Positions 1 to 64,000 of a stretch of DNA of 64,000 nt are shown in pieces. The notes beneath the pieces are model-generated. The model was not told the DNA's origin. It saw nothing but the letters and a program-made list of their open reading frames with translations, and ran no database searches. The position numbers were made by a program, and so were the translations under genes. Positions within the stretch are counted from its first letter, which is position 1. Every line of letters begins with the position of its first letter. Source of the DNA: a virus (lineage: Duplodnaviria > Caudoviricetes); IMG/VR virus record IMGVR_UViG_2534682025_000001, positions 20,615-84,614 of that record; one strand, written 5' to 3'.

Positions 1-34
1 CAAGCATTGCAGCATCTAAGAATTTAATTTTCAT
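1..34 (-). CDS. 5' end of small head accessory protein (MKIKFLDAAML...), truncated by window
   Basis: ATG at 34 with GGAG SD; start resembles MKIKYLK of the post-capsid ORF in prophage 2 (44968-45135). Confidence 0.6.
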   Translation of the reverse strand, partial: MKIKFLDAAML

Positions 35-83
35 GTTCTAAACTCCAAGGTGAAAGGGCCGACTGGCCCCTTCGGGATTTTAA

Positions 84-1292
84 TTAAGCTGGAAATTCAC
101 CTTTTACGAATGCTTCTGGGCGATACACAGCCAATGCCAGACGCTCTTCACAACGAACAGAGATCATGTTCTTTTCAAAGTCATCAGCATTTTCGGTTGA
201 GATCACTACGTTTGCATCTTCACGGTCAAAGATTTGAGCAGCCTCAGCAAAGCTACCAGTCAAAAATTTACTAGCCATTGCTGCATGATTGGTTTCAGCA
301 ACAGGCAACCCCCAAAGACTTGGCGTATTAGGTGAGAACGGGTTAGTAAACAAGTATGCACCGGTAGTGTCTTTCAGTAATTCAATTGCAGTCCAATCAT
401 TCATGTGTAGCACATGACCTGTTGCAAACACATCCGCCAAAGCAGCTTGCAGCATGGCCAAACGCATAGTATCTACGCGAGTCGGTGATGCAATCGTAAT
501 TGGAGCTGAATAAGCAGTTGCCTGAGTATAAATACCATGCAGGTTGTTACCAGTGCCTGAACCAAATAACAGTTGCGCATCTTCAACACGCTTAAGGCCA
601 TTAAGCAAACGACCATTGATAAAGCTTTGTAACTGAGGCAAGTCATCAAGGATCTGCTTAGATGCTTTCAGCATGTGAGCAATCGTTTTCACACCTTCCA
701 GCACTTCTTCAAATGTTAATTCTGAATATGGCTTGGTGGTGTTTTCAGCTACTGGTGCAGCGTTATTGGTAAATCCAGTTTCACGTAAGTAAGCAATCGC
801 ATTACTGGCCGTTTGACCTGGAGCTAATAGGTCACGGATGGTCACGCGCTGATTTGGCGCAGTCACAATACGAGTCGAACCATCAACAGGGTTTACTGCA
901 AATGATGTCAGTGCATTACGGGGAACAGCTACACTGATACGTTTTCCAGAGGTTGCATTGCTTGCAAATGAAATAATCTGCTCATCTTTTACAGCAAGAT
1001 CACCTGCACGAGCATCCACTTGTGCACCTGGATTACCAGTGCCACCACGTGCAAATAATTGCTCAGCTTCACCCAACTTCACCTGTAGGTCATTCTGGGC
1101 TTGGCGCAAGTTGTTTAGATCAGTCAGCGTTTTATCTACTGTTTCTTTGGTTTCAGCAGATAGATCATTGGCTTTTTTCGCTTCATTTAAAGCATTTTCA
1201 GCCAGTGGTTGAACTTTTTCAGTAAGCGCTTTAAGTTGATTATTTACTTCTTTAAGTGCCGCTGCAGCTTGGTCTTTAGTTTGATCAGTCAT
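84..1292 (-). CDS. HK97-family major capsid protein
   Basis: N-terminal coiled-coil delta domain; EDAQLLFGSG, LWGLPV, FEKNMISVRCEERLALAVYRPEAF motifs. Confidence 0.95.
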   Translation of the reverse strand: MTDQTKDQAAAALKEVNNQLKALTEKVQPLAENALNEAKKANDLSAETKETVDKTLTDLNNLRQAQNDLQVKLGEAEQLFARGGTGNPGAQVDARAGDLAVKDEQIISFASNATSGKRISVAVPRNALTSFAVNPVDGSTRIVTAPNQRVTIRDLLAPGQTASNAIAYLRETGFTNNAAPVAENTTKPYSELTFEEVLEGVKTIAHMLKASKQILDDLPQLQSFINGRLLNGLKRVEDAQLLFGSGTGNNLHGIYTQATAYSAPITIASPTRVDTMRLAMLQAALADVFATGHVLHMNDWTAIELLKDTTGAYLFTNPFSPNTPSLWGLPVAETNHAAMASKFLTGSFAEAAQIFDREDANVVISTENADDFEKNMISVRCEERLALAVYRPEAFVKGEFPA

Positions 1293-1356
1293 GATTTTTC
1301 ATCTCTCAAAAATAAGAAAACCGCCATATAGGCGGTCATAAAAATTGGTATTAGGC

Positions 1357-2202
1357 TTAAGTGCTGAATTTCTCGGTAGCGTTACGCATACTTTGAAGAA
1401 CACTTTCGAGTACATCATTGCTAGCGCTTGGCGTAGCTTGGTTGGTAGCGCCAGGCGTACCCTTTAAATCTTGAATAAGTTCCCGTCGTGAGCTTCGAGA
1501 CATTCCCGCTTTGGCAAGCAAGATATCTGCTTTATGGGCAGCGACTTTTTCTTTAGTGAAGTTCTTTGTATCTTCAACAACCACATCAGATGGCAGGAAG
1601 GCGTCGGCAAAGCCACTATCAATAGCATCACGCCCATTGATCCAGCGCTCTTTATCCATATCTGCTTTAAGTTCATCCATACTAAGGCCAGACTTCACAT
1701 GGTAAATATCAGCAATCGTGTCATCGATCTGTTCAAGGAAATCCGCTGTTTCACGTAAGTCGTTGCGATTACCCCAAAGCCCTGTCCAGGCATTGTGAAT
1801 CATAAAGAATCCAGCACGGGCAATTTGAATCTCATCGGCTGCCATGGCAATAAATGATGCTGCTGAAGCTGCAACCCCCAATACACGTACAGTCACATGG
1901 CCTTTGTATTCGCGAAGCAGGTTGTAAATAGCCAGACCTTCAAATACATCACCACCCGGTGAATTGATATTGACTACAACATCAGCGCCATCAAGTGAAC
2001 GCAATGCCGCGCTGATTCGCTTAGCAGTTACACCAGAGTCATCCCAGTAGTCATAACCAATCGGATCATAAATACCAATCGTGTTGTCATTTTCATCTGA
2101 TGCTTTAATTGCAGGATTCCAACGATCAAAAGCCAACGGCGAAACACCACCTTTTTCTTTTGCATTAAAATTAGCGACTGGCAGCAGGTTTCGTTTGCTC
2201 AT
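1357..2202 (-). CDS. ClpP-like (S14) head maturation protease
   Basis: INSPGGDVFEG, AASAASFIAMA, FMIHNAW motifs; start placed at MSKRN (2202). Confidence 0.93.
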   Translation of the reverse strand: MSKRNLLPVANFNAKEKGGVSPLAFDRWNPAIKASDENDNTIGIYDPIGYDYWDDSGVTAKRISAALRSLDGADVVVNINSPGGDVFEGLAIYNLLREYKGHVTVRVLGVAASAASFIAMAADEIQIARAGFFMIHNAWTGLWGNRNDLRETADFLEQIDDTIADIYHVKSGLSMDELKADMDKERWINGRDAIDSGFADAFLPSDVVVEDTKNFTKEKVAAHKADILLAKAGMSRSSRRELIQDLKGTPGATNQATPSASNDVLESVLQSMRNATEKFST

Positions 2203-3436
2203 TATTATCACCTTTGTAATTGGTCCCGACTTTATCAAGCGGAATTAATGCCGATTGAATTGTATAAATTTCCCCACCCGCAATAGGCGCTTCATTTTCT
2301 TTGCGTCTTACTTCATTTCGGTTATACCAACCATTGTTGAGTGCAGATGCATAATATTCAGCACGGCCTTTTGAGTCTGCCCGCAATAAGCCTTCCACAC
2401 CAAACTCAACGTAATAGGTTTCAAACTCTGCAGCACCAATCAGGCACCGTGAAATTTCCTGTTCAATATTGACCAGTAATGGACGCAAGGTATTGGTCAG
2501 GAATTGCATGTTCATGCCTTCAACACTGGAGGCCCATGAGCTTTGCTTATCCAAATGTCCAACCATGAATGGTGGTACCCGGAACCAGCGGCAAATTTCC
2601 TCAATTTCAAATGTCCGGGTTTCTAACATCTGAGCCGCTTCAGGATTCATAGTGATACCGTGGTATTGCATACCATTTTCAAGCACCATCATTTTTCCGG
2701 CATTCTTGGATCCCATGAATTTCTTCATATTGTCTCTAAGTGAATCACGCTGATCCGGCGTTAATTTCCCCTGGGCAGATAAAAGACCTGATGTTTGCAA
2801 ACCGTTTTCAAAGAACTTTGCTGCGGCTTCTTCAGCAGCCTGTGCAGCCCCAATGGTTTCACGCGCTTTCTGGACCTTAAATAAGCCCATCACCCCATCG
2901 ATACCAAAACCACGAACATGCATCATGTTTTTTTCAGTGATTTCACGCTTAGCACCACTTTCTGTGTAAGTGTATTTCAGCATTCCATTGGTCTTGTTTC
3001 TGGTCACTACCATGTTTTGGGGTAGCAATGGATTCAATGAAATAATCCGGCCTGATGCACTGCGAATAATTTCAATGTATGAATTTCCCCATAGGCAGAT
3101 ACTGGCCACAATCATCAGCATGAACCGGCTTGGCGTCATTTCATAGTTTGGTGACCGGCACAAAAGATTGTAGAGCGGATGCTTAACTGCAACATCCCGG
3201 CTACCGTCCGCTTTTCGCTGATAAATCTTAAGAGGCAGCGTTGATACTGTTTCTGAAATCAAACTCACACATGAAAAAACGGCGCTCAATTGAAGCGCCG
3301 AATCTACAGTTACATGCTTACCACTCGATGTGGCCAATAATGCCCTTAATAATTCAGGCTCCAGACTCAGATGCCCATCAAGCCCAAGGAAGCGCAAAGC
3401 TGCTTGAGCAAACCGACCCGGCTTCTTTGTACTCAT
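2171..3436 (-). CDS. HK97-family portal protein
   Basis: AVFSCVSLISETVSTLPL, LWGNSY, EEICRWFRVPP, NEVRRKEN motifs. Confidence 0.95.
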   Translation of the reverse strand: MSTKKPGRFAQAALRFLGLDGHLSLEPELLRALLATSSGKHVTVDSALQLSAVFSCVSLISETVSTLPLKIYQRKADGSRDVAVKHPLYNLLCRSPNYEMTPSRFMLMIVASICLWGNSYIEIIRSASGRIISLNPLLPQNMVVTRNKTNGMLKYTYTESGAKREITEKNMMHVRGFGIDGVMGLFKVQKARETIGAAQAAEEAAAKFFENGLQTSGLLSAQGKLTPDQRDSLRDNMKKFMGSKNAGKMMVLENGMQYHGITMNPEAAQMLETRTFEIEEICRWFRVPPFMVGHLDKQSSWASSVEGMNMQFLTNTLRPLLVNIEQEISRCLIGAAEFETYYVEFGVEGLLRADSKGRAEYYASALNNGWYNRNEVRRKENEAPIAGGEIYTIQSALIPLDKVGTNYKGDNNEQTKPAASR

Positions 3437-5151
3437 TCAACACCTACCATAATTGGATCATCATAAAATTCATCACCTGTAGGTTCCCCTGCAAGCACCA
3501 TTGCCCGACTGATGCCCATTAATAACGCTACAGCACCATCGATTTTCTTAAACTTCTTTTCCTTATCCGGGAACTCGGTTTCATTTTTTCCTGTTTTAGA
3601 AATAACGTTGCCGATCATCCAGCTAAGAATTGGGTTTCCATCATGATGAAAACGACCTGCAGCAATAGCAGCTTCAAGCTCCTTCATTGCTGGTGAGAAT
3701 GTCTTTGTGGTTTTGGGCATCTTGATTGAGGTATATCCAGCATCATCCACAGTTTTTGCAATCTGGAATCCACCCCACTCATCGTAAGGAACCTCAGTCA
3801 AAGGCACTCGCTGAGCATCTTCGATTAATTCCTTTGCAATTTGATTCAGGTCATTCTCATAGCCATCACAGACATTCAGCAGGCCTTTGTTGAACCATTT
3901 CTGATACCGCTCAACTACCTGCTTTTCATCACCGCTATAAACCGTGTCTTCAGGTAGATAGAACTGCGGATCTATACAGTAGTAATGCAGTCGACCATCA
4001 TCCTCAATTCTGTAAAACAGGTTGATACGTGCTGCAATATCAATTTTTGATGATAGATCCACACACATCATGCAAGGCGTTGCTTCAAAGTCATCAATGT
4101 TCAGGTCTGGATTACCGCAAGCTTTCCACTTTTCCATGTTGAAAAATGCAGATTTTGCTGATACCCAAACGTTTAAGTGCTTAGTTTTAAAAGCACCTTG
4201 CTTTGATGCGTTCTGAATTGCCCGGCGTTGCTGAGATTCCAGATAGTCCGAATAAACAGAAACCCCATAATTGGGGTTTGCTTTGGCCAGTACTGCCGGA
4301 TCTGTCCAGTCATCTCCCTCATCAATGGTCCATATCCAGCCAAACAGCTCATCATCTGGTACGGTATCCAAGAGCATTTCCTGAACACGTGCACGTAAAT
4401 CATAACAAGGGCCTTCAATATTGAAGCCAGCTGTTGTGATTGTGAAAATCATAGGCTGTCGACGTGCACCCATACCGGTCTGCATGGTGTCATACAGCGC
4501 AGATGTTGGATGCTCATGGAATTCATCGACTACAGCACAATGCGGTGACTGGCCATCAGGTGGATCACCAATGATAGGCTCAAAGATAGAACCTTCATCT
4601 GGAATCTCTAAGCTACCGGCATTAATCAGTACGCCAGCTGCTTCAATGAAGTCTGGCGAACGTACCGCCATTAAGCGTGCAGGTTTAAAAACTTCCCAAG
4701 CCTGCTTCTCGGTGGTAGCACCAGCATAAACTTCTGAACCAAATTCACCATCATTGGCAAACATGTTGAGAGCAACACCAGCGGCAATCGCAGACTTACC
4801 GTTTTTACGCGGCACCTCCCAATAGCTTTCACGGAAGCGGCGGTACCCATCTTTTTTACGAACCCAACCAAATGTGCAACCAATACCAAACTTTTGCCAG
4901 GGCTCAAGCGTGATACTCAGACGCTTCATTGCCCACTCACCCTTTGTATGGGGCAGCAACTCAATAAAAGCGATCTTCTTTTCTGCTAGTTTTGGCTCAA
5001 ATTTATAAGGAAAATCTTTATTTTTTGACTTAATCAGGTCATCTAAGTGGCGTTTACAAGCAAGTCTTACCCACTTACATGCAGGTATTTTTCCTGAAAC
5101 AACCTGCTTTGCCCATCTATTTGCAATGCCAACGTTTGGGAAAGCTGTCAT
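3433..5151 (-). CDS. terL: Terminase large subunit (Terminase_1)
   Basis: Walker A PRKNGKS, Walker B VVDEFH, ITTAG, C-terminal KIDGAVAL nuclease motif. Confidence 0.95.
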   Translation of the reverse strand: MTAFPNVGIANRWAKQVVSGKIPACKWVRLACKRHLDDLIKSKNKDFPYKFEPKLAEKKIAFIELLPHTKGEWAMKRLSITLEPWQKFGIGCTFGWVRKKDGYRRFRESYWEVPRKNGKSAIAAGVALNMFANDGEFGSEVYAGATTEKQAWEVFKPARLMAVRSPDFIEAAGVLINAGSLEIPDEGSIFEPIIGDPPDGQSPHCAVVDEFHEHPTSALYDTMQTGMGARRQPMIFTITTAGFNIEGPCYDLRARVQEMLLDTVPDDELFGWIWTIDEGDDWTDPAVLAKANPNYGVSVYSDYLESQQRRAIQNASKQGAFKTKHLNVWVSAKSAFFNMEKWKACGNPDLNIDDFEATPCMMCVDLSSKIDIAARINLFYRIEDDGRLHYYCIDPQFYLPEDTVYSGDEKQVVERYQKWFNKGLLNVCDGYENDLNQIAKELIEDAQRVPLTEVPYDEWGGFQIAKTVDDAGYTSIKMPKTTKTFSPAMKELEAAIAAGRFHHDGNPILSWMIGNVISKTGKNETEFPDKEKKFKKIDGAVALLMGISRAMVLAGEPTGDEFYDDPIMVGVE

Positions 5152-5161
5152 TTCGGCCTCG

Positions 5162-5653
5162 CTACATATTCAGCACCTGCGCAAATTTATTTGTTTTAGG
5201 TTTATTACCCCCACCACCTAACCGCCCCCGGGAAGATGGATCCAGACCCAGCATTGCCCCAAAAGAAGCCATCTGTTTTGATGCCTCATTCACTGCAGTC
5301 AAGGCTGGATTTTTAATCGTACTGCCTTGCGCTGTTTCCAGTGTGGGTCCATTCTCGACTACTTCTTTTTGGGCTACGCGCAAGTTGTGATAAGCCATGC
5401 AGAACATTTCCACGTTGTGCATGTCTGTAATTTTAAGAACTTTGTTTTTTAATAATTCCGGAATAACCGAGCGCCACATTATCTCAGCGTACTCCATCTC
5501 TGAAAGATATTCTGGTACTTCAATATCTACGACATCAGCAAATTCAGGCACATTGGTATTGAGAGGACGTCTGCCCGGGTTGCCAGCTGCCCGTTTTGCT
5601 TCCTGCGGTTTTGGCTTTCGGCCACGCCCAGGAACAGAAGAAACTCCACCCAT
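5162..5653 (-). CDS. terS: Terminase small subunit, P27 family
   Basis: GRGRKPKP...GNPGRR, NPALT, GLDPSSR motifs; directly upstream of terL. Confidence 0.92.
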   Translation of the reverse strand: MGGVSSVPGRGRKPKPQEAKRAAGNPGRRPLNTNVPEFADVVDIEVPEYLSEMEYAEIMWRSVIPELLKNKVLKITDMHNVEMFCMAYHNLRVAQKEVVENGPTLETAQGSTIKNPALTAVNEASKQMASFGAMLGLDPSSRGRLGGGGNKPKTNKFAQVLNM

Positions 5654-5664
5654 TTGTCAACACC

Positions 5665-5755
5665 CTGAATTTTTAATTTCGCGCACGTAAAAATGAACGG
5701 AGGGGGGCGGTCATTTAGGCAAAGGCCCTGAACTCTCGACCCACCCCTCCCCATC
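5665..5755 (-). other. Putative cos/packaging site region
   Basis: GC-rich non-coding stretch (GGGGAGGGGTGGGTC...GACCGCCCCC on minus) between HNH cluster and terS, as in HK97-like 3'-cos phages. Confidence 0.55.
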
Positions 5756-5765
5756 CGGAAGATTT

Positions 5766-6014
5766 TTAGCCTTCATTTCTTGCATTTTTTGCCTGCTCTT
5801 TCATGATGCCGACCAACATATCTAACTGCTCTTCATATTCATCACCAAGCAAGTGGAATAAGTCAGCAGATGCACGCAACATGATTGTTGAAGCAAATAC
5901 TTCTTTTGCTTCTTGCTGCTTAATATCATCCGCAACAGTTTTTAAGTTCTTGTCGTAAAGTCGGTGAGCTGAGCGCGAAGCTACAACACCAACATGAGTG
6001 ATTCTTTTACGCAT
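5766..6014 (-). CDS. Hypothetical phage protein
   Basis: ORF from MRKRITHVG just after the HNH stop. Confidence 0.65.
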   Translation of the reverse strand: MRKRITHVGVVASRSAHRLYDKNLKTVADDIKQQEAKEVFASTIMLRASADLFHLLGDEYEEQLDMLVGIMKEQAKNARNEG

Positions 6015-6015
6015 C

Positions 6016-6375
6016 TTATTTTCCTTCTGTAGCTGTTTTCTCTCTATGACACGGCGCACACAACGACTGTAGATTGTCTGGATCATCTGTACCACCATGA
6101 GCCTTAGCCTTGATGTGATCTACGTCTGTAGCCTCAGCCACACGCCCAGCAACGGCGCATTTCACACAGAGATAGTTATCACGCTTCATGATGCTTTCAC
6201 GCAGTACTCGCCATGCATGACCATAGCCACGTGCCGTAGTTGATCCTGATCGGTCTTGGCGTGCTGTCCAGTTGCTGCGCTTATGTGCATGCTTATCACA
6301 ATAGCCTTGTTCTTTTGGTGACTTGGTTAGGTTTGGGCAGCGAAACTCACGGCATGGTCTGCTCATATCCATCAA
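6016..6375 (-). CDS. Terminase-associated HNH endonuclease (HK97 gp74-like)
   Basis: RDNYLCVKC, VDHIKAKAHGGTDDPDNLQSLCAPCH. Confidence 0.92.
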   Translation of the reverse strand: MMDMSRPCREFRCPNLTKSPKEQGYCDKHAHKRSNWTARQDRSGSTTARGYGHAWRVLRESIMKRDNYLCVKCAVAGRVAEATDVDHIKAKAHGGTDDPDNLQSLCAPCHREKTATEGK

Positions 6376-6593
6376 TCCAAATAAGGCGACTTAGGTTTAT
6401 CTTCATCATCTTCGGTCTGCATCATCGCTATCAGCTCATTGTTCTGATCCATGATACGAGCCATGACTTTATTTTGTTCTGCCAATAGATTGCTTTGAGC
6501 TGTCGTCGCCTGGCTTTGGTTGCTCATTGCTTGAAGCATCTCGACCAGTAAGGCGTTCGATACACAGCCGCATTCTTTCTTTTGCTCGTTCAC
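6372..6593 (-). CDS. Small coiled-coil phage protein (KECGCVSN family), homolog of 50579-50779
   Basis: Conserved between both prophages. Confidence 0.7.
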   Translation of the reverse strand: MNEQKKECGCVSNALLVEMLQAMSNQSQATTAQSNLLAEQNKVMARIMDQNNELIAMMQTEDDEDKPKSPYLD

Positions 6594-6642
6594 TTTGCTT
6601 CCTTATCCATTCACGGTTTCTTTCACACGATGCACATGTCAT
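6469..6642 (-). CDS. Small CxxC protein overlapping the previous gene out of frame; homolog of 50664-50828
   Basis: MTCASCE...ERMRLCIERLT conserved in both prophages. Confidence 0.55.
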   Translation of the reverse strand: MTCASCERNREWIRKQSERAKERMRLCIERLTGRDASSNEQPKPGDDSSKQSIGRTK

Positions 6643-6841
6643 CTGAATCACCCAAGGTCACATTGATTTCGCTAAGCAGGTATTGATTGACTTGATCTAC
6701 AGTGGAGACATTCACAAATACCAACTCAACATCTTTGATTGCCAGGCCAGTCTCAGCCTCAAACAATCGCTTACGATCAGCTATGTCTTGGTATAAATCC
6801 CGCTTAAAGGTATCGAGTCGTTCTTGATCACTTGTACCCAC
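6623..6841 (-). CDS. Hypothetical phage protein
   Basis: 72-aa ORF in operon context. Confidence 0.65.
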   Translation of the reverse strand: MGTSDQERLDTFKRDLYQDIADRKRLFEAETGLAIKDVELVFVNVSTVDQVNQYLLSEINVTLGDSDDMCIV

Positions 6842-6845
6842 GGCG

Positions 6846-7019
6846 CTATCTCCGACTTAAATTGATTTGAATGTTCTTCATGCGAGTACGGATGTTTGCC
6901 ATTACCTCATCAATAGCCATCATCTGTTTGCTATTCATGAATGCTCGACTTAGGTTCTGGTACTTCACCAACTCATCGTGCAATTCATTTAGATTCTTTT
7001 GCGCCTCTTTGACATCCAT
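6846..7019 (-). CDS. Hypothetical protein (KYQNLSRA family), homolog of 52030-52203
   Basis: ELxKYQNLSRA...AID conserved in both prophages; GGTGG SD. Confidence 0.75.
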   Translation of the reverse strand: MDVKEAQKNLNELHDELVKYQNLSRAFMNSKQMMAIDEVMANIRTRMKNIQINLSRR

Positions 7020-7029
7020 ACGCACCACC

Positions 7030-7071
7030 AATAAGAAAAGAAAAACCCCTCAACATCTAGAATGCGAGGGG
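7030..7071 (-). terminator. Intrinsic terminator (CCCCTC..GAGGGG + U tract), shared with 52215-52256
   Basis: Hairpin followed by TTTTTCTTTTC on minus strand. Confidence 0.7.
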
Positions 7072-7241
7072 CTTTATTTGCCGTAATACGTCCGGCGAAT
7101 TTTAAGAATAAAAAAAGCCTGTTTAACTCTCTCTCCAATTAAACAGGCTTGACTTGCGCTACAACTTATTTCTTATTTGCAGGGCTACCATATTGTTTAA
7201 GTATTTCAATCTAATGACATGGCTATTTGTTTGAGTGATTG

Positions 7242-7352
7242 TTATTCAACTTCTTTCAAACAATCCCGACACACTTTGATTTCTTCATCAACCGTGTAAT
7301 CGATTTCAGTCACACCGTGAAGGCCGAATAAACACATTAAGAATCGGAGCAT
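7242..7352 (-). CDS. 36-aa zinc-binding prophage microprotein (DUF1660-like), not in ORF track
   Basis: MLRFLMCLFGLH...CRDC; GGAG SD; positional counterpart at 52305-52412. Confidence 0.65.
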   Translation of the reverse strand: MLRFLMCLFGLHGVTEIDYTVDEEIKVCRDCLKEVE

Positions 7353-7717
7353 TACTTTTCTCCAGACAAAAAAATACCTCCTTTACAGGGAAAGGAGGCA
7401 GAAACTTAATAGAAACTACAGCCATAGAATCTGGCCCGCATTATATACATAATAATATTATATGCAAGGCTGTACCCTTAAATTGAACCTTGCAATAAAA
7501 AGCCTGCTTAGCTGGAGGGCTAAACAGGCCGTGGAGTATTACATTATACTTGTTGTTGTAGCGTTCTAGGAATGAACACAAGATACCAGTTGCTCACCAC
7601 AAATAAGTATAAGAAATATATGCAGAATGTTTTAACGTGTAATAATTAAGTTATATTTATCAATAAATTGATCATCATTTAGTCAAAAATATCACTTAAT
7701 AATCAATCTTGTTTATC

Positions 7718-7794
7718 TGGCACGCCATGTAGGACTCGAACCCACAACCATTGGTATAGAAAACCTATGCTCTTTCCAGTTGAGCTAATGGCGC
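7718..7794 (-). tRNA. tRNA-Arg (anticodon TCT)
   Basis: Cloverleaf GCGCCAT/ATGGCGT, D arm GCTC-AACTGGAAA-GAGC (A20), anticodon loop TTTCTAT, TTCGAGT T loop, encoded CCA; A28-A42 mismatch. Confidence 0.88.
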
Positions 7795-7800
7795 ATAAAA

Positions 7801-8035
7801 AAGGATATGACGATCTGCCACACCCTTGCCTTAGATTACGATACTGACCAGCTCGGCAACTGATCTACCGCTACTCACAATCCCACACACCTAACATGCA
7901 CGGTCCGCTTTACTTGCTTTCAATCCTCTTTAGGTCGGGACGCTACTCCCTAGTCTAAATTCCCGAAGGAAGTTTACTCGATGGCATGTTCCACTGCTCG
8001 GCACTCCAGAAGGCTTGGGTCGCCTTTTCACAGGC
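7801..8035 (-). ncRNA. Candidate ~235-nt structured late RNA upstream of the tRNA (copy 1)
   Basis: Near-identical copy at 52648-52881; C(UUCG)G tetraloop, G-C to G-U substitutions, long-range AACAUGC/GCAUGUU helix; no long ORF shared by both copies. Confidence 0.72.
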
Positions 8036-8038
8036 ATT

Positions 8039-8064
8039 AAAAAAGCCCACCATTTGGCGAGCTT
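8039..8064 (-). terminator. tR'-like terminator of the late leader
   Basis: GCTCGCCA-AA-TGGTGGGC-TTTTTT on minus; same hairpin at 52885-52908. Confidence 0.75.
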
Positions 8065-8100
8065 TCAAATCAATCTAGTGCTTTAACGTACACTTCGATC

Positions 8101-8140
8101 ACTATAACATAAATATACACATATATGGCGCACCAAGCAA
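8101..8140 (-). promoter_or_regulatory. Q-dependent late promoter (pR'-like) with sigma pause element
   Basis: TTGCTT-17-TATATT, then a second -10-like TATAGT at about +1, as in lambda pR'. Confidence 0.65.
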
Positions 8141-8224
8141 ATATTATTTTGAAAGCTTGTTCTTTAATTTAAAATCATATAAAACAATGTATTAACTACT
8201 TTAGAATAAGCTTATGAATGAAAG

Positions 8225-10453
8225 ATGATTAATTGTCTACATATTAAAAAAATCGCGACTTATAATTCTATTGGTGTAGAAATAAATGACCTAAATAAAG
8301 TCAACTTTATCTATGGTGGTAACGGTTGTGGGAAAACAACTATTTCAAATTTTTTATTTCATCATACCCATCCTGATGAATCTGCTAGCAATTATTCTTC
8401 ATGTAACATTGCATTTAAAAGCCTAGAAAAGATCAAAATTTTAACTTATAACAAAAAGTTCAGGGATCTAAATTTCTATAAAGATTCTGAAATACCGGGT
8501 GTTTTCACGTTAGGTGAGGCTTCAATTGAGGAAATACAGGCAATAAATAGCAAAACAGAAGAGTTAAATCTAGCAAATAAAGAATTAAACAAGACTCAAA
8601 CTCAAATTACTAACTTTACTGAATTATCAAATAAACAAGAAAAAGAATCGATAGAAAAATGCTGGGACGTATTCAAACAATATGAAGATGATTTCAGACC
8701 AGCTCTTCTAGGTTCTGGATTTTTGGGCTCTAAGGCTAACTTCAGAAAAAAAATTTTAAATACATTACCTTTGGGCGGGAGAATCATCAAACCACATTCT
8801 TCTCTTGTTGATCGCACCAAAACACTTTTTTCAACAAAATTAGAAACACTCGATGAAATTCACCTTAATGAATCAAATCCCCTAGAACTTTATGAATCAT
8901 CAGATATTTGGAAAACAATTATCATTGGTAAAAAAGACTTAGATATAGCTAAATTAATTAATAATTTAAATATTACAGATTGGGTAAACCAAGGACGTTC
9001 ATACATAAATGATTCAACTTGCCCTTTTTGCCAAAAAGAAACTATTGATGATGTTTTTAAAAGCAGACTTGAGGAGTATTTTGATAATGAATTCGAAAAC
9101 AAGGTAAAAAATCTAAAAGCTTTGCAAGAAAAATATGAAATTGCTTGTACTAATTTGATTAAAGAATTAGAAAACGTCTTAGCCAAAGAAATAAGTAGAA
9201 ACAGTAAGCTCAATATAAAAGAGTTTGAAATCGAATTAGAAAGTCTTAAAAACCTACTAAGATTAAATATTCAATTATCACGGGAAAAGCTAACCAGTAT
9301 AAGTAGCATAATAGAATTAAGCTCATCTAATGATATTTTTAATGAAATTACTTCACTTATTAACAGTGCAAATATCGAGATTAAAAATCACAACGATTTA
9401 GTTAATTCACATGTTCAAGAAACCACTAAGTTGACTTCAGAAATTTGGGATTTTTTAACATTCGAAGCTAATCACCGTATTTCATCACATGAAACTCAAA
9501 TAGAAAATCATTGTAAGGCCCTCAACGGAATGAAGGCATCTGAAGAGAAAGGAAAAGAAAAAATTCAGCGCTTAAGCAATGAGCTTTCCCAATTAAATTC
9601 AACTTCAACAAGTGTACAGCCTGCAGTAGATGAGATTAACCTCTTATTAAAAGGATTTGGTTTTACTAATTTCAAAATTGATAAAGCTGAAAAGCCTAAT
9701 CATTACTGGATCAAACGTGATAATGGTGACAATGCCTTGCACTCACTAAGTGAGGGTGAATCTACATTTATTACTTTTTTGTATTATCTACAGGTAGTTA
9801 AAGGCTTATCAACTAAAGATGAGGCAATCACAAGCAAAATCTTAGTTATCGATGATCCAATTTCAAGCTTAGATAGCAATGTATTATTTATAGTAAGCAC
9901 ATTAATTAAAAATCTTATAAAAGGTACAATATCTAGAGATAGCACACTGGGTATTAAACAAATTATCATCCTTACTCATAACGTATATTTTCATAAGGAG
10001 ATCTCATTCCAACTCCAAAAAGATGATTCAAATCATGTTAATTACTGGATATTAAGAAAAAAAGAAAACACGACATTCATTACAAATCATGGTAAAAACA
10101 ATCCTATTTCCTCAACATATCAAATGCTTTGGAATGATGTAAAAGAAGCAGACAAAAGTAGCTCAACATCAATTCAAAATATCATTAGAAGAATTCTAGA
10201 AAATTATTTCAAAATTCTAGGAAATTACAGCGACACACAAATTATTGATGAATTTAATACATATGAAGAAAAGAAAATTTGCCAATCATTACTGCATTGG
10301 ATAAATGATGGATCTCATTGCATTCCTGATGATTTATTTATTCAACCCATAGATTCAGAAAAAGATATTTATTTAGATGTTTTCAGAAAAATATTTGAGA
10401 AATCTGGACATGAGGCTCACTACAATATGATGATGGGTATAACTAATCATTGA
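8225..10453 (+). CDS. rloC: RloC-like anticodon nuclease (AAA_13/SMC-like ATPase, zinc hook, HEPN)
   Basis: Walker A GGNGCGKT, CPFC zinc hook in coiled coil, LSEGE signature, IDDPISSLD Walker B, LTHN, C-terminal RRILE...NDGSH; AT-rich and opposite to phage genes. Confidence 0.85.
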   Translation: MINCLHIKKIATYNSIGVEINDLNKVNFIYGGNGCGKTTISNFLFHHTHPDESASNYSSCNIAFKSLEKIKILTYNKKFRDLNFYKDSEIPGVFTLGEASIEEIQAINSKTEELNLANKELNKTQTQITNFTELSNKQEKESIEKCWDVFKQYEDDFRPALLGSGFLGSKANFRKKILNTLPLGGRIIKPHSSLVDRTKTLFSTKLETLDEIHLNESNPLELYESSDIWKTIIIGKKDLDIAKLINNLNITDWVNQGRSYINDSTCPFCQKETIDDVFKSRLEEYFDNEFENKVKNLKALQEKYEIACTNLIKELENVLAKEISRNSKLNIKEFEIELESLKNLLRLNIQLSREKLTSISSIIELSSSNDIFNEITSLINSANIEIKNHNDLVNSHVQETTKLTSEIWDFLTFEANHRISSHETQIENHCKALNGMKASEEKGKEKIQRLSNELSQLNSTSTSVQPAVDEINLLLKGFGFTNFKIDKAEKPNHYWIKRDNGDNALHSLSEGESTFITFLYYLQVVKGLSTKDEAITSKILVIDDPISSLDSNVLFIVSTLIKNLIKGTISRDSTLGIKQIIILTHNVYFHKEISFQLQKDDSNHVNYWILRKKENTTFITNHGKNNPISSTYQMLWNDVKEADKSSSTSIQNIIRRILENYFKILGNYSDTQIIDEFNTYEEKKICQSLLHWINDGSHCIPDDLFIQPIDSEKDIYLDVFRKIFEKSGHEAHYNMMMGITNH

Positions 10454-10473
10454 TGATTAGTTATTTCATTTTG

Positions 10474-10508
10474 AAAATAAAACTCTATTTATTTAATAGA
10501 GTTTTATT
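10474..10508. terminator. Bidirectional hairpin between rloC and Q
   Basis: AATAAAACTCTATT...AATAGAGTTTTATT inverted repeat; second palindrome over the rloC stop (10440-10463). Confidence 0.65.
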
Positions 10509-10899
10509 GGTTACATATAAACTCTAATCTACAATCCAACCAGGTTTCCCCAGCAAGTAAATATTTATCGATTATGCGCCTGTCAACTTTACTTAATTTT
10601 TCCAAAGCTCGGATTGACAACCCCTTCAAATAATGAAACTCAATCCACTGGTACAGATCTGGCCGTGAAAAGCGCAACTGCGTCACCAGGTGATCAATAG
10701 CAACCAAAGCATCATCATCCAGCATCACCTGAATACCTGACGACTTCTGCCCCTCTTTCAAACGCATCAAACCATATGTAGGTGAGGTATAAGTCAATTC
10801 ACTTGGATTATATGAAGCATGACGCGCCCACTTACCCCACTGCGCCAATTCATTCTGCATCATTCGAACCGTTGGTTTTACTTCTACAATTGCGCTCAT
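10504..10899 (-). CDS. Late antiterminator Q family protein
   Basis: ELAQWGKWA, DDDALVAID, C-terminal sigma4-like HTH; last gene of the replication operon. Confidence 0.85.
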   Translation of the reverse strand: MSAIVEVKPTVRMMQNELAQWGKWARHASYNPSELTYTSPTYGLMRLKEGQKSSGIQVMLDDDALVAIDHLVTQLRFSRPDLYQWIEFHYLKGLSIRALEKLSKVDRRIIDKYLLAGETWLDCRLEFICNQ

Positions 10900-10912
10900 T
10901 TATATTCTTCCC

Positions 10913-11344
10913 TTAAACCTTCCAAAATCTTTTAAAAACCAACATTGCTGCATCACGTGCATGCTCATTCGTGCGGCCAGTCCAACCGGTGATCTTCTTA
11001 AATAGATCCGCTTTGGTTTTAGTAGCATTTGCCTTTGGGTGAACCATGATGTAATTGAACTCCTGCTCCTTACACCAGTCCTCCCAGATCTGTGCATCAC
11101 GCTTTACTGACCCAACGCCTTGAGCTTTTTCTTTACCACCAGTAAACCAAGTGCGTTTACGTGCATCTTCGATATACAGCTTTAAATTATCTTTCCCATG
11201 AATCGCTTTTATTTCCTGAACCGCCTGCATTGCCTTGGTGATGCTTAAGCACTCCACCTGGTGCAACTCCCCACCGGAGCCATGGTCGATTGCCACGGCG
11301 TAACCGGTTTTAACTCCTGTATCGATGCCGATGAGGATTTTCAA
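10913..11344 (-). CDS. RuvC-like Holliday junction resolvase
   Basis: IGIDTG RNase H motif, YIED, NEHARDAA. Confidence 0.7.
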   Translation of the reverse strand: MKILIGIDTGVKTGYAVAIDHGSGGELHQVECLSITKAMQAVQEIKAIHGKDNLKLYIEDARKRTWFTGGKEKAQGVGSVKRDAQIWEDWCKEQEFNYIMVHPKANATKTKADLFKKITGWTGRTNEHARDAAMLVFKRFWKV

Positions 11345-11511
11345 ATCACAAACTCCTTATCATCTTTGCACCAGCACACATATGCGATTTGTACTGTTAA
11401 GTTGCGGTACCCAATACCTTGGTCAAAATCAAACAAGCGGCCCCCATAGATATATTTCAGTTGCAGGTAGAAGGACTGAGCCATGAAGAAATTTTCGAAT
11501 TGGTCTTTCAT
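11341..11511 (-). CDS. 56-aa hypothetical protein, homolog of the N-terminus of 54640-55092
   Basis: FENFFMAQSFY...GGRLFDFD...VQIAY; overlaps start/stop of both neighbours. Confidence 0.65.
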   Translation of the reverse strand: MKDQFENFFMAQSFYLQLKYIYGGRLFDFDQGIGYRNLTVQIAYVCWCKDDKEFVI

Positions 11512-12347
11512 GCTGCACCACCAAATAAATCAGGTTGAGCAGCCGCTGGATTCATCCATAAACATTCAATTCGGGTATCAGTGCCGCGGCCAGATGAAAT
11601 ACGCGCTTTAATTTCTACCTTTTGCCAGCCTTTGAGCATTTCTTCATACAAATCGGATTGGTAACCGGAAAGCATGACCATTCCGTCTAGCTCGAGTAAT
11701 GTGTTGAGTAAATCCAGGTGATCTTTATCATCCATCTCATGACGGTAAACTCGACCAGTTTTGGCACCTTCATAACGGGTATCGTGAACATACGGCGGAT
11801 CCACATAATGCAAAGTGGTAGGCGCGTCATGATCTTTAAGAATCTGGATTGCTGGACGGTTCTCAATTAAAACTCCACTCAATCTCTGGCCAATCTGACT
11901 TAGATGTTCTGGATAAGTGGTCCACAATGACTGAGCTGTTCCGTACTGGCGCTTTGTATCAATACGAAAACCTGTAATACCTTTGGTTGCACCGGCAGAT
12001 CCAAAGCCCATCTGAGCACGGATGATCGTACGGCGTGCACGTTCTACTGAATCCTCAGAACCCAACCAAGAATTTTCAAATTCTTCACGGCTGTAAGGCG
12101 TTAGAATTAATTGTTCAATTAGCTTTTCTCTCGAGCTAGAACTTCGAAGTACCTTAAAAAGATTTACGATGTCACCATCAAGGTCGTTATAGACCTCAGC
12201 GTACGCTCGTGGCTTTTGTAGAAGAACTCCAGCTGCTCCACCAAATACTTCTGTGTAGCAAGTGTGATTTGGCATTTGAGAAATAATCCAATGAGCAATT
12301 CGGAATTTACCACCGTGGTACCGGATTAAAGGATGATTCATTTTCAA
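11508..12347 (-). CDS. DNA adenine methyltransferase (D12/Dam class)
   Basis: IRYHGGK, EVFGGAAGV, YNDLD, YVDPPY. Confidence 0.92.
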   Translation of the reverse strand: MKMNHPLIRYHGGKFRIAHWIISQMPNHTCYTEVFGGAAGVLLQKPRAYAEVYNDLDGDIVNLFKVLRSSSSREKLIEQLILTPYSREEFENSWLGSEDSVERARRTIIRAQMGFGSAGATKGITGFRIDTKRQYGTAQSLWTTYPEHLSQIGQRLSGVLIENRPAIQILKDHDAPTTLHYVDPPYVHDTRYEGAKTGRVYRHEMDDKDHLDLLNTLLELDGMVMLSGYQSDLYEEMLKGWQKVEIKARISSGRGTDTRIECLWMNPAAAQPDLFGGAA

Positions 12348-12949
12348 GCTGCTCTCCCCGGACGCTTAAAAGCACCCTTCACTTTTGCAGCCAACTCAGG
12401 CGGACACGGCACACCTTTACGATTGCGCTCGTCATAAGTTAAAGACTTAGCCTTACCCTCTTTCTTCCACATTTCCTGCACGCGGCCTTTTTCCTTCGCC
12501 CGGGCAAGGTAGTCCTGATAAATCGCATTAAAGGCGTAATGCGCTGCTTTCTGCCCCTCTACGTTGAGGATATGGCGCACCTCATCAAGACTGCGCTTCG
12601 CAAGTGTCGTAATTTCTGATTTTTTATCGTTTTCAAACTGCAGTGCTTTGGCCCATGCCATATCTGCAGTCCACCAGTCACCACCTTGTTCACACCAGCT
12701 GCGGAATTTCGGAAGGTTTGGACACCACTCTTCAGAATTCATACGCAAGATGCCGCGAGTGATATCAGCTGGAGTTAGGCCACTCAAAACAGTGCATGCC
12801 AACTGAACAAGCTCTTCATCTGAATAACCTGCGTATTTTTTAGTGAACTCAGCGCCGTAGACGTCACCAATACGGTTTAAAACCATTTCTGCCACTTCAA
12901 CTGGAAAGTTCACAGCAAAAGCGTTTTCGAATAATTGAATATTGCTCAT
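12344..12949 (-). CDS. Replication-associated protein (lambda P-position)
   Basis: WCPNLPKFRSWC motif; directly downstream of the initiator. Confidence 0.6.
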   Translation of the reverse strand: MSNIQLFENAFAVNFPVEVAEMVLNRIGDVYGAEFTKKYAGYSDEELVQLACTVLSGLTPADITRGILRMNSEEWCPNLPKFRSWCEQGGDWWTADMAWAKALQFENDKKSEITTLAKRSLDEVRHILNVEGQKAAHYAFNAIYQDYLARAKEKGRVQEMWKKEGKAKSLTYDERNRKGVPCPPELAAKVKGAFKRPGRAA

Positions 12950-13725
12950 TAGTTTGACTCTCCCACTGTGCGCATTTGATTTGGATCTACCTGGTTGCCA
13001 AAGCGACGGCGCTGCATTGGCTGTTGGTTTTGAGCTGGTGTTTGTTGTTTAGGGGGATAAACACTCTGATAACTTCCGATGATTGAAGCTTCCAGCGATT
13101 GATTTGCCTGATCACCAAAGCCAACCAATTTTTTAATCAAAAGGTTTACGGCGTTTTCAGTGAGTGGCTTTCTGATGCTGTTGCGCATATCAACAAATTG
13201 AATCCACAAATCACGATTTACGTTTGCTGGTAACTCAACTGGTTTTGCATCGAATGCAGTTGGTTTTTTAGAAGAAGATTTCTCTTTTTCACCCTTATCT
13301 TTATTTGTTTTTGTATTAGTTGTTTTTGAGTTGTTATTGTGGGTCGAATCTTTAGAGTGCACGCTATCTAAAATATCGACTCCCCCCTCTATATTTTCGA
13401 CGGCGTTTTTTTCGCTATCTAAAATATCGACTGCAAAAATACTGTCAGTTAGAACATACTTTGCCGGCTGATTTGAGAAAGATTTACGCTCAATAACACC
13501 CATTTGAACTAATTTTTCACAACCTTTTAGGACTGAGTCTTTGTTGTATCCAGTACCCGCCACCAGTTGAGAAACACTGATGCTATCGTCAGATTTATTC
13601 CAGCCACGAGTTTTACGCACAATGAATAGATAACAAGGCAAAGCTGGGCCTTTCATATGAGCCATATAACCTTTGTCAATTAGGTCATTAGGCAGCATGA
13701 AGGCGTTAGAAATAAAACTGCTCAT
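12949..13725 (-). CDS. Replication initiator (lambda O-like wHTH)
   Basis: IVRKTRGWNK..DSISVSQL; internal iterons; C-terminal RKPLTE..SIIGSYQ domain. Confidence 0.85.
   Translation of the reverse strand: MSSFISNAFMLPNDLIDKGYMAHMKGPALPCYLFIVRKTRGWNKSDDSISVSQLVAGTGYNKDSVLKGCEKLVQMGVIERKSFSNQPAKYVLTDSIFAVDILDSEKNAVENIEGGVDILDSVHSKDSTHNNNSKTTNTKTNKDKGEKEKSSSKKPTAFDAKPVELPANVNRDLWIQFVDMRNSIRKPLTENAVNLLIKKLVGFGDQANQSLEASIIGSYQSVYPPKQQTPAQNQQPMQRRRFGNQVDPNQMRTVGESN
13343..13432. repeat. Replication origin iterons inside initiator gene
   Basis: CGCTATCTAAAATATCGACT exact at 13362-13381 and 13413-13432, with degenerate and inverted copies, next to an A/T-skewed tract. Confidence 0.75.
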
Positions 13726-14492
13726 TGCACCACCCCTTCTACCAAACCGGCATCACGAACCATAGCTGCTAAACGCGTAAGACCTTTTGAGGTAATGCGA
13801 GCCTGAGTGAAAACTTGTGGACCTTTTGACGTTTCAATAACGCGAGTTACTTTCTCGATCATGACTTTTTGAGCAAGGCGTTTGCTGTAAGCGCACAGGG
13901 TGTTGCTGCCATCTTTGGCACGATAGATCCAGTTCTGATTCATCAAAAACTGAATAAACTTTTTCTCTGGCACGCCTACAGTCTTTGCAGCATCACGAAT
14001 ACAGAAAGAGCTTGATGTTTCAGCAATCTGGTCAAGCGCATTAGCTTTTGGCTCCAATACCGCTACCTTTTCACTTAGCTCAATATTGAGTTTTGCCTGC
14101 ACTTCGATTGCTTGAAGGAGATGTGTTGGGTTTGTAATATCGAAACTATTTTTAGCCTTAAGTGCTTCTTCCATCGCCGTCATGCGATCAAAGACTCGAG
14201 CTTGTAATTCATAGCTATATGACATGGCCATGAGGCAGGCTTCGCGTTTTGGAAAGTTATAGATATGGCGTGTGTTATTGTTGCCATAGTTTTGCGTTCC
14301 GATAAATTTCGGAGCGTGCTCTTCACCCAAAACACTTAAAACTTTACGCATAAAGTCATCATGGCGAAGTTCTTTGTATGGCTTCTCGACAGTGGCAGTT
14401 TCTTTGCGAAAATTGTTAATAAAACCAACAATATCGGGTGATGACATTGTCACTTCGTTTATGTTAAAATTTCCTTGTGTTAACATATTCAT
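13722..14492 (-). CDS. Rha/KilAC (ANT) antirepressor-family protein
   Basis: TMSS..I, YNFPKREACLMAMSYS, PKANALD, IRDAAK, ITSKGLTRL. Confidence 0.85.
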   Translation of the reverse strand: MNMLTQGNFNINEVTMSSPDIVGFINNFRKETATVEKPYKELRHDDFMRKVLSVLGEEHAPKFIGTQNYGNNNTRHIYNFPKREACLMAMSYSYELQARVFDRMTAMEEALKAKNSFDITNPTHLLQAIEVQAKLNIELSEKVAVLEPKANALDQIAETSSSFCIRDAAKTVGVPEKKFIQFLMNQNWIYRAKDGSNTLCAYSKRLAQKVMIEKVTRVIETSKGPQVFTQARITSKGLTRLAAMVRDAGLVEGVVQ

Positions 14493-14543
14493 GTTTACTT
14501 TCCTCGACGTTAGTGAACAACCGGAAAAGCCTGACCTCGCACG

Positions 14544-15008
14544 TCAGGCTTTTTCTGTTTCTGGGTTATCAATACAAGCCTGAATTTGTTTATCCAGCTC
14601 GGCCAAAGCAACATGCATCTGGTGGATCACCTTTGACATGTCCTGCACTTCACCTTGTGTAATACGGCCATCTGCCATAATTTCTCGGAATAGGCTCATC
14701 ACATCGCCACCTTTCATACCAATGCACAGCACTTTGTCTGTCAGAGACATATCGCGGCATTCAGGAATTTCAGGGAGATCGATTGCGACCTTTTCATGCT
14801 CAGCAGCCAAAGCTTGCAAAATTCGATAATCACCAGTCATTGCCATCATTTTTGAGGCTTCTGATAGTGTTAAATGATGGGTATCTGTGTTTGGATTTAC
14901 CTTACTGTTTAAAACAGCTGGACTTTTGATTCCCATCCTTGGGGCTAATGCATTTGCCCCACCTGGGTAGTCATGCACTGTGCTGTATGCTGCATCCGCT
15001 ATGTTCAT
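14544..15008 (-). CDS. Phage regulatory CII-family protein
   Basis: YPGGANALA, LNSKVNPNTDTHHL, ADGRITQGE. Confidence 0.82.
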   Translation of the reverse strand: MNIADAAYSTVHDYPGGANALAPRMGIKSPAVLNSKVNPNTDTHHLTLSEASKMMAMTGDYRILQALAAEHEKVAIDLPEIPECRDMSLTDKVLCIGMKGGDVMSLFREIMADGRITQGEVQDMSKVIHQMHVALAELDKQIQACIDNPETEKA

Positions 15009-15069
15009 TTAGCCTTCCTAAAAACGTATTTATTGAAAATCAAATGTTTAATAATTGGTCTAAGCAGTA

Positions 15070-15267
15070 TTAAGCTGCATTATTTTTTGGGGGAGTTGGT
15101 TGTGGTTTTAAAAATAGTTCAGGGTATTCAAGCTTTACCTTTGCCGGAATGCCGCGAACCGTCCAGTTTTGAACTCGCTGAATGCTATAACCAAGTGAAT
15201 CAGCTACCTTTGCAGGACCGCCTAGATTCGCGATGGTTTGCTTATCAGCTTTTACTGAGATAGCCAT
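15070..15267 (-). CDS. cro: Cro-like repressor
   Basis: LGGPAKVADSLG..QRVQNWTVRGIP HTH; divergent from cI. Confidence 0.85.
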   Translation of the reverse strand: MAISVKADKQTIANLGGPAKVADSLGYSIQRVQNWTVRGIPAKVKLEYPELFLKPQPTPPKNNAA

Positions 15268-15278
15268 AATCTTATTCT

Positions 15279-15352
15279 CAACATCACGTTAAGTATATGG
15301 TAAACACAGCGTTAAGTATTGTCAATTTTTTCTGTTTAACACAAGTTGTTTA
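15279..15352. promoter_or_regulatory. oR-like operator array
   Basis: Repeated AACA-N4/5-(C)GTT elements between cro and cI. Confidence 0.55.
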
Positions 15353-15399
15353 CTTTTTTAGATAATAAAAGGGCTTTTACACACCGGGTTAACACGAGC

Positions 15400-16080
15400 A
15401 TGCATCCTTCATTAGAAAGAATTTTAAAAATAAGTGGCTTGAATCAAGAAGAGCTAGCTAAGAAAATTGATGAATCTCCACAAACTGTTAGCAACTGGAA
15501 GAGACGTGGAGTATCTAAGTCAGGTGCGATTAAGGCGTCTGCTCAATTTGGTGTGTCGGTCAACTGGATCTTGCAAGGTGATGAGAAGGGTCAAAATGTT
15601 GAAGTTACAAAAGTTCAAGGATGGGATCATCAAACCCCACTAGATGATGATGAGGTTGAAATACCATTTTATAAGGAATTCTTAGTGTCTTGTGGCTCTG
15701 GTACAGCTGCAGAAATTATTGGTGAAGCAACAAGGAAGTTGCGCCTAAGTAAGGCAACACTCAATAAATACGGCGTTTATGAAGGAAATGCTTATGCTCT
15801 AACAGCATTCGGGAACTCTATGGCACCAGTAATTAATAACGGCGCTACTGTGTATGTAGATACCGGCAGAACACAGATTATTGATGGAAAGATTTATGCC
15901 ATAAATCATGGTGGATTATTCAAATTCAAGTATTTATATCGCATGCCTAAAGGTGGGGTGCGAATTGTTAGCGCCAATTCTGAAGAGTATCCAGAAGAGG
16001 TACTGACTATCGAAGATATTATGGAGCAGGAATTTTGCGTAGTAGCTTACGCATTCAATGTACAAAACCCTCTGCCGTAA
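15400..16080 (+). CDS. cI: CI repressor (XRE HTH + S24 peptidase)
   Basis: HTH QEELAKKI..QTVSNW; SCG cleavage site; GNSM and K dyad; start at MHPSL. Confidence 0.92.
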   Translation: MHPSLERILKISGLNQEELAKKIDESPQTVSNWKRRGVSKSGAIKASAQFGVSVNWILQGDEKGQNVEVTKVQGWDHQTPLDDDEVEIPFYKEFLVSCGSGTAAEIIGEATRKLRLSKATLNKYGVYEGNAYALTAFGNSMAPVINNGATVYVDTGRTQIIDGKIYAINHGGLFKFKYLYRMPKGGVRIVSANSEEYPEEVLTIEDIMEQEFCVVAYAFNVQNPLP

Positions 16081-16187
16081 CCACTTAAAAATTATATGAC
16101 CGCCCACTGAGGCGGTTTTTTATCGCCTCTATAAAAGTTCACAAAAATAGTAAACAAAAATAGTCCACACAAAGTTAACAAAATTAC

Positions 16188-16216
16188 TTGACGATAGTAC
16201 ACGTCATGTTTACTAT
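16188..16216 (+). promoter_or_regulatory. pL-like early promoter
   Basis: TTGACG-17-TACTAT overlapping an operator-like site. Confidence 0.75.
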
Positions 16217-16236
16217 TAATTCACAGGAAACAAAAA

Positions 16237-16287
16237 GCCCCAGCGTAGCGCGAACTACCTGGAGCATGACTCATCACCCTACTGAGT
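16237..16287 (+). ncRNA. Two-hairpin early leader RNA (put-like candidate), copy 1
   Basis: Homologous to 60543-60595 with compensatory GTAG/CTAC vs GTTG/CAAC. Confidence 0.55.
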
Positions 16288-16296
16288 GAAATTATT

Positions 16297-16539
16297 ATGA
16301 ATAAAAACCCAATCCAAAGCAACCTTCCGGAGTTCGGCCAATCCAGCATGACCTCAGAGTGTTTGTATCAACACCCAAAGCCTAAATCTGTAGCGAAAGA
16401 AGTCGCTTCAAATGTTGCAGCTTGGTCTTTAGTTTTCTCAATCCTTTTAGGTCTTTCGGCAATGTTTATCAATCAGGCAGACAAAACGTCTAATCGCCAG
16501 GTTGAAGCAATTGCCACTTCTGTTGGAACAAACAACTAA
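16297..16539 (+). CDS. Small membrane protein, first early gene
   Basis: One hydrophobic helix. Confidence 0.65.
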   Translation: MNKNPIQSNLPEFGQSSMTSECLYQHPKPKSVAKEVASNVAAWSLVFSILLGLSAMFINQADKTSNRQVEAIATSVGTNN

Positions 16540-16578
16540 TTCAACACAGCTTACACAAGTAATTTTTGGAGAATAACC

Positions 16579-16953
16579 ATGTCAAAAAACAAAACCTCTT
16601 TCGCTCAAACACTTGAAAATTTACGTCACGGTACTGTGGCTGAAGAAATTGATGAGCTGCTTACTGAAGCACTCCAGGCAACGGCGGATACCGGCAAGCA
16701 AAGCAAGGTCACTATCTCTTTGACCATCAAGCCAAACGGCAACGGCGTCTACAAAATCATGGATGACGTTAAATCAATTCTTCCTAAGTTCGATAAAGAA
16801 CCAACTGTTCTATTCACCGATGGAAAACAGCAGCTTGTTCGTGAAGATCCACGCCAACAGAAATTGAATCTTGAACAGATCCAATCAAGTGGTCCAGTAG
16901 ATGTGAAAGCTCTGCCGGAAACCAAAAAACCAACTTTCAAAAACCTCAGCTAA
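16579..16953 (+). CDS. Conserved prophage protein typically paired with DUF2303
   Basis: GK.SKVTISLTIKP...LVREDPRQQKL; precedes DUF2303 gene. Confidence 0.75.
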   Translation: MSKNKTSFAQTLENLRHGTVAEEIDELLTEALQATADTGKQSKVTISLTIKPNGNGVYKIMDDVKSILPKFDKEPTVLFTDGKQQLVREDPRQQKLNLEQIQSSGPVDVKALPETKKPTFKNLS

Positions 16954-16971
16954 TTAAAAGGCCTTAACAAC

Positions 16972-17871
16972 ATGAATAACTCTGAACTAAATAATCAAGT
17001 GGGTACAGTAATGCATAAAGATGCTTTCGTAATTGGTCAAACTTCTCTACAGGCAGCTGGTGACGTTTTACCTTTCGTGGTTACACCTGAAGGTGGCAGC
17101 GTTCACACCTTTGAAGAAACACTGGAACGCCCACTTCAACTTAAGCAAGCAACAATCTTGCATACAGCAAAAGACCTGATCGCTTACGTCACTCGTTTTG
17201 CAGACAGCGACTCAATGGTTTTTGTAGATGTACTGGGTGGGAAAATTCAAGCGGTACTGGACTTCCACCAAGCCGAAAAAGTTGCAGGTTATGGCGCTAA
17301 TGCTTATCAACGCCATTGCAAACACACTGCCCATTTCATTGTTAGTAAAACTCCAGAATTTGAAAAAGTTGTAGCGAACTCTGGCCGAAAAATGTCACAG
17401 ATGGATTTTGCATTATTCCTAGAAGATGTAATGCCGTATGTGAATCAGCCTGCTGCAGCTGAGCTTTATGAAATCGTGAATACTCTTCAGGCCAAAACCA
17501 ATATCGATTTCAAATCTGGTACTCGTACTGACAATGGCCAAGTGTCATTGACCTACAACGAAAACATTGAAGCCAGTGCCGGACGTCAAGGCAACTTGAA
17601 TATTCCTGAGCAGATTGTATTTGGTATTCAGGTACATCGTGGTGGTGAGCACTATGCCCTGCCTGCCCGTTTCCGCTACCGCATCAAGGATGGAAATATT
17701 GCCTTGTGGTACGACTTGGATCAGCTCGAAAAAGCGATTGAAAAGTCTATGGAAGATACCGTGACTTATATCCGCGAAGGCAAAACCGTTTTCAATAATG
17801 ATGATACTGAAACGGCGTTACCAGGTGTTCCATCATTTGTGACGATCCTTGAAGGCTCTGCAAATATCTAA
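16972..17871 (+). CDS. DUF2303 (YfdQ-like) family protein
   Basis: AVLDFH, MSQMDFALFLED, DNGQV, LPARFRYRI. Confidence 0.85.
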   Translation: MNNSELNNQVGTVMHKDAFVIGQTSLQAAGDVLPFVVTPEGGSVHTFEETLERPLQLKQATILHTAKDLIAYVTRFADSDSMVFVDVLGGKIQAVLDFHQAEKVAGYGANAYQRHCKHTAHFIVSKTPEFEKVVANSGRKMSQMDFALFLEDVMPYVNQPAAAELYEIVNTLQAKTNIDFKSGTRTDNGQVSLTYNENIEASAGRQGNLNIPEQIVFGIQVHRGGEHYALPARFRYRIKDGNIALWYDLDQLEKAIEKSMEDTVTYIREGKTVFNNDDTETALPGVPSFVTILEGSANI

Positions 17872-17923
17872 CCATTAGACCGGATGGCCATGCACTGCGC
17901 ATGGTCATTTAAAGGATAGTGAA

Positions 17924-18220
17924 ATGAATTACCCACCCATTGAACCCAAAGGCACCAAGAAAATTCATTTTAGCTTGGCTGCACCTTTTGAAAACTGGCT
18001 ATTGAATGACGGGTATCAACCAAAACTGGTCAAGCATGCAGCCTTGGTTCGATACAGCAAATCAAATAAACCTACGCTGGAAATTGATAGTACTGGAAAG
18101 ATGAGCGAAGCCACCCAAAAGCGCTATGCCATTTTTCTTAAGCAGTATTTGAAGGTTGGTAAGCCCTTACTGGCTTCTTTACGAGCTCAGGCACCGAAAG
18201 TATTAAGGATGGCAGCGTGA
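17924..18220 (+). CDS. Hypothetical early protein
   Basis: ORF with AGGA SD, overlaps next start. Confidence 0.7.
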   Translation: MNYPPIEPKGTKKIHFSLAAPFENWLLNDGYQPKLVKHAALVRYSKSNKPTLEIDSTGKMSEATQKRYAIFLKQYLKVGKPLLASLRAQAPKVLRMAA

Positions 18221-18873
18221 TGGATATTTCAGAAAAACAAGCTATATGGCGTGAACAAAAACCTTTATTTGAAGCTGAGTTCATTCACTCTCACCTTCTA
18301 CCGTTTTTCAACTTTAATGAAAATACGGGTGATTACGAAATCAAAAGTGAGTGTGTGAACAACACTGATGATGAGGATCGAAAGGTTGCTTATGAGACTT
18401 TAAATACCGGCTGGGTTATGTGGTTACGTGCAAAACGTGATGCCAAAGCCCAAGCGGTGCCGGAAGGTTTTGTACTGGTTAAGAAAGAGCTGCCTGAGCA
18501 GATTGCGGAAAAAATGGCGATCGATCGCATCGATAAGCCAAGACACGAGAATGATCCGGTTTGGAGTGAAATTGCGGAGCAATCATACAAGGATCAGGTT
18601 AAATCTAAAAATTGGGAATTTTGGCGTGATTACAAAGCCATGATCGAAGCACAGGAGCCAAAAATAACTGAATTAAAAATTGATTGGGGAATGGAGTGCC
18701 CTAAATGCAACCATAACGAAGCTACCATTCATTCCACAGCTAAAAAAGATAGTGGTTATGAATTCATGCATGGTGATGCTGTTACCTGCAATAAATGCGG
18801 AAACACAGGTGAAATGGACGCTCAAGGCGAAGACAGCGACATCGTTTGGAATGAGGATGAAACCAATGACTAA
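18217..18873 (+). CDS. Mosaic hypothetical protein with C-terminal zinc ribbon
   Basis: AKAQAVPEGFVL shared with 62441-62803; CPKC...CNKC. Confidence 0.7.
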   Translation: MMDISEKQAIWREQKPLFEAEFIHSHLLPFFNFNENTGDYEIKSECVNNTDDEDRKVAYETLNTGWVMWLRAKRDAKAQAVPEGFVLVKKELPEQIAEKMAIDRIDKPRHENDPVWSEIAEQSYKDQVKSKNWEFWRDYKAMIEAQEPKITELKIDWGMECPKCNHNEATIHSTAKKDSGYEFMHGDAVTCNKCGNTGEMDAQGEDSDIVWNEDETND

Positions 18874-19141
18874 TAAACCCATGCTGGTTATCAACCACAT
18901 CGAACCTGTCGGCTTGATTGCTGAAAGTGGATCAGAATTAGCGAAAGCGTTTAGCAACACCTATTTCAACCAAGCAGCAAATGAAATTTCTGATCAAAAT
19001 GAAGTTGAAGCATTGCACTTTATGGGCAGCGTAGCTGGTCATGCCTTATGTCAGATGTTTAGCCAGAACATTAATATTAAGGAACTTGATTCTGTTTTGG
19101 CTCAGATACGCAGCTATGTAATACAGGCACAAGGATCTTGA
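18866..19141 (+). CDS. Hypothetical early protein
   Basis: Start MTNKP overlapping previous stop. Confidence 0.65.
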   Translation: MTNKPMLVINHIEPVGLIAESGSELAKAFSNTYFNQAANEISDQNEVEALHFMGSVAGHALCQMFSQNINIKELDSVLAQIRSYVIQAQGS

Positions 19142-19142
19142 T

Positions 19143-19430
19143 ATGACTGAAATTCAACAAGCAAGAATTGCTGTGGCCAATTTCCTCATTGATGAACTTC
19201 ACAAGGACAAGCCTTTCAATCTGGTTCTAGACCGACAACAAGCTGATGTTTTCTTTTTGGCAGCAGAAGGATATCAGGGTGATTTACGACTATCTATAAC
19301 TCACAAATCTGGAATCACCACCATTCAAGTTGATAACGGTAATGCTGATGCAATTGATCGCATGCTTTCTATTTTCATCACAAAGCATGACCGGTTTGGA
19401 GTGGTACAAAGTTTAAAGGAGGTGTCTTGA
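19143..19430 (+). CDS. Hypothetical protein, homolog of 62796-63110
   Basis: MTEIQQ..IAVAN.IDELHKDKPFNLVLD shared. Confidence 0.75.
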   Translation: MTEIQQARIAVANFLIDELHKDKPFNLVLDRQQADVFFLAAEGYQGDLRLSITHKSGITTIQVDNGNADAIDRMLSIFITKHDRFGVVQSLKEVS

Positions 19431-19606
19431 TGGTTCTTACAATTTCGCAAACCTGTAAATTATTAAATATCGGACGCACTACGGTTTACAGAATGTTTGA
19501 GCGAGAGGAATTAGAAAAAATTGAAATAGGAAAATCAGTCCGGGTTAAGCTCCCGGACCATCTGGCCAAAGCATACGAAGATCAAATTAAAGCCCTTATG
19601 CATTAA
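19430..19606 (+). CDS. xis: Excisionase (HTH_17), 58 aa, not in ORF track
   Basis: LTISQTCKLLNIGRTTVYRM...IEIGKSVRV; convergent with the integrase. Confidence 0.8.
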   Translation: MVLTISQTCKLLNIGRTTVYRMFEREELEKIEIGKSVRVKLPDHLAKAYEDQIKALMH

Positions 19607-20834
19607 GGGCTTTTAGTTTTAATGAGTCCAGATAATCAGACCACGCCTGCATCATCACCTGTCTTTCTTCTAAATACTTAGTACGGTTATATGCCCGACC
19701 ATGCATATCCCTCACCTGGTGGCCCAGCTGCTGCTCAATACGTTCAATCGGAAATTTTAAAACTTCATCTAATAAGGTACGTGCTGTTGCACGGAAGCCG
19801 TGGCCTGTGGTTTCGCCATTTTCCCAGCCTAAATTTTTAAGTGCCTTATTTATTGAGCTATCAGACAACAATCTGGTTTTACCCCAGTAATTGGCAAAGC
19901 AGTATTCAGATCCACCGGTAATCATATGCAACTCTTTAAACATTGCAGTGACCTGATCAGAAAGCGGTATCACCAATTGAGTACCTAAAGCATTTGCGGT
20001 TTTGGACGGCGTGTAGGCCCAAGTCTTTTCATCAAAATTTATATCGGCCCACATTGCATGACGCAACTCACCAGGACGAACAAACACATGAGGTAAAATT
20101 CTAAGAGCATAAGCCATTACGATTGAGCCGCGATTTGTATAGTTATCAATTGCCACCAGTAATTCACCAAGCAAACTAGGATCGGTGACGGCAGCATGAT
20201 GTGTTTTTTTATGGGGCTTTAATAGCCCTTGAATATCCAGTGCCACATTTCGATCACAAAGACCAAGCACTAAACCGTATTTAAACACTTGCCCTGCTTT
20301 TGATCGCATACGTCTTGCTGTTTCAGACTTACCTTGTTTTTCATAAATCTGGCAAACGTCGAGCAACTGGCGGGCTGATATTTCATGAATTGGCTTTTTA
20401 CCAATAGCATCAAACAAATACTGATAAATAAATTCGTTTCTATGTCTTGTTGATTCAGCAACAACTTCAGTTTGCATAAATTCGCGTGCCACAGCTTCGA
20501 ATGTGTTTCGCATGGCAAAGCGGGCTTGTTCTTCCTGTTCTTTTCGATGGGCAAACGGATCTATATCTTGAGCAAGTAGCTCTTTATATTCTTCACGGAA
20601 CTTTCTGGCATCGGCCAAAGATAAATTTGGATATACACCTATACCAATTGTCGTTCTTTTTTTTGTAATAGGTCGAAAATAATCAAAACGCCAATATGTG
20701 CCGCCTTTTTTATCTAAAAGCAGAAATAAACCACCACCATCAGCCAGTTTTATTATCTTTTCTGGTGACTTTTTTTGCTTAGATATTGCAGATTTAATTT
20801 TTGCGTCTGTGAGACTTACAACTGTTCTAGCCAT
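19596..20834 (-). CDS. int: P4/IntA-type tyrosine integrase
   Basis: LADGGGLFL arm-binding domain, GVYPNLSLADAR, RPGELR, HGFRATA, QLGH, AYNR. Confidence 0.95.
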   Translation of the reverse strand: MARTVVSLTDAKIKSAISKQKKSPEKIIKLADGGGLFLLLDKKGGTYWRFDYFRPITKKRTTIGIGVYPNLSLADARKFREEYKELLAQDIDPFAHRKEQEEQARFAMRNTFEAVAREFMQTEVVAESTRHRNEFIYQYLFDAIGKKPIHEISARQLLDVCQIYEKQGKSETARRMRSKAGQVFKYGLVLGLCDRNVALDIQGLLKPHKKTHHAAVTDPSLLGELLVAIDNYTNRGSIVMAYALRILPHVFVRPGELRHAMWADINFDEKTWAYTPSKTANALGTQLVIPLSDQVTAMFKELHMITGGSEYCFANYWGKTRLLSDSSINKALKNLGWENGETTGHGFRATARTLLDEVLKFPIERIEQQLGHQVRDMHGRAYNRTKYLEERQVMMQAWSDYLDSLKLKALNA

Positions 20835-20836
20835 TT

Positions 20837-20921
20837 TTAGTAGTACATTTTAGAGTTAAATCCTGATGTACTACTAAAAGTACCACTAAAATAGCGGTAC
20901 ATAGTGGAACATCATGGAACA
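20837..20921. promoter_or_regulatory. Putative integrase arm-type sites of prophage 1
   Basis: GTACTACTAAAA/GTACCACTAAAA direct repeat, inverted TAGTAGTAC, and TGGAACA repeats between int and att. Confidence 0.5.
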
Positions 20922-21000
20922 AATGAATTAGTTCTGATTCTTTATAATACAGTATTTATAAGGCTTTGAGGGCAATTTGGAGTGATATGATACATGTAAG

Positions 21001-21016
21001 TGGTGCGCTCAGCGGG
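21001..21016 (-). repeat. att core: tRNA 3'-end fragment CCCGCTGAGCGCACCA (probably tRNA-Arg)
   Basis: T-stem 3' side, acceptor strand and CCA without the rest of the cloverleaf; lies between two integrases. Confidence 0.75.
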
Positions 21017-21034
21017 CACTTTCCGAAATTTGCT

Positions 21035-21174
21035 GTTTCCTTATTATTCCCTAGTTTTCCTTATTTTTTCTTTAATTTTATAGGTTTAAGTGTGGCTCAT
21101 TAATTCAATAGTTTAATGTTTCCTTATTATTCCCTATTATTCATTCTATATTGATTACGCCAAATTTACGCCAC
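21035..21174. promoter_or_regulatory. Putative arm-type/Xis sites of prophage 2
   Basis: GTTTCCTTATTATTCCC at 21035 and 21118 plus a partial copy; TTACGCCA tandem at 21155 and 21166. Confidence 0.55.
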
Positions 21175-21194
21175 GACATTTTGAGAGAGAATTT

Positions 21195-22181
21195 ATGGCC
21201 ACCTTTAGACAAAGGGGTGATGCTTGGCGAGTTGAGATTAGTGTGAATGGTACTCGGGAAAGTGCAACATTCGATACTAAGACTCAGGCTCGCGCATGGG
21301 CATCAAAACGTGAAACTGAATTAAGAGAGTTATCACGCGGAAAGCTTCCTGATTATACATTAAATTGTGCAATTGATAGATACATAGAAGAAGTGTGCCC
21401 AAAGCACAAAGGTTGTGATGCAGAGATTAAAAGATTCCGAGCATTTCAAAGGAACTTCCCAAAGATTGCCAAAAAACATATTGCCAAAATTACCACCGAT
21501 GATTTTGTGGTGTGGCGAGATACCAGACTAAAAACAGTCAAGCCGGCCTCGGTACGACGTGAGGGTAATATCCTGTCTGCCCTATTCACTGTTGCACGCA
21601 CAGAATGGAAGTGGGTCTATGATTCACCCATGAGTGACTTAAAGATGCCACCACCACCAGCACATCGAGATAGACGTATATCGGAGGATGAAATTTACAG
21701 GCTTTGTCTTGCTGCTGAATTTGATGATCAGGCGCCTGAGAATTTCACACAGCAAATTATGATTGCTTTCCTGTTGGCGATTGAAACTGCAATGCGTGCC
21801 GGTGAGATCCGTGGCCTGACTTGGGATCGAGTTTATTTAAAGAATAGATATGTGACTTTGAATGAAACCAAAAATGGTACGAAGCGACATGTGCCCTTAT
21901 CAAAGCGTGCTGTTGAATTGCTTGAGCTTATGAAAGGTGTCGGCAGTCATCAGGTTTTTACGGTGAAAGATTCGAGCTTTGATACACTTTGGAGGAAGTT
22001 GCGAGATAAGTGTGAAATTGAAGATTTGCATTTTCACGACTCAAGACATGAAGCATGCACACGGCTTGCTCAGAAATTGGAAGTATTAGATTTGGCGCGG
22101 ATGATCGGGCATAAGGATTTAAGAAGCCTGATGATTTATTACAATGCAACTGCATCAGAGATTGCAAATAGGTTGGATTAA
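21195..22181 (+). CDS. int: Tyrosine integrase (short, Rci/XerC-like clade)
   Basis: TAMRAGE, TKNG, FHDSRHEA, IGH, YY catalytic set. Confidence 0.93.
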   Translation: MATFRQRGDAWRVEISVNGTRESATFDTKTQARAWASKRETELRELSRGKLPDYTLNCAIDRYIEEVCPKHKGCDAEIKRFRAFQRNFPKIAKKHIAKITTDDFVVWRDTRLKTVKPASVRREGNILSALFTVARTEWKWVYDSPMSDLKMPPPPAHRDRRISEDEIYRLCLAAEFDDQAPENFTQQIMIAFLLAIETAMRAGEIRGLTWDRVYLKNRYVTLNETKNGTKRHVPLSKRAVELLELMKGVGSHQVFTVKDSSFDTLWRKLRDKCEIEDLHFHDSRHEACTRLAQKLEVLDLARMIGHKDLRSLMIYYNATASEIANRLD

Positions 22182-22297
22182 AATGAAAACATGGACCTAC
22201 TTTTACATAGAGCACACGATTAAGAACGGAGAGATTTTTAGGAAGGAGTCTGGGTGGGGGTTGAGGAATTATTTATTAAAGTAAAAAAACAAAGCCC

Positions 22298-23047
22298 TCA
22301 TTTGAGGGCATTATTATATTTAATTAGGATATTAGCCACAGCCTTAGCAGCCAGCCAGTAACGCGCATTGAATCGTGCAAGTTCATCTTCATTGGAAATA
22401 AAGCCAAGCTCTACAATCAAACCGCCAGCATTCACGTATGCCAGACGGCCACGCGCTGATTTACTTTGATCAATCCAACCGTTGTCACCACGTAATCGAC
22501 TACCCAATGCATCGGCTACAGCTTTAGATAAGTCCTGTGCAAGTTTCTTGTCTTTGGGTAATGCAATCGTTTCAATGCCATTTGCCTGTTTTGATGCTGC
22601 AGCATTCATGTGGAATTCGACTGCAACACTTGAGCCTTGAATCAATTTTACCGCAGCAGACAAAGGGTCGTTTTTGGTGCCAGTGCCATCGGTCTTGACT
22701 TGCAGCCCCGCTTCACGCAAATAATGAGTTACTGCATTGCGGAAATTAACCACCAGATCGGCTTCTTTCACTTTGCCATTGACTGCACCGGGGTCTGTAT
22801 TACTGTGCCCTGCTGTAACTGTGACAAAGCCTAAAGTCTGATTATGTAATTGTGGTTGTGCGATTTTACGACCTACCCAGCTTAGGGCTGGCAATACAGT
22901 ACCAATGATAAAAGGCGCATATTGTTCAGGGATAAAATTAAAGTCTAATGCCCACTGAATAACTAAAACTGCAAGCATTAAAAAAGCCCCCAGTAGTGGG
23001 AGCTTTACGGATAAGTACTGAAGTGCACTTTCTTGGATTAATTTCAT
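22298..23047 (-). CDS. N-acetylmuramoyl-L-alanine amidase (Amidase_3) endolysin with two-TM holin-like N-terminus
   Basis: AGH..DPGA...E, EFHMNA, IVELGFISN; first ~66 aa have two hydrophobic helices ending GRKIAQP. Confidence 0.88.
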   Translation of the reverse strand: MKLIQESALQYLSVKLPLLGAFLMLAVLVIQWALDFNFIPEQYAPFIIGTVLPALSWVGRKIAQPQLHNQTLGFVTVTAGHSNTDPGAVNGKVKEADLVVNFRNAVTHYLREAGLQVKTDGTGTKNDPLSAAVKLIQGSSVAVEFHMNAAASKQANGIETIALPKDKKLAQDLSKAVADALGSRLRGDNGWIDQSKSARGRLAYVNAGGLIVELGFISNEDELARFNARYWLAAKAVANILIKYNNALK

Positions 23048-23403
23048 TTTAAGGTTTCCTCAAGTCGAGTGACTTTCTCTTTCATTAGTGATTGTGTTTG
23101 ATTGATTTGAATGATTGATGCACCAACCCAAATACATGCGCCGAGAATCGAACCACCACAAAGGCCGAGCAAAACCCTTAAAACCCCAAGACCTCCATCC
23201 TGAGTTGCAGACTTGTTTTCAAGGCTTGATACTTTTAACTCAAGGGCATCAAGTTCTTTTTGGATTTTGGCAATTGCATTCTCATGGTGTTCGTTAATAA
23301 AGGTTTGGCGTGCAACATGTTCCAGGATCAATCGAATGTCTTTATGAATGGAATCAATTTTCCCCTCCCATCCATTATTGTTGTACGGCCTATTTTCAGG
23401 CAT
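23044..23403 (-). CDS. Lysis-cassette membrane protein (coiled coil + one TM)
   Basis: Directly upstream of endolysin with ATGA overlap. Confidence 0.65.
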   Translation of the reverse strand: MPENRPYNNNGWEGKIDSIHKDIRLILEHVARQTFINEHHENAIAKIQKELDALELKVSSLENKSATQDGGLGVLRVLLGLCGGSILGACIWVGASIIQINQTQSLMKEKVTRLEETLK

Positions 23404-23511
23404 ACATCCCCCCTATAAAATTGGCATTAAAAAAGAGCCTTTCGGCTCTGGTGGTGGATCATTTGACATTGTGCCCCCTAAATTTTGGTAATAAAAAAGC
23501 ACCCGAAGGTG

Positions 23512-24057
23512 CTAGAGATTGATTTCTTCTACTTGCTCTTTAGTTTCAGCTTCAAAGATTAACTGTCTAGCAATGCGCCCTTTTTCGTGAACGCTTGCGA
23601 TATGGGCTTGTAGTGCTGCATAGAGTTGCTGCAACTGTGATGCGCTTAACTCGGCTGTTGTGTTGTCCGCTAGAGTCCATACTTGATCTATGCTCGCAGC
23701 AGCCGCGCCCATAATGCGACCTTGAGAAACCTGATCTGAATCATAAGTACTCCCATCGAACTCAAAGCCGCCGAACTCAAGTTGATCGCGCTGTGATTTA
23801 ATCTCGGCCCATTTCTGGGCTTTGATTTCATCAAGGGTGCGCGGATCAATCCATTGTTTGATAATGTAGTCAAACATGTGGTTAGAAGAAGGTGCTGGTG
23901 GTGGTGTAATCCAGCCGCGCTCTATGTCAAAGTAATCAAGATTTGTGCTCGGCGGCATCTCTACTAACAGGTCTTCTGTGACATATTTAACTGAGTTTGA
24001 GGTATTTATTTCACCAACAAACCTCCCGGTGTCCTTACATACAATGTAAAACTTCAT
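23512..24057 (-). CDS. DUF4376 tail fibre-associated protein
   Basis: IKSQRDQLEFGGF, YDSDQVSQGRI, WTLADN. Confidence 0.8.
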   Translation of the reverse strand: MKFYIVCKDTGRFVGEINTSNSVKYVTEDLLVEMPPSTNLDYFDIERGWITPPPAPSSNHMFDYIIKQWIDPRTLDEIKAQKWAEIKSQRDQLEFGGFEFDGSTYDSDQVSQGRIMGAAAASIDQVWTLADNTTAELSASQLQQLYAALQAHIASVHEKGRIARQLIFEAETKEQVEEINL

Positions 24058-27000
24058 CGCTTGACGCTCGTTACGGTCATTAATACATTATTCCCACGGA
24101 ATTGACGCATATTATCCATCGCTTCATTCCCACCTGTTGTTAGTTTGCAGAACCTTAATGTCACAACTGTGCCATTCGGAACCCCCTTTAATATCCAACG
24201 AAGTGAAAGCCCATTTATAACGTAGCTCTGTATAAAACCATTTGAGTGCCAGGCTTCCTTGCTATCCATCACAGCTGCCACCACCTGCACCTGCGTCCCG
24301 GCGACAACCGCAACATAAACCCTTTTTTCAAAATTACTCCCTGCATCCCGTGTATCGTAATAAAGCATGGATGCCGTAAGGTCAACTTGAACACCACCAC
24401 CTTCAGGATTAACAACAAAGCTACCGATAGGATTGCCAAACAGGTAGCCTTGCCCACTAGCCGAGTAATCTGGCATCAAGGCTTTCAATTGAGCCCCAAC
24501 ATCCGAGTTCACTTCAAAAGCTCTACCGCTTTGGAAATTAGCATAAACTACATTACTAATCGCTGTTACGGCCTCCCCGTCAATCTTTAATGTCTTGACC
24601 TGCGCATCACCAATCTTGGCAGCTGTTACGGCCAAATTATCAATATTGGCAGTTTTTACTGCTAAGTTATCAATCTTCGCTGTCTTAACCGCCAAATCCT
24701 CAATATGCGAAGTTTTGACAGACTGATAGTCCATCATTGCTGATTTTAAGTAAGCGGACACAGGAAACACTGTGCCTGTCACCGGATCAGTAAATGGCGT
24801 ATTGCGGAAGATGAATGGGTAATAACCAGTGCTATTCCCTGAACCAATCGCGAAAGAATCAAAGTTCAGAATGAAATTCGATTCCTTGCCATCATTCGCC
24901 CCGCCCCAGCCTGCGACTTTTCCATTCACGTCGAGCTTGATGTACTTCTGCGCATACAAACCATTAACCGACTCACTAACCTCCTGAATTGATGCGGTGT
25001 TTTGACCTACAGTGGTTTGAATGGTGCCAACTTGTGTTGCTGTAGCCCCCTGCTGTGTAGTCAAAGTATTAACTTGGTTTTGCACTGTCGCGATGTTTTG
25101 CGTTGCAGTGTTAGCCTTGCCGAGTGCATCATTTGCTGTGGCCTGAGCTGCGTTGGCTACAGCCTTGGCGGCGGCTTCGGCAGCATCCGCTTTATTTTTG
25201 GCGTCTAGCGCTGCTGCTGCTTTTGCTGCTGACTCAGCTGCATTGGCTTTAGCGGTTGCATCACTTGAAGCTGATGCCTTTGCTGCATCCGCCTCGGCTT
25301 TTGCCTTCGCTTCTGCATAAGTTTTTGCTGCCGCCTCCGCTGCTGCTGATTTAGATTGCGCATCTAAAATAGCTTGATCTGCCGTTGATTGGGCTATTTG
25401 TGTTGATGCCTGAACAGTATCCACACGTGATGACAAGGCAGAATCCGCGTCAGCTAAAACACTCATTTCTGAGCGAATAGCTGCTAGATTCTGTTGCAGA
25501 TCATTACCCACTTGAGCTTGCAGGGTATCAACCCGATGCCCCAGTGCGGAATCCGCATTAGCCCGAGCAATAGTTTCAGCCTGAATGAGCGCTGTATTAT
25601 CTCCAATCTGTGCAACCGTTGTATCAATACGCTGACTCAAAGCCATATCACCTTCAATCAATGCTGATTGCAAAGTCCATGTACCTGCAAAACCTTCAGT
25701 TGAGCCAATCAGGTCTTCAGTTGAGCCAATTAACTTCGGGTTAACCTGTGCATATACACCATCAATTTTGATTGTATTGGCACTGATTTTTCCTTCATGT
25801 TCAGCCACTTTTGCATCGGTTTGAGACAATGCGCCAGTACTAGCCTTATCACCTAACTCTAATGTAATAGCATCAAGTCGTGTTGCATTTGCCCCTGATT
25901 GAGTTGCAGCAACATTCGCAGTAGATAAAGCAGTTGCAGCGGTTTGATTTGCTGTATCTGCTGTATCGGCTGCCTGATTTGCAATTGCACTGGCTTGGCT
26001 TGCAAGACTTGCTGCTGATCCAGCCTGAGTCGTTGCGGTTTCAGCCTTGGTTAATGCGGTAGCTGCATTGGTTTTGGCGGTATTTGCATTGCCTTCTGCC
26101 GTAGTTACACGACTATCCAGCGCTTGCACTGCTTGCGTATTTGCAGATGTTGCGGTTACGGCACTTTCGGCAGTTTGTCGCACATTTGCTAAAGCTGTGT
26201 CATTAATAGATCGATAATCCGTTAATGCTTGAGCATTTGCCGTATCACCATCAGCTCGTGCTTCTGATTCCGAGATAATGTTCGCTTCATTGTCACCAAC
26301 ACGCGCATTCATACCAGAAATATCACTAGCTAAAGCTTGATCAGTATCTGCAAGTGTCTGCAACTTTTGATTAATCGATGCTGTATTTCCGCTAAATTCA
26401 ACATTTAATGAATCAATGCGTTCAGACAATGCATCATCTGCACTTACACGAGCTGTCTGTTCAGTTAAAATATTTGCAGCATTATTATTTACTGATACAG
26501 TCAATAGATCTGTGCGCTGCGCTTGAAATAAATCACCTTCTTGCACTGCGGACAGAATCGACCATGCCCCCGCATTTCCAGATTCACTACCAATTAAATC
26601 ATCAGTAGAGCCGATCATATCTGGATTTGTGATGACTTCAACACCAGTGACACGCTCGGCCAATACTCTATCAGCATCAACTCGAGCATTACTTTCATCA
26701 ACAACCATGGCTCGAAGGTCTTGATTACTCTGGTTCGATTCGGCACGAACTGTTTCAATTAGTGATGCATTTGCAGAATCGGCATCAGCTCGAGCAATTG
26801 CCTCTTGATTAATTGCAGCAGTGTTTTCATCAACTTCAGCCAAGACTGAATCAATCCTATGGCTGATCGCGGAATCAGCGCTTGCTCTCGCTTCCGCTTC
26901 TTGCTGAATCGCTGCTGCATTATTTCCTAAACTTGCACTTACAGTATCAATGCGACTGCTTAAATTGCTATCAGCAGAAATACGCTCATTCTTTTCGGTT

Positions 27001-29813
27001 AAAATTGCAGTCGATCTTGCATTAGCTTCTTGCAGAATCGCAGTATTTCTAGCTGTAGCTTCAGATGCAATAGCAGTATTGCGATTCGTTATTTCTTGAG
27101 TAATTGCTGATTGACGGTCTACGATTTCTTGAGTTAAACCATCATCCAAGTCTTGTACTGCTGAAATCCGTTGTTGAGTCTCCTGATTTAAGGCTGTATT
27201 TAGCTGATCTGCCTGAGTCTGTACTGCTGTGATATTGTCAATCAAATTGCCGATATCACCATCAAGCCCTGCAATCGTATCGATCTTATCAATCTTGGTT
27301 TGCAAATCTTGATGTAGTTGACTTTCGGTGATCTTATTGGAAAGTAAATCCAGAACAGCAGAGGCATCCGCAGATGTAGTCGCACTTACACGCGCAGACC
27401 ATGGCCCAATGTTTCCAATCCGGTCAATCAAGCGACCACGGAACCAGCGGGTCAGATTTGGCTGCATGCCTTGAAGTTCATGTGTGTCTGTCGGGTAGGC
27501 AAATAAACCGAGTTGAGCAGCATTGGCACCATTTGTTGTGCTTGAGATTTCAATTTCCGTATAAGCGGCATCAAGCGCTCCAACCGCAGGAAAATTCCAG
27601 TTCAGGCGATAACCGAACAGAATGCCAGTCGCAGACAGGTTGGCCAAAGCAGGTGGTAGACCAGTTTTACCGGTTAATGCTGTCAGCATGGAATACGTTG
27701 GCAATGAAGCAATATCAAATGCAGAAATTGCAGTGACACGCGCTTCATAATTACCGGAATAAATACCCTGTACTTCTACCGAGTTACTACCCGTAATTGG
27801 CAATTTAATCCAACTACCATCATCCTTGCGCCACTCCACCTGATACTTGGTTGCGCCTTGTGCCTGTGGCCAAGCAATAATCATGGTTTCAACAGATAGA
27901 CCCTGTTGCACCATGCTTTCAGATGAGATTGATACAGACTCCACTGGTGCCTGAACAGTCGGATTAATGATGGAAATCGGACGCTCATCAATAAAAGCAC
28001 CGAAATCGATTGCATCATATTTAGCTGATTCATATTGCAAGCCAGTGATTGAAAACTGATGTTTGTCGTCTTGAGTAATACTCATGACGCGAAACTTCAT
28101 GGTTTTCAAATCTTGCGCATCAACTGCCCAGACATTCTCTGGTGCAACAGAATCGAATGCAGTGGTCACAGTGATATTGCGCCCATTTACGGATGACACG
28201 ATTCGAGCCTGTGCTTTTCCATCTTCACCATTCACCACTAGACGATCACCGGCACGGCACACCACATCATCACGATCTAAAGTAATGGTGCGTAAATTTG
28301 CAGAAACTTTGGAGATACGACCACCGTTGGCACGACCTGAAAATAGCTCGTCTGAAATTTCAATCACACGACCCGGCTGTGGAATATAACCATCAAGACC
28401 GACCTTAAAAGATACGGTTCGGGTTTCTAGTTGCTCAGACTTTAAAGCCCAAAGACCTGCACGCTGTGCCTGTCCTTCTGAGGTACAACCCCATGCATCA
28501 ATTTCAGCCATACGCACGCCAAGTTTTGCAATAGCCGCTTCATCACGCACATACACATATTCAGTTTTGTAGTGATTTGCAGGGTTATCCCAAGCCACTT
28601 TTGCAACCGTATGACGGTCACGCGCACGGGTGCCTGTGTATTCAAACAGACCATCTATGACGTTGGCGCGTGTGTAAGTAAAATAAGTGTCCTGTGGAAT
28701 GTCAGCATCGCAAACAATTGAGTTGCCATCCCAATAACTGATTGCGCGGAATACGCCCGCCAATTTGCTTAAAATTACATAAGCATCTTCAGTTGATTGC
28801 AGATATACATTACAAGTAAAACGTGGCTCTTTTCCGCCTTTGCCATCATCCACCATTTGGTCGCAATACTGTGCAAGGCGATATAAAGACCATTTATCCA
28901 GCATTGCAGACGTTAAGCGGTCGCCTAATGCATAGCGTTTTGAAGTGCAAATGTCGTAATAAATCCACGCAGGGTTATTGGTATAAGCGCGTTTAAATGT
29001 ACCATCCCACATGCCTGTATAGGTACGCGCAACTGGATCGTAATTTGACGGGACTTGAAGCTTAATACCTTTTAAATCGACTGCAACTTTTGCCACATTA
29101 GAAAATGTTTCAGCATCATATTGCAGGCCAAGCATAGCGGTATTCGGGTAGCTAAGTTTTAGATCAATGACTTCAGTGATTGCATCCACATACATCTTGT
29201 CGCTGATGTATTCAGATGTGGAGTTAGGTGTAATGCGACGCACGCGAATCGTCCAGCCGGTATCTGCTTTAGGCAAATCAATACGATGTGAGCGCTCATA
29301 GTTTGCAGAGGTTTTATCGGCAATTTGGGTATTTAAAACTTCGGTCCATGTGCCACCATCAGCCTGAAGGTCAACCGCATACTGAATGACGATGCCTTTT
29401 ACATCTCCATTCTCAGCATTCTGCTGACGCAATGGCCCCCACTTAAAGCGTAAACGGATTGCATCCAGATCAGTATTGGTAAGTGAGCGAACCCAAGGTG
29501 TATCAGACTTTAATTCGACGTTAATCGCGCTCTCAGATGAGATATCCGGAAAGCCTTCGATATGAGTCTGATCATTAGTACCATGACGAAAATCAGCCTG
29601 AACATCTTCAAAGTTCCAACCACCCGCCGGATTCTGTAGTGGCGTTTCCTCAAGAAATACCGATTGCAGACCATTGGCCAGGCCCTCAACTTCACCTTCA
29701 GATAGGCCATATAGAATTTTAATATAGGTCTTAGATTGGGCTGAATCTGGTGCAATCACCGCTTTTCTTGCTTTGCCTTGCCCTGCTTTTGCGCCTTTAA
29801 TTACTGCGTTCAT
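24054..29813 (-). CDS. Host specificity/central tail fibre protein J
   Basis: LSEGEVEGL, YTNNPAWIYYD, EPRFTCN, FN3 regions, long coiled coil, DUF1983-like region, TAKIDNLAV repeats. Confidence 0.93.
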   Translation of the reverse strand: MNAVIKGAKAGQGKARKAVIAPDSAQSKTYIKILYGLSEGEVEGLANGLQSVFLEETPLQNPAGGWNFEDVQADFRHGTNDQTHIEGFPDISSESAINVELKSDTPWVRSLTNTDLDAIRLRFKWGPLRQQNAENGDVKGIVIQYAVDLQADGGTWTEVLNTQIADKTSANYERSHRIDLPKADTGWTIRVRRITPNSTSEYISDKMYVDAITEVIDLKLSYPNTAMLGLQYDAETFSNVAKVAVDLKGIKLQVPSNYDPVARTYTGMWDGTFKRAYTNNPAWIYYDICTSKRYALGDRLTSAMLDKWSLYRLAQYCDQMVDDGKGGKEPRFTCNVYLQSTEDAYVILSKLAGVFRAISYWDGNSIVCDADIPQDTYFTYTRANVIDGLFEYTGTRARDRHTVAKVAWDNPANHYKTEYVYVRDEAAIAKLGVRMAEIDAWGCTSEGQAQRAGLWALKSEQLETRTVSFKVGLDGYIPQPGRVIEISDELFSGRANGGRISKVSANLRTITLDRDDVVCRAGDRLVVNGEDGKAQARIVSSVNGRNITVTTAFDSVAPENVWAVDAQDLKTMKFRVMSITQDDKHQFSITGLQYESAKYDAIDFGAFIDERPISIINPTVQAPVESVSISSESMVQQGLSVETMIIAWPQAQGATKYQVEWRKDDGSWIKLPITGSNSVEVQGIYSGNYEARVTAISAFDIASLPTYSMLTALTGKTGLPPALANLSATGILFGYRLNWNFPAVGALDAAYTEIEISSTTNGANAAQLGLFAYPTDTHELQGMQPNLTRWFRGRLIDRIGNIGPWSARVSATTSADASAVLDLLSNKITESQLHQDLQTKIDKIDTIAGLDGDIGNLIDNITAVQTQADQLNTALNQETQQRISAVQDLDDGLTQEIVDRQSAITQEITNRNTAIASEATARNTAILQEANARSTAILTEKNERISADSNLSSRIDTVSASLGNNAAAIQQEAEARASADSAISHRIDSVLAEVDENTAAINQEAIARADADSANASLIETVRAESNQSNQDLRAMVVDESNARVDADRVLAERVTGVEVITNPDMIGSTDDLIGSESGNAGAWSILSAVQEGDLFQAQRTDLLTVSVNNNAANILTEQTARVSADDALSERIDSLNVEFSGNTASINQKLQTLADTDQALASDISGMNARVGDNEANIISESEARADGDTANAQALTDYRSINDTALANVRQTAESAVTATSANTQAVQALDSRVTTAEGNANTAKTNAATALTKAETATTQAGSAASLASQASAIANQAADTADTANQTAATALSTANVAATQSGANATRLDAITLELGDKASTGALSQTDAKVAEHEGKISANTIKIDGVYAQVNPKLIGSTEDLIGSTEGFAGTWTLQSALIEGDMALSQRIDTTVAQIGDNTALIQAETIARANADSALGHRVDTLQAQVGNDLQQNLAAIRSEMSVLADADSALSSRVDTVQASTQIAQSTADQAILDAQSKSAAAEAAAKTYAEAKAKAEADAAKASASSDATAKANAAESAAKAAAALDAKNKADAAEAAAKAVANAAQATANDALGKANTATQNIATVQNQVNTLTTQQGATATQVGTIQTTVGQNTASIQEVSESVNGLYAQKYIKLDVNGKVAGWGGANDGKESNFILNFDSFAIGSGNSTGYYPFIFRNTPFTDPVTGTVFPVSAYLKSAMMDYQSVKTSHIEDLAVKTAKIDNLAVKTANIDNLAVTAAKIGDAQVKTLKIDGEAVTAISNVVYANFQSGRAFEVNSDVGAQLKALMPDYSASGQGYLFGNPIGSFVVNPEGGGVQVDLTASMLYYDTRDAGSNFEKRVYVAVVAGTQVQVVAAVMDSKEAWHSNGFIQSYVINGLSLRWILKGVPNGTVVTLRFCKLTTGGNEAMDNMRQFRGNNVLMTVTSVKR

Positions 29814-29867
29814 ACATTTCCCTAGACAATAAAAAAGGCGCTTAATGCGCCTGTGTTTTTTAAATAT

Positions 29868-30443
29868 TTACATTAAATCTTCTGGATATTGTCCAGCACT
29901 TGCGATAAAGCCACCAACCTCACGCTGACCGTAAAGCACTGGCACCGGATTACCTTGCGCCACTGTAGTCACAGCACCGCCAAACCCCTTGTTTGCTTTG
30001 TTGCCGTCTTGGTTCTGATCCTGATTCTCAATTTTTGGCATTAGCATCATGGCAATACCGCCGACCATCATACCGACACCTGCGCCGATTAATGCCACCC
30101 CCAGTGGAGCACCAACACCAGTGAATACCATAACAGCACCAACCACTACCAAAACAGCACCAATAATGGTCTGCACCACACCACCCGCACCCCTTACCTT
30201 TGGCACCACCTTGATCACTTTGGCGCTTGTGCTCATGTCGAGTTCAGTTTCAGAAATATTCTGCTTATCCTGAAATACAGCAAATTCTAAGCCTTGTTCA
30301 TGTGCATGTAGCATGAAGTGCTCAAAGCCCGGCACCTGAACTGATAAAGCTCTCATCGCTTCACGGGTATTTTCCACATCGAGCCGAAATTCTTTACCGA
30401 ACTTCTTGGCTAGAATGCCGTACAACTTAATTGTTTTGAGCAT
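29868..30443 (-). CDS. Tail assembly protein I
   Basis: IKLYGILAKKFGK, AQGNPVPVLYG. Confidence 0.92.
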   Translation of the reverse strand: MLKTIKLYGILAKKFGKEFRLDVENTREAMRALSVQVPGFEHFMLHAHEQGLEFAVFQDKQNISETELDMSTSAKVIKVVPKVRGAGGVVQTIIGAVLVVVGAVMVFTGVGAPLGVALIGAGVGMMVGGIAMMLMPKIENQDQNQDGNKANKGFGGAVTTVAQGNPVPVLYGQREVGGFIASAGQYPEDLM

Positions 30444-31176
30444 ATCGAACCACCTTTACCACTCGTTCCTGCCACTGTGGGCCAAAGATTTCACGCACAG
30501 ATTTACGGCCATAAGGATGGTGCAAAATGAGTGCTGACCCAATGCAAGATTCGGTTTGTTCAGATTTAAGTATGCCATTATCACCCAACCAGATCACCGC
30601 ATGATTGACATGCTCGGTGCGTCCGACGCGGCACAGCAGTACATCACCATATTCAGGCTGATCCACTTCAATGAAGCCTTCTTTCTCAAAGTTATCAAGA
30701 TAAAGCGAAGGGCTGTCCTTAGACTCCCACCACAGGTCTTGACGCTCATAATCAGGAATGCTGATGCCAAGCTCGCGTTTGTAGAAATCACGAACAATGG
30801 CATAACAGTCTTGAATGCCGTGAATATAGTTGCGACCAATTAAAGGCGCTTTATATCCGCACGGCTCGTAAACCTGAAATTCAATATCGGGATAGGCACA
30901 AATCACCCAAGGCTTTTCATGCAGTTCAATTTGAATTAAATCAATCTCAGATGCACGCGCTGAAGCATTTGGATGTGAATGAACAAAGGCTTGAATTTCA
31001 CCCAGATCTTCAGCCTTGGCTAAATCCTCATGGTGAATTTCAAACTGATCTTTATGGTCTGAAATATTGCGACACGGAATATATGTCTTATTCACAATCA
31101 CACCACAGCATTCACCTGGATAAACTTCAGCAGCATGTGTCTGGATTGCTTTTTTAAGTTTTGCGGTTAGTTTCAT
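30427..31176 (-). CDS. Tail assembly protein K (JAB + NlpC/P60)
   Basis: YPGECCG, VHSHP, DCYAIVRDFY, NHAVI. Confidence 0.92.
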   Translation of the reverse strand: MKLTAKLKKAIQTHAAEVYPGECCGVIVNKTYIPCRNISDHKDQFEIHHEDLAKAEDLGEIQAFVHSHPNASARASEIDLIQIELHEKPWVICAYPDIEFQVYEPCGYKAPLIGRNYIHGIQDCYAIVRDFYKRELGISIPDYERQDLWWESKDSPSLYLDNFEKEGFIEVDQPEYGDVLLCRVGRTEHVNHAVIWLGDNGILKSEQTESCIGSALILHHPYGRKSVREIFGPQWQERVVKVVRYAQNN

Positions 31177-31297
31177 AGAATGCCTTTATTTTTGAGCACT
31201 TGTCACATTGATGCTGTATTTGTGGTGGGTATGAAAGCAATACAATTCCAGTAGGCTTAAGCACACCACCACATAAACAATATTTTTTATCACTCAT
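31154..31297 (-). CDS. 47-aa zinc-ribbon microprotein between L and K, not in ORF track
   Basis: YCLCGG...YPPQIQHQCDKC; start overlaps the stop of L. Confidence 0.6.
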   Translation of the reverse strand: MSDKKYCLCGGVLKPTGIVLLSYPPQIQHQCDKCSKIKAFYETNRKT

Positions 31298-32094
31298 CAC
31301 ATTAAACTCGACGCTGGAAAGCCACCAAAGCGGATTTCATTATTGCGAATACGGCATGAAGACAGTCGGCCAGAGCAGCGATCTAACGCAGGGTTGTCCG
31401 TTGGCTCGTCTTTATCTGTAAACATGGCTGCACCTGTAAATTGACATTCTTCCCCCCTGTAATTACCCATCGCGCACCAGTGGCAGTAATTAGAAATCTG
31501 TCGAACTGGTATTTTCAGACCTTCAAAATCAATTGGGTTTGAAAGCTCAAAAGTAACGGCTTGAGCATTTTCAGAGGTCTTTTGCTCGATGTACCAAAGT
31601 TGCTCTTTTGCTTCGTTTGATGCGGTCGGGTTGCCAGTGCTAAAGTTTTCAGCATCAAGGTACTTGGCGAGTGTAGTAATAACTTTGAGTTTTGCACCTG
31701 CGAAGTCACCAAGCTGCAAACAAAGAGCAGAAACTGCGTTTTGAATACCGCCGATGTTGTTCGCCATGCTGAATGTTGGTGCAGACGCTTTGCCATCGGA
31801 GCGCATCTCAAGACCAGATACTTCAAGCGCCATTGGCTCGAATATCTCGCCTTGCCAGATGATATTTCGATGCCATGCTTTTTTATCACCAGAATCAAAA
31901 GCTTTACCAATCGAGCCTGTATCCGCGCCGATTAACTCAGCCGAGCCAATGGATGTATAAATGCGCTCCCAATCTTCATAAGAAATATGACCATGGAAAC
32001 GCAAAATACCCGCACCTAAAGCGCGAGCATCGAGTTCAAACAACGTAATCAGGCCATCTACATAGAGCTTTTGAAAATCACTGTTCAGGGTCAT
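31297..32094 (-). CDS. Minor tail protein L
   Basis: LFELD, TLAKYLDAENF, IPVRQI..CHW...YRGEEC, FGGFPA. Confidence 0.92.
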   Translation of the reverse strand: MTLNSDFQKLYVDGLITLFELDARALGAGILRFHGHISYEDWERIYTSIGSAELIGADTGSIGKAFDSGDKKAWHRNIIWQGEIFEPMALEVSGLEMRSDGKASAPTFSMANNIGGIQNAVSALCLQLGDFAGAKLKVITTLAKYLDAENFSTGNPTASNEAKEQLWYIEQKTSENAQAVTFELSNPIDFEGLKIPVRQISNYCHWCAMGNYRGEECQFTGAAMFTDKDEPTDNPALDRCSGRLSSCRIRNNEIRFGGFPASSLM

Positions 32095-33073
32095 TGTATG
32101 ACTCCATTACTGTAGCAACCGCTTCAGCCAAACCAGTAGGTTGAAAGTCAGGTGGTGTAGCTGATTCTGGCATTTCAATTTCAGGCTGTGGCAGCTCTTG
32201 CAGACGCAAGTCAATCCAACGGTTTTCGGTAATATCTACCGGATTATTAAGATCAGCGACAATAGATGCAGTTTCCAGATCAAACTTTTTCTTATATGTT
32301 TTTACTGAGATATCGCCATTTTCCAGTGTTGTATAAATTACTGAAAACAACACATTACCGTTTGCGTCTTTCGGGGTTTCAACATACCAGCCTTCTTGCG
32401 CGAAACCTGATGAGCCTTTGATCAAGTAATCGCCAACGCCTAATTTTTCAAACTCGATATTCTGCTGTTGTGCTTCGTAGTTGAGTTCAATTTTATCTGC
32501 AAATAATTGAACAATTGGAGATGCCGCTTTGACAAAACCATTTGCGTCAACTGTTGTGTTTCCACTTGAGTAGAGCTTAAACCAAGAACCCATAGATGAA
32601 GTGCCATTGCGTCTTCTGAAGTAGATATTGCCATCATTCAGCGTATCTCTTGTAGCCATCTGAAAGACCCTGTGAGATGCGCTTGTTCCTCCAGAATTAC
32701 TTTGAATAACATGACCCCATGAAAGGCTCACACCTGCAGGGAAGGTGCCCGTAATTCCCCCGTTAGATGATGTAATACAAGGCTCGGTAGAAGTATCAAG
32801 ATCAATAGTTGGTGATAGCCCTGAACCGTTGGTTAATAGACTCTGAGTTGCTGCCGTACCCAAGCCCAAATTTGTACGCGCTGCTGCTGCGGTTGTTGCG
32901 CCCGTCCCACCCTTATTGATTGGAAGTGCAGCAGGCAATACACCTTGAGCAGTCGCACCCAATTGCGCATAAAGCTCATCATCATTCTCCTGTAGTTTTG
33001 CCGAGCCTGATCGGAACGTGTCACCGCCTGCGCCTGTAGGTGCTGTACCTGGATTAATTGTTTGTTTAGCCAT
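32078..33073 (-). CDS. Side tail fibre-like protein
   Basis: MAKQTIN.G..PTGAGGDT, GGTGATTAAAARTNLGL, NTTVDANGFVKAASP. Confidence 0.75.
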   Translation of the reverse strand: MAKQTINPGTAPTGAGGDTFRSGSAKLQENDDELYAQLGATAQGVLPAALPINKGGTGATTAAAARTNLGLGTAATQSLLTNGSGLSPTIDLDTSTEPCITSSNGGITGTFPAGVSLSWGHVIQSNSGGTSASHRVFQMATRDTLNDGNIYFRRRNGTSSMGSWFKLYSSGNTTVDANGFVKAASPIVQLFADKIELNYEAQQQNIEFEKLGVGDYLIKGSSGFAQEGWYVETPKDANGNVLFSVIYTTLENGDISVKTYKKKFDLETASIVADLNNPVDITENRWIDLRLQELPQPEIEMPESATPPDFQPTGLAEAVATVMESYNDPEQ

Positions 33074-33124
33074 AATTTACGCCCACAAAAAAGCCCTCAT
33101 TTGAGGGCATAAAATTGATTGAAT

Positions 33125-33466
33125 TTAAGGTTTAAAGTCTTGGGTGAAAGTGGTGGAGATTGACCACATGCCACCACCCAAGCTGATCGGCATATAATCT
33201 CCCGCCACCACGCGAACCTCGCCATCCAGTGGTGAATCCCAAAGGAATGAATCAGCACCCTTATGTGCATCAAAAAAGGCCTTGATCTCTTGTATCAAAG
33301 CCTTTTTGCCTGTTCGCTTGTATGCCCACGTTCCTGACCGATTGTTAATCCCAACACTCGTTCGCTGTGTATATCCATCCCCGAAACTGGATTGAAGGAC
33401 TTTAAAACTTGAGGTTTGGGAGTTTCCGTCTAGGTCATTGCACCAAGTGAATTTTTGATTGCTCAT
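33125..33466 (-). CDS. Minor tail protein M (distal tail)
   Basis: FGDGYTQR...GINN, FFDAHKGADSFLW. Confidence 0.9.
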   Translation of the reverse strand: MSNQKFTWCNDLDGNSQTSSFKVLQSSFGDGYTQRTSVGINNRSGTWAYKRTGKKALIQEIKAFFDAHKGADSFLWDSPLDGEVRVVAGDYMPISLGGGMWSISTTFTQDFKP

Positions 33467-36400
33467 TTAGATAATAGGCCTCCTTGTCGTTGCTCTCTGC
33501 GAATTACAGCTAGAGTCATATTTTCCATCATTTTCCCTAATTGCTTTGCGTCAGATTCACTGGTTGCAGACCCATCAGAGGCAATATTAATGGTTTGTGT
33601 GTAATAAACATCGCCACCTGACCCACCGCCATTCGCAAGATAGTTCTTCAAGTCAGCATTCGTCCGACTATCAACAACACGTTCACCCTTATCCAAAAGC
33701 CATGTACCTTCTTTCGGGATGTTGTCGATACCGTCATGGGCCATGCCGCTCAAGGCCACACCTTGAATTGCCGACATTAGATCATTGGTTTGTACTGCAA
33801 CCGCTGCCGCGCCCGCTATCTTTTGCCACATAGTCACATTCGATGGGTCATTCCACGCCGACATGATTGCGCCTTTCGCATTTAATATCGCACTTGAAAG
33901 AACAAACCCTTTTTGCATGGCGAATGCAACTTTGTAAGCTGTACTTTCTTTTGCTCCATATGCATCGAGCATTGAACCCATCATGCCGAACATTGCACCA
34001 TATCCAGCTAAAGATGCAGCTTGTGTTTGGTTTTGCAAATCCTCCAAGCCTTGATAATACTTAACATCAATTGCAGCCAAACCATCACGATATTGCTGAT
34101 GTGCCTCTTTAAGAGCCTCATAGCGCTCATCATCAGTTGAATAAAGATTGCTAGTCATGATGTCCTGCTCAACACCTACTCGCTCTTTCTTTAAAGCCGC
34201 TTGAGAGTTTGATCGGTCATTTGCTAGCGACCATTGACCGTAACCTTCTGGTGACATAGTGGCTCGTGCGAATATTTCATCTGCGCCTGATGACAGCCCA
34301 GCAATCCGATCATACATCGCCACAGAATCGTTCAAGAATTTATATCGATCTGTAAGTATTTTCTGATTAGCCTCATTCTCAGCTTTTACACGATCATCCT
34401 GAGCCTTAATCCAATTAGCCACATCATCTTCATAGGCCTTCTGTTGAAGTCCTAAAAGACGGTCGCGCTCTGTTGGATCAGTAGCAAAAGCTTTTTCGAT
34501 TTCCTTGATTCTTTCTTGGTTATCGTATTCAAGATTTTGCCATTCGTTGTAGTAGCTGACCTGAATAGCCTTCTGCTCGTCGGCTTGCTCCTGTTTTCTC
34601 TTGATCATATCCTCGAGAAATTTATCAAGATCAAGCTCCTCCGTTTTAACCACGGTGGTTGATGCGTTGAAGCTCTTAAGCCATGCCTGCTCAGAATCCA
34701 TGCCAAGCGCAATATTTTCACGATAGACTTTCTGCTGAGCAAGCAGTGATTCAGTCATTTTCTCAGCGGAAATAGAGGCTTTATTATTGCCCTGACCAGC
34801 ATAGTAGGACTTGCCAGTACTTGGGTTGGCAACAGAAGCAAACTCCTTTGCTGAACCCAATAGCGCATCATTCAAGGTGGCTTTATTGCTTCCTGTAATA
34901 AATCCTTTGATTTCAGGCCGCTTTATGGCAACTAAATACTGCTTAAAGATTCTCTCCTGAACCTCCGCAGTAAATTTCTCAGCACTTGATACAACACCTT
35001 TATCAACAGCCTCTTGAAGAGTGGAGTTGATAGTTTGATATTTACCAGCAGCATTAAATTCCTTTGCTCTCTGAGCGGAAAGAATTTGAGCCACGGTCAT
35101 ATCAGTCAGATTCCGAGTGCTGGCCTTATACCCTCCTTTCTGCCCAAGATTTACGGAATTGTAATTTCCCTCACCACTCGAAATTACTGCATCAATTGTA
35201 CTTGCCTTGGTCAGCTTGGCTTGCTTTTCCTTCTCTTGGGTTATCTTTTTCTCAGCTTCATTTCGAGCATCAGTGGCATTTTTAGCCTTCATAACCTCGT
35301 TATATTCAGTAGTAAACATTTTTTGCAGATCAGCCCTAAGAGATAATCTGCCTTGTTCATTTTTGACAATCGCCCCCTCAACATTGAGGTATTTTTTAGC
35401 CAACTCGATCATGGTGTCGTTATAACCACGATTTGCCAAGGCGGAAGTGATTGCTGAATCCTTAATGTTTTGACCAGATGCTTTTAGAAGTTTTTTAATT
35501 TCCTCACTTAATTCGCCCACTCCAGCGGCCTGCTCTTTGGCCTCTTTGGTCGTCTTTTTCATCGACTTCTCTAAAGCGTCCTGTGCTCGTTCTGCTGCTT
35601 TCAACTCCTTCTTGTTGTCAGAATAAGCTCCGATTAATTTACTTACTTTTGCAAGCTGATCATCGGTAAGAATATTTACGTTCTTAATCGCTTCATAGTA
35701 TTCGTTGCTGTCAATTCTGCCTTGAGATAGTTCGCTATTGAGCTTTTTGAAGGTGTTAATCTTCTCGTCTGCTATCGGCAAACCTTCCATGAAGGCAAAT
35801 AGATCAGATGCAGCCACACGGTACTTAAGGCTCAGGTCTTCGACCTGCTGAGCAAGTGCCCTAGTCTCGTTGTCTCGCTGAAGTGTATTTAGCTCTTGAT
35901 ATTTTTCAATCAGATCGCTAACTGATTGGCCCTGAGTATCAATTGAAGCGGTGGCCTTATCAGCATTGCCTTTCATTAACAGATAGCCAGCTGCTACAGT
36001 TGCAATAGCAACCCCCATACCAACAGGGCCAAAAAGAACCCCAAGTGCAGCCCGACCAACACCAGCACTAGCAGTTCCTGCTGCTGCGGATCTTGCTCTT
36101 GCTGCCGCCAGAGCTGTTTCTGCTGCTACAAGCTCAGCGGTTGCTTGCGCTTCAATTCGGCGTAGTTGAGCCATACGCGTTGTTGTAGCCATCCTTCCGG
36201 CAGCATTAATCTGTGCTTGCAGCCTCTGTACTTCTAAAGCTTTTTCGGCCGCCAGCGCTGTTAATGTCGAGCGTGTATTCACAATCTGAGCTTGAGCTTG
36301 CGCCAAGGCTGACGCAGCCGCAGCACGCTCCGCATTAATTGCACCATACTGAATTGCAGTCTGGTCAATAAGCTGTTTAGTTTTTGCATACCCCGCTGTA

Positions 36401-37293
36401 ATAGTGCTGTATATAGCTGGAATATAGGTTCCAGCCATAAATGCAGCGCCCACCATCATACTATTGACAACCCCTTCCATGTTTTCAGAAAGTGTTGTGA
36501 TGCCCTCCACAAAGGTTTTGGATGCACCAGTGGCAGAATCAAACTCCCCAACCATTTTCGTAACTTCAGTGGTGATCAGGTTAAAAGAGGCGGCAATGGT
36601 GGTATCTGTTTTAGAGTACAACTCATCAACACTATCGCCTGCTTTTAGTAATGCCTCAGTAATAACTTGACCCGATAGCTTCCCGTCTAGCATCATCTGA
36701 CGTAGTTCACCGCGAGTCACATTAAGGCCTTTTGCCATGGCATTTAGTAAGCCGCCAGCGCCATCAACCAAGCTGTTATATTCCTCAGCACGAAGAATAT
36801 TTCCATCAAGAGCCTGCCCAAACTGAAACAAAGCCCCCGCTGCTGCCTCGGTTGTAGATCCGCTGATAGAAACTGCTTTTGATGTAACCTCAGTAAGCCT
36901 TGCAGTTTCTGCTTGGGTTAAGTTAAGTACTTTGGCATTTGACATGTATTTTGAGTAAACAGTATTTACCGCCCCCCAACTAGATGCGGTGGCTTGTGCA
37001 ATCTTATAGGTGTCATTCATTGCGGTATTTAATTCAGCCTGCCCACTGGTCACAAGCTTGAGCTGATTGACGATGCCTGTGTAACTATCTGCATAATTCT
37101 TAATCTGATTGATAGAAAACACTGCGCCTGCTGTAGCTGCTAATTTCCCAAGCATGCCATTCATGACATTTACGCTACTGCTGGCCCGCTGCATTTCACG
37201 TTCTGCTGAGGATGAGGCTTGGCGCATCCCTTGTGTAAAGTTGCCAATTTTTGCAACCAGATCAAGAGTTAGTGTTCCGAGTTTTGTAGCCAT
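33463..37293 (-). CDS. Tape measure protein with internal lysozyme-like domain
   Basis: N-terminal tape-measure domain (LRAEEYNS), AAGKYQ muramidase-like motif, GMAHDGID..EGTWLL C-terminus. Confidence 0.93.
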   Translation of the reverse strand: MATKLGTLTLDLVAKIGNFTQGMRQASSSAEREMQRASSSVNVMNGMLGKLAATAGAVFSINQIKNYADSYTGIVNQLKLVTSGQAELNTAMNDTYKIAQATASSWGAVNTVYSKYMSNAKVLNLTQAETARLTEVTSKAVSISGSTTEAAAGALFQFGQALDGNILRAEEYNSLVDGAGGLLNAMAKGLNVTRGELRQMMLDGKLSGQVITEALLKAGDSVDELYSKTDTTIAASFNLITTEVTKMVGEFDSATGASKTFVEGITTLSENMEGVVNSMMVGAAFMAGTYIPAIYSTITAGYAKTKQLIDQTAIQYGAINAERAAAASALAQAQAQIVNTRSTLTALAAEKALEVQRLQAQINAAGRMATTTRMAQLRRIEAQATAELVAAETALAAARARSAAAGTASAGVGRAALGVLFGPVGMGVAIATVAAGYLLMKGNADKATASIDTQGQSVSDLIEKYQELNTLQRDNETRALAQQVEDLSLKYRVAASDLFAFMEGLPIADEKINTFKKLNSELSQGRIDSNEYYEAIKNVNILTDDQLAKVSKLIGAYSDNKKELKAAERAQDALEKSMKKTTKEAKEQAAGVGELSEEIKKLLKASGQNIKDSAITSALANRGYNDTMIELAKKYLNVEGAIVKNEQGRLSLRADLQKMFTTEYNEVMKAKNATDARNEAEKKITQEKEKQAKLTKASTIDAVISSGEGNYNSVNLGQKGGYKASTRNLTDMTVAQILSAQRAKEFNAAGKYQTINSTLQEAVDKGVVSSAEKFTAEVQERIFKQYLVAIKRPEIKGFITGSNKATLNDALLGSAKEFASVANPSTGKSYYAGQGNNKASISAEKMTESLLAQQKVYRENIALGMDSEQAWLKSFNASTTVVKTEELDLDKFLEDMIKRKQEQADEQKAIQVSYYNEWQNLEYDNQERIKEIEKAFATDPTERDRLLGLQQKAYEDDVANWIKAQDDRVKAENEANQKILTDRYKFLNDSVAMYDRIAGLSSGADEIFARATMSPEGYGQWSLANDRSNSQAALKKERVGVEQDIMTSNLYSTDDERYEALKEAHQQYRDGLAAIDVKYYQGLEDLQNQTQAASLAGYGAMFGMMGSMLDAYGAKESTAYKVAFAMQKGFVLSSAILNAKGAIMSAWNDPSNVTMWQKIAGAAAVAVQTNDLMSAIQGVALSGMAHDGIDNIPKEGTWLLDKGERVVDSRTNADLKNYLANGGGSGGDVYYTQTINIASDGSATSESDAKQLGKMMENMTLAVIRREQRQGGLLSK

Positions 37294-37350
37294 AACTTTT
37301 CCTCTAGGCGTAAAAAAACCGCCTAGTGGCGGTTAGTGGATTTTATTAAT

Positions 37351-37992
37351 TTAGCCCTCAATGATGCTTATTTCACCCTTGCCTTCTGGTGTAAACACGC
37401 ATCTAGCCTTAGCTGGCAATTCTGCCCCAAAGCTGTTTTTTGCCTCAAAACCCAGCATAACAACCACATTGCCTGTTGTGGCAGCAGTAAAACCACTGCT
37501 ATCTAGTAGTTTGAAATTTACTGAGGTTGGGTATTTAGCATTAGCTTTCACCATGTCGCGACACCTATCGAATGCATCGGTTTGACTAATTGCTTTTTGA
37601 GTTTGTGATTTAATTTCTTTCGTGCCAACTAAATCTGTCTGCGATACATAAAATCGCTCACCATTCACGCAGTCCACAAAGAAAACTGCTTCTTTTTTTG
37701 GAGTGCTTCTATTATCAGATAGCGCCACCATATCAATAGAATCACACGTATTTGGTTCATTTGCTATTTTTTGAACTGCTTGTTTTTCAAGCTCTGAAAT
37801 CCTCTTAACCCAATCCTCACCCCATTCAGCATAGAGTCTAGGGAATTGATCAATAGAGTAATTGTTATATGCATACTGGCTAATTTTTTTAGGGCCTGAT
37901 TGCTCGCTGGTATTGGATTTTTTAGGGCTTTCCACTTCCCCACCACACCCTAAAAGACCAATAGCCAAAGCTAATAAAATAATTTTCTTCAT
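37351..37992 (-). CDS. Lipoprotein moron
   Basis: MKKIILLALAIGLLGC lipobox; AKNSFGA motif; flanked by terminators at ~37313-37334 and ~38035-38059. Confidence 0.8.
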   Translation of the reverse strand: MKKIILLALAIGLLGCGGEVESPKKSNTSEQSGPKKISQYAYNNYSIDQFPRLYAEWGEDWVKRISELEKQAVQKIANEPNTCDSIDMVALSDNRSTPKKEAVFFVDCVNGERFYVSQTDLVGTKEIKSQTQKAISQTDAFDRCRDMVKANAKYPTSVNFKLLDSSGFTAATTGNVVVMLGFEAKNSFGAELPAKARCVFTPEGKGEISIIEG

Positions 37993-38065
37993 ATCTAATC
38001 CCTCTTTATTTAGGACAAGATACTAATTCCAGCACAAAAAAACCACTCCGAAGAGTGGTCTTGTT

Positions 38066-38389
38066 TTATTTAACCATCAGCACTATCGACACAATGACCA
38101 AGATAGCTGTTAGTAGATAACAATTGGTTCGCCACATTAGAATGGTTTTAGTGCTCTGCTTCATTAATATTTCATACTCTTGCATTCTTTTCGCGGCATG
38201 ATCCATGGCGCTCGCTCCACGACTAAGCGTGTCTTGAAGCATTTGGTTTTCTTGCTTTAGCATTCTTTCTTCCACACGGTGGAGCTTCATCAACTCGCGT
38301 ATGGCTTGAATCCTATCCGCCACCTCCTCTAGCAATTCATCACGAGTCATATTTAAGATATCTTCATCTAGATCATAATTATCAGTCAT
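38066..38389 (-). CDS. Coiled-coil protein with C-terminal TM anchor
   Basis: Start MTDNY overlapping antirepressor stop. Confidence 0.6.
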   Translation of the reverse strand: MTDNYDLDEDILNMTRDELLEEVADRIQAIRELMKLHRVEERMLKQENQMLQDTLSRGASAMDHAAKRMQEYEILMKQSTKTILMWRTNCYLLTAILVIVSIVLMVK

Positions 38390-38933
38390 TTGAACTGCCC
38401 TCAAATGGCAATTGGGGTTGTGCTCTTGCAACTAGATCATCTAGCGTCTGCATCAACTGAGGCTTCACTTGCTTACCCATAACACATAGTGTTCGGCCTG
38501 CGTTGGAAAGAACATCTGTAACATGCTCAAGCTTTAGCATAGCTTTGTTTATCTCAATCTGGATGCCATAAACCATATCTCGCGCTATCTTTTCCTGCTC
38601 AATGAAATATCGACGAACAGCTCTACCTTGATCTGTTTTTTCAACCATTCCCAGCTCTTTTGCCATGTCTAGAGTGATAAAGTAGTCTTTCTTGATCTGA
38701 GGCCTGCTTTTTGAGGTATCCTTTTTGGGATAGCTCAAATTCTGGACAATTATATAATCTGAACCCTCTTGAAATTTATACTCCTTGATTCGACCATTAA
38801 TCCATCCTGAAAACATCCTCCCCACCCCAAGAGCAGCATGAAGTGTTCTGGCATCCACACACAAGCGAATCTCACCATCAATTTCATATTCAACTACCGG
38901 AATTAAAGAATCCTGCTTAACAATTGCATTCAT
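38382..38933 (-). CDS. AntA/AntB antirepressor
   Basis: VDARTLHAALGV..FSGWI..RI, TLDMAKELGMVE..GRAVRRYFI. Confidence 0.9.
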   Translation of the reverse strand: MNAIVKQDSLIPVVEYEIDGEIRLCVDARTLHAALGVGRMFSGWINGRIKEYKFQEGSDYIIVQNLSYPKKDTSKSRPQIKKDYFITLDMAKELGMVEKTDQGRAVRRYFIEQEKIARDMVYGIQIEINKAMLKLEHVTDVLSNAGRTLCVMGKQVKPQLMQTLDDLVARAQPQLPFEGSSND

Positions 38934-39220
38934 GCTACTGACTCCTGTGCTAATAACTTTGCCGCTCTTGGTGAATGTTTCTCAAAGTAAGCAACCTCTT
39001 CACAGCACTCATCGACCCATTTATTCAAATGATCCCAAGTGATTGACGCCAAGGTGTAGGCCGTAGTGTGCTTTTCAGACTTTTCCATGATTAATGTGAC
39101 AAGCGTTTGTAGGTCACTAAAGCCATTTTCAGCATTGTTAATAAAATCAACAAAGCGCTCTAGTTGGTGCTGACTGATCTGAACTTGATTCGCTTCAGTG
39201 ATATGAGTTATATTTGACAT
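38930..39220 (-). CDS. Hypothetical protein in arc-ant operon
   Basis: Start MSNITH with AGGA SD; ATGA overlap with antirepressor. Confidence 0.65.
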   Translation of the reverse strand: MSNITHITEANQVQISQHQLERFVDFINNAENGFSDLQTLVTLIMEKSEKHTTAYTLASITWDHLNKWVDECCEEVAYFEKHSPRAAKLLAQESVA

Positions 39221-39297
39221 AGTTACATTTCCTATTGTGACCACACTAAAGCCCCGATCCGCCAAGATTTGATGGGCTTTTTTGTTGTCTATTGATT

Positions 39298-39456
39298 TCA
39301 TGCTTTCGCACTCTTTTGGTTTTGTTTGAGCCATTCTTCAACAATAGTATTCAACTGTGCTGTCAAAGAACGACGGTTTTCTGCTGCTGCCTTTTTCAGC
39401 CCATCTATATTTTCATGAGCCATTCGGACATTTAGCTGCTTGTCATGTCGTGTCAT
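39298..39456 (-). CDS. Arc-family ribbon-helix-helix repressor (52 aa), not in ORF track
   Basis: QLNVRM...LKKAAAENRRSLTAQL; GGAG SD. Confidence 0.82.
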   Translation of the reverse strand: MTRHDKQLNVRMAHENIDGLKKAAAENRRSLTAQLNTIVEEWLKQNQKSAKA

Positions 39457-39469
39457 TTTTACTCCATTT

Positions 39470-39538
39470 AAAGTGTTTTGCTTTATAGCGTTTTAATTTA
39501 TAGCAAAATACTTTATTGAAGTAAAGCGTTTTGCTATA
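39470..39538. promoter_or_regulatory. Arc/Mnt-type operators between divergent RHH genes
   Basis: AAAGYGTTTTGCTWTA direct and inverted copies. Confidence 0.6.
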
Positions 39539-39574
39539 TATCATTAAAATAATTTCACACTTTGCTGAACTGCT

Positions 39575-39886
39575 ATGGCTCAAGAATATTCACAAGTAAA
39601 CTTCAGAATACCCTCAAAGCTAAAAGAAGATATAGAAAAGGCAGCTTTCGCCAATAACCGTTCAATCACATCTGAACTCGTGTCTCGGCTTGAGGATAGC
39701 TTCACTCCAAAAACACTTACCCCATCCCCAGAAATGGTAAAATATAAAGAGGAAATGGAAGCTCAGACTAAGATTCTTCTAGAAAGCCAGCGTGTTTTAT
39801 TGGAGCAAAATGAAAGGCAGGCCAAGATTTTAGCTGAACTTAAAGACTTTCAAGCTTGGAAAAATCAACAAAAGAAACCAAGCTAA
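39575..39886 (+). CDS. Arc/Mnt-family repressor
   Basis: QVNFRIP..LKEDIEKAA..NNRSITSELVSRL. Confidence 0.88.
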   Translation: MAQEYSQVNFRIPSKLKEDIEKAAFANNRSITSELVSRLEDSFTPKTLTPSPEMVKYKEEMEAQTKILLESQRVLLEQNERQAKILAELKDFQAWKNQQKKPS

Positions 39887-39895
39887 CCTGATTTC

Positions 39896-40512
39896 TTATT
39901 TCCCGAAATTCTCCACCAGATAATCCTCAAGATTCTTTTCTACTGGCTTTTCTTCATGGGTCATTAAGTCATGCAGCTTCACATTCTTAACACCTTTCAG
40001 CATTAAAATAGACTGGTGAATCCTTGCTAATTCTTGCTCAAATCTTCTTCCAAGGTTGAGGCTTCCGTATTTTCGGATGTAGGCGGTGTACTTTTTGATT
40101 TCTCGGTATGGGAGGTCTGCGATTTCGCTGTACGTTTTGCCGAGCGCGATACTGATCTCGATGAGGATTTCGTCGTCTTGGTTGAGTTCAGTTGCTTTCC
40201 CAATACGTTAATATCCACAATTTTTGACCACAACGCATCTACTAAGGCTTGGTTAAAATGGGTGCGGATTTCATCTTCAGTGAATGCAAGTTGCCCTTTT
40301 TCATCACAGATAACACTTGCCAAAACACCAGCTAAAGCCTCTTTGTTTTCACCATAGGCTTTCATTTGGGCTACTGCTGTGCTGTAGCTGAATGGCAGAA
40401 TATGAGTATCAAATTCCGCATCTTCACCAGCAACTTTAATTTGAACAGTTACGTGCTCCGGCTTACCCATTAGTGCGCCAGATTTAATGTCTTTTAAAGT
40501 TAATTTTTTCAT
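39896..40512 (-). CDS. Tail assembly chaperone G-T (-1 programmed frameshift product)
   Basis: GGGAAAG slippery site at 40201-40195; -1 frame reads ATELNQDD...YIRKYGSLNLGRRFEQ... to stop at 39896. Confidence 0.8.
40027..40512 (-). CDS. Tail assembly chaperone G
   Basis: ASVICDEKGQLAFT, follows major tail gene. Confidence 0.85.
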   Translation of the reverse strand: MKKLTLKDIKSGALMGKPEHVTVQIKVAGEDAEFDTHILPFSYSTAVAQMKAYGENKEALAGVLASVICDEKGQLAFTEDEIRTHFNQALVDALWSKIVDINVLGKQLNSTKTTKSSSRSVSRSAKRTAKSQTSHTEKSKSTPPTSENTEASTLEEDLSKN

Positions 40513-40552
40513 GATTCACCAAGAAAGCAAAAGGCCCTGTACGGGCCTTAAA

Positions 40553-41017
40553 TTAAACAGTTGCTGGAGTTAGAGTCACACCAGTTGAACGCTGTAAAGT
40601 GAACTGGTAGCCCACAATGGAATCCGCTTCAAAGGTTGGTACTGCTGGAGTTAGTGCGCCTTTAAATGACCAGAATGAGCGACCAGTTGGTAGAGTCACC
40701 TTCTTTGTAGCTACTGTTGGCGGAGCAACTGAATCACTTGCACCAATATAAAATTCAAGTTCAGTGCGATTTTCTGCCCATTGAATAAGTTTTAGGTGTG
40801 AGCTGTTTTTAGGGTCGAGTCGAATTGAAAGTGAACCATCACCCGGATCAGATAGTCCGGGCACATAGGATTTGGATTTCTTTTCTTCAAGACAGGTTGT
40901 TTCAATTTTTGAAGTACTGTCACTCCCTAAGTCGATACCGGTTACACAGACAAGTTGCGTAATGTCGGTACCATCAAAAGCAAAGACGTTTGTCCCTTGC
41001 GTGCGTAATTCTGCCAT
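40553..41017 (-). CDS. Major tail tube protein
   Basis: TQGT, IETTCL, GLSDPG, FEADSIV; start MAELR. Confidence 0.9.
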   Translation of the reverse strand: MAELRTQGTNVFAFDGTDITQLVCVTGIDLGSDSTSKIETTCLEEKKSKSYVPGLSDPGDGSLSIRLDPKNSSHLKLIQWAENRTELEFYIGASDSVAPPTVATKKVTLPTGRSFWSFKGALTPAVPTFEADSIVGYQFTLQRSTGVTLTPATV

Positions 41018-41105
41018 TTGCGAGTGCTCCTCAATTTTAGGCATAAAAAAAGCCACCGAGTGGTGGCATTGGTTTGGAAATAATTAACCCCGCACTTGGT
41101 GGGGT

Positions 41106-41381
41106 TTAATGTTTGTTGGAATCTATGGTTTCACCCTGTATGCCTTTGCATAGTTTCAGGATGCTTTCGGCATGCAGCGTGATGTGTCGATGGTTTGGCT
41201 TGGTTCGCTCAATATCAATTCCAATCAATATGGCTGCTTCAATATTTTTCTGCCAATCACCTGTATCCGGTACTGGTTCGATTGAGCAAAACACATAACT
41301 ATCATCACCAATATTAATGTCAGCATAATTTTCTTCGTCTGTGCTTGGTCGACATTCTGCGACCACATAAGCAATATTCAT
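41106..41381 (-). CDS. Hypothetical protein downstream of rha
   Basis: 91-aa ORF in moron. Confidence 0.6.
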   Translation of the reverse strand: MNIAYVVAECRPSTDEENYADINIGDDSYVFCSIEPVPDTGDWQKNIEAAILIGIDIERTKPNHRHITLHAESILKLCKGIQGETIDSNKH

Positions 41382-41383
41382 GA

Positions 41384-41908
41384 TTAAACCCCGCCAGCAA
41401 ATGGTAGTGATGGCTGCAACTCACTTTCTAATTGCGCTATCTCATCATCAAGCGGATGCTTTTCATGTTTCCACACATTCATATCTCTGGCTGAACAACT
41501 AACTTGCTGCTTTCGACTATTGCGATAACCGACAATATGGTTATATCGCGCCCATTTAGATTGAAAGACTTGGGTTAATTGGCCTGCCATCCAGTTAAAA
41601 GCATCAATAAATTGCTCTTTTACAGCATCAGCTTTATCACCAGTAAAACCCATCACCAGAAACATCCAGCCATCTTTAGTCATTCTATAAAATTTTCTTG
41701 CTTTTCCATTCTGTAACTTATTGTTTTCAAAGCAAAGCTCAAAATTGAGCGCTTTAAATTTGTCAGAGCATCTTAGTTTTTCAATATCTCGTATTACGTT
41801 TTTATGTAGTTTTCCAAATGCTTCAGCCACAGCATAACTGGTTGTTTTTGGCTCACCATCATCACTTGAGACCATGGCGCGTAAATTTAATGTTGTCATC
41901 ATATTCAT
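41384..41908 (-). CDS. Rha family regulator
   Basis: TTSYAVAEAFGKLHKNVIRDI, MTKDGWMFLVMGFTG. Confidence 0.92.
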   Translation of the reverse strand: MNMMTTLNLRAMVSSDDGEPKTTSYAVAEAFGKLHKNVIRDIEKLRCSDKFKALNFELCFENNKLQNGKARKFYRMTKDGWMFLVMGFTGDKADAVKEQFIDAFNWMAGQLTQVFQSKWARYNHIVGYRNSRKQQVSCSARDMNVWKHEKHPLDDEIAQLESELQPSLPFAGGV

Positions 41909-41940
41909 GACTTTCTCCTAATCATATTCAAAAAAAAGAA

Positions 41941-41996
41941 ACTGGCAGGCACGCTGAATATGGAAACGTGCTTTTCGAACCGTCGTTCTAGCCAGT
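41941..41996 (-). ncRNA. C4/IsrK-like antisense RNA upstream of rha
   Basis: Outer stem ACUGGC/GCCAGU, two inner hairpins; loop CAUAUUCA complementary to UGAAUAUG at 41930-41923 and 41907-41900. Confidence 0.65.
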
Positions 41997-42059
41997 GGTT
42001 TGCCTGAAAACAGGCATAAAAAAACCGCCCAATAAGGACGGTTTGATTAAGTGGTGAAG

Positions 42060-42431
42060 TTATCTATCCAAAAACCAATTCGCATCAAAGCCACGACCAA
42101 AAATATTGGTATCAGCAATGCGCTCAAAATGATTTGGGTGAATATTGGTGACATAGCAATATGGCTCTAGGGCCTTTCTGATTGCGGCTCGAATATCCGA
42201 TGCTCTTTTCTGCTGGGTGTCGTAAACCACAATCTGAAATGACACATGATCGATATTGGCTGGGCAATCCAAGTGGTTTTCAGGATTTGCTGTGACTACT
42301 GACCAGACTGCATAAGGGTATGGCGTTTTGTGTGGTGCAACATCCTCAAATACTCTCAAAGGATTGGTGCCAAGCAATTCTTTCACATCAATACTGGCAT
42401 TGAGCACCGGAACTACAGGTAAAATGTTCAT
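42060..42431 (-). CDS. Tail terminator (DUF3168)
   Basis: AP..TPYPYAVW, FQIVVY, AIRKALE. Confidence 0.85.
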   Translation of the reverse strand: MNILPVVPVLNASIDVKELLGTNPLRVFEDVAPHKTPYPYAVWSVVTANPENHLDCPANIDHVSFQIVVYDTQQKRASDIRAAIRKALEPYCYVTNIHPNHFERIADTNIFGRGFDANWFLDR

Positions 42432-42886
42432 AATTTAGCGAGTTCCTTGTCGATTTCTTTATTGAAGTTTTCAGCAAAGCTATTGGTCACGGCTTGGATG
42501 TTGTTTTGCAGTGCTGGGCGCATGAATGGAGTTGGTGGATTGTGCACAGAGCCAAATTCTAACCAACGCCAATGCCTGGTATCCCCACCACTTGTATTGG
42601 GTGGATTTGGATTGGAGAATGATGCTCCACCACGCACACCAACACGCATGATCACTTCATTTGGGTTTCGGGTTTTACCCGCAGCAATCGCAATATTTTT
42701 CCAGATCTTTTCCGCTGTTTGTGGATCATCAATGCCTTTTGCATTATTTCGTGCGGCATCACGTACAATTGCCATTGCCTTGCGCATGGAACGCCTTGCA
42801 GCATTCTTCATCAAGCGAGGATTTGCCAGTCTTTTAAGCTTTTCCTGAACCTCATCCAAGCCCTCAATATTGAATTCTACTGACAT
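42428..42886 (-). CDS. HK97 gp10-family tail completion protein
   Basis: IEGLDE, WRWLEFGS...PFMRPAL. Confidence 0.9.
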   Translation of the reverse strand: MSVEFNIEGLDEVQEKLKRLANPRLMKNAARRSMRKAMAIVRDAARNNAKGIDDPQTAEKIWKNIAIAAGKTRNPNEVIMRVGVRGGASFSNPNPPNTSGGDTRHWRWLEFGSVHNPPTPFMRPALQNNIQAVTNSFAENFNKEIDKELAKL

Positions 42887-42889
42887 GGC

Positions 42890-43219
42890 CTACTCCACTA
42901 GCGACAACTCCAGCGTCATATAAATCCGACCGTTTTCATTGTCTGGTTTAGGTGGTGAAACGATCTGAAAGGTCTGACCATCAAATAAAACGCGCATACC
43001 AGTATCAATATCTTTGCGTTTACGCAGTTTTAGCCGGGCCGTGGTTTCTGATCCGGCAGCCTTGGCGTTAATGGAGTCTTTGACAGACAGGAAATCCAAC
43101 TTACCCCAGAGTTTTTTAAACTCCGTCCAAGCTTCGGTTTCATAGTTGTATTCATCATAGGTCGTGGTTTTATGCTGAATCGTTACACGGTGGCATAATT
43201 CGCCGGCACGTTGGGCCAT
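42890..43219 (-). CDS. Head closure protein (head-tail adaptor)
   Basis: AGELCHRVTIQ, GMRVLFDG. Confidence 0.88.
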   Translation of the reverse strand: MAQRAGELCHRVTIQHKTTTYDEYNYETEAWTEFKKLWGKLDFLSVKDSINAKAAGSETTARLKLRKRKDIDTGMRVLFDGQTFQIVSPPKPDNENGRIYMTLELSLVE

Positions 43220-43227
43220 AGATCACC

Positions 43228-43518
43228 TCAAATCGCTGTAGGCTTACGATATGGATAAAGCAGGCTTTGCACCGGCATCGGCAGAAAGTTGCCATTTACC
43301 GGCATTTCCTGCTCAGCATTGCGGTACTGGTCCCAATGTCCACACAGTAATAAAATTGCCTGATGAATTGCTTTAGGGTAATCAGGTTCAAGTTCATCAG
43401 TGATGTAATTCAACACCACTGAATCTGCTGCATCCAAATAACCCTGAAGCATCATGTCATTTGAATCATCGTCATAGCGCAAATGCTCTTTTAGGGTCTC
43501 AAGACTTACAATACTCAT
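43228..43518 (-). CDS. Head-tail connector (gp6-like)
   Basis: VSLETLKEHLR, AILLLCGHW...R, LLYPYR. Confidence 0.9.
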   Translation of the reverse strand: MSIVSLETLKEHLRYDDDSNDMMLQGYLDAADSVVLNYITDELEPDYPKAIHQAILLLCGHWDQYRNAEQEMPVNGNFLPMPVQSLLYPYRKPTAI

Positions 43519-44957
43519 TCTTCACCCCATTTCTTTTGCGCTAATTTGAAGTTTTCATGGCTAAATTCGCCTGAATGATCTTTTTCACAGTGCCATAATG
43601 AGCCTTTGTGAGTCACAAACTGGCCTGATTTATACTGATTTTCAGCCTTAAAAACGCCCTGATATTGGCCTTTTTGGTCTAAATTTTCGGTATTTTGTGG
43701 CGTATTTGGTGCAGATTTCCCAAAAGGATCTTCTTTCTGGTCACGCTTAGACAGTGCTTCAAGCGAGAAGTTCTGCTGCTGCATGTAAACCGTGTCACCG
43801 CCTTCTAATGGGCCTAAACCTAGCTTCTGGCGTGCTTCATTGGGTGTCATGATTGCCGCACCAACACCTTCTTTGAGTCGCTGCATCTGAGATACCGAAT
43901 CCATTCGGATCAAGGTATCCAGATCAAGAAAGGCTTCCAAATTCGCGTCTTTAAGCCCAAGGCTTTCATCGAGCAAGTTTTCACGCGCTTCAATCAGGCT
44001 TTGCAAACAGTCTGAATAGTAGATTTCATTCAGGTCTGAAACTTTCTGACCTGCTGGAATAGTGCCAATGCCCAATTTAAATTGCGGTACATGAAAAACA
44101 GCACAAATGACTTCATTGCTCATTCGCATCTGTTCAATTAATTGAGAATCAGCAGCTGAAACTGAAATGGCTTCGAACTTCATACCATCACCAACTACCG
44201 CTGTGCACCCAGCATTCGCACCACCATAGCTTTCATTCCATTGTTTTTTGATCGCCGCTGCTTTGTCTGGATCAATGGGACCAGGAGCAATCAAGATTCC
44301 ACCTGGTCGGCTATTGTTTCTAAAGTGTTGGCGCTGGCTTTTCTGGATCTCTAGGCCATGCCCTGCTGCTACCGCACACGCTGTAATCGGCGATAAGCCT
44401 ACAAGCGGATGATAGAAGCAGTTAATACGATCATGAATAATTTCAGATGCCGGTACCACTTCATGAGAAATCTGATTAAGTCGATCATCGTTAAGCTGAT
44501 AAAAGACATCACCAGCATCACTGATTAACGGCTTTGTTAGATCAGGATTTAACACTTTCAAGCCAACAACTTTGCCTGAGAAGATATCTCGCACCTTAAA
44601 CACATAAGTATTACCGCGAAGCAGTAGAGATGTAGTCCACTGTTCGCTGAATTGCTGCCATGTCTGGTAGTGGTTTGGCTTATTTAGAACACTGAAACGC
44701 TCTGGAATATCTTGATCAATCCAGACACCTTGCTGCTTCTTTTTTAGCAGAATCGGCATCTTTCCGATATCTTGAGAAATCAGCGAAACGCAACTAAATA
44801 CTGCATGGTGAGCCGCCAAATCTTCCCGGGTCAGCTCATCATTCTTTTGCCAGGCACCAGAATAAGGCTCGTGCACAAATAAAGAAGTCCACCCTTGGTT
44901 TGAATGGACTCCTTGGAGGGATTTCTTTTTACCAAATAAATTTCCGAAAAAGCCCAT
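43515..44957 (-). CDS. Portal protein with extra C-terminal aromatic beta domain
   Basis: AVFSCVSLISQDIGKMP, LLRGNTY, TPNEAR; tail YQGVF...GQFVTHKGSLWHC. Confidence 0.92.
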   Translation of the reverse strand: MGFFGNLFGKKKSLQGVHSNQGWTSLFVHEPYSGAWQKNDELTREDLAAHHAVFSCVSLISQDIGKMPILLKKKQQGVWIDQDIPERFSVLNKPNHYQTWQQFSEQWTTSLLLRGNTYVFKVRDIFSGKVVGLKVLNPDLTKPLISDAGDVFYQLNDDRLNQISHEVVPASEIIHDRINCFYHPLVGLSPITACAVAAGHGLEIQKSQRQHFRNNSRPGGILIAPGPIDPDKAAAIKKQWNESYGGANAGCTAVVGDGMKFEAISVSAADSQLIEQMRMSNEVICAVFHVPQFKLGIGTIPAGQKVSDLNEIYYSDCLQSLIEARENLLDESLGLKDANLEAFLDLDTLIRMDSVSQMQRLKEGVGAAIMTPNEARQKLGLGPLEGGDTVYMQQQNFSLEALSKRDQKEDPFGKSAPNTPQNTENLDQKGQYQGVFKAENQYKSGQFVTHKGSLWHCEKDHSGEFSHENFKLAQKKWGEE

Positions 44958-44967
44958 TCTTTACATC

Positions 44968-45135
44968 CTATTCTTTGGTTTTATCTTCTTTCTTTGCTTT
45001 TGGTGCTGCTTTTTTCGGTTCTGTATAAACCTCTGCAACACCAATTTTGAGCAATACATTTGCCTGAAAATCAGGAATCTCTTTCACATCCCCAATATTG
45101 GAATCATGGGTCATCTTTAAATATTTAATCTTCAT
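44968..45135 (-). CDS. 55-aa head accessory protein, not in ORF track
   Basis: MKIKYLK...GDVKEIPD..A..L..IGVAE with basic tail; AGGA SD. Confidence 0.7.
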   Translation of the reverse strand: MKIKYLKMTHDSNIGDVKEIPDFQANVLLKIGVAEVYTEPKKAAPKAKKEDKTKE

Positions 45136-45218
45136 AGACTGTTCCTATAGCTAAACAATTGTGATGCTTAGATATAAAAACAGCCCCGGTTAAGGAGCTG
45201 TTTTTGAGCATTTATAGA

Positions 45219-46520
45219 TTACGGTGTGCTGTAATCAAGGAATGCCGCTGCGATTGGACGACGTTTTGCCCAGGTGATGAACTTCTCAACACGTACCGCA
45301 AATTTGTTTTCTTGCCATAAGTGATGAGTCGTACCACCATCAACCAGAGTTGCTTGATCAGAGTAAGACACATCCACACCACCATCCTGAGCAAGCAGGA
45401 TTTCAGAAGTTTTCACAAGAATGATCTTGTCGCCGACTGTTTGTGATGTGATTACCGGAATACCCATCAATGTACGAGTACCGCGAAGTGCCATGCCCTC
45501 AAAGTAGCTGCGACCCAAAGCATCACGCAGCAAGCTAATCTGTGCAGCGCGTGTTTCAGACATAATGAAGTACGCGCCATCCAGTGAAAGGTTGGCAGTC
45601 ACAAAGCTATTCACCAGGGCCAGCAAATCGGCTTCATAATTTTCTGCCGTAGTGCCAGTGTTGGCAGTAGCAGTAATCCCATCTAAGAGGCCCGCAGGAC
45701 GAACCGCAGTAGCAGCGCTAGCATCAAGGAACGTGTTATCAATTAAAGTTTTTGATGCCTCAATCAAATCATCACGAACCAAAATATCTACAGCTGGATC
45801 AGAGCGGCGCATTAATTCCTGTGTGTAGACAGTAATCGCAGCAAGCTTATGCTCTTTGATTTCAACTTCACCATAGGTTGGGTTTGTTAATGGCTTTGGA
45901 GCGCCTTCACCCACCCATTGCGCCTGACCACCGGTTAGCTGGCTTGGGATTTTTGAGTTAAACGGCACATTACGAAAGCCTGCAAGCTGGTCAAATACAG
46001 TTGCAGCACGAAGCATGTCAACAAATTCACCAACTAAGCGGTTTTCAGTGACCAATGATGCTGCAAAGCCTGCATCGGTAGTGGTACCCAAGGTTGCCTT
46101 TGTCACAAGGTCTTGAACTTCATCGCCAAAGCCAAGCTGTTTCGCCATGTCCACCGGTGCAATGTAGTGACCTTTTTTAGCCTCAAGAGCAGCTGCAAGT
46201 TTTGCACGTGCATACTGAGCAAAGCCGATACCCGGCTCTAAAGTTTTTACAATTTCAATTTTTGGCTCAGGCTCTTGACCCGGTGTAGGAGCCGGCTCTT
46301 GAAGACCCTTCTTTTCAGCTTCTTCAACAGCTTTGATTTGCTTTTTAGTGCGCTCAATATTTACTTCGAGCGCTGCGATATCTTTTTCAATCGCTTGAAT
46401 TTCCGCTTCAGTTGCCTCATCAGGTGTAGCACCCTCGGCAGCTGACTTTGATAGTGCCGTTTGCATTGCTTGGTTTTTTTCAGCCAATGCTTTAAGCAGC
46501 TTTGCTAAATACTCTTTCAT
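45219..46520 (-). CDS. HK97-family major capsid protein
   Basis: AQWVGEG, HKLAAI..TQEL, TLMGIPVITS, LWQEN.FAVRVE. Confidence 0.93.
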   Translation of the reverse strand: MKEYLAKLLKALAEKNQAMQTALSKSAAEGATPDEATEAEIQAIEKDIAALEVNIERTKKQIKAVEEAEKKGLQEPAPTPGQEPEPKIEIVKTLEPGIGFAQYARAKLAAALEAKKGHYIAPVDMAKQLGFGDEVQDLVTKATLGTTTDAGFAASLVTENRLVGEFVDMLRAATVFDQLAGFRNVPFNSKIPSQLTGGQAQWVGEGAPKPLTNPTYGEVEIKEHKLAAITVYTQELMRRSDPAVDILVRDDLIEASKTLIDNTFLDASAATAVRPAGLLDGITATANTGTTAENYEADLLALVNSFVTANLSLDGAYFIMSETRAAQISLLRDALGRSYFEGMALRGTRTLMGIPVITSQTVGDKIILVKTSEILLAQDGGVDVSYSDQATLVDGGTTHHLWQENKFAVRVEKFITWAKRRPIAAAFLDYSTP

Positions 46521-47107
46521 AGTTTCACTCCACCCTTTGTTGGGCTATTAAGTTTTACGACAACGTGTTTTTGTTCAGATGAATCGCCACCTGGAACGTC
46601 TTGAGGTTTTTCGCCCAACGCGGCTTTGTGTTCCTCAAATGCTTTTGTAAATTCTGTTTCTGATTCACGGTTGCAAGGGATAGTCACCAATGAAAGCTCA
46701 TACCATTCCCATGAATTGAATTGAATGCCACCACCCTTAATCATTTCCGCCTCATCCCAATTCGGGATAAAACCAACTGATAAACCTTTAACCAGACCGT
46801 ATTTCAATGACTGATATGCCTTATCAACTTCGCGCTTTAGGTCGCCTTCTTCCTCGATTTCAGGAATATGAATCTCGACCTCGATGCCATTCGCGGTGAC
46901 TTTTGCGCTTGTCACATGGCCAATGGCTGAACGCGGGTCATGGTGAAATAGTAAAGGCATAGGCAGATCGAACTCTGCGCCTTTTGGCACCATCACATCC
47001 TTGGCGCGATCTTGATTTGGTGTGCTTGCGATTCCCTTGAAGGTTCGCTTTTGCTCATCGAGGCTCTTAATTTCGACAGAGCCAAAGGTTTTATGTAGAG
47101 CAGACAT
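46517..47107 (-). CDS. HK97-family prohead protease (S78)
   Basis: FKGIAST...DR, PLLFHHD, KGLSVGF, ELSLVTIPCN. Confidence 0.92.
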   Translation of the reverse strand: MSALHKTFGSVEIKSLDEQKRTFKGIASTPNQDRAKDVMVPKGAEFDLPMPLLFHHDPRSAIGHVTSAKVTANGIEVEIHIPEIEEEGDLKREVDKAYQSLKYGLVKGLSVGFIPNWDEAEMIKGGGIQFNSWEWYELSLVTIPCNRESETEFTKAFEEHKAALGEKPQDVPGGDSSEQKHVVVKLNSPTKGGVKL

Positions 47108-47161
47108 AAGGCTCTCCCAATAAAAAAGCCCGCGTAATGCGAGCTTTGGAAAGTGAATAAA

Positions 47162-48835
47162 TTAAACGAAGTAGATGTTGTATTCTTTTTCGGCCTGTTC
47201 TGGATTCATTGACATGAGTGCCACAGCGTTAAACGTGGCAATCAATGGATCAATCTTCCCGACACCTGATTCCTGTTTGCTGATCATCATGCCGTTGCCT
47301 TTCACGACTGCACGCGCATTGCCAACACACCAAGTCATCAAGTCTTGGCCAGCATGGTAAAGATTGCCTTCTGCTAGTTTTCGCTCTGTGGTGAGGATAT
47401 AGCCCATTAATTTGAAGCCCTGAGCCACTGCAATGAGCTTGTCTTCAGGAATGCCTGCATCGAGCAATCCATCTAATAGACCACCAAGACCAAGTGGATC
47501 CAGTCCTATTTTGTCGAGCTTTCCTGAGTCATATACCTTTTTTGCAATCAATGCGAGCTGGTCAATATCATCACCAACACGATCAACAATGGTCAGACTG
47601 CCTTCCTTCTCATAGTCAGCGTACTTTGGCGCATTCTCTTTACGTCTTTCGACTGCGGTTTTGTTGCACCAAGCATGATTCCAGAGCCACCAGATTCGAG
47701 AATTTCCCTTTAGCCTACCAAGAGCACTAAACCCCAAAAGATCGTCGAGCCCCCCACCATCCAAACCAAGTGTGATTACGTCTGATTTTTCAATCAATCG
47801 ATCAAGTGTGATTGTATCTCTGGCTTGTTGCAGCCAATATTCAGCACCAGCCCAGCGGTTAGCACGTAGGTTTAGGCCAATTGGTACGTTTAAGTGTTTC
47901 GCAAGGAAGTCGCGCAGAGATTCTTCGCCAGCATCTTTAACCTTCTCAAATTCGTTAATCAGGTAATCCAGGTCAACCGATGCACCCAAGTTTGGGTTGG
48001 TGACATAGAAGTTTTCAGTCTTTAAATGCTCACCTGCCTCAAGCATCCATTCAGGAAACTCATAGATTAGCGGTAAGAACTGAGGATTGATCTTAATGCC
48101 GTCTCGAACATCCCGAGCATAGTCCAGCAACTGCTTAAATACACCGCATGGCGTTTCATCTGACATGGTAGACAGGTAGATAACACAACCTTCGGGCCGT
48201 GATGCCAGACCACCTTTTGCTTCACGAAACATCGATTCAGCGTTTGAGCGCTTCCCAAACAGCCAAACTTCGTCAATTAAAATGATCGAAGCCTTTTTAC
48301 CAGCAGCAGCATTACTTTCCGCAGCAATCACTTTCAAGGTCGCATTCGTACCCAAGTGAGTGACTGTTTTAGTGTGCTCAGACACATTGAACATTTCCTG
48401 AAGCTCAGGATCAGCTCGAATGAAGTCTCGAATAGGATTAAAACTATTATCTGCGACCTCTTTCGTGGGCGCTAACAGGATGAGCTCAGCCGACATACGA
48501 TCATTTAAGATCAAGGCCACCATCATGATTCCGGCTGCAATCGTTGATTTGGTATTTTTCTTGGAGATCAGCAGGAAGAATTCACGAATTAAACGCTTCT
48601 TCTGTTCTGGATCATAAGCGCCAAAGATGGCACGTACAAATTCAATCACCCATGGCAATGTGACTTCGCCCATTTTCGGGCTACCCATCACATCAACCAG
48701 GATTAATTCTTTAAAAATCCGCTCTGCCACATCGGCCACTTCTGGGAAAAGCGGTTCACATGGCATGAGTGACTTTTTAGCGACAATACGTTCCTCCCAG
48801 TCTGGGCAGGATGTTGTCCATTCTGGGAGCATTGC
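47162..48835 (-). CDS. terL: Terminase large subunit
   Basis: ISKKNTKST Walker A variant, ILIDE, DGGGLDDL, KIDPL. Confidence 0.93.
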   Translation of the reverse strand, partial: AMLPEWTTSCPDWEERIVAKKSLMPCEPLFPEVADVAERIFKELILVDVMGSPKMGEVTLPWVIEFVRAIFGAYDPEQKKRLIREFFLLISKKNTKSTIAAGIMMVALILNDRMSAELILLAPTKEVADNSFNPIRDFIRADPELQEMFNVSEHTKTVTHLGTNATLKVIAAESNAAAGKKASIILIDEVWLFGKRSNAESMFREAKGGLASRPEGCVIYLSTMSDETPCGVFKQLLDYARDVRDGIKINPQFLPLIYEFPEWMLEAGEHLKTENFYVTNPNLGASVDLDYLINEFEKVKDAGEESLRDFLAKHLNVPIGLNLRANRWAGAEYWLQQARDTITLDRLIEKSDVITLGLDGGGLDDLLGFSALGRLKGNSRIWWLWNHAWCNKTAVERRKENAPKYADYEKEGSLTIVDRVGDDIDQLALIAKKVYDSGKLDKIGLDPLGLGGLLDGLLDAGIPEDKLIAVAQGFKLMGYILTTERKLAEGNLYHAGQDLMTWCVGNARAVVKGNGMMISKQESGVGKIDPLIATFNAVALMSMNPEQAEKEYNIYFV

Positions 48836-48845
48836 TGACATAAAT

Positions 48846-49298
48846 TTAACTTCTCAACTGTGAGCCCAATGTTCCAAACTTCCCGCCTTGAGTGGCTTTT
48901 TTGGCTTCATCGGCTTTGGTTTCTTTCTTGCCTTTTTCAGCGACCTTGCCATGAAAATATGGAAGAGCTGCTTTTGCTGCATCCATTCTCATCTTCATAT
49001 CTTCAACCGGATCAGTCCAAATTTCTTCTAAAAATTTGAGCGGGTCAGCACGATTGCCAGCAGTTTCAATGTCTTTTTTGGTGATAATTGGTCGTGGTTC
49101 TGGTTTGGAATCATCTTTAACTTCGGTGTTAATCTTGAGCCTTTCAATGTGTGCAATCACATCGGGATCTTTAGCTAATCTTGATCCGGCTTGTGATGCC
49201 GATTCAGGACTGTAACCCGCGAATATAGCGGCTTGCTTGTTATCTGCACCATCATGTTTAGATTGGGCAAATGCCTTCTTTTTTGCTGTTAAAGCCAT
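48846..49298 (-). CDS. terS: Terminase small subunit
   Basis: LTAKKKAFA, QAAIFAGYS, DPLKFL, AAKAALPYFH. Confidence 0.9.
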   Translation of the reverse strand: MALTAKKKAFAQSKHDGADNKQAAIFAGYSPESASQAGSRLAKDPDVIAHIERLKINTEVKDDSKPEPRPIITKKDIETAGNRADPLKFLEEIWTDPVEDMKMRMDAAKAALPYFHGKVAEKGKKETKADEAKKATQGGKFGTLGSQLRS

Positions 49299-49319
49299 GT
49301 GCCCTCCTTTAACATATTT

Positions 49320-49405
49320 GTGAAATGGGAAATTTTTTTATAAGTGAGAGGGGGCGTGGTGTCCGCTGGTTCAGGGTTTCAAACTTTTTGGCTCCCCCCT
49401 CACCC
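49320..49405 (-). other. Putative cos region of prophage 2
   Basis: GGGGGAG...GGACACCACGCCCCTCTC on minus just upstream of terS. Confidence 0.5.
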
Positions 49406-49678
49406 TGCGAGAATATCTTGGTAAAGCTTGTAAAACTTTTCCTTTGGAAGAACCTCAAGAAATCCATCTTTATTCTTAAACAAAACATCACCCAAGCCAG
49501 CGTCCTCTAAATAACTTTCAGTCTCCACTCGAATCTGACTACCACCTATTAGAATTTTATTCTCTTGATGCATCTTCTTGAACCAAGCTGGTAGCGCGGC
49601 CCAGTTATCTTTTGCAAATCCTAACAACCATTCAACTTCATAAGCATCAACAGTATGCTCAATCGTTCGACATCTCAT
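49400..49678 (-). CDS. Hypothetical protein
   Basis: ATGA overlap with HNH; GDVLFK..DG...KEKFYKLY. Confidence 0.65.
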   Translation of the reverse strand: MRCRTIEHTVDAYEVEWLLGFAKDNWAALPAWFKKMHQENKILIGGSQIRVETESYLEDAGLGDVLFKNKDGFLEVLPKEKFYKLYQDILAG

Positions 49679-49965
49679 TGTCTACTCTCCTTACTCGTCT
49701 TCTTCTTATGACATGGCACGCACAGGCTTTGTAGATTCTTCTCATCATCCGTACCACCTTGAGCCACATTAACGATATGGTCCAACTCAAGCTCCATAGT
49801 CACACGACCACATGAACAGCAGGTCCACTCATCACGTGTATGAATCTTCTGCTTGAGTCTGCGCCACGGTCTGCCACCACGACCTTGACCCCAATTGTTC
49901 TTAGGTGGTCTCGGAGCCTTCGGTGTCATCGCTTGTAGTTTGCTTTGCAGTCTGGGTAGTTTCAT
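49675..49965 (-). CDS. Terminase-associated HNH endonuclease
   Basis: GRPWRRLK..RDEWTC..C, LDHIVNVAQGG...NLQSLCVPCH. Confidence 0.92.
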   Translation of the reverse strand: MKLPRLQSKLQAMTPKAPRPPKNNWGQGRGGRPWRRLKQKIHTRDEWTCCSCGRVTMELELDHIVNVAQGGTDDEKNLQSLCVPCHKKKTSKESRQ

Positions 49966-50200
49966 GACCAATCTTTCCGAATAGTTCCAATACCTGTTGA
50001 CTAGTAACAGTTGTGCGAACAGTTACATCAACCGTCCACATGTCACCACTGTTCCCATTAAGGGATAGGTCTTGCACATCACCCAGATACATGCCATTGC
50101 TCAGGCGAACTCGGGTGCCTTGTGCACTAACCCGATCATCGCCCACAACTTCAATACCTGCGACTTGTAATCGCTTGCTTCTATACTCATCGTTATTCAT
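49901..50200 (-). CDS. Hypothetical protein
   Basis: 99-aa ORF in operon. Confidence 0.6.
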   Translation of the reverse strand: MNNDEYRSKRLQVAGIEVVGDDRVSAQGTRVRLSNGMYLGDVQDLSLNGNSGDMWTVDVTVRTTVTSQQVLELFGKIGHETTQTAKQTTSDDTEGSETT

Positions 50201-50212
50201 ATCTATCTACTT

Positions 50213-50575
50213 TTAACGTCTGCGTGATGCGCTATCTTTTAAATACTTTTCAAGATCAACATTAGTATTAGCACTAATGACGCTCTCACTATTATTCAAA
50301 GTCCACTTTCCTTGATCGTTACCAAAATCAGCGCGAATCAGCCCAATATCCTTAAGCTGTTCATCAGTAAGCTGCTCAAGCGCCACACCTGGACAAAGCA
50401 CCACAGCTTTAGACTCGCAGAACTCTGGCCACTGCTTCTTGATAGCCTTTGCAATCTCAGGAGTAATTGGTCTTTCTGTTCTTAGCACATTGATTGCTGC
50501 ATCTGGTGATAAAGGCTCGACCGTGAAATTAATAACGATTGGTCGCTTTAACCATTTCTTAATTAGTTCAAACAT
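50213..50575 (-). CDS. Hypothetical protein
   Basis: 120-aa ORF in operon. Confidence 0.65.
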   Translation of the reverse strand: MFELIKKWLKRPIVINFTVEPLSPDAAINVLRTERPITPEIAKAIKKQWPEFCESKAVVLCPGVALEQLTDEQLKDIGLIRADFGNDQGKWTLNNSESVISANTNVDLEKYLKDSASRRR

Positions 50576-50578
50576 ATC

Positions 50579-50779
50579 CTACCCATCCAAACACTGTGAC
50601 TTAGGCTTCTCATCCTCATCACCTTCCAATTGAATCAATAGCTCATTGATCTGAGCATTCTGTTCATTGTTGATCTGGATGAGTTGGTTGTTTTGCTGAA
50701 TCAGCTGATTGTTCTGTTCGATTAGCTTGAGAAGTAAGTCGTTCGATACACAACCGCATTCTTTCTCTTGATCGCTCAT
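50579..50779 (-). CDS. Small coiled-coil protein (KECGCVSN family)
   Basis: Homolog of 6372-6593; QxNxQLI repeats. Confidence 0.7.
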   Translation of the reverse strand: MSDQEKECGCVSNDLLLKLIEQNNQLIQQNNQLIQINNEQNAQINELLIQLEGDEDEKPKSQCLDG

Positions 50780-50828
50780 ATTGTTCTTTCATCCATTTAC
50801 GTCGTGCTTCACATGCTGCACAGGTCAT
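50664..50828 (-). CDS. 54-aa CxxC protein overlapping previous gene, not in ORF track
   Basis: MTCAACE...ERMRLCIERLT; start overlaps the NinB stop. Confidence 0.55.
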   Translation of the reverse strand: MTCAACEARRKWMKEQYERSRERMRLCIERLTSQANRTEQSADSAKQPTHPDQQ

Positions 50829-51319
50829 TGGCTCATCTCCATCAAATATTTAAGATCATCTGGACAAGTCAGCTTCACACCATCCTTCAAGCACCACATT
50901 TCAATATCAGTTAAGAATTCAGCCATCTGCTTTGTTGTGGCTTCTGTAATGCTCATTCGATTTGATACAAACTGTCTTAATGGCTCATAGCCCGGATTGC
51001 GCGATTCTCTTAAATCCCGAATGACCTTGAATGTTTCTGGATATTCACCTACATTGTCGCGATTAAAAATGATAGATAGGTATTTGTATTTGAAGAATGC
51101 TGCCGATTCCTCTTTATCCAAACCGCGCTGCTTTCCATACTCGGTCATCCAGAGCCAATACAGTCTGCGTTGAGCATCCGAAAGTTTATCTTCCTTCTGA
51201 TCAATCACCACACGTAAAGGCTTACCCTCATTAATCGCCTGAGTGTAATTGGTATGCATGTAGTTAATAGCTTTGGTGATGTCGGCATGACTCTGGATAG
51301 GAAACACGGCTTTTTGCAT
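50825..51319 (-). CDS. NinB/YbcN-family recombination accessory protein
   Basis: KPLRVVI...SDAQRRLYW.W, S.TE.T..QM.EF...IE.W. Confidence 0.75.
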   Translation of the reverse strand: MQKAVFPIQSHADITKAINYMHTNYTQAINEGKPLRVVIDQKEDKLSDAQRRLYWLWMTEYGKQRGLDKEESAAFFKYKYLSIIFNRDNVGEYPETFKVIRDLRESRNPGYEPLRQFVSNRMSITEATTKQMAEFLTDIEMWCLKDGVKLTCPDDLKYLMEMSQ

Positions 51320-51336
51320 TTCCTATCCCTCTCAAG

Positions 51337-51726
51337 TTATTGCGCTTGGTGTAACTTTTCTTTCAACAAATAGCCTTCAAGCTGCCAGATTTTATTACGT
51401 GCATTTTCGTACGCAACCTTCTGACCAATTTCAGCATCAAAGTTTTCAGGACTTGCACAAGCAGACTCGCCAGTAACAGTGAAACCGTTTTTCAAAACAA
51501 TTACGCAGAAGGTTAATAGGTCAAGCTGCTGTGGTGGATTGATGAATCGCTCACCTTCAGGCAGTGAGTTAAATTCTTCAGAAGATGCAAGCGCACCCGC
51601 ATAACCGTCACCAGCGGTAAAGTAATGAACACTTTGAATAACTGAATCAATATGATCTGGTGTTAAGCGTGGTGCATTAAGGCCTTTGTCTTGAATTTCT
51701 TGTTCAATCTGCTTTTCGTTTGACAT
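51337..51726 (-). CDS. Phage Gp49/Gp66 family protein
   Basis: APRLTPDHI, LTFCVIVLKNGFTVTGESACASPENFDAEIG, IWQLEGY. Confidence 0.85.
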   Translation of the reverse strand: MSNEKQIEQEIQDKGLNAPRLTPDHIDSVIQSVHYFTAGDGYAGALASSEEFNSLPEGERFINPPQQLDLLTFCVIVLKNGFTVTGESACASPENFDAEIGQKVAYENARNKIWQLEGYLLKEKLHQAQ

Positions 51727-51761
51727 CTTCTTCTCACATAAAAAAGAGCCATTTGGCTCAG

Positions 51762-52037
51762 TTAAAAAATCTCTTTGTCTGTTTGATTCAACATCCGCTC
51801 AACTCTCACCAACCACTGATCAAACATTGCTTCACTCTCTGCCCGATTACCTAATTGGAAAGTATCGAACTGGAAATGACAGGAATGGCATAGCGGCACC
51901 GTGAACTGGTCAGAGCTTTTAATCGATCTACCCTTACCATGCTTAGCACTATTTGAATGAGCAGCCTGGCTATTGGGATTACCGCATCGGATGCAAGGCA
52001 GTTTTCTGATTGCTGCTAATCGCTTTGCATCACGCAT
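51762..52037 (-). CDS. DUF968-like HNH-fold protein
   Basis: IRKLPCIRCG, AAH, KSSDQFTVPLCHSCH. Confidence 0.8.
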   Translation of the reverse strand: MRDAKRLAAIRKLPCIRCGNPNSQAAHSNSAKHGKGRSIKSSDQFTVPLCHSCHFQFDTFQLGNRAESEAMFDQWLVRVERMLNQTDKEIF

Positions 52038-52203
52038 ACAGCGCAACACGCAAATTCTTAATACGCTCTTTCAGCTTAATCATGATGCCGTCAATTGCCA
52101 GCAGCTCATTTCGCGTTAATCCAGCCCGACTGAGATTCTGATACTTAGACAGCTCAGCACTACAAAATTCTAAGTCTTTTTTCGCTTGTACTTTGTCTGT
52201 CAT
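52030..52203 (-). CDS. 57-aa KYQNLSRA-family protein, not in ORF track
   Basis: Homolog of 6846-7019. Confidence 0.72.
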   Translation of the reverse strand: MTDKVQAKKDLEFCSAELSKYQNLSRAGLTRNELLAIDGIMIKLKERIKNLRVALYA

Positions 52204-52304
52204 AGGACCACCAAATAAGAAAAGAAAAACCCCTCAACATCTAGAATGCGAGGGGCTTTGTTTGCCGTAATACGTCCGGCTAAGTCACCGAAGTGACAAG
52301 GGTT

Positions 52305-52412
52305 TTATTCATCTAGCCATTTACCACACTTGCGACATTCCACCTGGATAAAAATATCAGACTCGTAATCGTAGTGATGAAAGCAGAATAGGCGTTTTAA
52401 GAATTGGAGCAT
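52305..52412 (-). CDS. 35-aa zinc-binding microprotein (DUF1660-like)
   Basis: MLQFLKRLFCFHHY...CRKCG; AAGGAG SD. Confidence 0.65.
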   Translation of the reverse strand: MLQFLKRLFCFHHYDYESDIFIQVECRKCGKWLDE

Positions 52413-52426
52413 TTGATTCTCCTTAC

Positions 52427-52497
52427 ACCGGAGCTTATACCGGAGCTTATACCGGAGTTAAGCTTTAGTTTTAATTCCGGCGAATTCGCCGGAATTA
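52427..52497. repeat. 12-bp tandem repeat (x3) and perfect 26-bp palindrome
   Basis: ACCGGAGCTTAT repeats at 52427-52460; TAATTCCGGCGAATTCGCCGGAATTA at 52472-52497. Confidence 0.85.
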
Positions 52498-52566
52498 GAA
52501 TTCGAAATATTATTAGGAATAATTTGTGGTTAAAAATGTGGCTCCCTCATTTGTGAGGGTAGCATC

Positions 52567-52641
52567 TGGCACGCCATGCAGGACTCGAACCCACACCACC
52601 GATTTTGGAGACCGATGCTCTACCAGTTGAGCTAATGGCGC
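52567..52641 (-). tRNA. tRNA-Trp (anticodon CCA)
   Basis: Cloverleaf with acceptor GCGCCAT/ATGGCGT, loop CTCCAAA, G73, encoded CCA; U27-G43 and G30-U40 wobbles. Confidence 0.9.
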
Positions 52642-52647
52642 TTAAAT

Positions 52648-52881
52648 AAGGATGTGGCGATCTGCCACACCCTGCCTTAGATTACGATATTGACCAGCTT
52701 GGCAACTGATCTACCGCTACTCACAATCACACACACCTAACATGCACGGTCTGCTTTACTTGCTTTCAATCCTCTTTAGGTCGGGGCGCTACTCCCTGGT
52801 CTAGATTCCCGAAGGAAGTTTACTCGATGGCATGTTCCACTGGTCAGCACTCCAGTAGGCTTGGGTTGCCTTTTTACAGGC
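52648..52881 (-). ncRNA. Candidate structured late RNA (copy 2)
   Basis: Homologous to 7801-8035 with structure-compatible substitutions. Confidence 0.72.
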
Positions 52882-52945
52882 AACAAAAAAGCCCACCATT
52901 TGGCGAGCCTCTTAACACTTGGTCACTTTTGTATAGAACGACCAG

Positions 52946-52984
52946 TCTATAAAAATACTATCTTATATGGGGCTTATTTGTCAA
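52946..52984 (-). promoter_or_regulatory. Late promoter pR'-like
   Basis: TTGACA-18-TAGTAT, then TATAGA; spacer shares CCATATA with the prophage 1 promoter. Confidence 0.6.
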
Positions 52985-53518
52985 TTAAGCTTTTCTCAAA
53001 TTTTTCCGATAGATATCTGCATAAAAATCTATTTCATCACGCATGTCTGAAAGCATAATTTCTACCATGTTTTCCAGATAAGCATAGTGCTCCCGATACG
53101 TCCGCATCTTCATCTCTGTGATGCCAAAAAAGCGTAGTTTGTCTTCGGCTTTAAAATTACCCATATCTCGAAGACTTAAGAATAGCGCCATCTTTGCCAC
53201 CTTGAATGCAAAGGACTTAAGATCAAATCGAATACGCTGCACATCCTTTGCTAAAGCCTCATAGAGACTAGCAGCTAAATAATGATGCAAAATATTGTAG
53301 GCCATTGTGTTATCTCGATAGTCACCCCATACCAAGATTTCACAATATGCCTTTGTTGCCTGATCATCGATTGAAGCAATAGCACCACAGCGATCTTCCC
53401 ATGTAATTGGCTCCAAACTACCACCCCCTTGACTTGGTTCATAATTTGCTGTTTTGGCTCTTAACTGCTGCCCCAACCATTCAATGTTTGTCATCTTTTC
53501 AGCTACCATCGCATTCAT
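52985..53518 (-). CDS. Putative late antiterminator (Q position)
   Basis: Directly upstream of late promoter/terminator; no clear similarity to prophage 1 Q. Confidence 0.6.
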   Translation of the reverse strand: MNAMVAEKMTNIEWLGQQLRAKTANYEPSQGGGSLEPITWEDRCGAIASIDDQATKAYCEILVWGDYRDNTMAYNILHHYLAASLYEALAKDVQRIRFDLKSFAFKVAKMALFLSLRDMGNFKAEDKLRFFGITEMKMRTYREHYAYLENMVEIMLSDMRDEIDFYADIYRKNLRKA

Positions 53519-53529
53519 CCCATCCACCC

Positions 53530-53604
53530 TCAAACCCTTAACTTTTCAACTTGAATAATCAGCTTCCCGCCTTTTTCTGATGGCAACCGCTTTAAGTCAG
53601 TCAT
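53530..53604 (-). pseudogene. Probable C-terminal remnant of a RusA-like resolvase
   Basis: KRLPSEKGGKLIIQVEKL resembles RusA C-termini; position before Q. Confidence 0.45.
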
Positions 53605-54542
53605 GCCCAACCATCCACTAAATAGGCAGCCTTTCTAGCTAGAGATTTGTATGCTTTCGCATCAATAACTATCAATTTCACCCCCGGGTGATAAATGGCC
53701 ATCCTTTTGATTTTGGTTTTACTTCTATCATCCATCCACCCCTTTACCTCGTGGTACACAATAGACCCATCACTCTCTGTAACTCGAAAATCTGGCAAGT
53801 ATGAGCAGGTGCCTCTTTTCACTCCTTCAAACCAAAAGGTCTCAGGCTCATGCTCCCACTTTAAGATCTGACCTTTTTGCTTTAACCACTCTAAGTAATG
53901 GGCATAATTTAATTCCCACTGGCTTCTATAGAAATTTCGAACCCCACCAACCTCAGCCCATTGCTGCTTCCATGATGCCTTGCGTCTTGCTGGATACAAT
54001 GTGCCGTTCTTCTCTTTGGTTTGCGCTTGCTTCAAGTTTTTGGCCGCCCAATCATCTTCCGTTAACTTGGAAAGACCTTTGGATGTATTTTCAGAGATTA
54101 GCTCTCGCACCTCTTGGGTGTGCTTCTTGCCCAAAAAACCTTTTGGGTGCCCATGCTGCTTAATAGCCTCTTTAGCCGATGTTGAATTTCTGGCTTTCTG
54201 CCTAGTAGACGCAATTCTCGACTTATCTGTTAGTCCAAGCTCCCCTGCTCTTCTACTAACATTGGTTTTTTGCCCTCTCCCTAATTCCTTTGTTAAATAA
54301 TCAAGATCAAAGCTTGATGCAGGCGTATTCATATAGTAAGCAATAATCTTTTGATCATCTTGCTTGGTAAATTTTTCGCCTTTCAACCTATAGCCAAATG
54401 CCTTTAGATGCCTATGAACGGCACTATGCGATGTTCCATGTGCATCCGCAGTTTTATGAACACTCTTTAGCTCCAGATAGGTTTTCCAATAATCATCAGC
54501 TTTCTTTTTAGCTTCTGGATTTTCTGTAAGTTTTGCGACCAT
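53601..54542 (-). CDS. HTH + NUMOD3-like + PD-(D/E)XK endonuclease
   Basis: FLGKKHTQE; YRSQWE, WEHEPETF, YLPDF, EVKGW. Confidence 0.8.
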   Translation of the reverse strand: MVAKLTENPEAKKKADDYWKTYLELKSVHKTADAHGTSHSAVHRHLKAFGYRLKGEKFTKQDDQKIIAYYMNTPASSFDLDYLTKELGRGQKTNVSRRAGELGLTDKSRIASTRQKARNSTSAKEAIKQHGHPKGFLGKKHTQEVRELISENTSKGLSKLTEDDWAAKNLKQAQTKEKNGTLYPARRKASWKQQWAEVGGVRNFYRSQWELNYAHYLEWLKQKGQILKWEHEPETFWFEGVKRGTCSYLPDFRVTESDGSIVYHEVKGWMDDRSKTKIKRMAIYHPGVKLIVIDAKAYKSLARKAAYLVDGWA

Positions 54543-54647
54543 TTATACACCCACCTTATTCTTTTTCCCCGACTTGGCTGTTACGCCAAATCGAGGGCCA
54601 ATACCGGCTTTTCGTGCCTGCGCTGCAGTGATACGGAGATTAGTCAT
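54543..54647 (-). pseudogene. 34-aa ORF, possible N-terminal remnant of the replaced gene
   Basis: MTNLRITAAQARKAGIGPRF, then stop right before the endonuclease start. Confidence 0.4.
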
Positions 54648-55086
54648 TGGCACCTCGCAGGGCTTGTTCCTTCTTAACCAAATGAGAAATTGCTTTCCGA
54701 ACCTTGATGCTAAGTTCCTCACGCTTCCAGGAACTAATAACAGCAGCTCTCATTCGACTTAATCCATAGACTGCTTTTAATCGGTTCTGCAACTCATCCC
54801 TTTCCTTCTTCTTCTCGATATAACAAGTCTCCATGTTGTTGAGCTGGGCTTTAAGCTCATCAATCTCACCCTGACGAGCATTCCAGCCTTTGGTGTGCCA
54901 TTCTTGAGTGATAGCAACAAATTCATCCTTAGAGCGCTGACGTTGTGTGTTCCAACCCTGATAAACCATCTGAACTGGCAACACTCGATAGACATCACCA
55001 TCCCTATCAAACAGCTTGTCACCGTGAATGAATCGCATGTTTGTGTAGAAGTCTTGATCCTCAAACCACTTTTCAAAATCACTCAT
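54640..55086 (-). CDS. Hypothetical protein
   Basis: FEKWF...GWNARQGEIDELK; N-terminus homologous to 11341-11511. Confidence 0.7.
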   Translation of the reverse strand: MSDFEKWFEDQDFYTNMRFIHGDKLFDRDGDVYRVLPVQMVYQGWNTQRQRSKDEFVAITQEWHTKGWNARQGEIDELKAQLNNMETCYIEKKKERDELQNRLKAVYGLSRMRAAVISSWKREELSIKVRKAISHLVKKEQALRGAND

Positions 55087-55303
55087 GCTCAATCACCTTC
55101 GTATTTGGAGAAACATGATTCCGAATGTCACTACAATGGTCAGTTTCCTCATCCGACCACTGTTTTACATTCACATCAAAAGGCTCTGTTTTCCGTTCTG
55201 AGCAATAGGTACAGATCAACTGGCGCTCAACACTCTCAACTGTGGAAATATTTTCCCAATCATGGTCACAGTCTTTTAATTCTGTTTTTTCGATCAAGCT
55301 CAT
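55079..55303 (-). CDS. Hypothetical zinc-binding protein
   Basis: CDHDW...CTYC, DIRNHVSPNTKV. Confidence 0.7.
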   Translation of the reverse strand: MSLIEKTELKDCDHDWENISTVESVERQLICTYCSERKTEPFDVNVKQWSDEETDHCSDIRNHVSPNTKVIEHE

Positions 55304-55563
55304 GCTGCTGCTCCTTGCGCCATATCTTTGATAAATTCTTCTGCCTGAAGTGTAAGAGAGAATCCCTTTGGATGCGCTCCATCACATTTGACCAATCCCC
55401 AAAACTCCAACCGGTTCATGTATCACTGAACACTACGAATTGAGATACCCATTTTCGGCTCAATGGAGTCGTGAATTTGCTGGATTGAAACGCGGCCTCT
55501 GGTGGTTGCCAAGGTGCGCATAATCATTAAGTTGATGTATGTGCGGTCTGCTTCTTTTCTCAT
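55300..55563 (-). pseudogene. Winged-helix protein gene with single in-frame TGA (55425-55423)
   Basis: ATGA-coupled at both ends; frame continues GISIRSVQ*YMNRLEFWGLV to stop at 55300. Confidence 0.7.
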
Positions 55564-56324
55564 GCTGCACCCCCAAATAAATCTGGTTGACGATCTCTTT
55601 CGGTACCAGCTAAAGCAATTCGCTCTTGCGCTACCAAAAAGTATTTTTCTTCTTTCTCGATCCCGATAAAATGACGGCCAGTATTTACACAAGCCACACC
55701 AGTGGTACCGCTACCCATTGTGTTATCCAGTACTGTTTCACCCTCATTGGTGTATGTGCGAATTAGCAGCTCACAAAGCTCAACCGGTTTTTGGGTTGGG
55801 TGAAAAGCCTGTTTTTGCTTATCAGAACTAAACACCTGAACTGATCTTGGGTACCGCTCGGTCGAGTCGTAATCTTTAATATTTAGCTGTTTCCCATAGT
55901 GCTCAGAACCTGCCAGTTTCTTTTTGGCAGTTTTGCGCTCATGGCCATAAGTTTTTTGAGGGTTGTAGGTCGGCTGTGACTTATAGAAAACCAGAATATT
56001 TTCATGAGCACGTAAAGGTTGCTTTTTGGCATTCAAGAAGCCGGTTGCATTAGGCTTTTCCCAGATCCACTCATAGCGGAACAATTTCAGGTTTGAGCAT
56101 GCGAGTACTGCGGTAAATGGCTGTGCACCAAACAAAACAATTGCGCCATTTTCTTTGATGACTCGCTCATACTCAGGCCATAATTTTTCAAACGGAATGA
56201 CAGCATCCCAGCTGCAGCAAGTGGTACCGTAAGGCAAATCACAAAGAATCATGTCCACGGTACCGCTTTCGATTTCCTTCATGCGTTCAAGACAATCACC
56301 GAGCATTAAGTTGAATTCCTTCAC
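55560..56324 (-). CDS. N4/N6 (beta-class) DNA methyltransferase
   Basis: GDCLE, ILCDLPYG, HPTQKPV, VLDNTMGSGTTG. Confidence 0.93.
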   Translation of the reverse strand: MKEFNLMLGDCLERMKEIESGTVDMILCDLPYGTTCCSWDAVIPFEKLWPEYERVIKENGAIVLFGAQPFTAVLACSNLKLFRYEWIWEKPNATGFLNAKKQPLRAHENILVFYKSQPTYNPQKTYGHERKTAKKKLAGSEHYGKQLNIKDYDSTERYPRSVQVFSSDKQKQAFHPTQKPVELCELLIRTYTNEGETVLDNTMGSGTTGVACVNTGRHFIGIEKEEKYFLVAQERIALAGTERDRQPDLFGGAA

Positions 56325-57697
56325 ACCCCACCCCCTGCGCTTTGCCCTACAACCTGCAACTGCGTGTAATATTCAGGACTCAAATCACAGAAAGTCGCTC
56401 GACCTAAATCAGTTGCCAGTCGAATCGTTCCAGTTGATCCGTTACGCGCTTTACCAATGATGATTTCTGCTGTTCCGGCATCTTTTGAATCCTTGTTGTA
56501 AACTTCATCGCGGTAGATAAACATGATGATGTCTGCATCTTGCTCAATAGCGCCTGACTCACGAATGTCTGACATCACTGGGCGCTTGTTCGGTCGCTGC
56601 TCCAATGAGCGGTTGAGCTGAGACAGCGCAATCACTGGGCAACCAAAGTCCTTGGCAATCTTTTTAAGGCCCCACGAAATGTCACCAATCTCCTGCACCT
56701 TGTTCCCTGTTTTCTCAGGCGGTGTCATGATTTGAAGATAATCAACCACGATGGCATTCAACCGGCCGCCTGTTTTTTGCTGAACCTTACGAGCTTCACG
56801 GCGAATATCGGCCAGACTTGGAGAGGCCTTGTCATTGATAAAGATCGGGCATTTTTTCAAAGTATCGACAGCGCGATAAATACAACCTGCACCTTCCGAA
56901 TCAAATTGAGCTGAACGGACCTGCTTCAATGGAATCTGGCCAAGGCCCGAAATCATCCGTTCCATGATCTGCTCTTTCGACATCTCCCCAGACATGAACA
57001 ACACCACTTCACCCTGATTTACAGCAAGGTCGAGCATGATGTTTTGGGCCAATGTGGTTTTACCCATCGAAGGACGTGCACCGATAATCACCAGATCGGT
57101 ACGGTCAATGCGGTCTAGTTTGTTATCCAGTTCAATAAAACCTGTCTTTACCCCCGCTTTGACTTCAATACCGGCATGAATCTTTTGATGACGATCAATA
57201 ATGTCGGTCAGCACGTCCACAGCAATTGCTTCGACGCTCAAAGTGGCCTGCTGGGTCGATGTGTTATCAAGACCAGAAACCAGTGACTGCACCTTTTCAA
57301 TTGCGGTTTCACCGGTGTAAGTCAGCGTATCGTTGGCAATGGTGCTGATATGCTTGCTCAGGTCTGCAATCTTTCTGCGAGTAGATAAATCTTTTAGGGT
57401 TTTGATGTGCGTAGGAATGAGCCTAGGAAGCGATATGGCGCTTGATAGCTCCATGATGTACGTTTCATCGATCTGGGTGCTTTCTGTTGGATTTGAGCGA
57501 ATCTGCTCCCAAACAACGACCGCATCATGCCCTTCGCCCTTTAGGTGCTGGCGTTTGATGTAATTGAAGATGACTTGGTGACGGCTAGCATAGAAATCAC
57601 TTTCTTCCAATTGCTCGATGTAGTCACCAGATCCAGCGAAGTCCATGAACGAACACAAAACGGCTTGTTCAGTAGGAATTGAAAATAACTCAGTCAT
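56321..57697 (-). CDS. dnaB: Replicative DNA helicase
   Basis: GARPSMGKT, VVDYLQ, LSQLNR, ESGAIEQDAD, KARNG. Confidence 0.95.
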   Translation of the reverse strand: MTELFSIPTEQAVLCSFMDFAGSGDYIEQLEESDFYASRHQVIFNYIKRQHLKGEGHDAVVVWEQIRSNPTESTQIDETYIMELSSAISLPRLIPTHIKTLKDLSTRRKIADLSKHISTIANDTLTYTGETAIEKVQSLVSGLDNTSTQQATLSVEAIAVDVLTDIIDRHQKIHAGIEVKAGVKTGFIELDNKLDRIDRTDLVIIGARPSMGKTTLAQNIMLDLAVNQGEVVLFMSGEMSKEQIMERMISGLGQIPLKQVRSAQFDSEGAGCIYRAVDTLKKCPIFINDKASPSLADIRREARKVQQKTGGRLNAIVVDYLQIMTPPEKTGNKVQEIGDISWGLKKIAKDFGCPVIALSQLNRSLEQRPNKRPVMSDIRESGAIEQDADIIMFIYRDEVYNKDSKDAGTAEIIIGKARNGSTGTIRLATDLGRATFCDLSPEYYTQLQVVGQSAGGGV

Positions 57698-58550
57698 TAC
57701 TCATCCCCTTAAATTTCTTAGCCACACCTTTGAAAACTGGTGCTGCTGGTTGATCATGGTTTGGTGTTGACTGTGGATTTTCTAGCTGCTCGATCTCAGC
57801 ATTGGTTTCAGCCCAATTCCATGCAGCCTTGAATGACTCCCAGCCACGTAGAACGATAATCTGGAATACACGTTCGTTTGAAAGCTTGGCCTCAATCGCT
57901 TGGTTGAAAATGATTTTTAGAGAACGGTCAGTGATGGTTTTACGTTTCTTGTTTTTCAGATCAATAAACTCTTGAGCTGTTTTTTCAGATACACCGTTTT
58001 CGATTAAGAATTTTTTGGCAGAGAATTTTTTAGGTTGCTCAGGTGCGGATGCGCCTAAATTAATATCTGTAGTATTCTCTGTTGTATTCTCTGTATTAGA
58101 TTGCAGGTTTTGCGCATTCTTGCTTGCAGGTTTGCTGCAATCTAGTTCGCAGGTTTCCTGCAAACTAGTATGTAGGTTTCCTGCAAACTGTGAGCAATCA
58201 AGTGTTTCAGAGTATTCAACCAGTGCTTGATATAAATTTTCACGCTCAACACGGAAAAATACGCGACAAGGCACACCCATTTTTTTCTCTGAAATAAAAC
58301 CTAGTTCAAGCAGCTTTTTTCGAGCGTTTTCTTGCTCTGTTCTTGTTAGACCTGTCTCTTGAGTCCATTCAGCTTGGGTCTTGTAAATCCACCCCTCTGC
58401 ACTCTTAGAGCGTGAAGTCCAGTACACCAACTGGGAAAGCATTAACGCACCATTGATGCCGCACCCCAGAAAAACGTAATGCTTGTTGAAGGCAATCGGT
58501 TGTTCATTCATGGCTTCTATCAATTTGATAATTGGAATTGCCTTGTTCAT
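57690..58550 (-). CDS. Replication initiator (wHTH)
   Basis: ALMLSQLVYW, WIYKT..EW..ETGL, NTENTTENT linker. Confidence 0.85.
   Translation of the reverse strand: MNKAIPIIKLIEAMNEQPIAFNKHYVFLGCGINGALMLSQLVYWTSRSKSAEGWIYKTQAEWTQETGLTRTEQENARKKLLELGFISEKKMGVPCRVFFRVERENLYQALVEYSETLDCSQFAGNLHTSLQETCELDCSKPASKNAQNLQSNTENTTENTTDINLGASAPEQPKKFSAKKFLIENGVSEKTAQEFIDLKNKKRKTITDRSLKIIFNQAIEAKLSNERVFQIIVLRGWESFKAAWNWAETNAEIEQLENPQSTPNHDQPAAPVFKGVAKKFKGMSND
58101..58190. repeat. Origin iterons within initiator
   Basis: Four GYAGGTTT.(C)TGCAA-like repeats at ~22-24 bp spacing. Confidence 0.75.
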
Positions 58551-58711
58551 GCTTCACCTCGTGCAAATACAAATAATTCATGACGGGCCTTGGCAACCAA
58601 ACAAGCATTGTCCAGACTTGGGTTTTTAATGTTTGCTTTAAGTGCTTTTTCCAAAAGTTGAATTTTTTGAATAAGCATTTTTTCTCTAAAATTTCGTGTT
58701 AAACTACTCAT
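58547..58711 (-). CDS. 54-aa hypothetical protein, not in ORF track
   Basis: AGGAG SD; ATGA overlap with initiator. Confidence 0.65.
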   Translation of the reverse strand: MSSLTRNFREKMLIQKIQLLEKALKANIKNPSLDNACLVAKARHELFVFARGEA

Positions 58712-58757
58712 GTTCAACTCCTGCTCGGTTTTGAATACAAAAGCCTGATCTCATCCA

Positions 58758-59033
58758 TCAGGCTTTTTCTTTGCTTGAATCCCAGTGACTCCCTTCCAAT
58801 CCCTCTCCAAAGCTGATGTCTGTAGACAGATCCCTTACTAAAGCTCCTAATCCCAAGCGCTCGAATGATTTTGCTTGTAAATTAAGTACATGCCACTCAC
58901 CGACGATTTCCTTCTCTAGGAGATACGCCAGGTATTGAGCAAGGTCTTTACCCTTAATTTCGGCAAGTAGTTTTGCCCGCTCATGGATTTCAGGAGACAA
59001 GCGAACATGTGTAGATTTCTTTTCAAGACTCAT
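58758..59033 (-). CDS. CII-position RHH-like regulator
   Basis: STHVRLSPE..ERAKLLA; ends in a terminator homologous to 14526-14553. Confidence 0.7.
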   Translation of the reverse strand: MSLEKKSTHVRLSPEIHERAKLLAEIKGKDLAQYLAYLLEKEIVGEWHVLNLQAKSFERLGLGALVRDLSTDISFGEGLEGSHWDSSKEKA

Positions 59034-59041
59034 AAATTCAC

Positions 59042-59227
59042 CTATGCAACTTCTTTGCTGTGTTTGATTGGCTGCTTGCCAGCAGCTAAATCTCGAATTT
59101 GGTATTCACGTGCTAATGGGATTTTGTTGTTAGGCCACTGGTAAACAGCAGAAGGTTCAATTCCTAGCAAGCCCGCTAGTTCAACGCCATTAACCCCAAG
59201 CAACTTGTATGCTTCTTGTTTGGTCAT
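59042..59227 (-). CDS. cro: Cro-like repressor
   Basis: ELAGLLGIEPSAVYQW...IPLAREYQI. Confidence 0.88.
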   Translation of the reverse strand: MTKQEAYKLLGVNGVELAGLLGIEPSAVYQWPNNKIPLAREYQIRDLAAGKQPIKHSKEVA

Positions 59228-59243
59228 TGGTATTTACTCAATA

Positions 59244-59306
59244 AAGTAAGATTTCTTAGTATTTAATCAAAGAAAACTTATAAAAGCAATATGTAAGATT
59301 ACTTAT
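59244..59306. promoter_or_regulatory. oR operators TAAG-N4-CTTA
   Basis: Three copies here and three at 60452-60519. Confidence 0.7.
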
Positions 59307-59987
59307 ATGGAAAAAACAACTATTGGTCAGCGCATACGTGCGCTTAGACGTTCGAAAAAATTAACTCAAGCGCAATTAGCAAAGATTGCTGGAGTGAGTT
59401 CGCCCGCTGTAACTGAGTGGGAAAAAGATAGTTATTTGCCTAAAGCAGGATCATTAGAAGCAATGGCAAATCATTTTGGGGTAACGACTGAATACATACT
59501 GACTGGCAAAGGTGATCCTAGCGCCACGCAAAAAGAGCAGTCCAATGTGGTTCCTGTGGCACCACGCATGGCCCCTGTCTTGTCATGGGTTCAGGCAGGT
59601 ACGATGACCAATGTCGAATCTGTTGACATGTCCCAGGTGGAAGAATGGCTGCCAATTCCAGATGGTGATTGCGAGAAGTGTTTTTACCTGAAAGTTCAAG
59701 GATTGAGTAATTACCCAGAGTTCCATGAGGGCGATTACATTCTTGTAGATCCGACCCTACCATTTGGTGACATGAACTCAGGCGATATTATTGTTGTTAG
59801 AAAGTTTGATGATGCAACTTTTAAGCGCCTGGTGATTGAACCTGATGGCACTAAATACCTACAGGCGATTAACCCTGAATTTAAACCAAATATTATCCCG
59901 CTTGATGAGAATTGCGAGTTTGTTGGCGAGGTAGTGGATTGTATTCGCTACGTTTATCGAGCTAAGAAGAAACCACGTAAGAATTAA
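59307..59987 (+). CDS. cI: CI repressor (HTH + S24)
   Basis: LTQAQLAKIAGVS, VQAG cleavage site, GLSN, TFKRL. Confidence 0.95.
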   Translation: MEKTTIGQRIRALRRSKKLTQAQLAKIAGVSSPAVTEWEKDSYLPKAGSLEAMANHFGVTTEYILTGKGDPSATQKEQSNVVPVAPRMAPVLSWVQAGTMTNVESVDMSQVEEWLPIPDGDCEKCFYLKVQGLSNYPEFHEGDYILVDPTLPFGDMNSGDIIVVRKFDDATFKRLVIEPDGTKYLQAINPEFKPNIIPLDENCEFVGEVVDCIRYVYRAKKKPRKN

Positions 59988-60021
59988 AAATAAAAGCCGC
60001 TATATGCGGCTTGGGTGTTTT

Positions 60022-60342
60022 ATGGAAAGAATAATTAAAGCAATAAAAGTTTGGTGGAATGGAACGGATGTTTATGAAAAACAAGGTCGATATGATGCTG
60101 CATTCTTTGCCTCCCCATTAAATAGGAAACATTGGACATCCAAATTTGCCCATTGGATTGCTTCACTATTCACCAGCCCTGAAAGACGATCCACTTTTTT
60201 GGCTGTCCTTGGCTTCGTTACGTTTCTGATTATGCTCTTGAAGTATTTCGCCGACACTGATGCCAATCAAGATACCACTAACCCACAACGCGATAATCGG
60301 GAACCAGATGCTCAGATTCACGCTGGCGCAGATCAAAACTAG
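60022..60342 (+). CDS. Membrane protein downstream of cI
   Basis: One TM helix; rex/sie-type position. Confidence 0.6.
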   Translation: MERIIKAIKVWWNGTDVYEKQGRYDAAFFASPLNRKHWTSKFAHWIASLFTSPERRSTFLAVLGFVTFLIMLLKYFADTDANQDTTNPQRDNREPDAQIHAGADQN

Positions 60343-60493
60343 AGTTAGAACTTGAACAACAAACATAGTTAGTAAATATTTTTTATTCATCCTAAAGACC
60401 CCTAGCCCATCCCTGTGATGGGTTTTCTTTTGTCTATTAAATCATAAAAAATAAGTTTTCTAAAAATAAAACTAACATTTCTTATATTTCTGC

Positions 60494-60522
60494 TTGACAC
60501 TAAAACTAAGTTTTCTTATATT
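60494..60522 (+). promoter_or_regulatory. pL-like early promoter
   Basis: TTGACA-17-TATATT overlapping an operator. Confidence 0.8.
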
Positions 60523-60542
60523 TATCTCACAAACAAAGAAAA

Positions 60543-60595
60543 GCCCCAGCGTTGCGGTAACAACCTGAGGCATGACCCACATACTACCTGTGAGT
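60543..60595 (+). ncRNA. Two-hairpin early leader RNA, copy 2
   Basis: Covaries with 16237-16287. Confidence 0.55.
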
Positions 60596-60604
60596 GAGAT
60601 AAGT

Positions 60605-60952
60605 ATGACAACTAAATCCAATATTCTCAAGTCTGCATTAATTGCAGCATCAATCAGCGCGGGGATAGCAGTAGCTTACGCTTTCCAGCCTGCCAAAGTG
60701 GCTGATGATAATCCTCAAGTGGTTATCACCGCTCAAAAATATGAAGTGCTTAAACGTACTTGCCATGAAACCTGTTTGGCTACTGTCAAAGCTAATGATT
60801 ACAGCATTTATGTTGAATATGCGTTAGATGATGCCTCGGTCGAGTTTCTGGACATTCTAAACGTGGTGCATTTTGACAAGACGATTAATGCTTATGTTGA
60901 TCGTTATGAAATTGAAAAGATTAATGCTGCGATTGTTGGGGGTGTGAAGTGA
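60605..60952 (+). CDS. First early gene, N-terminal signal/TM
   Basis: Start MTTKS; hydrophobic N-terminus. Confidence 0.7.
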   Translation: MTTKSNILKSALIAASISAGIAVAYAFQPAKVADDNPQVVITAQKYEVLKRTCHETCLATVKANDYSIYVEYALDDASVEFLDILNVVHFDKTINAYVDRYEIEKINAAIVGGVK

Positions 60953-61170
60953 GTAAAAACCCTATCAAGGTAATGTCGTCGATGCTGACTGGCCGAATTT
61001 ATGCAGGTCGCGTTAATCCCAAAAACCAAATGTTTATTGGTGAAAAGGATGATGTGACTGATACCGCTGTCAGTGCTGTGGCTCAACACCTTTTAAAAGA
61101 AGAAGTCTGTTTGCAATTTGAGTTTAAGGGCAAAACATATCGACTGGAAGTTCGGGAGGTGCCAGCATGA
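60949..61170 (+). CDS. Hypothetical early protein
   Basis: LTGRIYAG...GEKDDVTD.AV.AVAQH. Confidence 0.7.
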   Translation: MSKNPIKVMSSMLTGRIYAGRVNPKNQMFIGEKDDVTDTAVSAVAQHLLKEEVCLQFEFKGKTYRLEVREVPA

Positions 61171-61267
61171 ACACTTACGCTCAATTCTGTGGATGTGGTG
61201 CGGCAATTTCACTTAACCAAGCCTTACTGGAGTAATTCTCAATTTATTTAATCTTAAGGGAGCAAAT

Positions 61268-61798
61268 ATGAATCTCGACTCGCCTGATCAAATCTTTAGC
61301 GCTTTAAGTGATGGTCGGGATGTTTATTGGTGTGAGGAAGGATCAGATGATTGGACACCCTTAAATCAGAAAGCACAGATTAGCTTTTCTGATTTATATA
61401 CAGGTTTTCTCAAGTTTATGGCTTTGGATTTACCTGCTATCAAGATGCCAATCCCTGTAATGGATACTCGCTATTTTTCAGACTTCATTCGTAATGAACA
61501 AGGTTTTGAAATCTATCGAATAGGAAACAACCCATGCCGTTTTTACGCCCTTAAGGTTAAGGGAAATACATTTATATCTGACTACTTCCGCAATATCGAT
61601 ATTTACCATATTGAACCAAGTGGAAGTCTGAAGAAAGTGGATAAGGCTCTGGCGCCCAAATGGCTAACTGAAAATTTGGAACGAACCAGAACGGCAAACA
61701 GAAGAAGAGCTCGCAACTCTACTCTAGAAAAAGTGGGTTTCTTTGGATCTCGGGAATATGAAGACTTCCGAAAATCCAAAAAGTATTCACCTAAATAA
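61268..61798 (+). CDS. Hypothetical protein
   Basis: 176-aa ORF with GGAG SD. Confidence 0.7.
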   Translation: MNLDSPDQIFSALSDGRDVYWCEEGSDDWTPLNQKAQISFSDLYTGFLKFMALDLPAIKMPIPVMDTRYFSDFIRNEQGFEIYRIGNNPCRFYALKVKGNTFISDYFRNIDIYHIEPSGSLKKVDKALAPKWLTENLERTRTANRRRARNSTLEKVGFFGSREYEDFRKSKKYSPK

Positions 61799-61809
61799 AG
61801 GGAATCAAC

Positions 61810-62040
61810 ATGAAGTTCCTAAAAGTTGAAAACAAGATTTTAAATGTTGAGCAAATTAAAACTGTTACTGAGAACAGTGTAACGGTTGGATATCTGAGTG
61901 ATGGCGATCTGCCTTTTGGCGACCCAGTTAAGGAAACTCGCGGTATTCGAGTTCAAATGATCGATAGTGCTGAGTTTGAGCAGTTCATTTTTGAAAGCGA
62001 AACCATTGAATCATTCTATGAAAAATTGGTGGCAGCATGA
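61810..62040 (+). CDS. Hypothetical protein
   Basis: ORF in operon. Confidence 0.65.
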   Translation: MKFLKVENKILNVEQIKTVTENSVTVGYLSDGDLPFGDPVKETRGIRVQMIDSAEFEQFIFESETIESFYEKLVAA

Positions 62041-62444
62041 AAATTAAAGAAGGTGGTGGGATGGAAAAGAATAAATTGTGGTGCGTAGGAATCTGTCCTG
62101 AAGATGATAGCCCGCATGAGCAGTCGCCTGCTGCATCCAAAGAAATTGCTGAACGTGCTTTGGCTCGCTACAGAGCAATGACGAAAGCTGAAGGAAACGA
62201 GTTCATGATTGAATCGTTTGATGAGTATTTTCAGGTTCAAGAATGGGAAGGCACAGCCGAAGAACATCAGGAACAAATGTTTTACACAGAAGATTGGTTT
62301 AAAGAGCCGATGTACCAGTGCAAAAACATGCAACAGGCTGAACAAGTTTTTAAGTACGGTGAAATCGTGCACTGCTACAAAGATGGTGCTGAGTTAATTA
62401 CTTCTGATTTTGATGAAGCTAAGCGCTTCTATGAGGTGGCGTGA
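62037..62444 (+). CDS. Hypothetical protein
   Basis: LWCV.I...PAASKEIA, WEGTAEEH. Confidence 0.7.
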   Translation: MKIKEGGGMEKNKLWCVGICPEDDSPHEQSPAASKEIAERALARYRAMTKAEGNEFMIESFDEYFQVQEWEGTAEEHQEQMFYTEDWFKEPMYQCKNMQQAEQVFKYGEIVHCYKDGAELITSDFDEAKRFYEVA

Positions 62445-62803
62445 TGGATATTCAGGAAATTCAAGAAAAATTTGAAGATTTACTTTTGGCAAACCCTGAC
62501 TTTGATGAAAGCCTTTTGGAAAAAGATGAAGAAGGTTGTTATTCGGATTCTGATATTCAGCATATGTACAGCATGTTTGAAGCTGGTACGGAAGTTGGTG
62601 AGCAATGGCAAGCAGCCAAAGCCCAAGCGGTGCCGGAAGGATTTGTTTTAATTAAAGATGATACCAAGACCGTTGTTGCAATTGAGCGAATGGTTGAACA
62701 ACAGGTCGAAGCAAGTGGCATGGATTCTCGTCGATTAGAAAGACTTGATGGTTGGAAGATTATTGAAGCGGCAGTTAAGGCACAGGAGCAAGCCAATGAC
62801 TGA
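62441..62803 (+). CDS. Hypothetical mosaic protein
   Basis: WQAAKAQAVPEGFVL shared with prophage 1. Confidence 0.7.
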   Translation: MMDIQEIQEKFEDLLLANPDFDESLLEKDEEGCYSDSDIQHMYSMFEAGTEVGEQWQAAKAQAVPEGFVLIKDDTKTVVAIERMVEQQVEASGMDSRRLERLDGWKIIEAAVKAQEQAND

Positions 62804-63110
62804 AATTCAACAAACAAACATTGCTGTGGCGAACTACATCATTGATGAGCTGCACAAGGATAAGCCTTTTAATCTGGTTTTGGATGCGGGTGAAACGGGT
62901 GCTTTGTACCACATTGCGAGCGAGTCACATCACTTGCACAGTGACTTTGTGCGCAAGCTGGAAGCAACTTTAAGACAGCGTGTGAGCAATGGTACTGGTG
63001 TGATTCTTGAGATTAATAGCAATGCTGATCTGTATTACCACATGCTTTCATCATATATCGCGAAGTTTGATCAGTATGGCGTGGTGAAGAGTTTGGGAGA
63101 AGTGTCGTGA
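62796..63110 (+). CDS. Hypothetical protein, homolog of 19143-19430
   Basis: MTEIQQ family. Confidence 0.75.
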   Translation: MTEIQQTNIAVANYIIDELHKDKPFNLVLDAGETGALYHIASESHHLHSDFVRKLEATLRQRVSNGTGVILEINSNADLYYHMLSSYIAKFDQYGVVKSLGEVS

Positions 63111-63382
63111 AAGCGAATGAATATATAAAAAAGTATGGGCTGGTTTGCGCAAACATAAAGGTCGCTGAAACAGAACACACTAGGTCTTTTGATGTATTTT
63201 ACTTTAATTTAAAGCGCCTTGTCGAAAGTCATGAGTTAGTTGAGAAATGGCAAGGCCTAGAGGCTTCAAAAATTAAAGTGAATTTGCTTCACACTTTTGG
63301 ATTTCATACTCAAGCAGATCAATTGCAGCAAGCCATTACCGATGTAGAAAGTTGTATGGAGGTGTCTAGTGGATCTAATTGA
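63107..63382 (+). CDS. Hypothetical protein
   Basis: LKRLVESHELVE, LQQAITDVE. Confidence 0.7.
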   Translation: MKANEYIKKYGLVCANIKVAETEHTRSFDVFYFNLKRLVESHELVEKWQGLEASKIKVNLLHTFGFHTQADQLQQAITDVESCMEVSSGSN

Positions 63383-63737
63383 ACAGTTGGGTGGGTATGA
63401 GAAAGCGAAGCGTGAGCTTCAATTAAAAGAACAAAACTCTGTTCTTCAATGTTGCATTACTGTCACCGCTGAAATGATTCGTGATGCTTTACTCGAATAC
63501 CGCCGCCAGCACAATATTTATGAGGTTGTGGATAAGGTTGTTATTGAATCATATAGAAATACTTATATTTCTTGTGGTCGTCCAAGCCAATACAGTATTG
63601 GTGATCTTATGGTTATTCATAACTTGGACGGTAATGTTATTTCAGATAATGATTATAACTTTATTGATTATCGTGATGTTAGACACGCCACCGATGCAGA
63701 AATCAAAGCAGGTAAAAGATTGGAGGTGAATCAATGA
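63369..63737 (+). CDS. Hypothetical protein
   Basis: LIEQLGGYEKAK, VRHATDAEIKAGKRL. Confidence 0.72.
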   Translation: MDLIEQLGGYEKAKRELQLKEQNSVLQCCITVTAEMIRDALLEYRRQHNIYEVVDKVVIESYRNTYISCGRPSQYSIGDLMVIHNLDGNVISDNDYNFIDYRDVRHATDAEIKAGKRLEVNQ

Positions 63738-64000
63738 CAGCAATGGCAAATATGGGTAACTTTATTGTTGCCCTGCCACCTTCAGACATTTGGTTGACAG
63801 ATGATCAGGCGGCAGAATTTTTAGGATATGGTGGTGTGTATTTCAAATCATCCATTATTTGCTTAAAAGGTTTTCCAAAACCCAGATACATTACAGAAAC
63901 CACAAAAGGTCGAAGATGGAATTTAAAAAAATTATCTGACTGGCTAGAAAGTAGGCCGGAAGATTTAAAAAAAGCAGTAGGCAGACCCCGCAAAATATAG
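63734..64000 (+). CDS. xis: Excisionase/AlpA-like HTH protein
   Basis: WLTDDQAAEFLG, GFPKP, RRW...L.DW, GRPRK; last early gene. Confidence 0.78.
   Translation: MTAMANMGNFIVALPPSDIWLTDDQAAEFLGYGGVYFKSSIICLKGFPKPRYITETTKGRRWNLKKLSDWLESRPEDLKKAVGRPRKI

Follow-up and report, generated by a model that had tools for sequence, protein, structure and literature searches.

The window analyzed here, a 64,000-nt stretch of DNA (positions 20,615 to 84,614 of virus record IMGVR_UViG_2534682025_000001), comes from an 84.6-kb record in which two lambdoid prophages lie in tandem. ARAGORN found exactly two tRNA genes in it, a tRNA-Arg(tct) in prophage 1 and a tRNA-Trp(cca) in prophage 2. Both were also recognized by the Rfam tRNA model RF00005, with scores above its gathering score of 29, so that two independent finders assign them to this family. 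The two genes and the features around them are listed below in window coordinates.

5162-5653, minus strand: small terminase, prophage 1, with small ORFs between the tRNA and the terminase
7718..7794, minus strand: tRNA-Arg(UCU), prophage 1 (ARAGORN; RF00005 55.7 bits; 20/21 stem pairs)
7796..7833, minus strand: terminator-like hairpin with U run between RNA and tRNA, prophage 1 (terminator scan 7827-7801(-); fold -14.6 kcal/mol, z -3.6)
7846..8013, minus strand: Pseudomonadales-1 RNA (RF03046), prophage 1 (cmscan 112.7 bits, gathering score 68, full model)
8036..8074, minus strand: hairpin with T run upstream of the RNA, where homology between the prophages starts (alignment; fold -16.1 kcal/mol)
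8225..10453, plus strand: RloC/PrrC-like anticodon-nuclease candidate of 742 aa, prophage 1 (PF13166 AAA_13, 1.7e-157, full length)
10504..10899, minus strand: Q-type antiterminator gene, prophage 1 (PF06530, 4.2e-14; phrog_79, 1.7e-22)
52567..52641, minus strand: tRNA-Trp(CCA), prophage 2 (ARAGORN; RF00005 60.4 bits; 21/21 stem pairs)
52643..52679, minus strand: homologous hairpin with interrupted U run, prophage 2 (fold -17.6 kcal/mol, z -4.7)
52692..52859, minus strand: Pseudomonadales-1 RNA (RF03046), prophage 2 (cmscan 119.6 bits, full model)
~52886-52913: prophage 2 copy of the upstream T-run hairpin (fold -16.1 kcal/mol)
52985..53533, minus strand: 182-aa gene at the Q position, prophage 2 (phrog_5656, 2.9e-69)

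In both prophages the tRNA gene lies about 50 nt downstream of its RF03046 RNA at the head of the late operon, and in both a spacer hairpin precedes it, in agreement with the preliminary description, which had placed the two genes at a common locus. Alignment of 800 nt around each tRNA gave a homologous block composed of the T-run hairpin, the RNA, the second hairpin and the tRNA, which stops three bases past the CCA. The spacer hairpins of both prophages fold well below shuffled controls and end 2-4 nt from the tRNA, in untranslated leader; the prophage 2 hairpin (52643..52679) was not called by the terminator scan. The tRNA is located between an antiterminator gene and the packaging and structural genes, on the same strand as these, which is the arrangement that defines a lambdoid late-leader slot. 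In prophage 2 an HNH endonuclease and other genes follow the tRNA, and the 182-aa gene (52985..53533) had no match in Pfam, PADLOC or NCBIfam. Most related loci have a gene of 146-189 aa located 100-170 nt upstream of the RF03046 RNA, and in locus L045 a Q gene stands immediately upstream of that RNA.

Elsewhere in the record, a 31-bp exact direct repeat occurs at window positions 22183-22213, directly after a XerC-like recombinase gene (21195-22181), and again at about position 3424 of the record, 17.2 kb to the left of the window; it probably marks the homologous left ends of both tandem prophages. The window also contains a P4-type integrase gene (19596-20834, minus strand) and, inside the structural gene region of prophage 2, an int-alpA RNA (RF02996; 41925-41998, minus strand; 40.0 bits, threshold 35.8).

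When the Arg and Trp genes were aligned, 65 of 77 columns (84%) were identical. Parsing both into the cloverleaf register bore out the earlier observation that they share some arms and differ in others: the acceptor stem, D stem, T loop, G73 and encoded CCA are identical, and the differences fall in the D loop, where GGAAA of the Arg gene stands against GGTA of the Trp gene (A20 versus U20, with the Trp loop one base shorter), and in the anticodon arm, where 8 of the 17 positions differ. One further base differs in the variable loop, and position 64 is A in the Arg gene versus G in the Trp gene, each pairing with U50. The first pair, 1:72, is G.U in both tRNAs, and the Arg gene (7718-7794) has an A.A mismatch at 28:42. 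Over the 345-column homologous block, differing columns make up 8/17 of the anticodon arm versus 23/328 elsewhere (Fisher p = 2.4e-5). The clustering of Arg/Trp differences in the anticodon arm is not due to chance.

The bacterial ArgRS identity set consists of A20, the base that ArgRS needs, together with C35 and U36 or G36. That of bacterial TrpRS consists of C34, C35, A36 and G73, the last being the main acceptor-end mark, with A1:U72 in addition in E. coli tRNA-Trp. The gene at 7718-7794 has the Arg set, with A20 in GGAAA and a TCT anticodon providing C35 and U36. The gene at 52567-52641 has the CCA anticodon and G73 of the Trp set; its first pair is G1.U72 rather than A1:U72, U72 being present, and A1:U72 occurs in related Arg alleles (group C, below). 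The contrast of A20 with U20, pointed out in the preliminary description, was seen not only in the window but in every form surveyed: all Arg forms have an A directly after G18-G19, and all Trp forms have U20.

To judge whose frame the two genes share, we compared them with the tRNAs of five Acinetobacter genomes that bear the RF03046 leader RNA. Identical positions by region were as follows.

Trp form versus Arg form: acceptor + T arm + 73, 31/32; D arm, 18/20; anticodon arm, 9/17
Trp form versus host tRNA-Trp: acceptor + T arm + 73, 24/32; D arm, 16/19; anticodon arm, 15/17
Arg form versus host tRNA-Arg(UCU): acceptor + T arm + 73, 20/32; D arm, 17/20; anticodon arm, 9/17

Host tRNAs are 72-80% identical to the window tRNAs, and overall identity of the Trp form to host tRNA-Trp is 78-80%; the acceptor stem and T stem of host tRNA-Trp are unlike those of the window tRNAs. 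The proposal of one scaffold with two identities is thus upheld by the agreement of the top half, 31/32 between the two forms versus 24/32 and 20/32 with the host isoacceptors. It would have failed if each tRNA were nearer to its host isoacceptors than to the other; instead, their mutual identity of 84% exceeds those of 78-80% and 72-75% to the host. The anticodon arm behaves differently. The anticodon loop of the Trp form, CTCCAAA, is identical to that of host tRNA-Trp, and so is the whole 5' strand of the arm, only stem positions 40 and 43 differing. In the Arg allele, positions 32 and 38, both U, depart from host Arg(UCU), in addition to the 28:42 mismatch.

Searches of a phage collection showed that both window tRNAs match one and the same set of phage tRNA-Arg genes. 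This type of acceptor and D arm is also present in Gifsy-1, Klebsiella phage ST16-OXA48phi5.2, two Vibrio phages and Acinetobacter phage Mithridates, and G73 is already found in several of these phage Arg tRNAs. The combination of RF03046 leader and tRNA was found in no record of the collection: 0/54 matching records cover 80% of the query, the tRNA part alone being matched. By their kinship in acceptor and D arm, the frame (acceptor stem, D stem, T arm, G73 and CCA) can be assigned to a widespread phage tRNA-Arg(UCU) family, and the Trp(CCA) allele reads as this Arg frame with a tRNA-Trp-type anticodon arm and A20 lost. On the chromosomes of Acinetobacter we also noted a second, divergent tRNA-Trp(CCA) of 74 nt (loci L097, L106, L110 and L111; genomes G002-G004), located beside tRNA-Leu(tag) and tRNA-Leu(cag); these chromosomes carry the standard 76-nt tRNA-Trp in addition.

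We then surveyed the slot, using the 3' part of the leader RNA as bait. The search yielded 65 viral contigs and 17 chromosomal loci, all 17 of them in Acinetobacter, which together with the two copies of the window make 84 slots. Their contents were:

No tRNA: 35/84
Arg: 26/84
Trp: 8/84
Trp + Met: 7/84
Arg + Met: 2/84
Met alone: 2/84
Trp + 91-nt Ile(UAU)-like tRNA: 1/84
Cut by a contig end: 3/84

In total, 28 of the 84 slots bear Arg and 16 bear Trp, and 35 of the 81 evaluable slots are empty. The survey of anticodons across Acinetobacter prophages that the preliminary description had called for therefore reveals a polymorphic slot, occupied by nothing, Arg, Trp, Met or combinations of these. 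A second search, with the 3' half of the tRNA as bait, matched at least 122 loci; among the matches listed, the tRNA was Arg(tct) in 100 and Trp(cca) in 20, with 2 more truncated, and no third anticodon was found, the constant top half of this set being partly built in by a bait that selects the 3' half. Hence the earlier notion of a "retargetable slot" holds as far as the polymorphism of the slot is concerned, but only two identities have so far been seen on this frame. Among 201 Acinetobacter genomes (up to 4 candidates scored per genome), the Trp form was present in 5, the Arg form in 5 and both in 2.

The orphan Rfam motif RF03046 was present in all 84 slots, its 3' part being the bait, at the late-operon head of Acinetobacter prophages. 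A T-run hairpin stands upstream of it and a terminator-like hairpin downstream, and it lies directly behind either a Q gene (prophage 1 and L045) or the 146-189 aa gene of unknown family. It may be an RNA of the late leader or of antitermination, comparable to the lambda pR'-tR' leader. The name "Pseudomonadales-1" is absent from the searchable full-text literature, which comprises articles without their supplements.

Other tRNAs at or near such slots were also recorded. In 9/84 slots (L020, L027, L034 and others), two nucleotides separate the Trp or Arg tRNA from a second tRNA directly behind it, which has a CAT anticodon and is built on a different frame; in 2 slots this tRNA stands alone. 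A 91-nt tRNA called Ile(tat) by ARAGORN adjoins Arg tRNAs in L041 (8945-9032, minus strand) and 9 other loci; its variable region contains about 21 inserted nt, yet it scores 69.1 bits against RF00005, and it may be a direct AUA reader of unusual build. Group C (L146 and about 66 further viral loci) consists of Arg(UCU) tRNAs that have the T arm, acceptor 3' strand and G73 of the slot tRNA but A1:U72 and quite different D and anticodon arms; the RF03046 RNA is missing upstream of most copies. At the contig end of L162 lies a second Trp(CCA) with the A1:U72 acceptor and T arm of group C and other D and anticodon arms, whose flanks have none in common with other loci. It possibly forms, with group C Arg, a second and independent Arg/Trp pair.

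Arg and Trp genes occupy homologous genomic positions, with a common RF03046 leader and common flank clusters. Loci with Arg, with Trp and without a tRNA are intermixed in a tree built from the 224 nt that precede the slot, and the Trp label requires 6 changes, at least 3 of which are forced by well-supported branches. The upstream region of the window Trp locus is 98% identical to that of an Arg locus, L053, and a single upstream cluster brings together 16 Trp-form and 22 Arg-form genes with 4 host-core Arg and 5 group C Arg genes. Downstream, five flank clusters contain both Arg and Trp forms; in L237, a locus without the leader RNA, the Trp allele is joined to the downstream flank of prophage 1. 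Since both flanks are common to both forms, we conclude that the Arg and Trp forms are alleles and not paralogues.

We also looked at how the two alleles vary, using 11 variants of the Arg form from 34 loci and 6 variants of the Trp form from 21 loci. Wherever a stem position varies, pairing is preserved in both forms, with two exceptions: a 28:42 mismatch that is fixed in the Arg form (G.A in 32/34 loci, A.A in 2), and the Trp variant of L237, which has two acceptor-stem mismatches. At 50:64, a compensatory change from U:A to C:G has occurred once in each form. The Trp alleles differ from one another by few bases. Both alleles are conserved, and on several flank backgrounds. The preliminary description had proposed a coordinated switch of identity rather than decay; pairing being kept, there is no decay, but the change may be a patch from tRNA-Trp and not coordinated point mutation.

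How the Trp allele came about was considered from several sides. Outgroups point to the Arg form as ancestral and to a change from Arg to Trp, although the ancestor may instead have been Trp-like, the anticodon stem of the common Arg allele being already 8/10 like that of host Trp. Because the Trp alleles differ by a few bases only, a single Trp origin followed by spread through recombination would be the simplest history. In three loci (L050, L054 and L060) the D arm and anticodon arm are those of host Arg(UCU), set within the phage acceptor stem, which indicates that inner patches are exchanged with host tRNAs at this slot. Since Arg alleles of the slot thus combine a phage acceptor stem with the core of host Arg(UCU), we give a patch from a tRNA-Trp gene about an even chance as the origin of the Trp allele, slightly likelier than stepwise change. 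No exact donor of the Trp arm was found among the viral loci, 18 of which carry the core, all on this frame; nor did the 201 Acinetobacter genomes contain any full-length match between 84% and 97% identity.

The lack of an exact donor in the viral loci and the 201 genomes speaks for the main alternative, a stepwise origin by point mutation in place, for instance from UCU via CCU to CCA with loss of A20 and with no donor at all. Such a route would be eased by the common Arg allele, whose stem resembles the Trp stem at 8/10 positions, by Arg variants whose D loop reads GGATA, a single deletion away from GGTA, and by the G73 that the Arg frame has beforehand. However, about 10 changes would be required, 8 of them in the anticodon arm, and not one intermediate occurs among the 55 Arg- and Trp-form loci. 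The Trp arm moreover equals that of host tRNA-Trp at 15/17 positions, including the whole 5' strand and the loop, and the host-core Arg alleles document patch exchange at the very same slot. We therefore regard stepwise change as a serious candidate that falls short of an even chance. Two independent captures of host tRNA-Arg and tRNA-Trp at one hot spot, with no common frame, are very improbable: the slot does take Met, the 91-nt Ile-like tRNA and host-like Arg cores, but the window tRNAs have every base of the acceptor stem (the unusual G1.U72 included), D stem and T loop in common, along with G73, their mutual identity is 84% versus 72-80% to any host tRNA, and host tRNA-Trp has different acceptor and T stems.

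The gene next to the slot in prophage 1 was analyzed separately. It is inserted against the direction of the operon, between Q and the leader RNA. Its 742-aa product matches PADLOC model PDC-S06 (1.6e-242) and, over residues 471-726, the PrrC model (1.1e-12), and had no relative in the PDB by sequence. The translation contains a P-loop and a CxxC, the motif of the RloC zinc hook. Hence it resembles RloC and PrrC in its full-length AAA_13 domain, C-terminal PrrC-model match, PDC-S06 match, P-loop and CxxC; the gene is not generally associated with the slot, and it is known here from its sequence. Searched for by tblastn in 82 loci, it turned up in one, L026, as a copy identical to that of the window. 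Opposite-strand cargo directly upstream of the RNA was present in 2/54 loci; the second such cargo, a 227-aa protein in L017, had no Pfam or PADLOC match. A co-occurrence of the slot tRNA with defence cargo, which the preliminary description had suggested looking for, did not emerge for this gene. Because just one other of the 82 loci has the nuclease-like gene, and in an identical copy, it is a neighbour of the slot and not a partner shown by co-occurrence.

The account that we consider probable, with some reserve, is that the two genes are alleles of one phage tRNA gene in the late-operon leader of lambdoid Acinetobacter prophages. The order is antiterminator gene, Pseudomonadales-1 RNA, hairpin, tRNA (0 to 2 genes), and then the HNH endonuclease, terminase and structural genes. 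The Trp form would have arisen once from the Arg form, either stepwise or when a tRNA-Trp gene donated a short patch by recombination, and further recombination, acting through the conserved flanks and the identical tRNA ends, would have spread it. Because there is no room for a promoter between hairpin and tRNA, the tRNA would be transcribed along with the late genes by polymerase reading through the hairpin; dependence on Q is uncertain, since the prophage 2 hairpin is without a clean U run. The transcript would then be processed, and the tRNA, charged by host ArgRS or TrpRS, would join the tRNAs of the host in late infection. RNA libraries from three studies contain contigs that overlap the region: one covers 7718-8043 and so bridges leader RNA, hairpin and tRNA, and one extends over 7400-7877 with a word depth of 226. 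Such libraries may contain DNA, and contigs show neither transcript starts and ends nor levels, so that they lend weak support to transcription.

As to what the tRNA does for the phage, we tentatively prefer insurance against tRNA-cutting defences of the host or of rivals over codon supply. Phage tRNAs act as counter-defence to tRNA-cutting systems, as set out by van den Berg (2023; PMC10264068), and related cases are described for PARIS and T5 tRNA-Lys (PMC11464382) and for a retron and tRNA-Tyr (PMC11555353). Among the substrates of overexpressed PrrC, tRNA-Arg(UCU) is a strong one, and it is a substrate of RloC as well (PMC2610378). The Arg allele would fit this role: like the known counter-defence tRNAs, it is a phage version of a host tRNA whose anticodon stem-loop is altered (positions 32, 38 and 28:42 differ from the host). 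The Trp allele fits poorly, as its loop equals that of the host, and the presence of the nuclease-like gene at just one other of the 82 loci searched likewise speaks against this role. A bolder version strikes us as doubtful: the acceptor stem and T arm would be a fixed chassis, and the lower half (anticodon arm and part of the D loop) would be swapped with host tRNA genes by short patches of recombination, so that the phage could alter the amino-acid identity of its tRNA according to which tRNA the local anticodon nucleases (of RloC/PrrC type and others) destroy. If it were true, the slot with its Arg, host-core Arg and Trp alleles would display successive moments of an arms race.

Codon supply, whereby a prophage would bring whichever tRNA is most in demand in its late genes (AGA for Arg, UGG for Trp), is the classical reading of phage tRNA-Arg(UCU) genes and fits the position at the late-operon head. 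The codon counts nevertheless speak against it. Per 1000 late-gene codons, AGA amounts to 5.0 in prophage 1 (Arg) versus 6.2 in prophage 2 (Trp), and UGG to 14.2 versus 13.3. Among loci with at least 3 kb downstream, counting the first few kb of late genes in loci that are mutually related, median AGA was highest in the 18 empty loci (9.7), followed by the 11 Trp loci (6.7) and the 13 Arg loci (6.1), and median UGG was 14.7 in Trp, 15.5 in empty and 16.5 in Arg loci. AGA is thus not raised in Arg loci, nor UGG in Trp loci, and codon demand, which had been suggested as a driver, finds no backing here. Trp moreover has one codon, so that no rare-codon argument applies. We consider this purpose unlikely.

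A non-decoding role, in which the tRNAs would stabilize the late leader or direct its processing (as cutting sites for RNase P or RNase Z), or would be decaying passengers, has in its favor the position 2-4 nt past a hairpin in untranslated leader, the 35 of 81 evaluable slots that do without a tRNA, which marks it as dispensable, and the stem mismatches of the Arg allele and, in the acceptor, of L237. A processing signal would however have no need of matched identity elements, and A20 always accompanies UCU and U20 always accompanies CCA. The anticodon loops are intact, variation in stems is kept paired, and scores against the tRNA model are far above threshold. This role is accordingly hard to credit, more so than codon supply. 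Compensation for a host tRNA broken by integration was rejected: the host tRNA-Trp and tRNA-Arg(UCU) genes are intact in three lysogens (G001, G003 and G005), and no tRNA fragment is present at the prophage junction.

Alloacceptor tRNA remolding, also called tRNA gene recruitment, has been described for mitochondrial and nuclear tRNA families. The slot resembles these cases in that anticodon and identity are changed while the remainder of the gene descends from a tRNA of other identity; indeed, the Trp form is nearer to its alloacceptor (84%) than to its own isoacceptor (78-80%). It differs from them in being an allelic polymorphism at one slot of temperate phages instead of a duplicated paralogue, in the matched change of the synthetase identity base A20, and in that a patch from a host tRNA may be the source. 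In the full-text literature (articles without supplements), no phage case was found under remolding, alloacceptor or gene recruitment, and nothing relevant on tRNA-Arg or tRNA-Trp of Acinetobacter prophages, for which supplements may hold tRNA tables. Among lambdoid phages, the tRNA genes of Stx phages are further examples located behind the Q antiterminator. Klebsiella phage ST16-OXA48phi5.2 and Gifsy-1 are alike in that a tRNA-Arg(UCU) belonging to this family stands after the antiterminator gene and ahead of the late genes, directly behind Q in ST16-OXA48phi5.2. Unlike these, the Acinetobacter slot is anchored by the RF03046 RNA and a hairpin and bears alternative identities on one frame.

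As judged from the sequences, we conclude that this is real alloacceptor re-aiming in a phage tRNA slot, of a kind that is known in a setting that is new. What is new is the phage case itself, the persistence of both identities as alleles on shared flanks, the change of the synthetase identity base along with the anticodon, and the host-derived cores in the same frame. The slot provides a natural, population-level example of a change of tRNA identity in which both states survive as alleles on the same flanks, and it makes the steps of such a switch testable: the loss of A20, the pre-existing G73 and the replaced anticodon arm. It also indicates that the tRNA cargo of temperate phages is exchangeable at one fixed slot behind a conserved leader RNA, which bears on the question of what phage tRNAs are for, and it places the orphan motif Pseudomonadales-1 in a genomic context, namely the leader of late operons in Acinetobacter prophages.

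What the first reader, a model, noticed from the sequence alone, without database searches (positions are those of the whole stretch)
7801..8035. Conserved ~235-nt structured RNA between the late terminator and the tRNA in both prophages
Seen: near-identical copies (7801-8035, 52648-52881) in phages with dissimilar Q-position, head and replication genes, and no long ORF shared by both. Minus-strand structure includes a C(UUCG)G-capped stem, a 7-bp long-range AACAUGC/GCAUGUU helix, a terminal GCCUU/AAGGC pairing, GAUUG/UAAUC pairing and a repeated GAGUAGCG (loop-E-like AGUA). Many differences fall in loops or convert G-C to G-U (GCCACAUCC vs GUCAUAUCC), which favours the minus strand, although one 5' stem is weakened in copy 1. 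It is the first thing made after Q antitermination. Knowledge: GOLLD and ROOL RNAs are prophage- and tRNA-associated but much larger. From memory, GAUUGAAAG...GUAAUCU resembles the GOLLD 3' core. Inference: a minimal GOLLD-like or new ncRNA class, co-processed with a variable tRNA. This is the best candidate for an undescribed system here.
Basis: partly seen in the sequence, partly recalled or inferred. Interest (0 to 1): 0.85.

Follow-up and report, generated by a model that had tools for sequence, protein, structure and literature searches.

The report
Known orphan RNA in prophage leader
Both copies are members of an already catalogued structured RNA of unknown function (Rfam Pseudomonadales-1) that Acinetobacter prophages carry just behind the terminator of their late promoter and often just before a tRNA gene, so it is real and interesting but not a new class and not a small GOLLD.

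Summary
Two 93%-identical copies lie on the minus strand at 8038-7801 and 52884-52648, each followed by a tRNA. The interpretation does not hold. Both copies match Rfam RF03046 (Pseudomonadales-1 RNA) end to end at 112.7 and 119.6 bits (cut-off 68). No GOLLD or ROOL match appears even at E<=10.

Relatives were found only in Acinetobacter: 42 of 151 species genomes, 0 of 150 other genomes sampled from the order, and 85 IMG/VR stretches.

Tested helices:
- The UUCG hairpin, the 5' hairpin and the 3' hairpin also covary.
- The proposed GCCUU/AAGGC and GAUUG/UAAUC pairings are not supported.

The RNA follows a conserved late-promoter, leader and terminator unit downstream of a Q-type gene, and heads the packaging operon. 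A tRNA follows directly in 58 of 125 distinct instances.

What I add to the Rfam model:
- About 25 nt at the 5' end and about 45 nt at the 3' end.
- The pseudoknot.
- A modular build.

Most likely it is a stable RNA released from the antiterminated late transcript. Its function is still unknown. An earlier report of this scan reached the same identification on other DNA.

The parts
10504..10899 (-). Prophage 1 Q-type antiterminator gene (context)
   Evidence: phrog_79 'anti-termination protein Q-like' E 1.7e-22; Pfam PF06530 Phage_antitermQ 52.9 bits, cut-off 26
8094..8140 (-). Prophage 1 late-promoter-like unit. It has TTGCTT, a 17-nt spacer and TATATT (8140-8112), then a conserved -10-like TGTTATAGT (8109-8101) and CGAAGTG in the early transcribed region.
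   Evidence: Read. The unit is conserved in 14 aligned Q-to-RNA intergenic regions, where relatives have TTGACC/TTGACG as -35. The consensus scan did not call it, because the -35 matches only 3 of 6. Function is inferred.
8039..8062 (-). Copy 1: intrinsic-terminator-like hairpin GCUCGCCAAAUGGUGGGC plus U6 (tR'-like), directly before the RNA
   Evidence: Sequence. A hairpin plus U-run at this place in 63 of 76 type I/III instances; its sequence varies but the hairpin is kept.
8019..8038 (-). Copy 1: 5' hairpin P0 (outside the Rfam model), weakened in copy 1
   Evidence: Column 8/19 of A2 switches C-G (21) and U-A (28); copy 1 has two mismatches here
7846..8013 (-). Copy 1: Rfam RF03046 core (P1, optional UUCG hairpin P1a, P2, P3/loop-E-like internal loop/P4, P5)
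   Evidence: cmscan 112.7 bits, gathering 68, model 1-164 of 164. On 99 distinct CM-aligned sequences, 34 of 45 pairs change on both sides.
7984..7990 (-). Copy 1: pseudoknot 5' strand AACAUGC (junction after P1)
   Evidence: Pairs with the P4 loop; six covarying versions across the family
7893..7899 (-). Copy 1: pseudoknot 3' strand GCAUGUU (terminal loop of P4)
7828..7845 (-). Copy 1: 3' linker AGUAUCGUAAUCUAAGGC (outside the Rfam model). It is highly conserved. UAUCG can pair with CGGUA before P5.
   Evidence: Mean pairwise identity 0.88 in 30 CM-found class-A sequences, against 0.57 for the 5' part. CGGUA/UAUCG is paired in 99.5% of cells but almost invariant.
7795..7827 (-). Copy 1: 3' hairpin AAGGGUGUGGC-AGAUC-GUCAUAUCCUU plus U-run (terminator-like, or a 3' protective hairpin)
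   Evidence: Called terminator-like by the scan. 94% of cells paired, with GU 41, AU 23 and GC 23 at one pair.
7718..7794 (-). tRNA-Arg (anticodon tct)
   Evidence: ARAGORN; Rfam tRNA 55.7 bits
52985..53533 (-). Prophage 2 Q-position gene, 182 aa, phrog_5656 (function unknown; weak Q-lambda-like fold)
   Evidence: phrog_5656 E 2.9e-69; no Pfam family. AlphaFold2 model mean pLDDT 79. Q-lambda is the best-TM Foldseek row (7ubn_Q, prob 0.89, TM 0.47, E 0.49) and the top VIA row (4mo1_A, Z 6.9, rmsd 3.4, 97 aligned). Both are below the level that proves a shared fold.
52955..52984 (-). Prophage 2 sigma-70-like promoter TTGACA, 16/18-nt spacer, GATAGT/TAGTAT, directly after the Q-position gene
   Evidence: 10 of 12 matches in the consensus scan; function is inferred
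52885..52908 (-). Copy 2: terminator-like hairpin plus U6 directly before the RNA
   Evidence: Sequence identical to copy 1
52865..52884 (-). Copy 2: 5' hairpin P0, GUUGCC-UGUAAAAA-GGCAAC
52692..52859 (-). Copy 2: Rfam RF03046 core; pseudoknot strands at 52836-52830 and 52745-52739
   Evidence: cmscan 119.6 bits, model 1-164; pseudoknot
52648..52691 (-). Copy 2: 3' linker and 3' hairpin (GGGUGUGGC-AGAUC-GCCACAUCC)
52567..52641 (-). tRNA-Trp (anticodon cca)
   Evidence: ARAGORN; Rfam tRNA 60.4 bits

Best explanation
Each copy is a full-length member of the known Rfam family RF03046 (Pseudomonadales-1 RNA). In practice this is a non-coding RNA of Acinetobacter prophages. It sits on the late-gene strand after a Q-type (or phrog_5656) gene, a late promoter, a leader of about 50 nt and an intrinsic terminator, and at the head of the HNH/terminase packaging operon. 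Shown: family membership, strand, covarying helices, a covarying pseudoknot between the junction after P1 and the P4 loop, extra conserved parts outside the Rfam model (a 5' hairpin, a 3' linker and a 3' hairpin with a U-run), and the genomic position. Inferred: the RNA is made only when the antiterminator lets RNA polymerase read through the upstream terminator, that is, late in induction. It is then released as a stable species of about 235 nt whose ends are guarded by the 5' and 3' hairpins. Where a tRNA follows 3-8 nt later, RNase P cleavage at the tRNA 5' end would define the 3' end. It then acts in trans through its folded core. The near-invariant GAAA/UGAGUAGC internal loop, P5 and linker are the likely binding surface for a protein or another RNA. 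What it binds and what that achieves is unknown. The confidence given is for the whole reading including the inferred mechanism; family membership alone I hold at about 0.97.
For: Membership: 112.7 and 119.6 bits against a cut-off of 68, model 1-164 of 164, minus strand.

Distribution: the search pattern hit 85 IMG/VR stretches and 35 of 35 genome contigs titled Acinetobacter. RF03046 scored over its cut-off in 42 of 151 Acinetobacter species genomes, with up to 4 copies each, and in 0 of 150 other genomes sampled from the order.

Structure: on 99 distinct CM-aligned sequences, 85.5% of cells are paired. 34 of 45 pairs change on both sides. The covariation score is 0.313 against 0.136 shuffled (0 of 500) and at most 0.054 when slid (the alignment is fitted to the model).

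Pseudoknot: 60 of 64 distinct sequence combinations give a helix of 6-8 bp between the junction and the independently folded P4 loop. The mean is 7.08 bp, against 4.23 with a shuffled 5' strand (maximum 4.55 in 200 runs) and 4.02 across subtypes. Six different sequence versions occur.

Strand: G-C to G-U (14) and U-A to U-G (35) changes in P5, and GU/AU/GC alternation in the 3' hairpin.

Position: the conserved -35, -10, -10-like element, leader and terminator in 14 aligned intergenic regions. The nearest upstream same-strand ORF fell in a phrog_79 Q-like cluster in 28 of 88 loci and in the phrog_5656 cluster in 24 of 88; only cluster representatives were scanned. Among the first two downstream ORFs of 80 loci, the largest cluster (32 occurrences) is HNH endonuclease phrog_131. 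In the window, terminase genes follow.

tRNA: one follows directly in 58 of 125 distinct instances.
Against: No transcript data. The only runs available were assembled contigs, which cannot show expression, ends or strand. The MFE z-score of the minus strand is only -1.33, so the case rests on covariation and not on thermodynamics. 67 of 125 instances have no tRNA called downstream, so processing with a tRNA cannot be the general rule. Class-B members replace P5 and the 3' module with a short terminator hairpin, so the 3' module is not essential to the family. A 19-nt probe of the conserved linker found no complementary site in 5 Acinetobacter genomes beyond the RNA loci themselves, so base-pairing to a host target is not indicated. 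No trans-acting role has been tested anywhere that I could find.
Confidence: 0.55

Rival explanations
1. It is a cis-acting leader element. The folded RNA stays part of the late transcript and works on it, for example by making RNA polymerase or the transcript resistant to the several terminators that follow (as HK022 put RNA does), by guiding maturation of the adjacent tRNA, or by protecting the 5' end of the long late mRNA.
For: It always lies at the head of the late operon on the coding strand. In prophage 1, five terminator-like hairpins lie on the minus strand between 7830 and 7115, against 1.2 expected. All of them lie downstream of the RNA core, and the first is the RNA's own 3' hairpin. 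The RNA occurs with two unrelated Q-position genes.
Against: It lies after the first terminator and so cannot help to pass that one. A Q-type protein is present in at least 28 of 88 loci and would already give processive antitermination. Where a tRNA follows, RNase P would sever the RNA from the downstream message (inference). Two copies sit 600 nt apart in one genome, which is odd for a leader element.
Confidence: 0.2
2. It is a riboswitch-like attenuator. The pseudoknotted core is a ligand- or factor-sensing domain and the terminal hairpin plus U-run is its expression platform, gating the tRNA and late genes.
For: Both class A and class B end in a terminator-like hairpin directly after the conserved core. 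The fold is complex and pseudoknotted, like many aptamers.
Against: I found no conserved alternative pairing between the core and the terminator stem. Downstream features vary between tRNAs, tRNA-like sequences, other RNA modules and ORFs. Rfam files the family as a gene/sRNA and not as cis-regulatory. Q-modified polymerase would ignore such a terminator (established knowledge of lambdoid Q).
Confidence: 0.07
3. It is a minimal relative of GOLLD or ROOL.
For: It shares the context only: prophage location and tRNA neighbours, which the Weinberg 2017 paper gives for GOLLD and ROOL (passage seen).
Against: No GOLLD or ROOL match at E<=10 over 7600-8250. The motif pairing recalled as GOLLD-like is not supported. 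The best and only significant family is RF03046.
Confidence: 0.03
4. It is not an RNA at all, but a DNA-level recombination joint between mosaic phages, or a small protein gene.
For: The 3' third is far more conserved in sequence than the rest (0.97 and 0.88 identity against 0.57), as at mosaic joints. A 35/36-aa frame is shared by the two copies.
Against: Compensatory changes occur in 34 of 45 pairs and in the pseudoknot. The G-U pattern is strand-specific. Homologues have 1-nt indels inside the shared frame.
Confidence: 0.02

Closest known systems
Rfam RF03046, Pseudomonadales-1 RNA. By my recollection it comes from the Weinberg et al. 2017 set of 224 candidate RNAs.
   Same: It is the same family: full-length matches over the gathering score, and the same helices, internal loop and taxon. 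The Rfam 15 paper lists it only as a family that gained one covarying pair by R-scape (passage seen).
   Different: The window's copies and most relatives extend beyond the 164-position model. They add a 5' hairpin, a conserved 3' linker and a 3' hairpin with a U-run. A covarying pseudoknot is not shown in the model's structure line. I could not check whether the original description already notes the pseudoknot, the prophage context or the tRNA link.
GOLLD and ROOL RNAs
   Same: Found in prophages and next to tRNAs, with unknown function (passage of PMC5737381 seen).
   Different: No sequence or structure match. This RNA is about 170-240 nt; GOLLD and ROOL are several-fold larger (recalled).
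Small stable RNAs of the phage T4 tRNA cluster (species 1 and 2, rnaC/rnaD) (recalled, no call)
   Same: Phage-encoded, non-decoding, structured RNAs that lie beside tRNA genes and would mature with them; function unknown.
   Different: No homology was tested or claimed. T4 is lytic and its cluster is not behind a Q-dependent terminator.
Lambdoid late control region: Q, pR', 6S leader RNA and tR', with tRNA genes behind tR' in Stx phages (established knowledge, recalled)
   Same: The same order of parts: Q-type gene, promoter with a -10-like element just downstream, a short leader, a terminator, then tRNA and late genes.
   Different: The structured RNA here lies after the terminator. It is therefore not the counterpart of the 6S leader, and lambda has no such RNA at that place.
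HK022 put RNA (cis-acting antiterminator RNA) (recalled)
   Same: A folded phage RNA in a leader, upstream of terminators.
   Different: put lies before the terminators it overrides and replaces a protein factor. Here a terminator precedes the RNA and a Q-type gene is present. No similarity was tested.

Membership tests
Rfam RF03046 Pseudomonadales-1 RNA | Covariance-model score at or above the curated gathering score (68 bits) | tested here: met
   112.7 bits (8013-7846) and 119.6 bits (52859-52692), E 1e-25 and 1e-27; repeated on the provirus record
Rfam RF03046 Pseudomonadales-1 RNA | Full-length match to the model (positions 1-164), not a fragment | tested here: met
   Model 1-164 of 164, not cut off, for both copies
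Rfam RF03046 Pseudomonadales-1 RNA | Helices P1, P2, P3/P4 and P5 kept by compensatory change | tested here: met
   85.5% of cells paired, 34 of 45 pairs changed on both sides, and P1 has 7 of 7 pairs covarying (the alignment is fitted to a model built from the window's subtype)
Rfam RF03046 Pseudomonadales-1 RNA | Conserved internal loop GAAA opposite UGAGUAGC, and the conserved GCC..GAG junction | tested here: met
   Upper-case consensus positions are matched in both copies (alignment); these positions are invariant or nearly so in 88 sequences
Rfam RF03046 Pseudomonadales-1 RNA | Occurrence in Pseudomonadales | tested here: met
   The window is an unnamed IMG/VR provirus record. All 35 genome contigs with the pattern are titled Acinetobacter. 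42 of 151 genomes of that genus score over the cut-off. The host of the window itself is inferred.
GOLLD RNA | Match to the Rfam covariance model | tested here: not met
   No GOLLD row among the 9 matches at E<=10 in 7600-8250, nor at gathering level in the whole window
GOLLD RNA | Prophage and tRNA neighbourhood | tested here: met
   Context only. The property is as stated for GOLLD in PMC5737381.
ROOL RNA | Match to the Rfam covariance model | tested here: not met
   No ROOL row at E<=10
Lambdoid Q-dependent late transcription unit (context, not the RNA itself) | Q-family gene directly upstream on the same strand | tested here: met
   Prophage 1: PF06530 and phrog_79, although a 2.2-kb opposite-strand gene now separates Q from the promoter. 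Prophage 2: phrog_5656, whose likeness to Q-lambda is weak. That part is inconclusive.
Lambdoid Q-dependent late transcription unit (context, not the RNA itself) | Promoter with a -10-like pause element in the early transcribed region, a short leader and an intrinsic terminator | tested here: inconclusive
   The sequence pattern is conserved in 14 aligned intergenic regions and the promoter is called in prophage 2. Pausing, Q loading and termination cannot be tested with these tools.

The most novel reading that the evidence does not exclude
The full unit is a compact functional counterpart of the large tRNA-linked phage RNAs (GOLLD, ROOL). The unit comprises the 5' hairpin, the pseudoknotted core with a sarcin-ricin-like loop, the near-invariant P5 and linker, and the 3' hairpin. 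On this reading it is a late-expressed, self-contained folded RNA, cut out together with phage tRNAs, that binds a host or phage factor of the translation or tRNA-surveillance machinery. An example would be a decoy or shield against tRNA-cutting defences such as the PrrC-like gene that sits beside it in prophage 1. This would give the orphan family RF03046 a first function and supply a small, tractable model for that whole group of RNAs.
Probability: 0.12. Interest if true: 0.75.

Novelty: already known. Interest (0 to 1): 0.3.

Why it matters
The family has been in Rfam for years with no function. I found no paper in the searchable library that discusses it beyond a table entry. Three points make a functional test simple to design. 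First, in practice it is an RNA of Acinetobacter prophages, placed directly behind the Q-controlled late terminator and ahead of tRNAs and the packaging genes. Second, the functional unit is longer than the model. Third, it contains a well-supported pseudoknot. The test would be to induce a lysogen that carries it, map the RNA ends, delete it and complement in cis and in trans. The same identification was made earlier on other DNA.

Tried and rejected
GOLLD/ROOL relationship: cmscan at gathering level on the whole window and at E<=10 on 7600-8250 gave no such match. Rejected.

The outer pairs are unpaired in 61 of 79 and 70 of 79 cells, and only the two central C-G pairs hold. Rejected as a conserved helix.

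Only two cells change on both sides. Not supported.

Thermodynamic test: minus strand z -1.33, with 21 of 200 shuffles folding as well. Not significant on its own.

Isolated phages: blastn (distant mode) of 7795-8070 against 50,697 INPHARED records gave no match. Records near the window's genome may be left out of that collection, so this is not proof of absence.

Expression: the look-up of sequencing runs listed 24 runs. Only one holder is on record as RNA, and all are kept as contigs. I laid X7, X1, X3 and X2. Contigs of relatives cover the RNA and tRNA, but contigs cannot show transcription, ends or strand, so no conclusion was drawn.

Host target by base pairing: a 19-nt stretch of the conserved linker, with up to 3 mismatches, in 5 Acinetobacter genomes hit only the RNA loci at 0-1 mismatch. 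The 3-mismatch hits were at about the rate of the reversed control. No target is indicated.

phrog_5656 as a Q protein: Foldseek E 0.49, and VIA Z 6.9 is below the level the tool gives for helical proteins. Suggestive only.

RNAalifold on the mixed MAFFT alignment found only the 3' helices, because the subtypes are misaligned in the 5' half. I therefore built a covariance model. Its alignment still scatters the P4 loop of subtype II, so the pseudoknot was tested per sequence in a script and not by columns.

Literature: 'Pseudomonadales-1' gave 0 papers. 'RF03046' gave 2 listings, the Rfam 15 paper and its preprint, with one table entry. A four-term search on Acinetobacter prophage non-coding RNA listed nothing relevant by title (listing only). 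The main text of Weinberg 2017 has no mention. Its supplementary files, which hold the motif's description, were closed and may already state the context or the pseudoknot.
Full report
WHAT IS THERE. The two stretches are real. On the minus strand, 8035-7801 and 52881-52648 align with 17 differences in 238 positions, while the sequences outside the unit are unrelated. Each is followed 4 nt after the end of the profile match by a tRNA: Arg(tct) at 7794-7718 and Trp(cca) at 52641-52567. The window is part of an 84.6-kb IMG/VR provirus record. It holds two tandem prophages in the same orientation, separated by two integrase genes (19596-20834, 21195-22181) and the endolysin of the second phage.

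IDENTITY. A gathering-threshold cmscan of the whole window puts both copies in Rfam RF03046, Pseudomonadales-1 RNA. The scores are 112.7 and 119.6 bits against a cut-off of 68, over model positions 1-164 of 164, on the minus strand. A permissive scan of 7600-8250 (E<=10) gave nothing else of note and no GOLLD or ROOL row. The library of papers holds nothing on this family beyond one table entry in the Rfam 15 paper, which records one extra covarying pair found by R-scape. An earlier report of this scan (e1-2491292) made the same identification in the same context on other DNA. My tests agree with it.

DISTRIBUTION. A 23-letter pattern from the conserved 3' part hit 85 IMG/VR stretches and 35 genome contigs, all 35 titled Acinetobacter. 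With the Rfam model, 42 of 151 Acinetobacter species genomes score over the cut-off, with up to four copies each. One genome has two copies 600 nt apart. In a sample of the order, only the centre genome matched, so 0 of 150 others did. No match was found in 50,697 deposited phage genomes. A profile search of all fetched loci gave 173 hits and 128 distinct sequences. The conservation is therefore not the product of recent exchange between the two prophages in the window.

STRUCTURE. I built a covariance model from 46 cores of the window's subtype using the Rfam pairing and aligned 101 hits to it.
- On the 99 distinct rows, 85.5% of cells are paired and 34 of 45 pairs show changes on both sides.
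- The covariation score is 0.313, against 0.136 for shuffles (0 of 500) and at most 0.054 for slid partners.
- P1 covaries at all 7 pairs. The alignment is fitted to the structure, which favours it.

I folded the P3-P4 segment of each sequence on its own and then asked whether its terminal loop is complementary to the junction.
- 60 of 64 distinct combinations gave 6-8 contiguous pairs, with a mean of 7.08.
- The mean was 4.23 for a shuffled junction (maximum 4.55 in 200 runs) and 4.02 when junctions and loops of different subtypes were crossed.
- Six sequence versions occur: AACAUGC/GCAUGUU, UACAUGC/GCAUGUA, GAGUUAGC/GCUAACUU, GAGUGAGC/GCUCAUUU, GAGUGGGC/GCCCAUUU and UGAAUAGG/CCUAUUCA.

This pseudoknot does not appear in the model's structure line. 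I cannot tell whether the original description notes it.

The UUCG-capped hairpin is real and covaries, but it is an insertion relative to the model and is absent in other subtypes.

PARTS OUTSIDE THE RFAM MODEL. On 88 full-length sequences (pairs counted):
- The 5' hairpin switches C-G (21) and U-A (28) at one pair.
- P5 is paired in 99.8% of cells, with only one-sided G-C to G-U (14) and U-A to U-G (35) changes. These fit this strand only.
- The 3' hairpin is paired in 94.2% of cells, with GU 41, AU 23 and GC 23 at one pair.
- A possible CGGUA/UAUCG extension of P5 is paired in 99.5% of cells but is almost invariant, so it is untested.
- His GAUUG/UAAUC has breaks without compensation.

Among 30 distinct class-A sequences found with the Rfam model and not with my pattern, mean pairwise identity is:
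- 0.57 for the 5' part;
- 0.97 for GAGUAGCGGUA plus P5;
- 0.88 for the linker;
- 0.81 for the 3' hairpin.

The family is modular. Of 48 distinct CM-found genome instances, 30 have the window's 3' module. Another 10 or 11 end right after GAGUAGCG in a short G+C hairpin with a U-run, and 7 or 8 differ again. One subtype has a different 5' extension and no terminator directly upstream.

CONTEXT. In prophage 1, reading along the minus strand, the order is:
- methyltransferase;
- RusA-like resolvase;
- Q-type antiterminator (PF06530, phrog_79; 10504-10899);
- an opposite-strand 742-aa gene;
- the promoter-like unit, terminator and RNA;
- tRNA-Arg;
- small ORFs;
- HNH endonuclease;
- small and large terminase;
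- portal.

In prophage 2 the order is:
- DnaB;
- methyltransferase;
- resolvase;
- a 182-aa phrog_5656 protein;
- a sigma-70-like promoter (TTGACA, 16/18-nt spacer, GATAGT/TAGTAT; 10 of 12 matches) right after its stop codon;
- the terminator and RNA;
- tRNA-Trp;
- HNH endonuclease;
- further genes, then large terminase.

Fourteen aligned intergenic regions between a Q-type gene and the RNA share four elements. These are a -35 (TTGACC/G in relatives), a -10, a conserved -10-like TGTTATAGT followed by CGAAGTG, and the hairpin plus U-run. That is the layout of a lambdoid Q-dependent late promoter with its terminator (established knowledge). Copy 1 keeps the whole unit although the 742-aa gene has come between Q and the promoter.

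Across loci with at least 1.5 kb upstream, the nearest same-strand ORF belongs to a phrog_79 cluster in 28 of 88 and to the phrog_5656 cluster in 24 of 88. None was found in 5, and the rest were small or other ORFs. Only representatives were scanned. The phrog_5656 protein models as a helical protein (pLDDT 79). Its best-TM Foldseek row and top VIA row are both Q of lambda, but the scores are too weak to prove it.

Downstream, among the first two ORFs of 80 loci, the commonest cluster (32 occurrences) is the terminase-associated HNH endonuclease phrog_131. The next (15 occurrences) is phrog_3194, the family of the 61-aa ORF at 6846-7031.

A tRNA starts within a few nucleotides of the 3' hairpin in 58 of 125 distinct instances: 46 Arg-tct, 9 Trp-cca and 3 Met-cat. 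In 67 none was called. Some of these carry tRNA-like sequences without an anticodon arm.

HOW IT MOST LIKELY WORKS. Shown: a conserved, pseudoknotted RNA fold on the late strand, bracketed by a terminator-like hairpin upstream and a hairpin plus U-run downstream, at the head of the packaging operon and often abutting a tRNA.

Inferred: the RNA is transcribed only when the Q-type factor carries polymerase through the upstream terminator. It is then freed from the long transcript, by RNase P where a tRNA follows and otherwise at its own 3' hairpin. It persists because both ends are closed by hairpins. The near-invariant internal loop (GAAA opposite UGAGUAGC, which resembles a sarcin-ricin or loop-E motif by my recollection of that motif), P5 and the linker would be the contact surface for a partner.

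I hold family membership at about 0.97 and the whole mechanistic reading at about 0.55. The cis-acting leader reading is the main rival (0.2). It is favoured by the string of terminator-like hairpins that follow in prophage 1 (five, against 1.2 expected). It is disfavoured by the terminator that precedes the RNA, by the presence of Q, and by the tandem copies. No expression data could be obtained, because the runs were contigs only. A search for a complementary host site found none.

VERDICT. It is wrong on novelty and on GOLLD kinship. The thing is already known as an orphan Rfam family.

Noticed in passing
window 8225-10453 (+): A 742-aa gene on the opposite strand is inserted between the Q gene and the late promoter of prophage 1. 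Pfam AAA_13 covers the full length (526.7 bits). It matches PADLOC candidate defence family PDC-S06 (805 bits) and weakly matches the C-terminal part of PrrC (E 1e-12). So a possible tRNA-cutting defence gene sits next to a phage tRNA-Arg and the structured RNA.
   Followed up: partly
window 7365-7470 (-), also 7501-7530 and 7115-7150 (-): About 250 nt after tRNA-Arg lies a second promoter-like TTGCAT...TATAAT with a leader of about 70 nt and a strong terminator (7400-7375), plus two more terminator-like hairpins. On the minus strand of 6800-8400 the scan called five, against 1.2 expected. The same promoter-leader-terminator unit follows class-B copies of the RNA in L149, L158 and L150.
   Followed up: partly
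window 52985-53533 (-): The phrog_5656 protein (182 aa, no Pfam family) occupies the Q position in prophage 2 and in 24 of 88 related loci. Its model's best structural matches are Q of lambda, but at weak scores. It may be an unrecognised Q-type antiterminator family.
   Followed up: partly
window 41925-41998 (-): Rfam int-alpA RNA (RF02996) matches at 40 bits (cut-off 35.8) inside prophage 2.
   Followed up: no
L160 (G098:C3:62344-65106), also L149: Two RF03046 copies of different subtypes lie in tandem, 600 nt apart, with the promoter-leader-terminator unit between them.
   Followed up: partly
L144 and L151, directly after the 3' hairpin: These are tRNA-like sequences with an acceptor stem, D arm and T arm but no anticodon arm, in the place where other loci have tRNA-Arg. 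ARAGORN does not call them. They resemble the non-decoding tRNA look-alikes noted earlier in this scan.
   Followed up: no
L148, L154, L156, L131, L149 (second copy); a variant in L140, L141, L153: A recurrent conserved module starting GCCCUGAGAAAU follows the RNA in place of a tRNA. In the variant it closes as a long hairpin. It may be another swappable RNA module of these leaders.
   Followed up: no
L093, L027, L004 and about 30 other loci (subtype II): Subtype II copies carry a different conserved 5' extension (GGAUUUGUGACGCUG...GCGCAAACGG, then GGGAUGCAGAAACC...) instead of the terminator plus 5' hairpin, so these RNAs are longer at the 5' end than the Rfam model.
   Followed up: no
window 19596-20834 (-) and 21195-22181 (+): Two integrase genes lie back to back at the junction of the two prophages, followed by the endolysin of prophage 2 at 22298-23047.
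   Followed up: no
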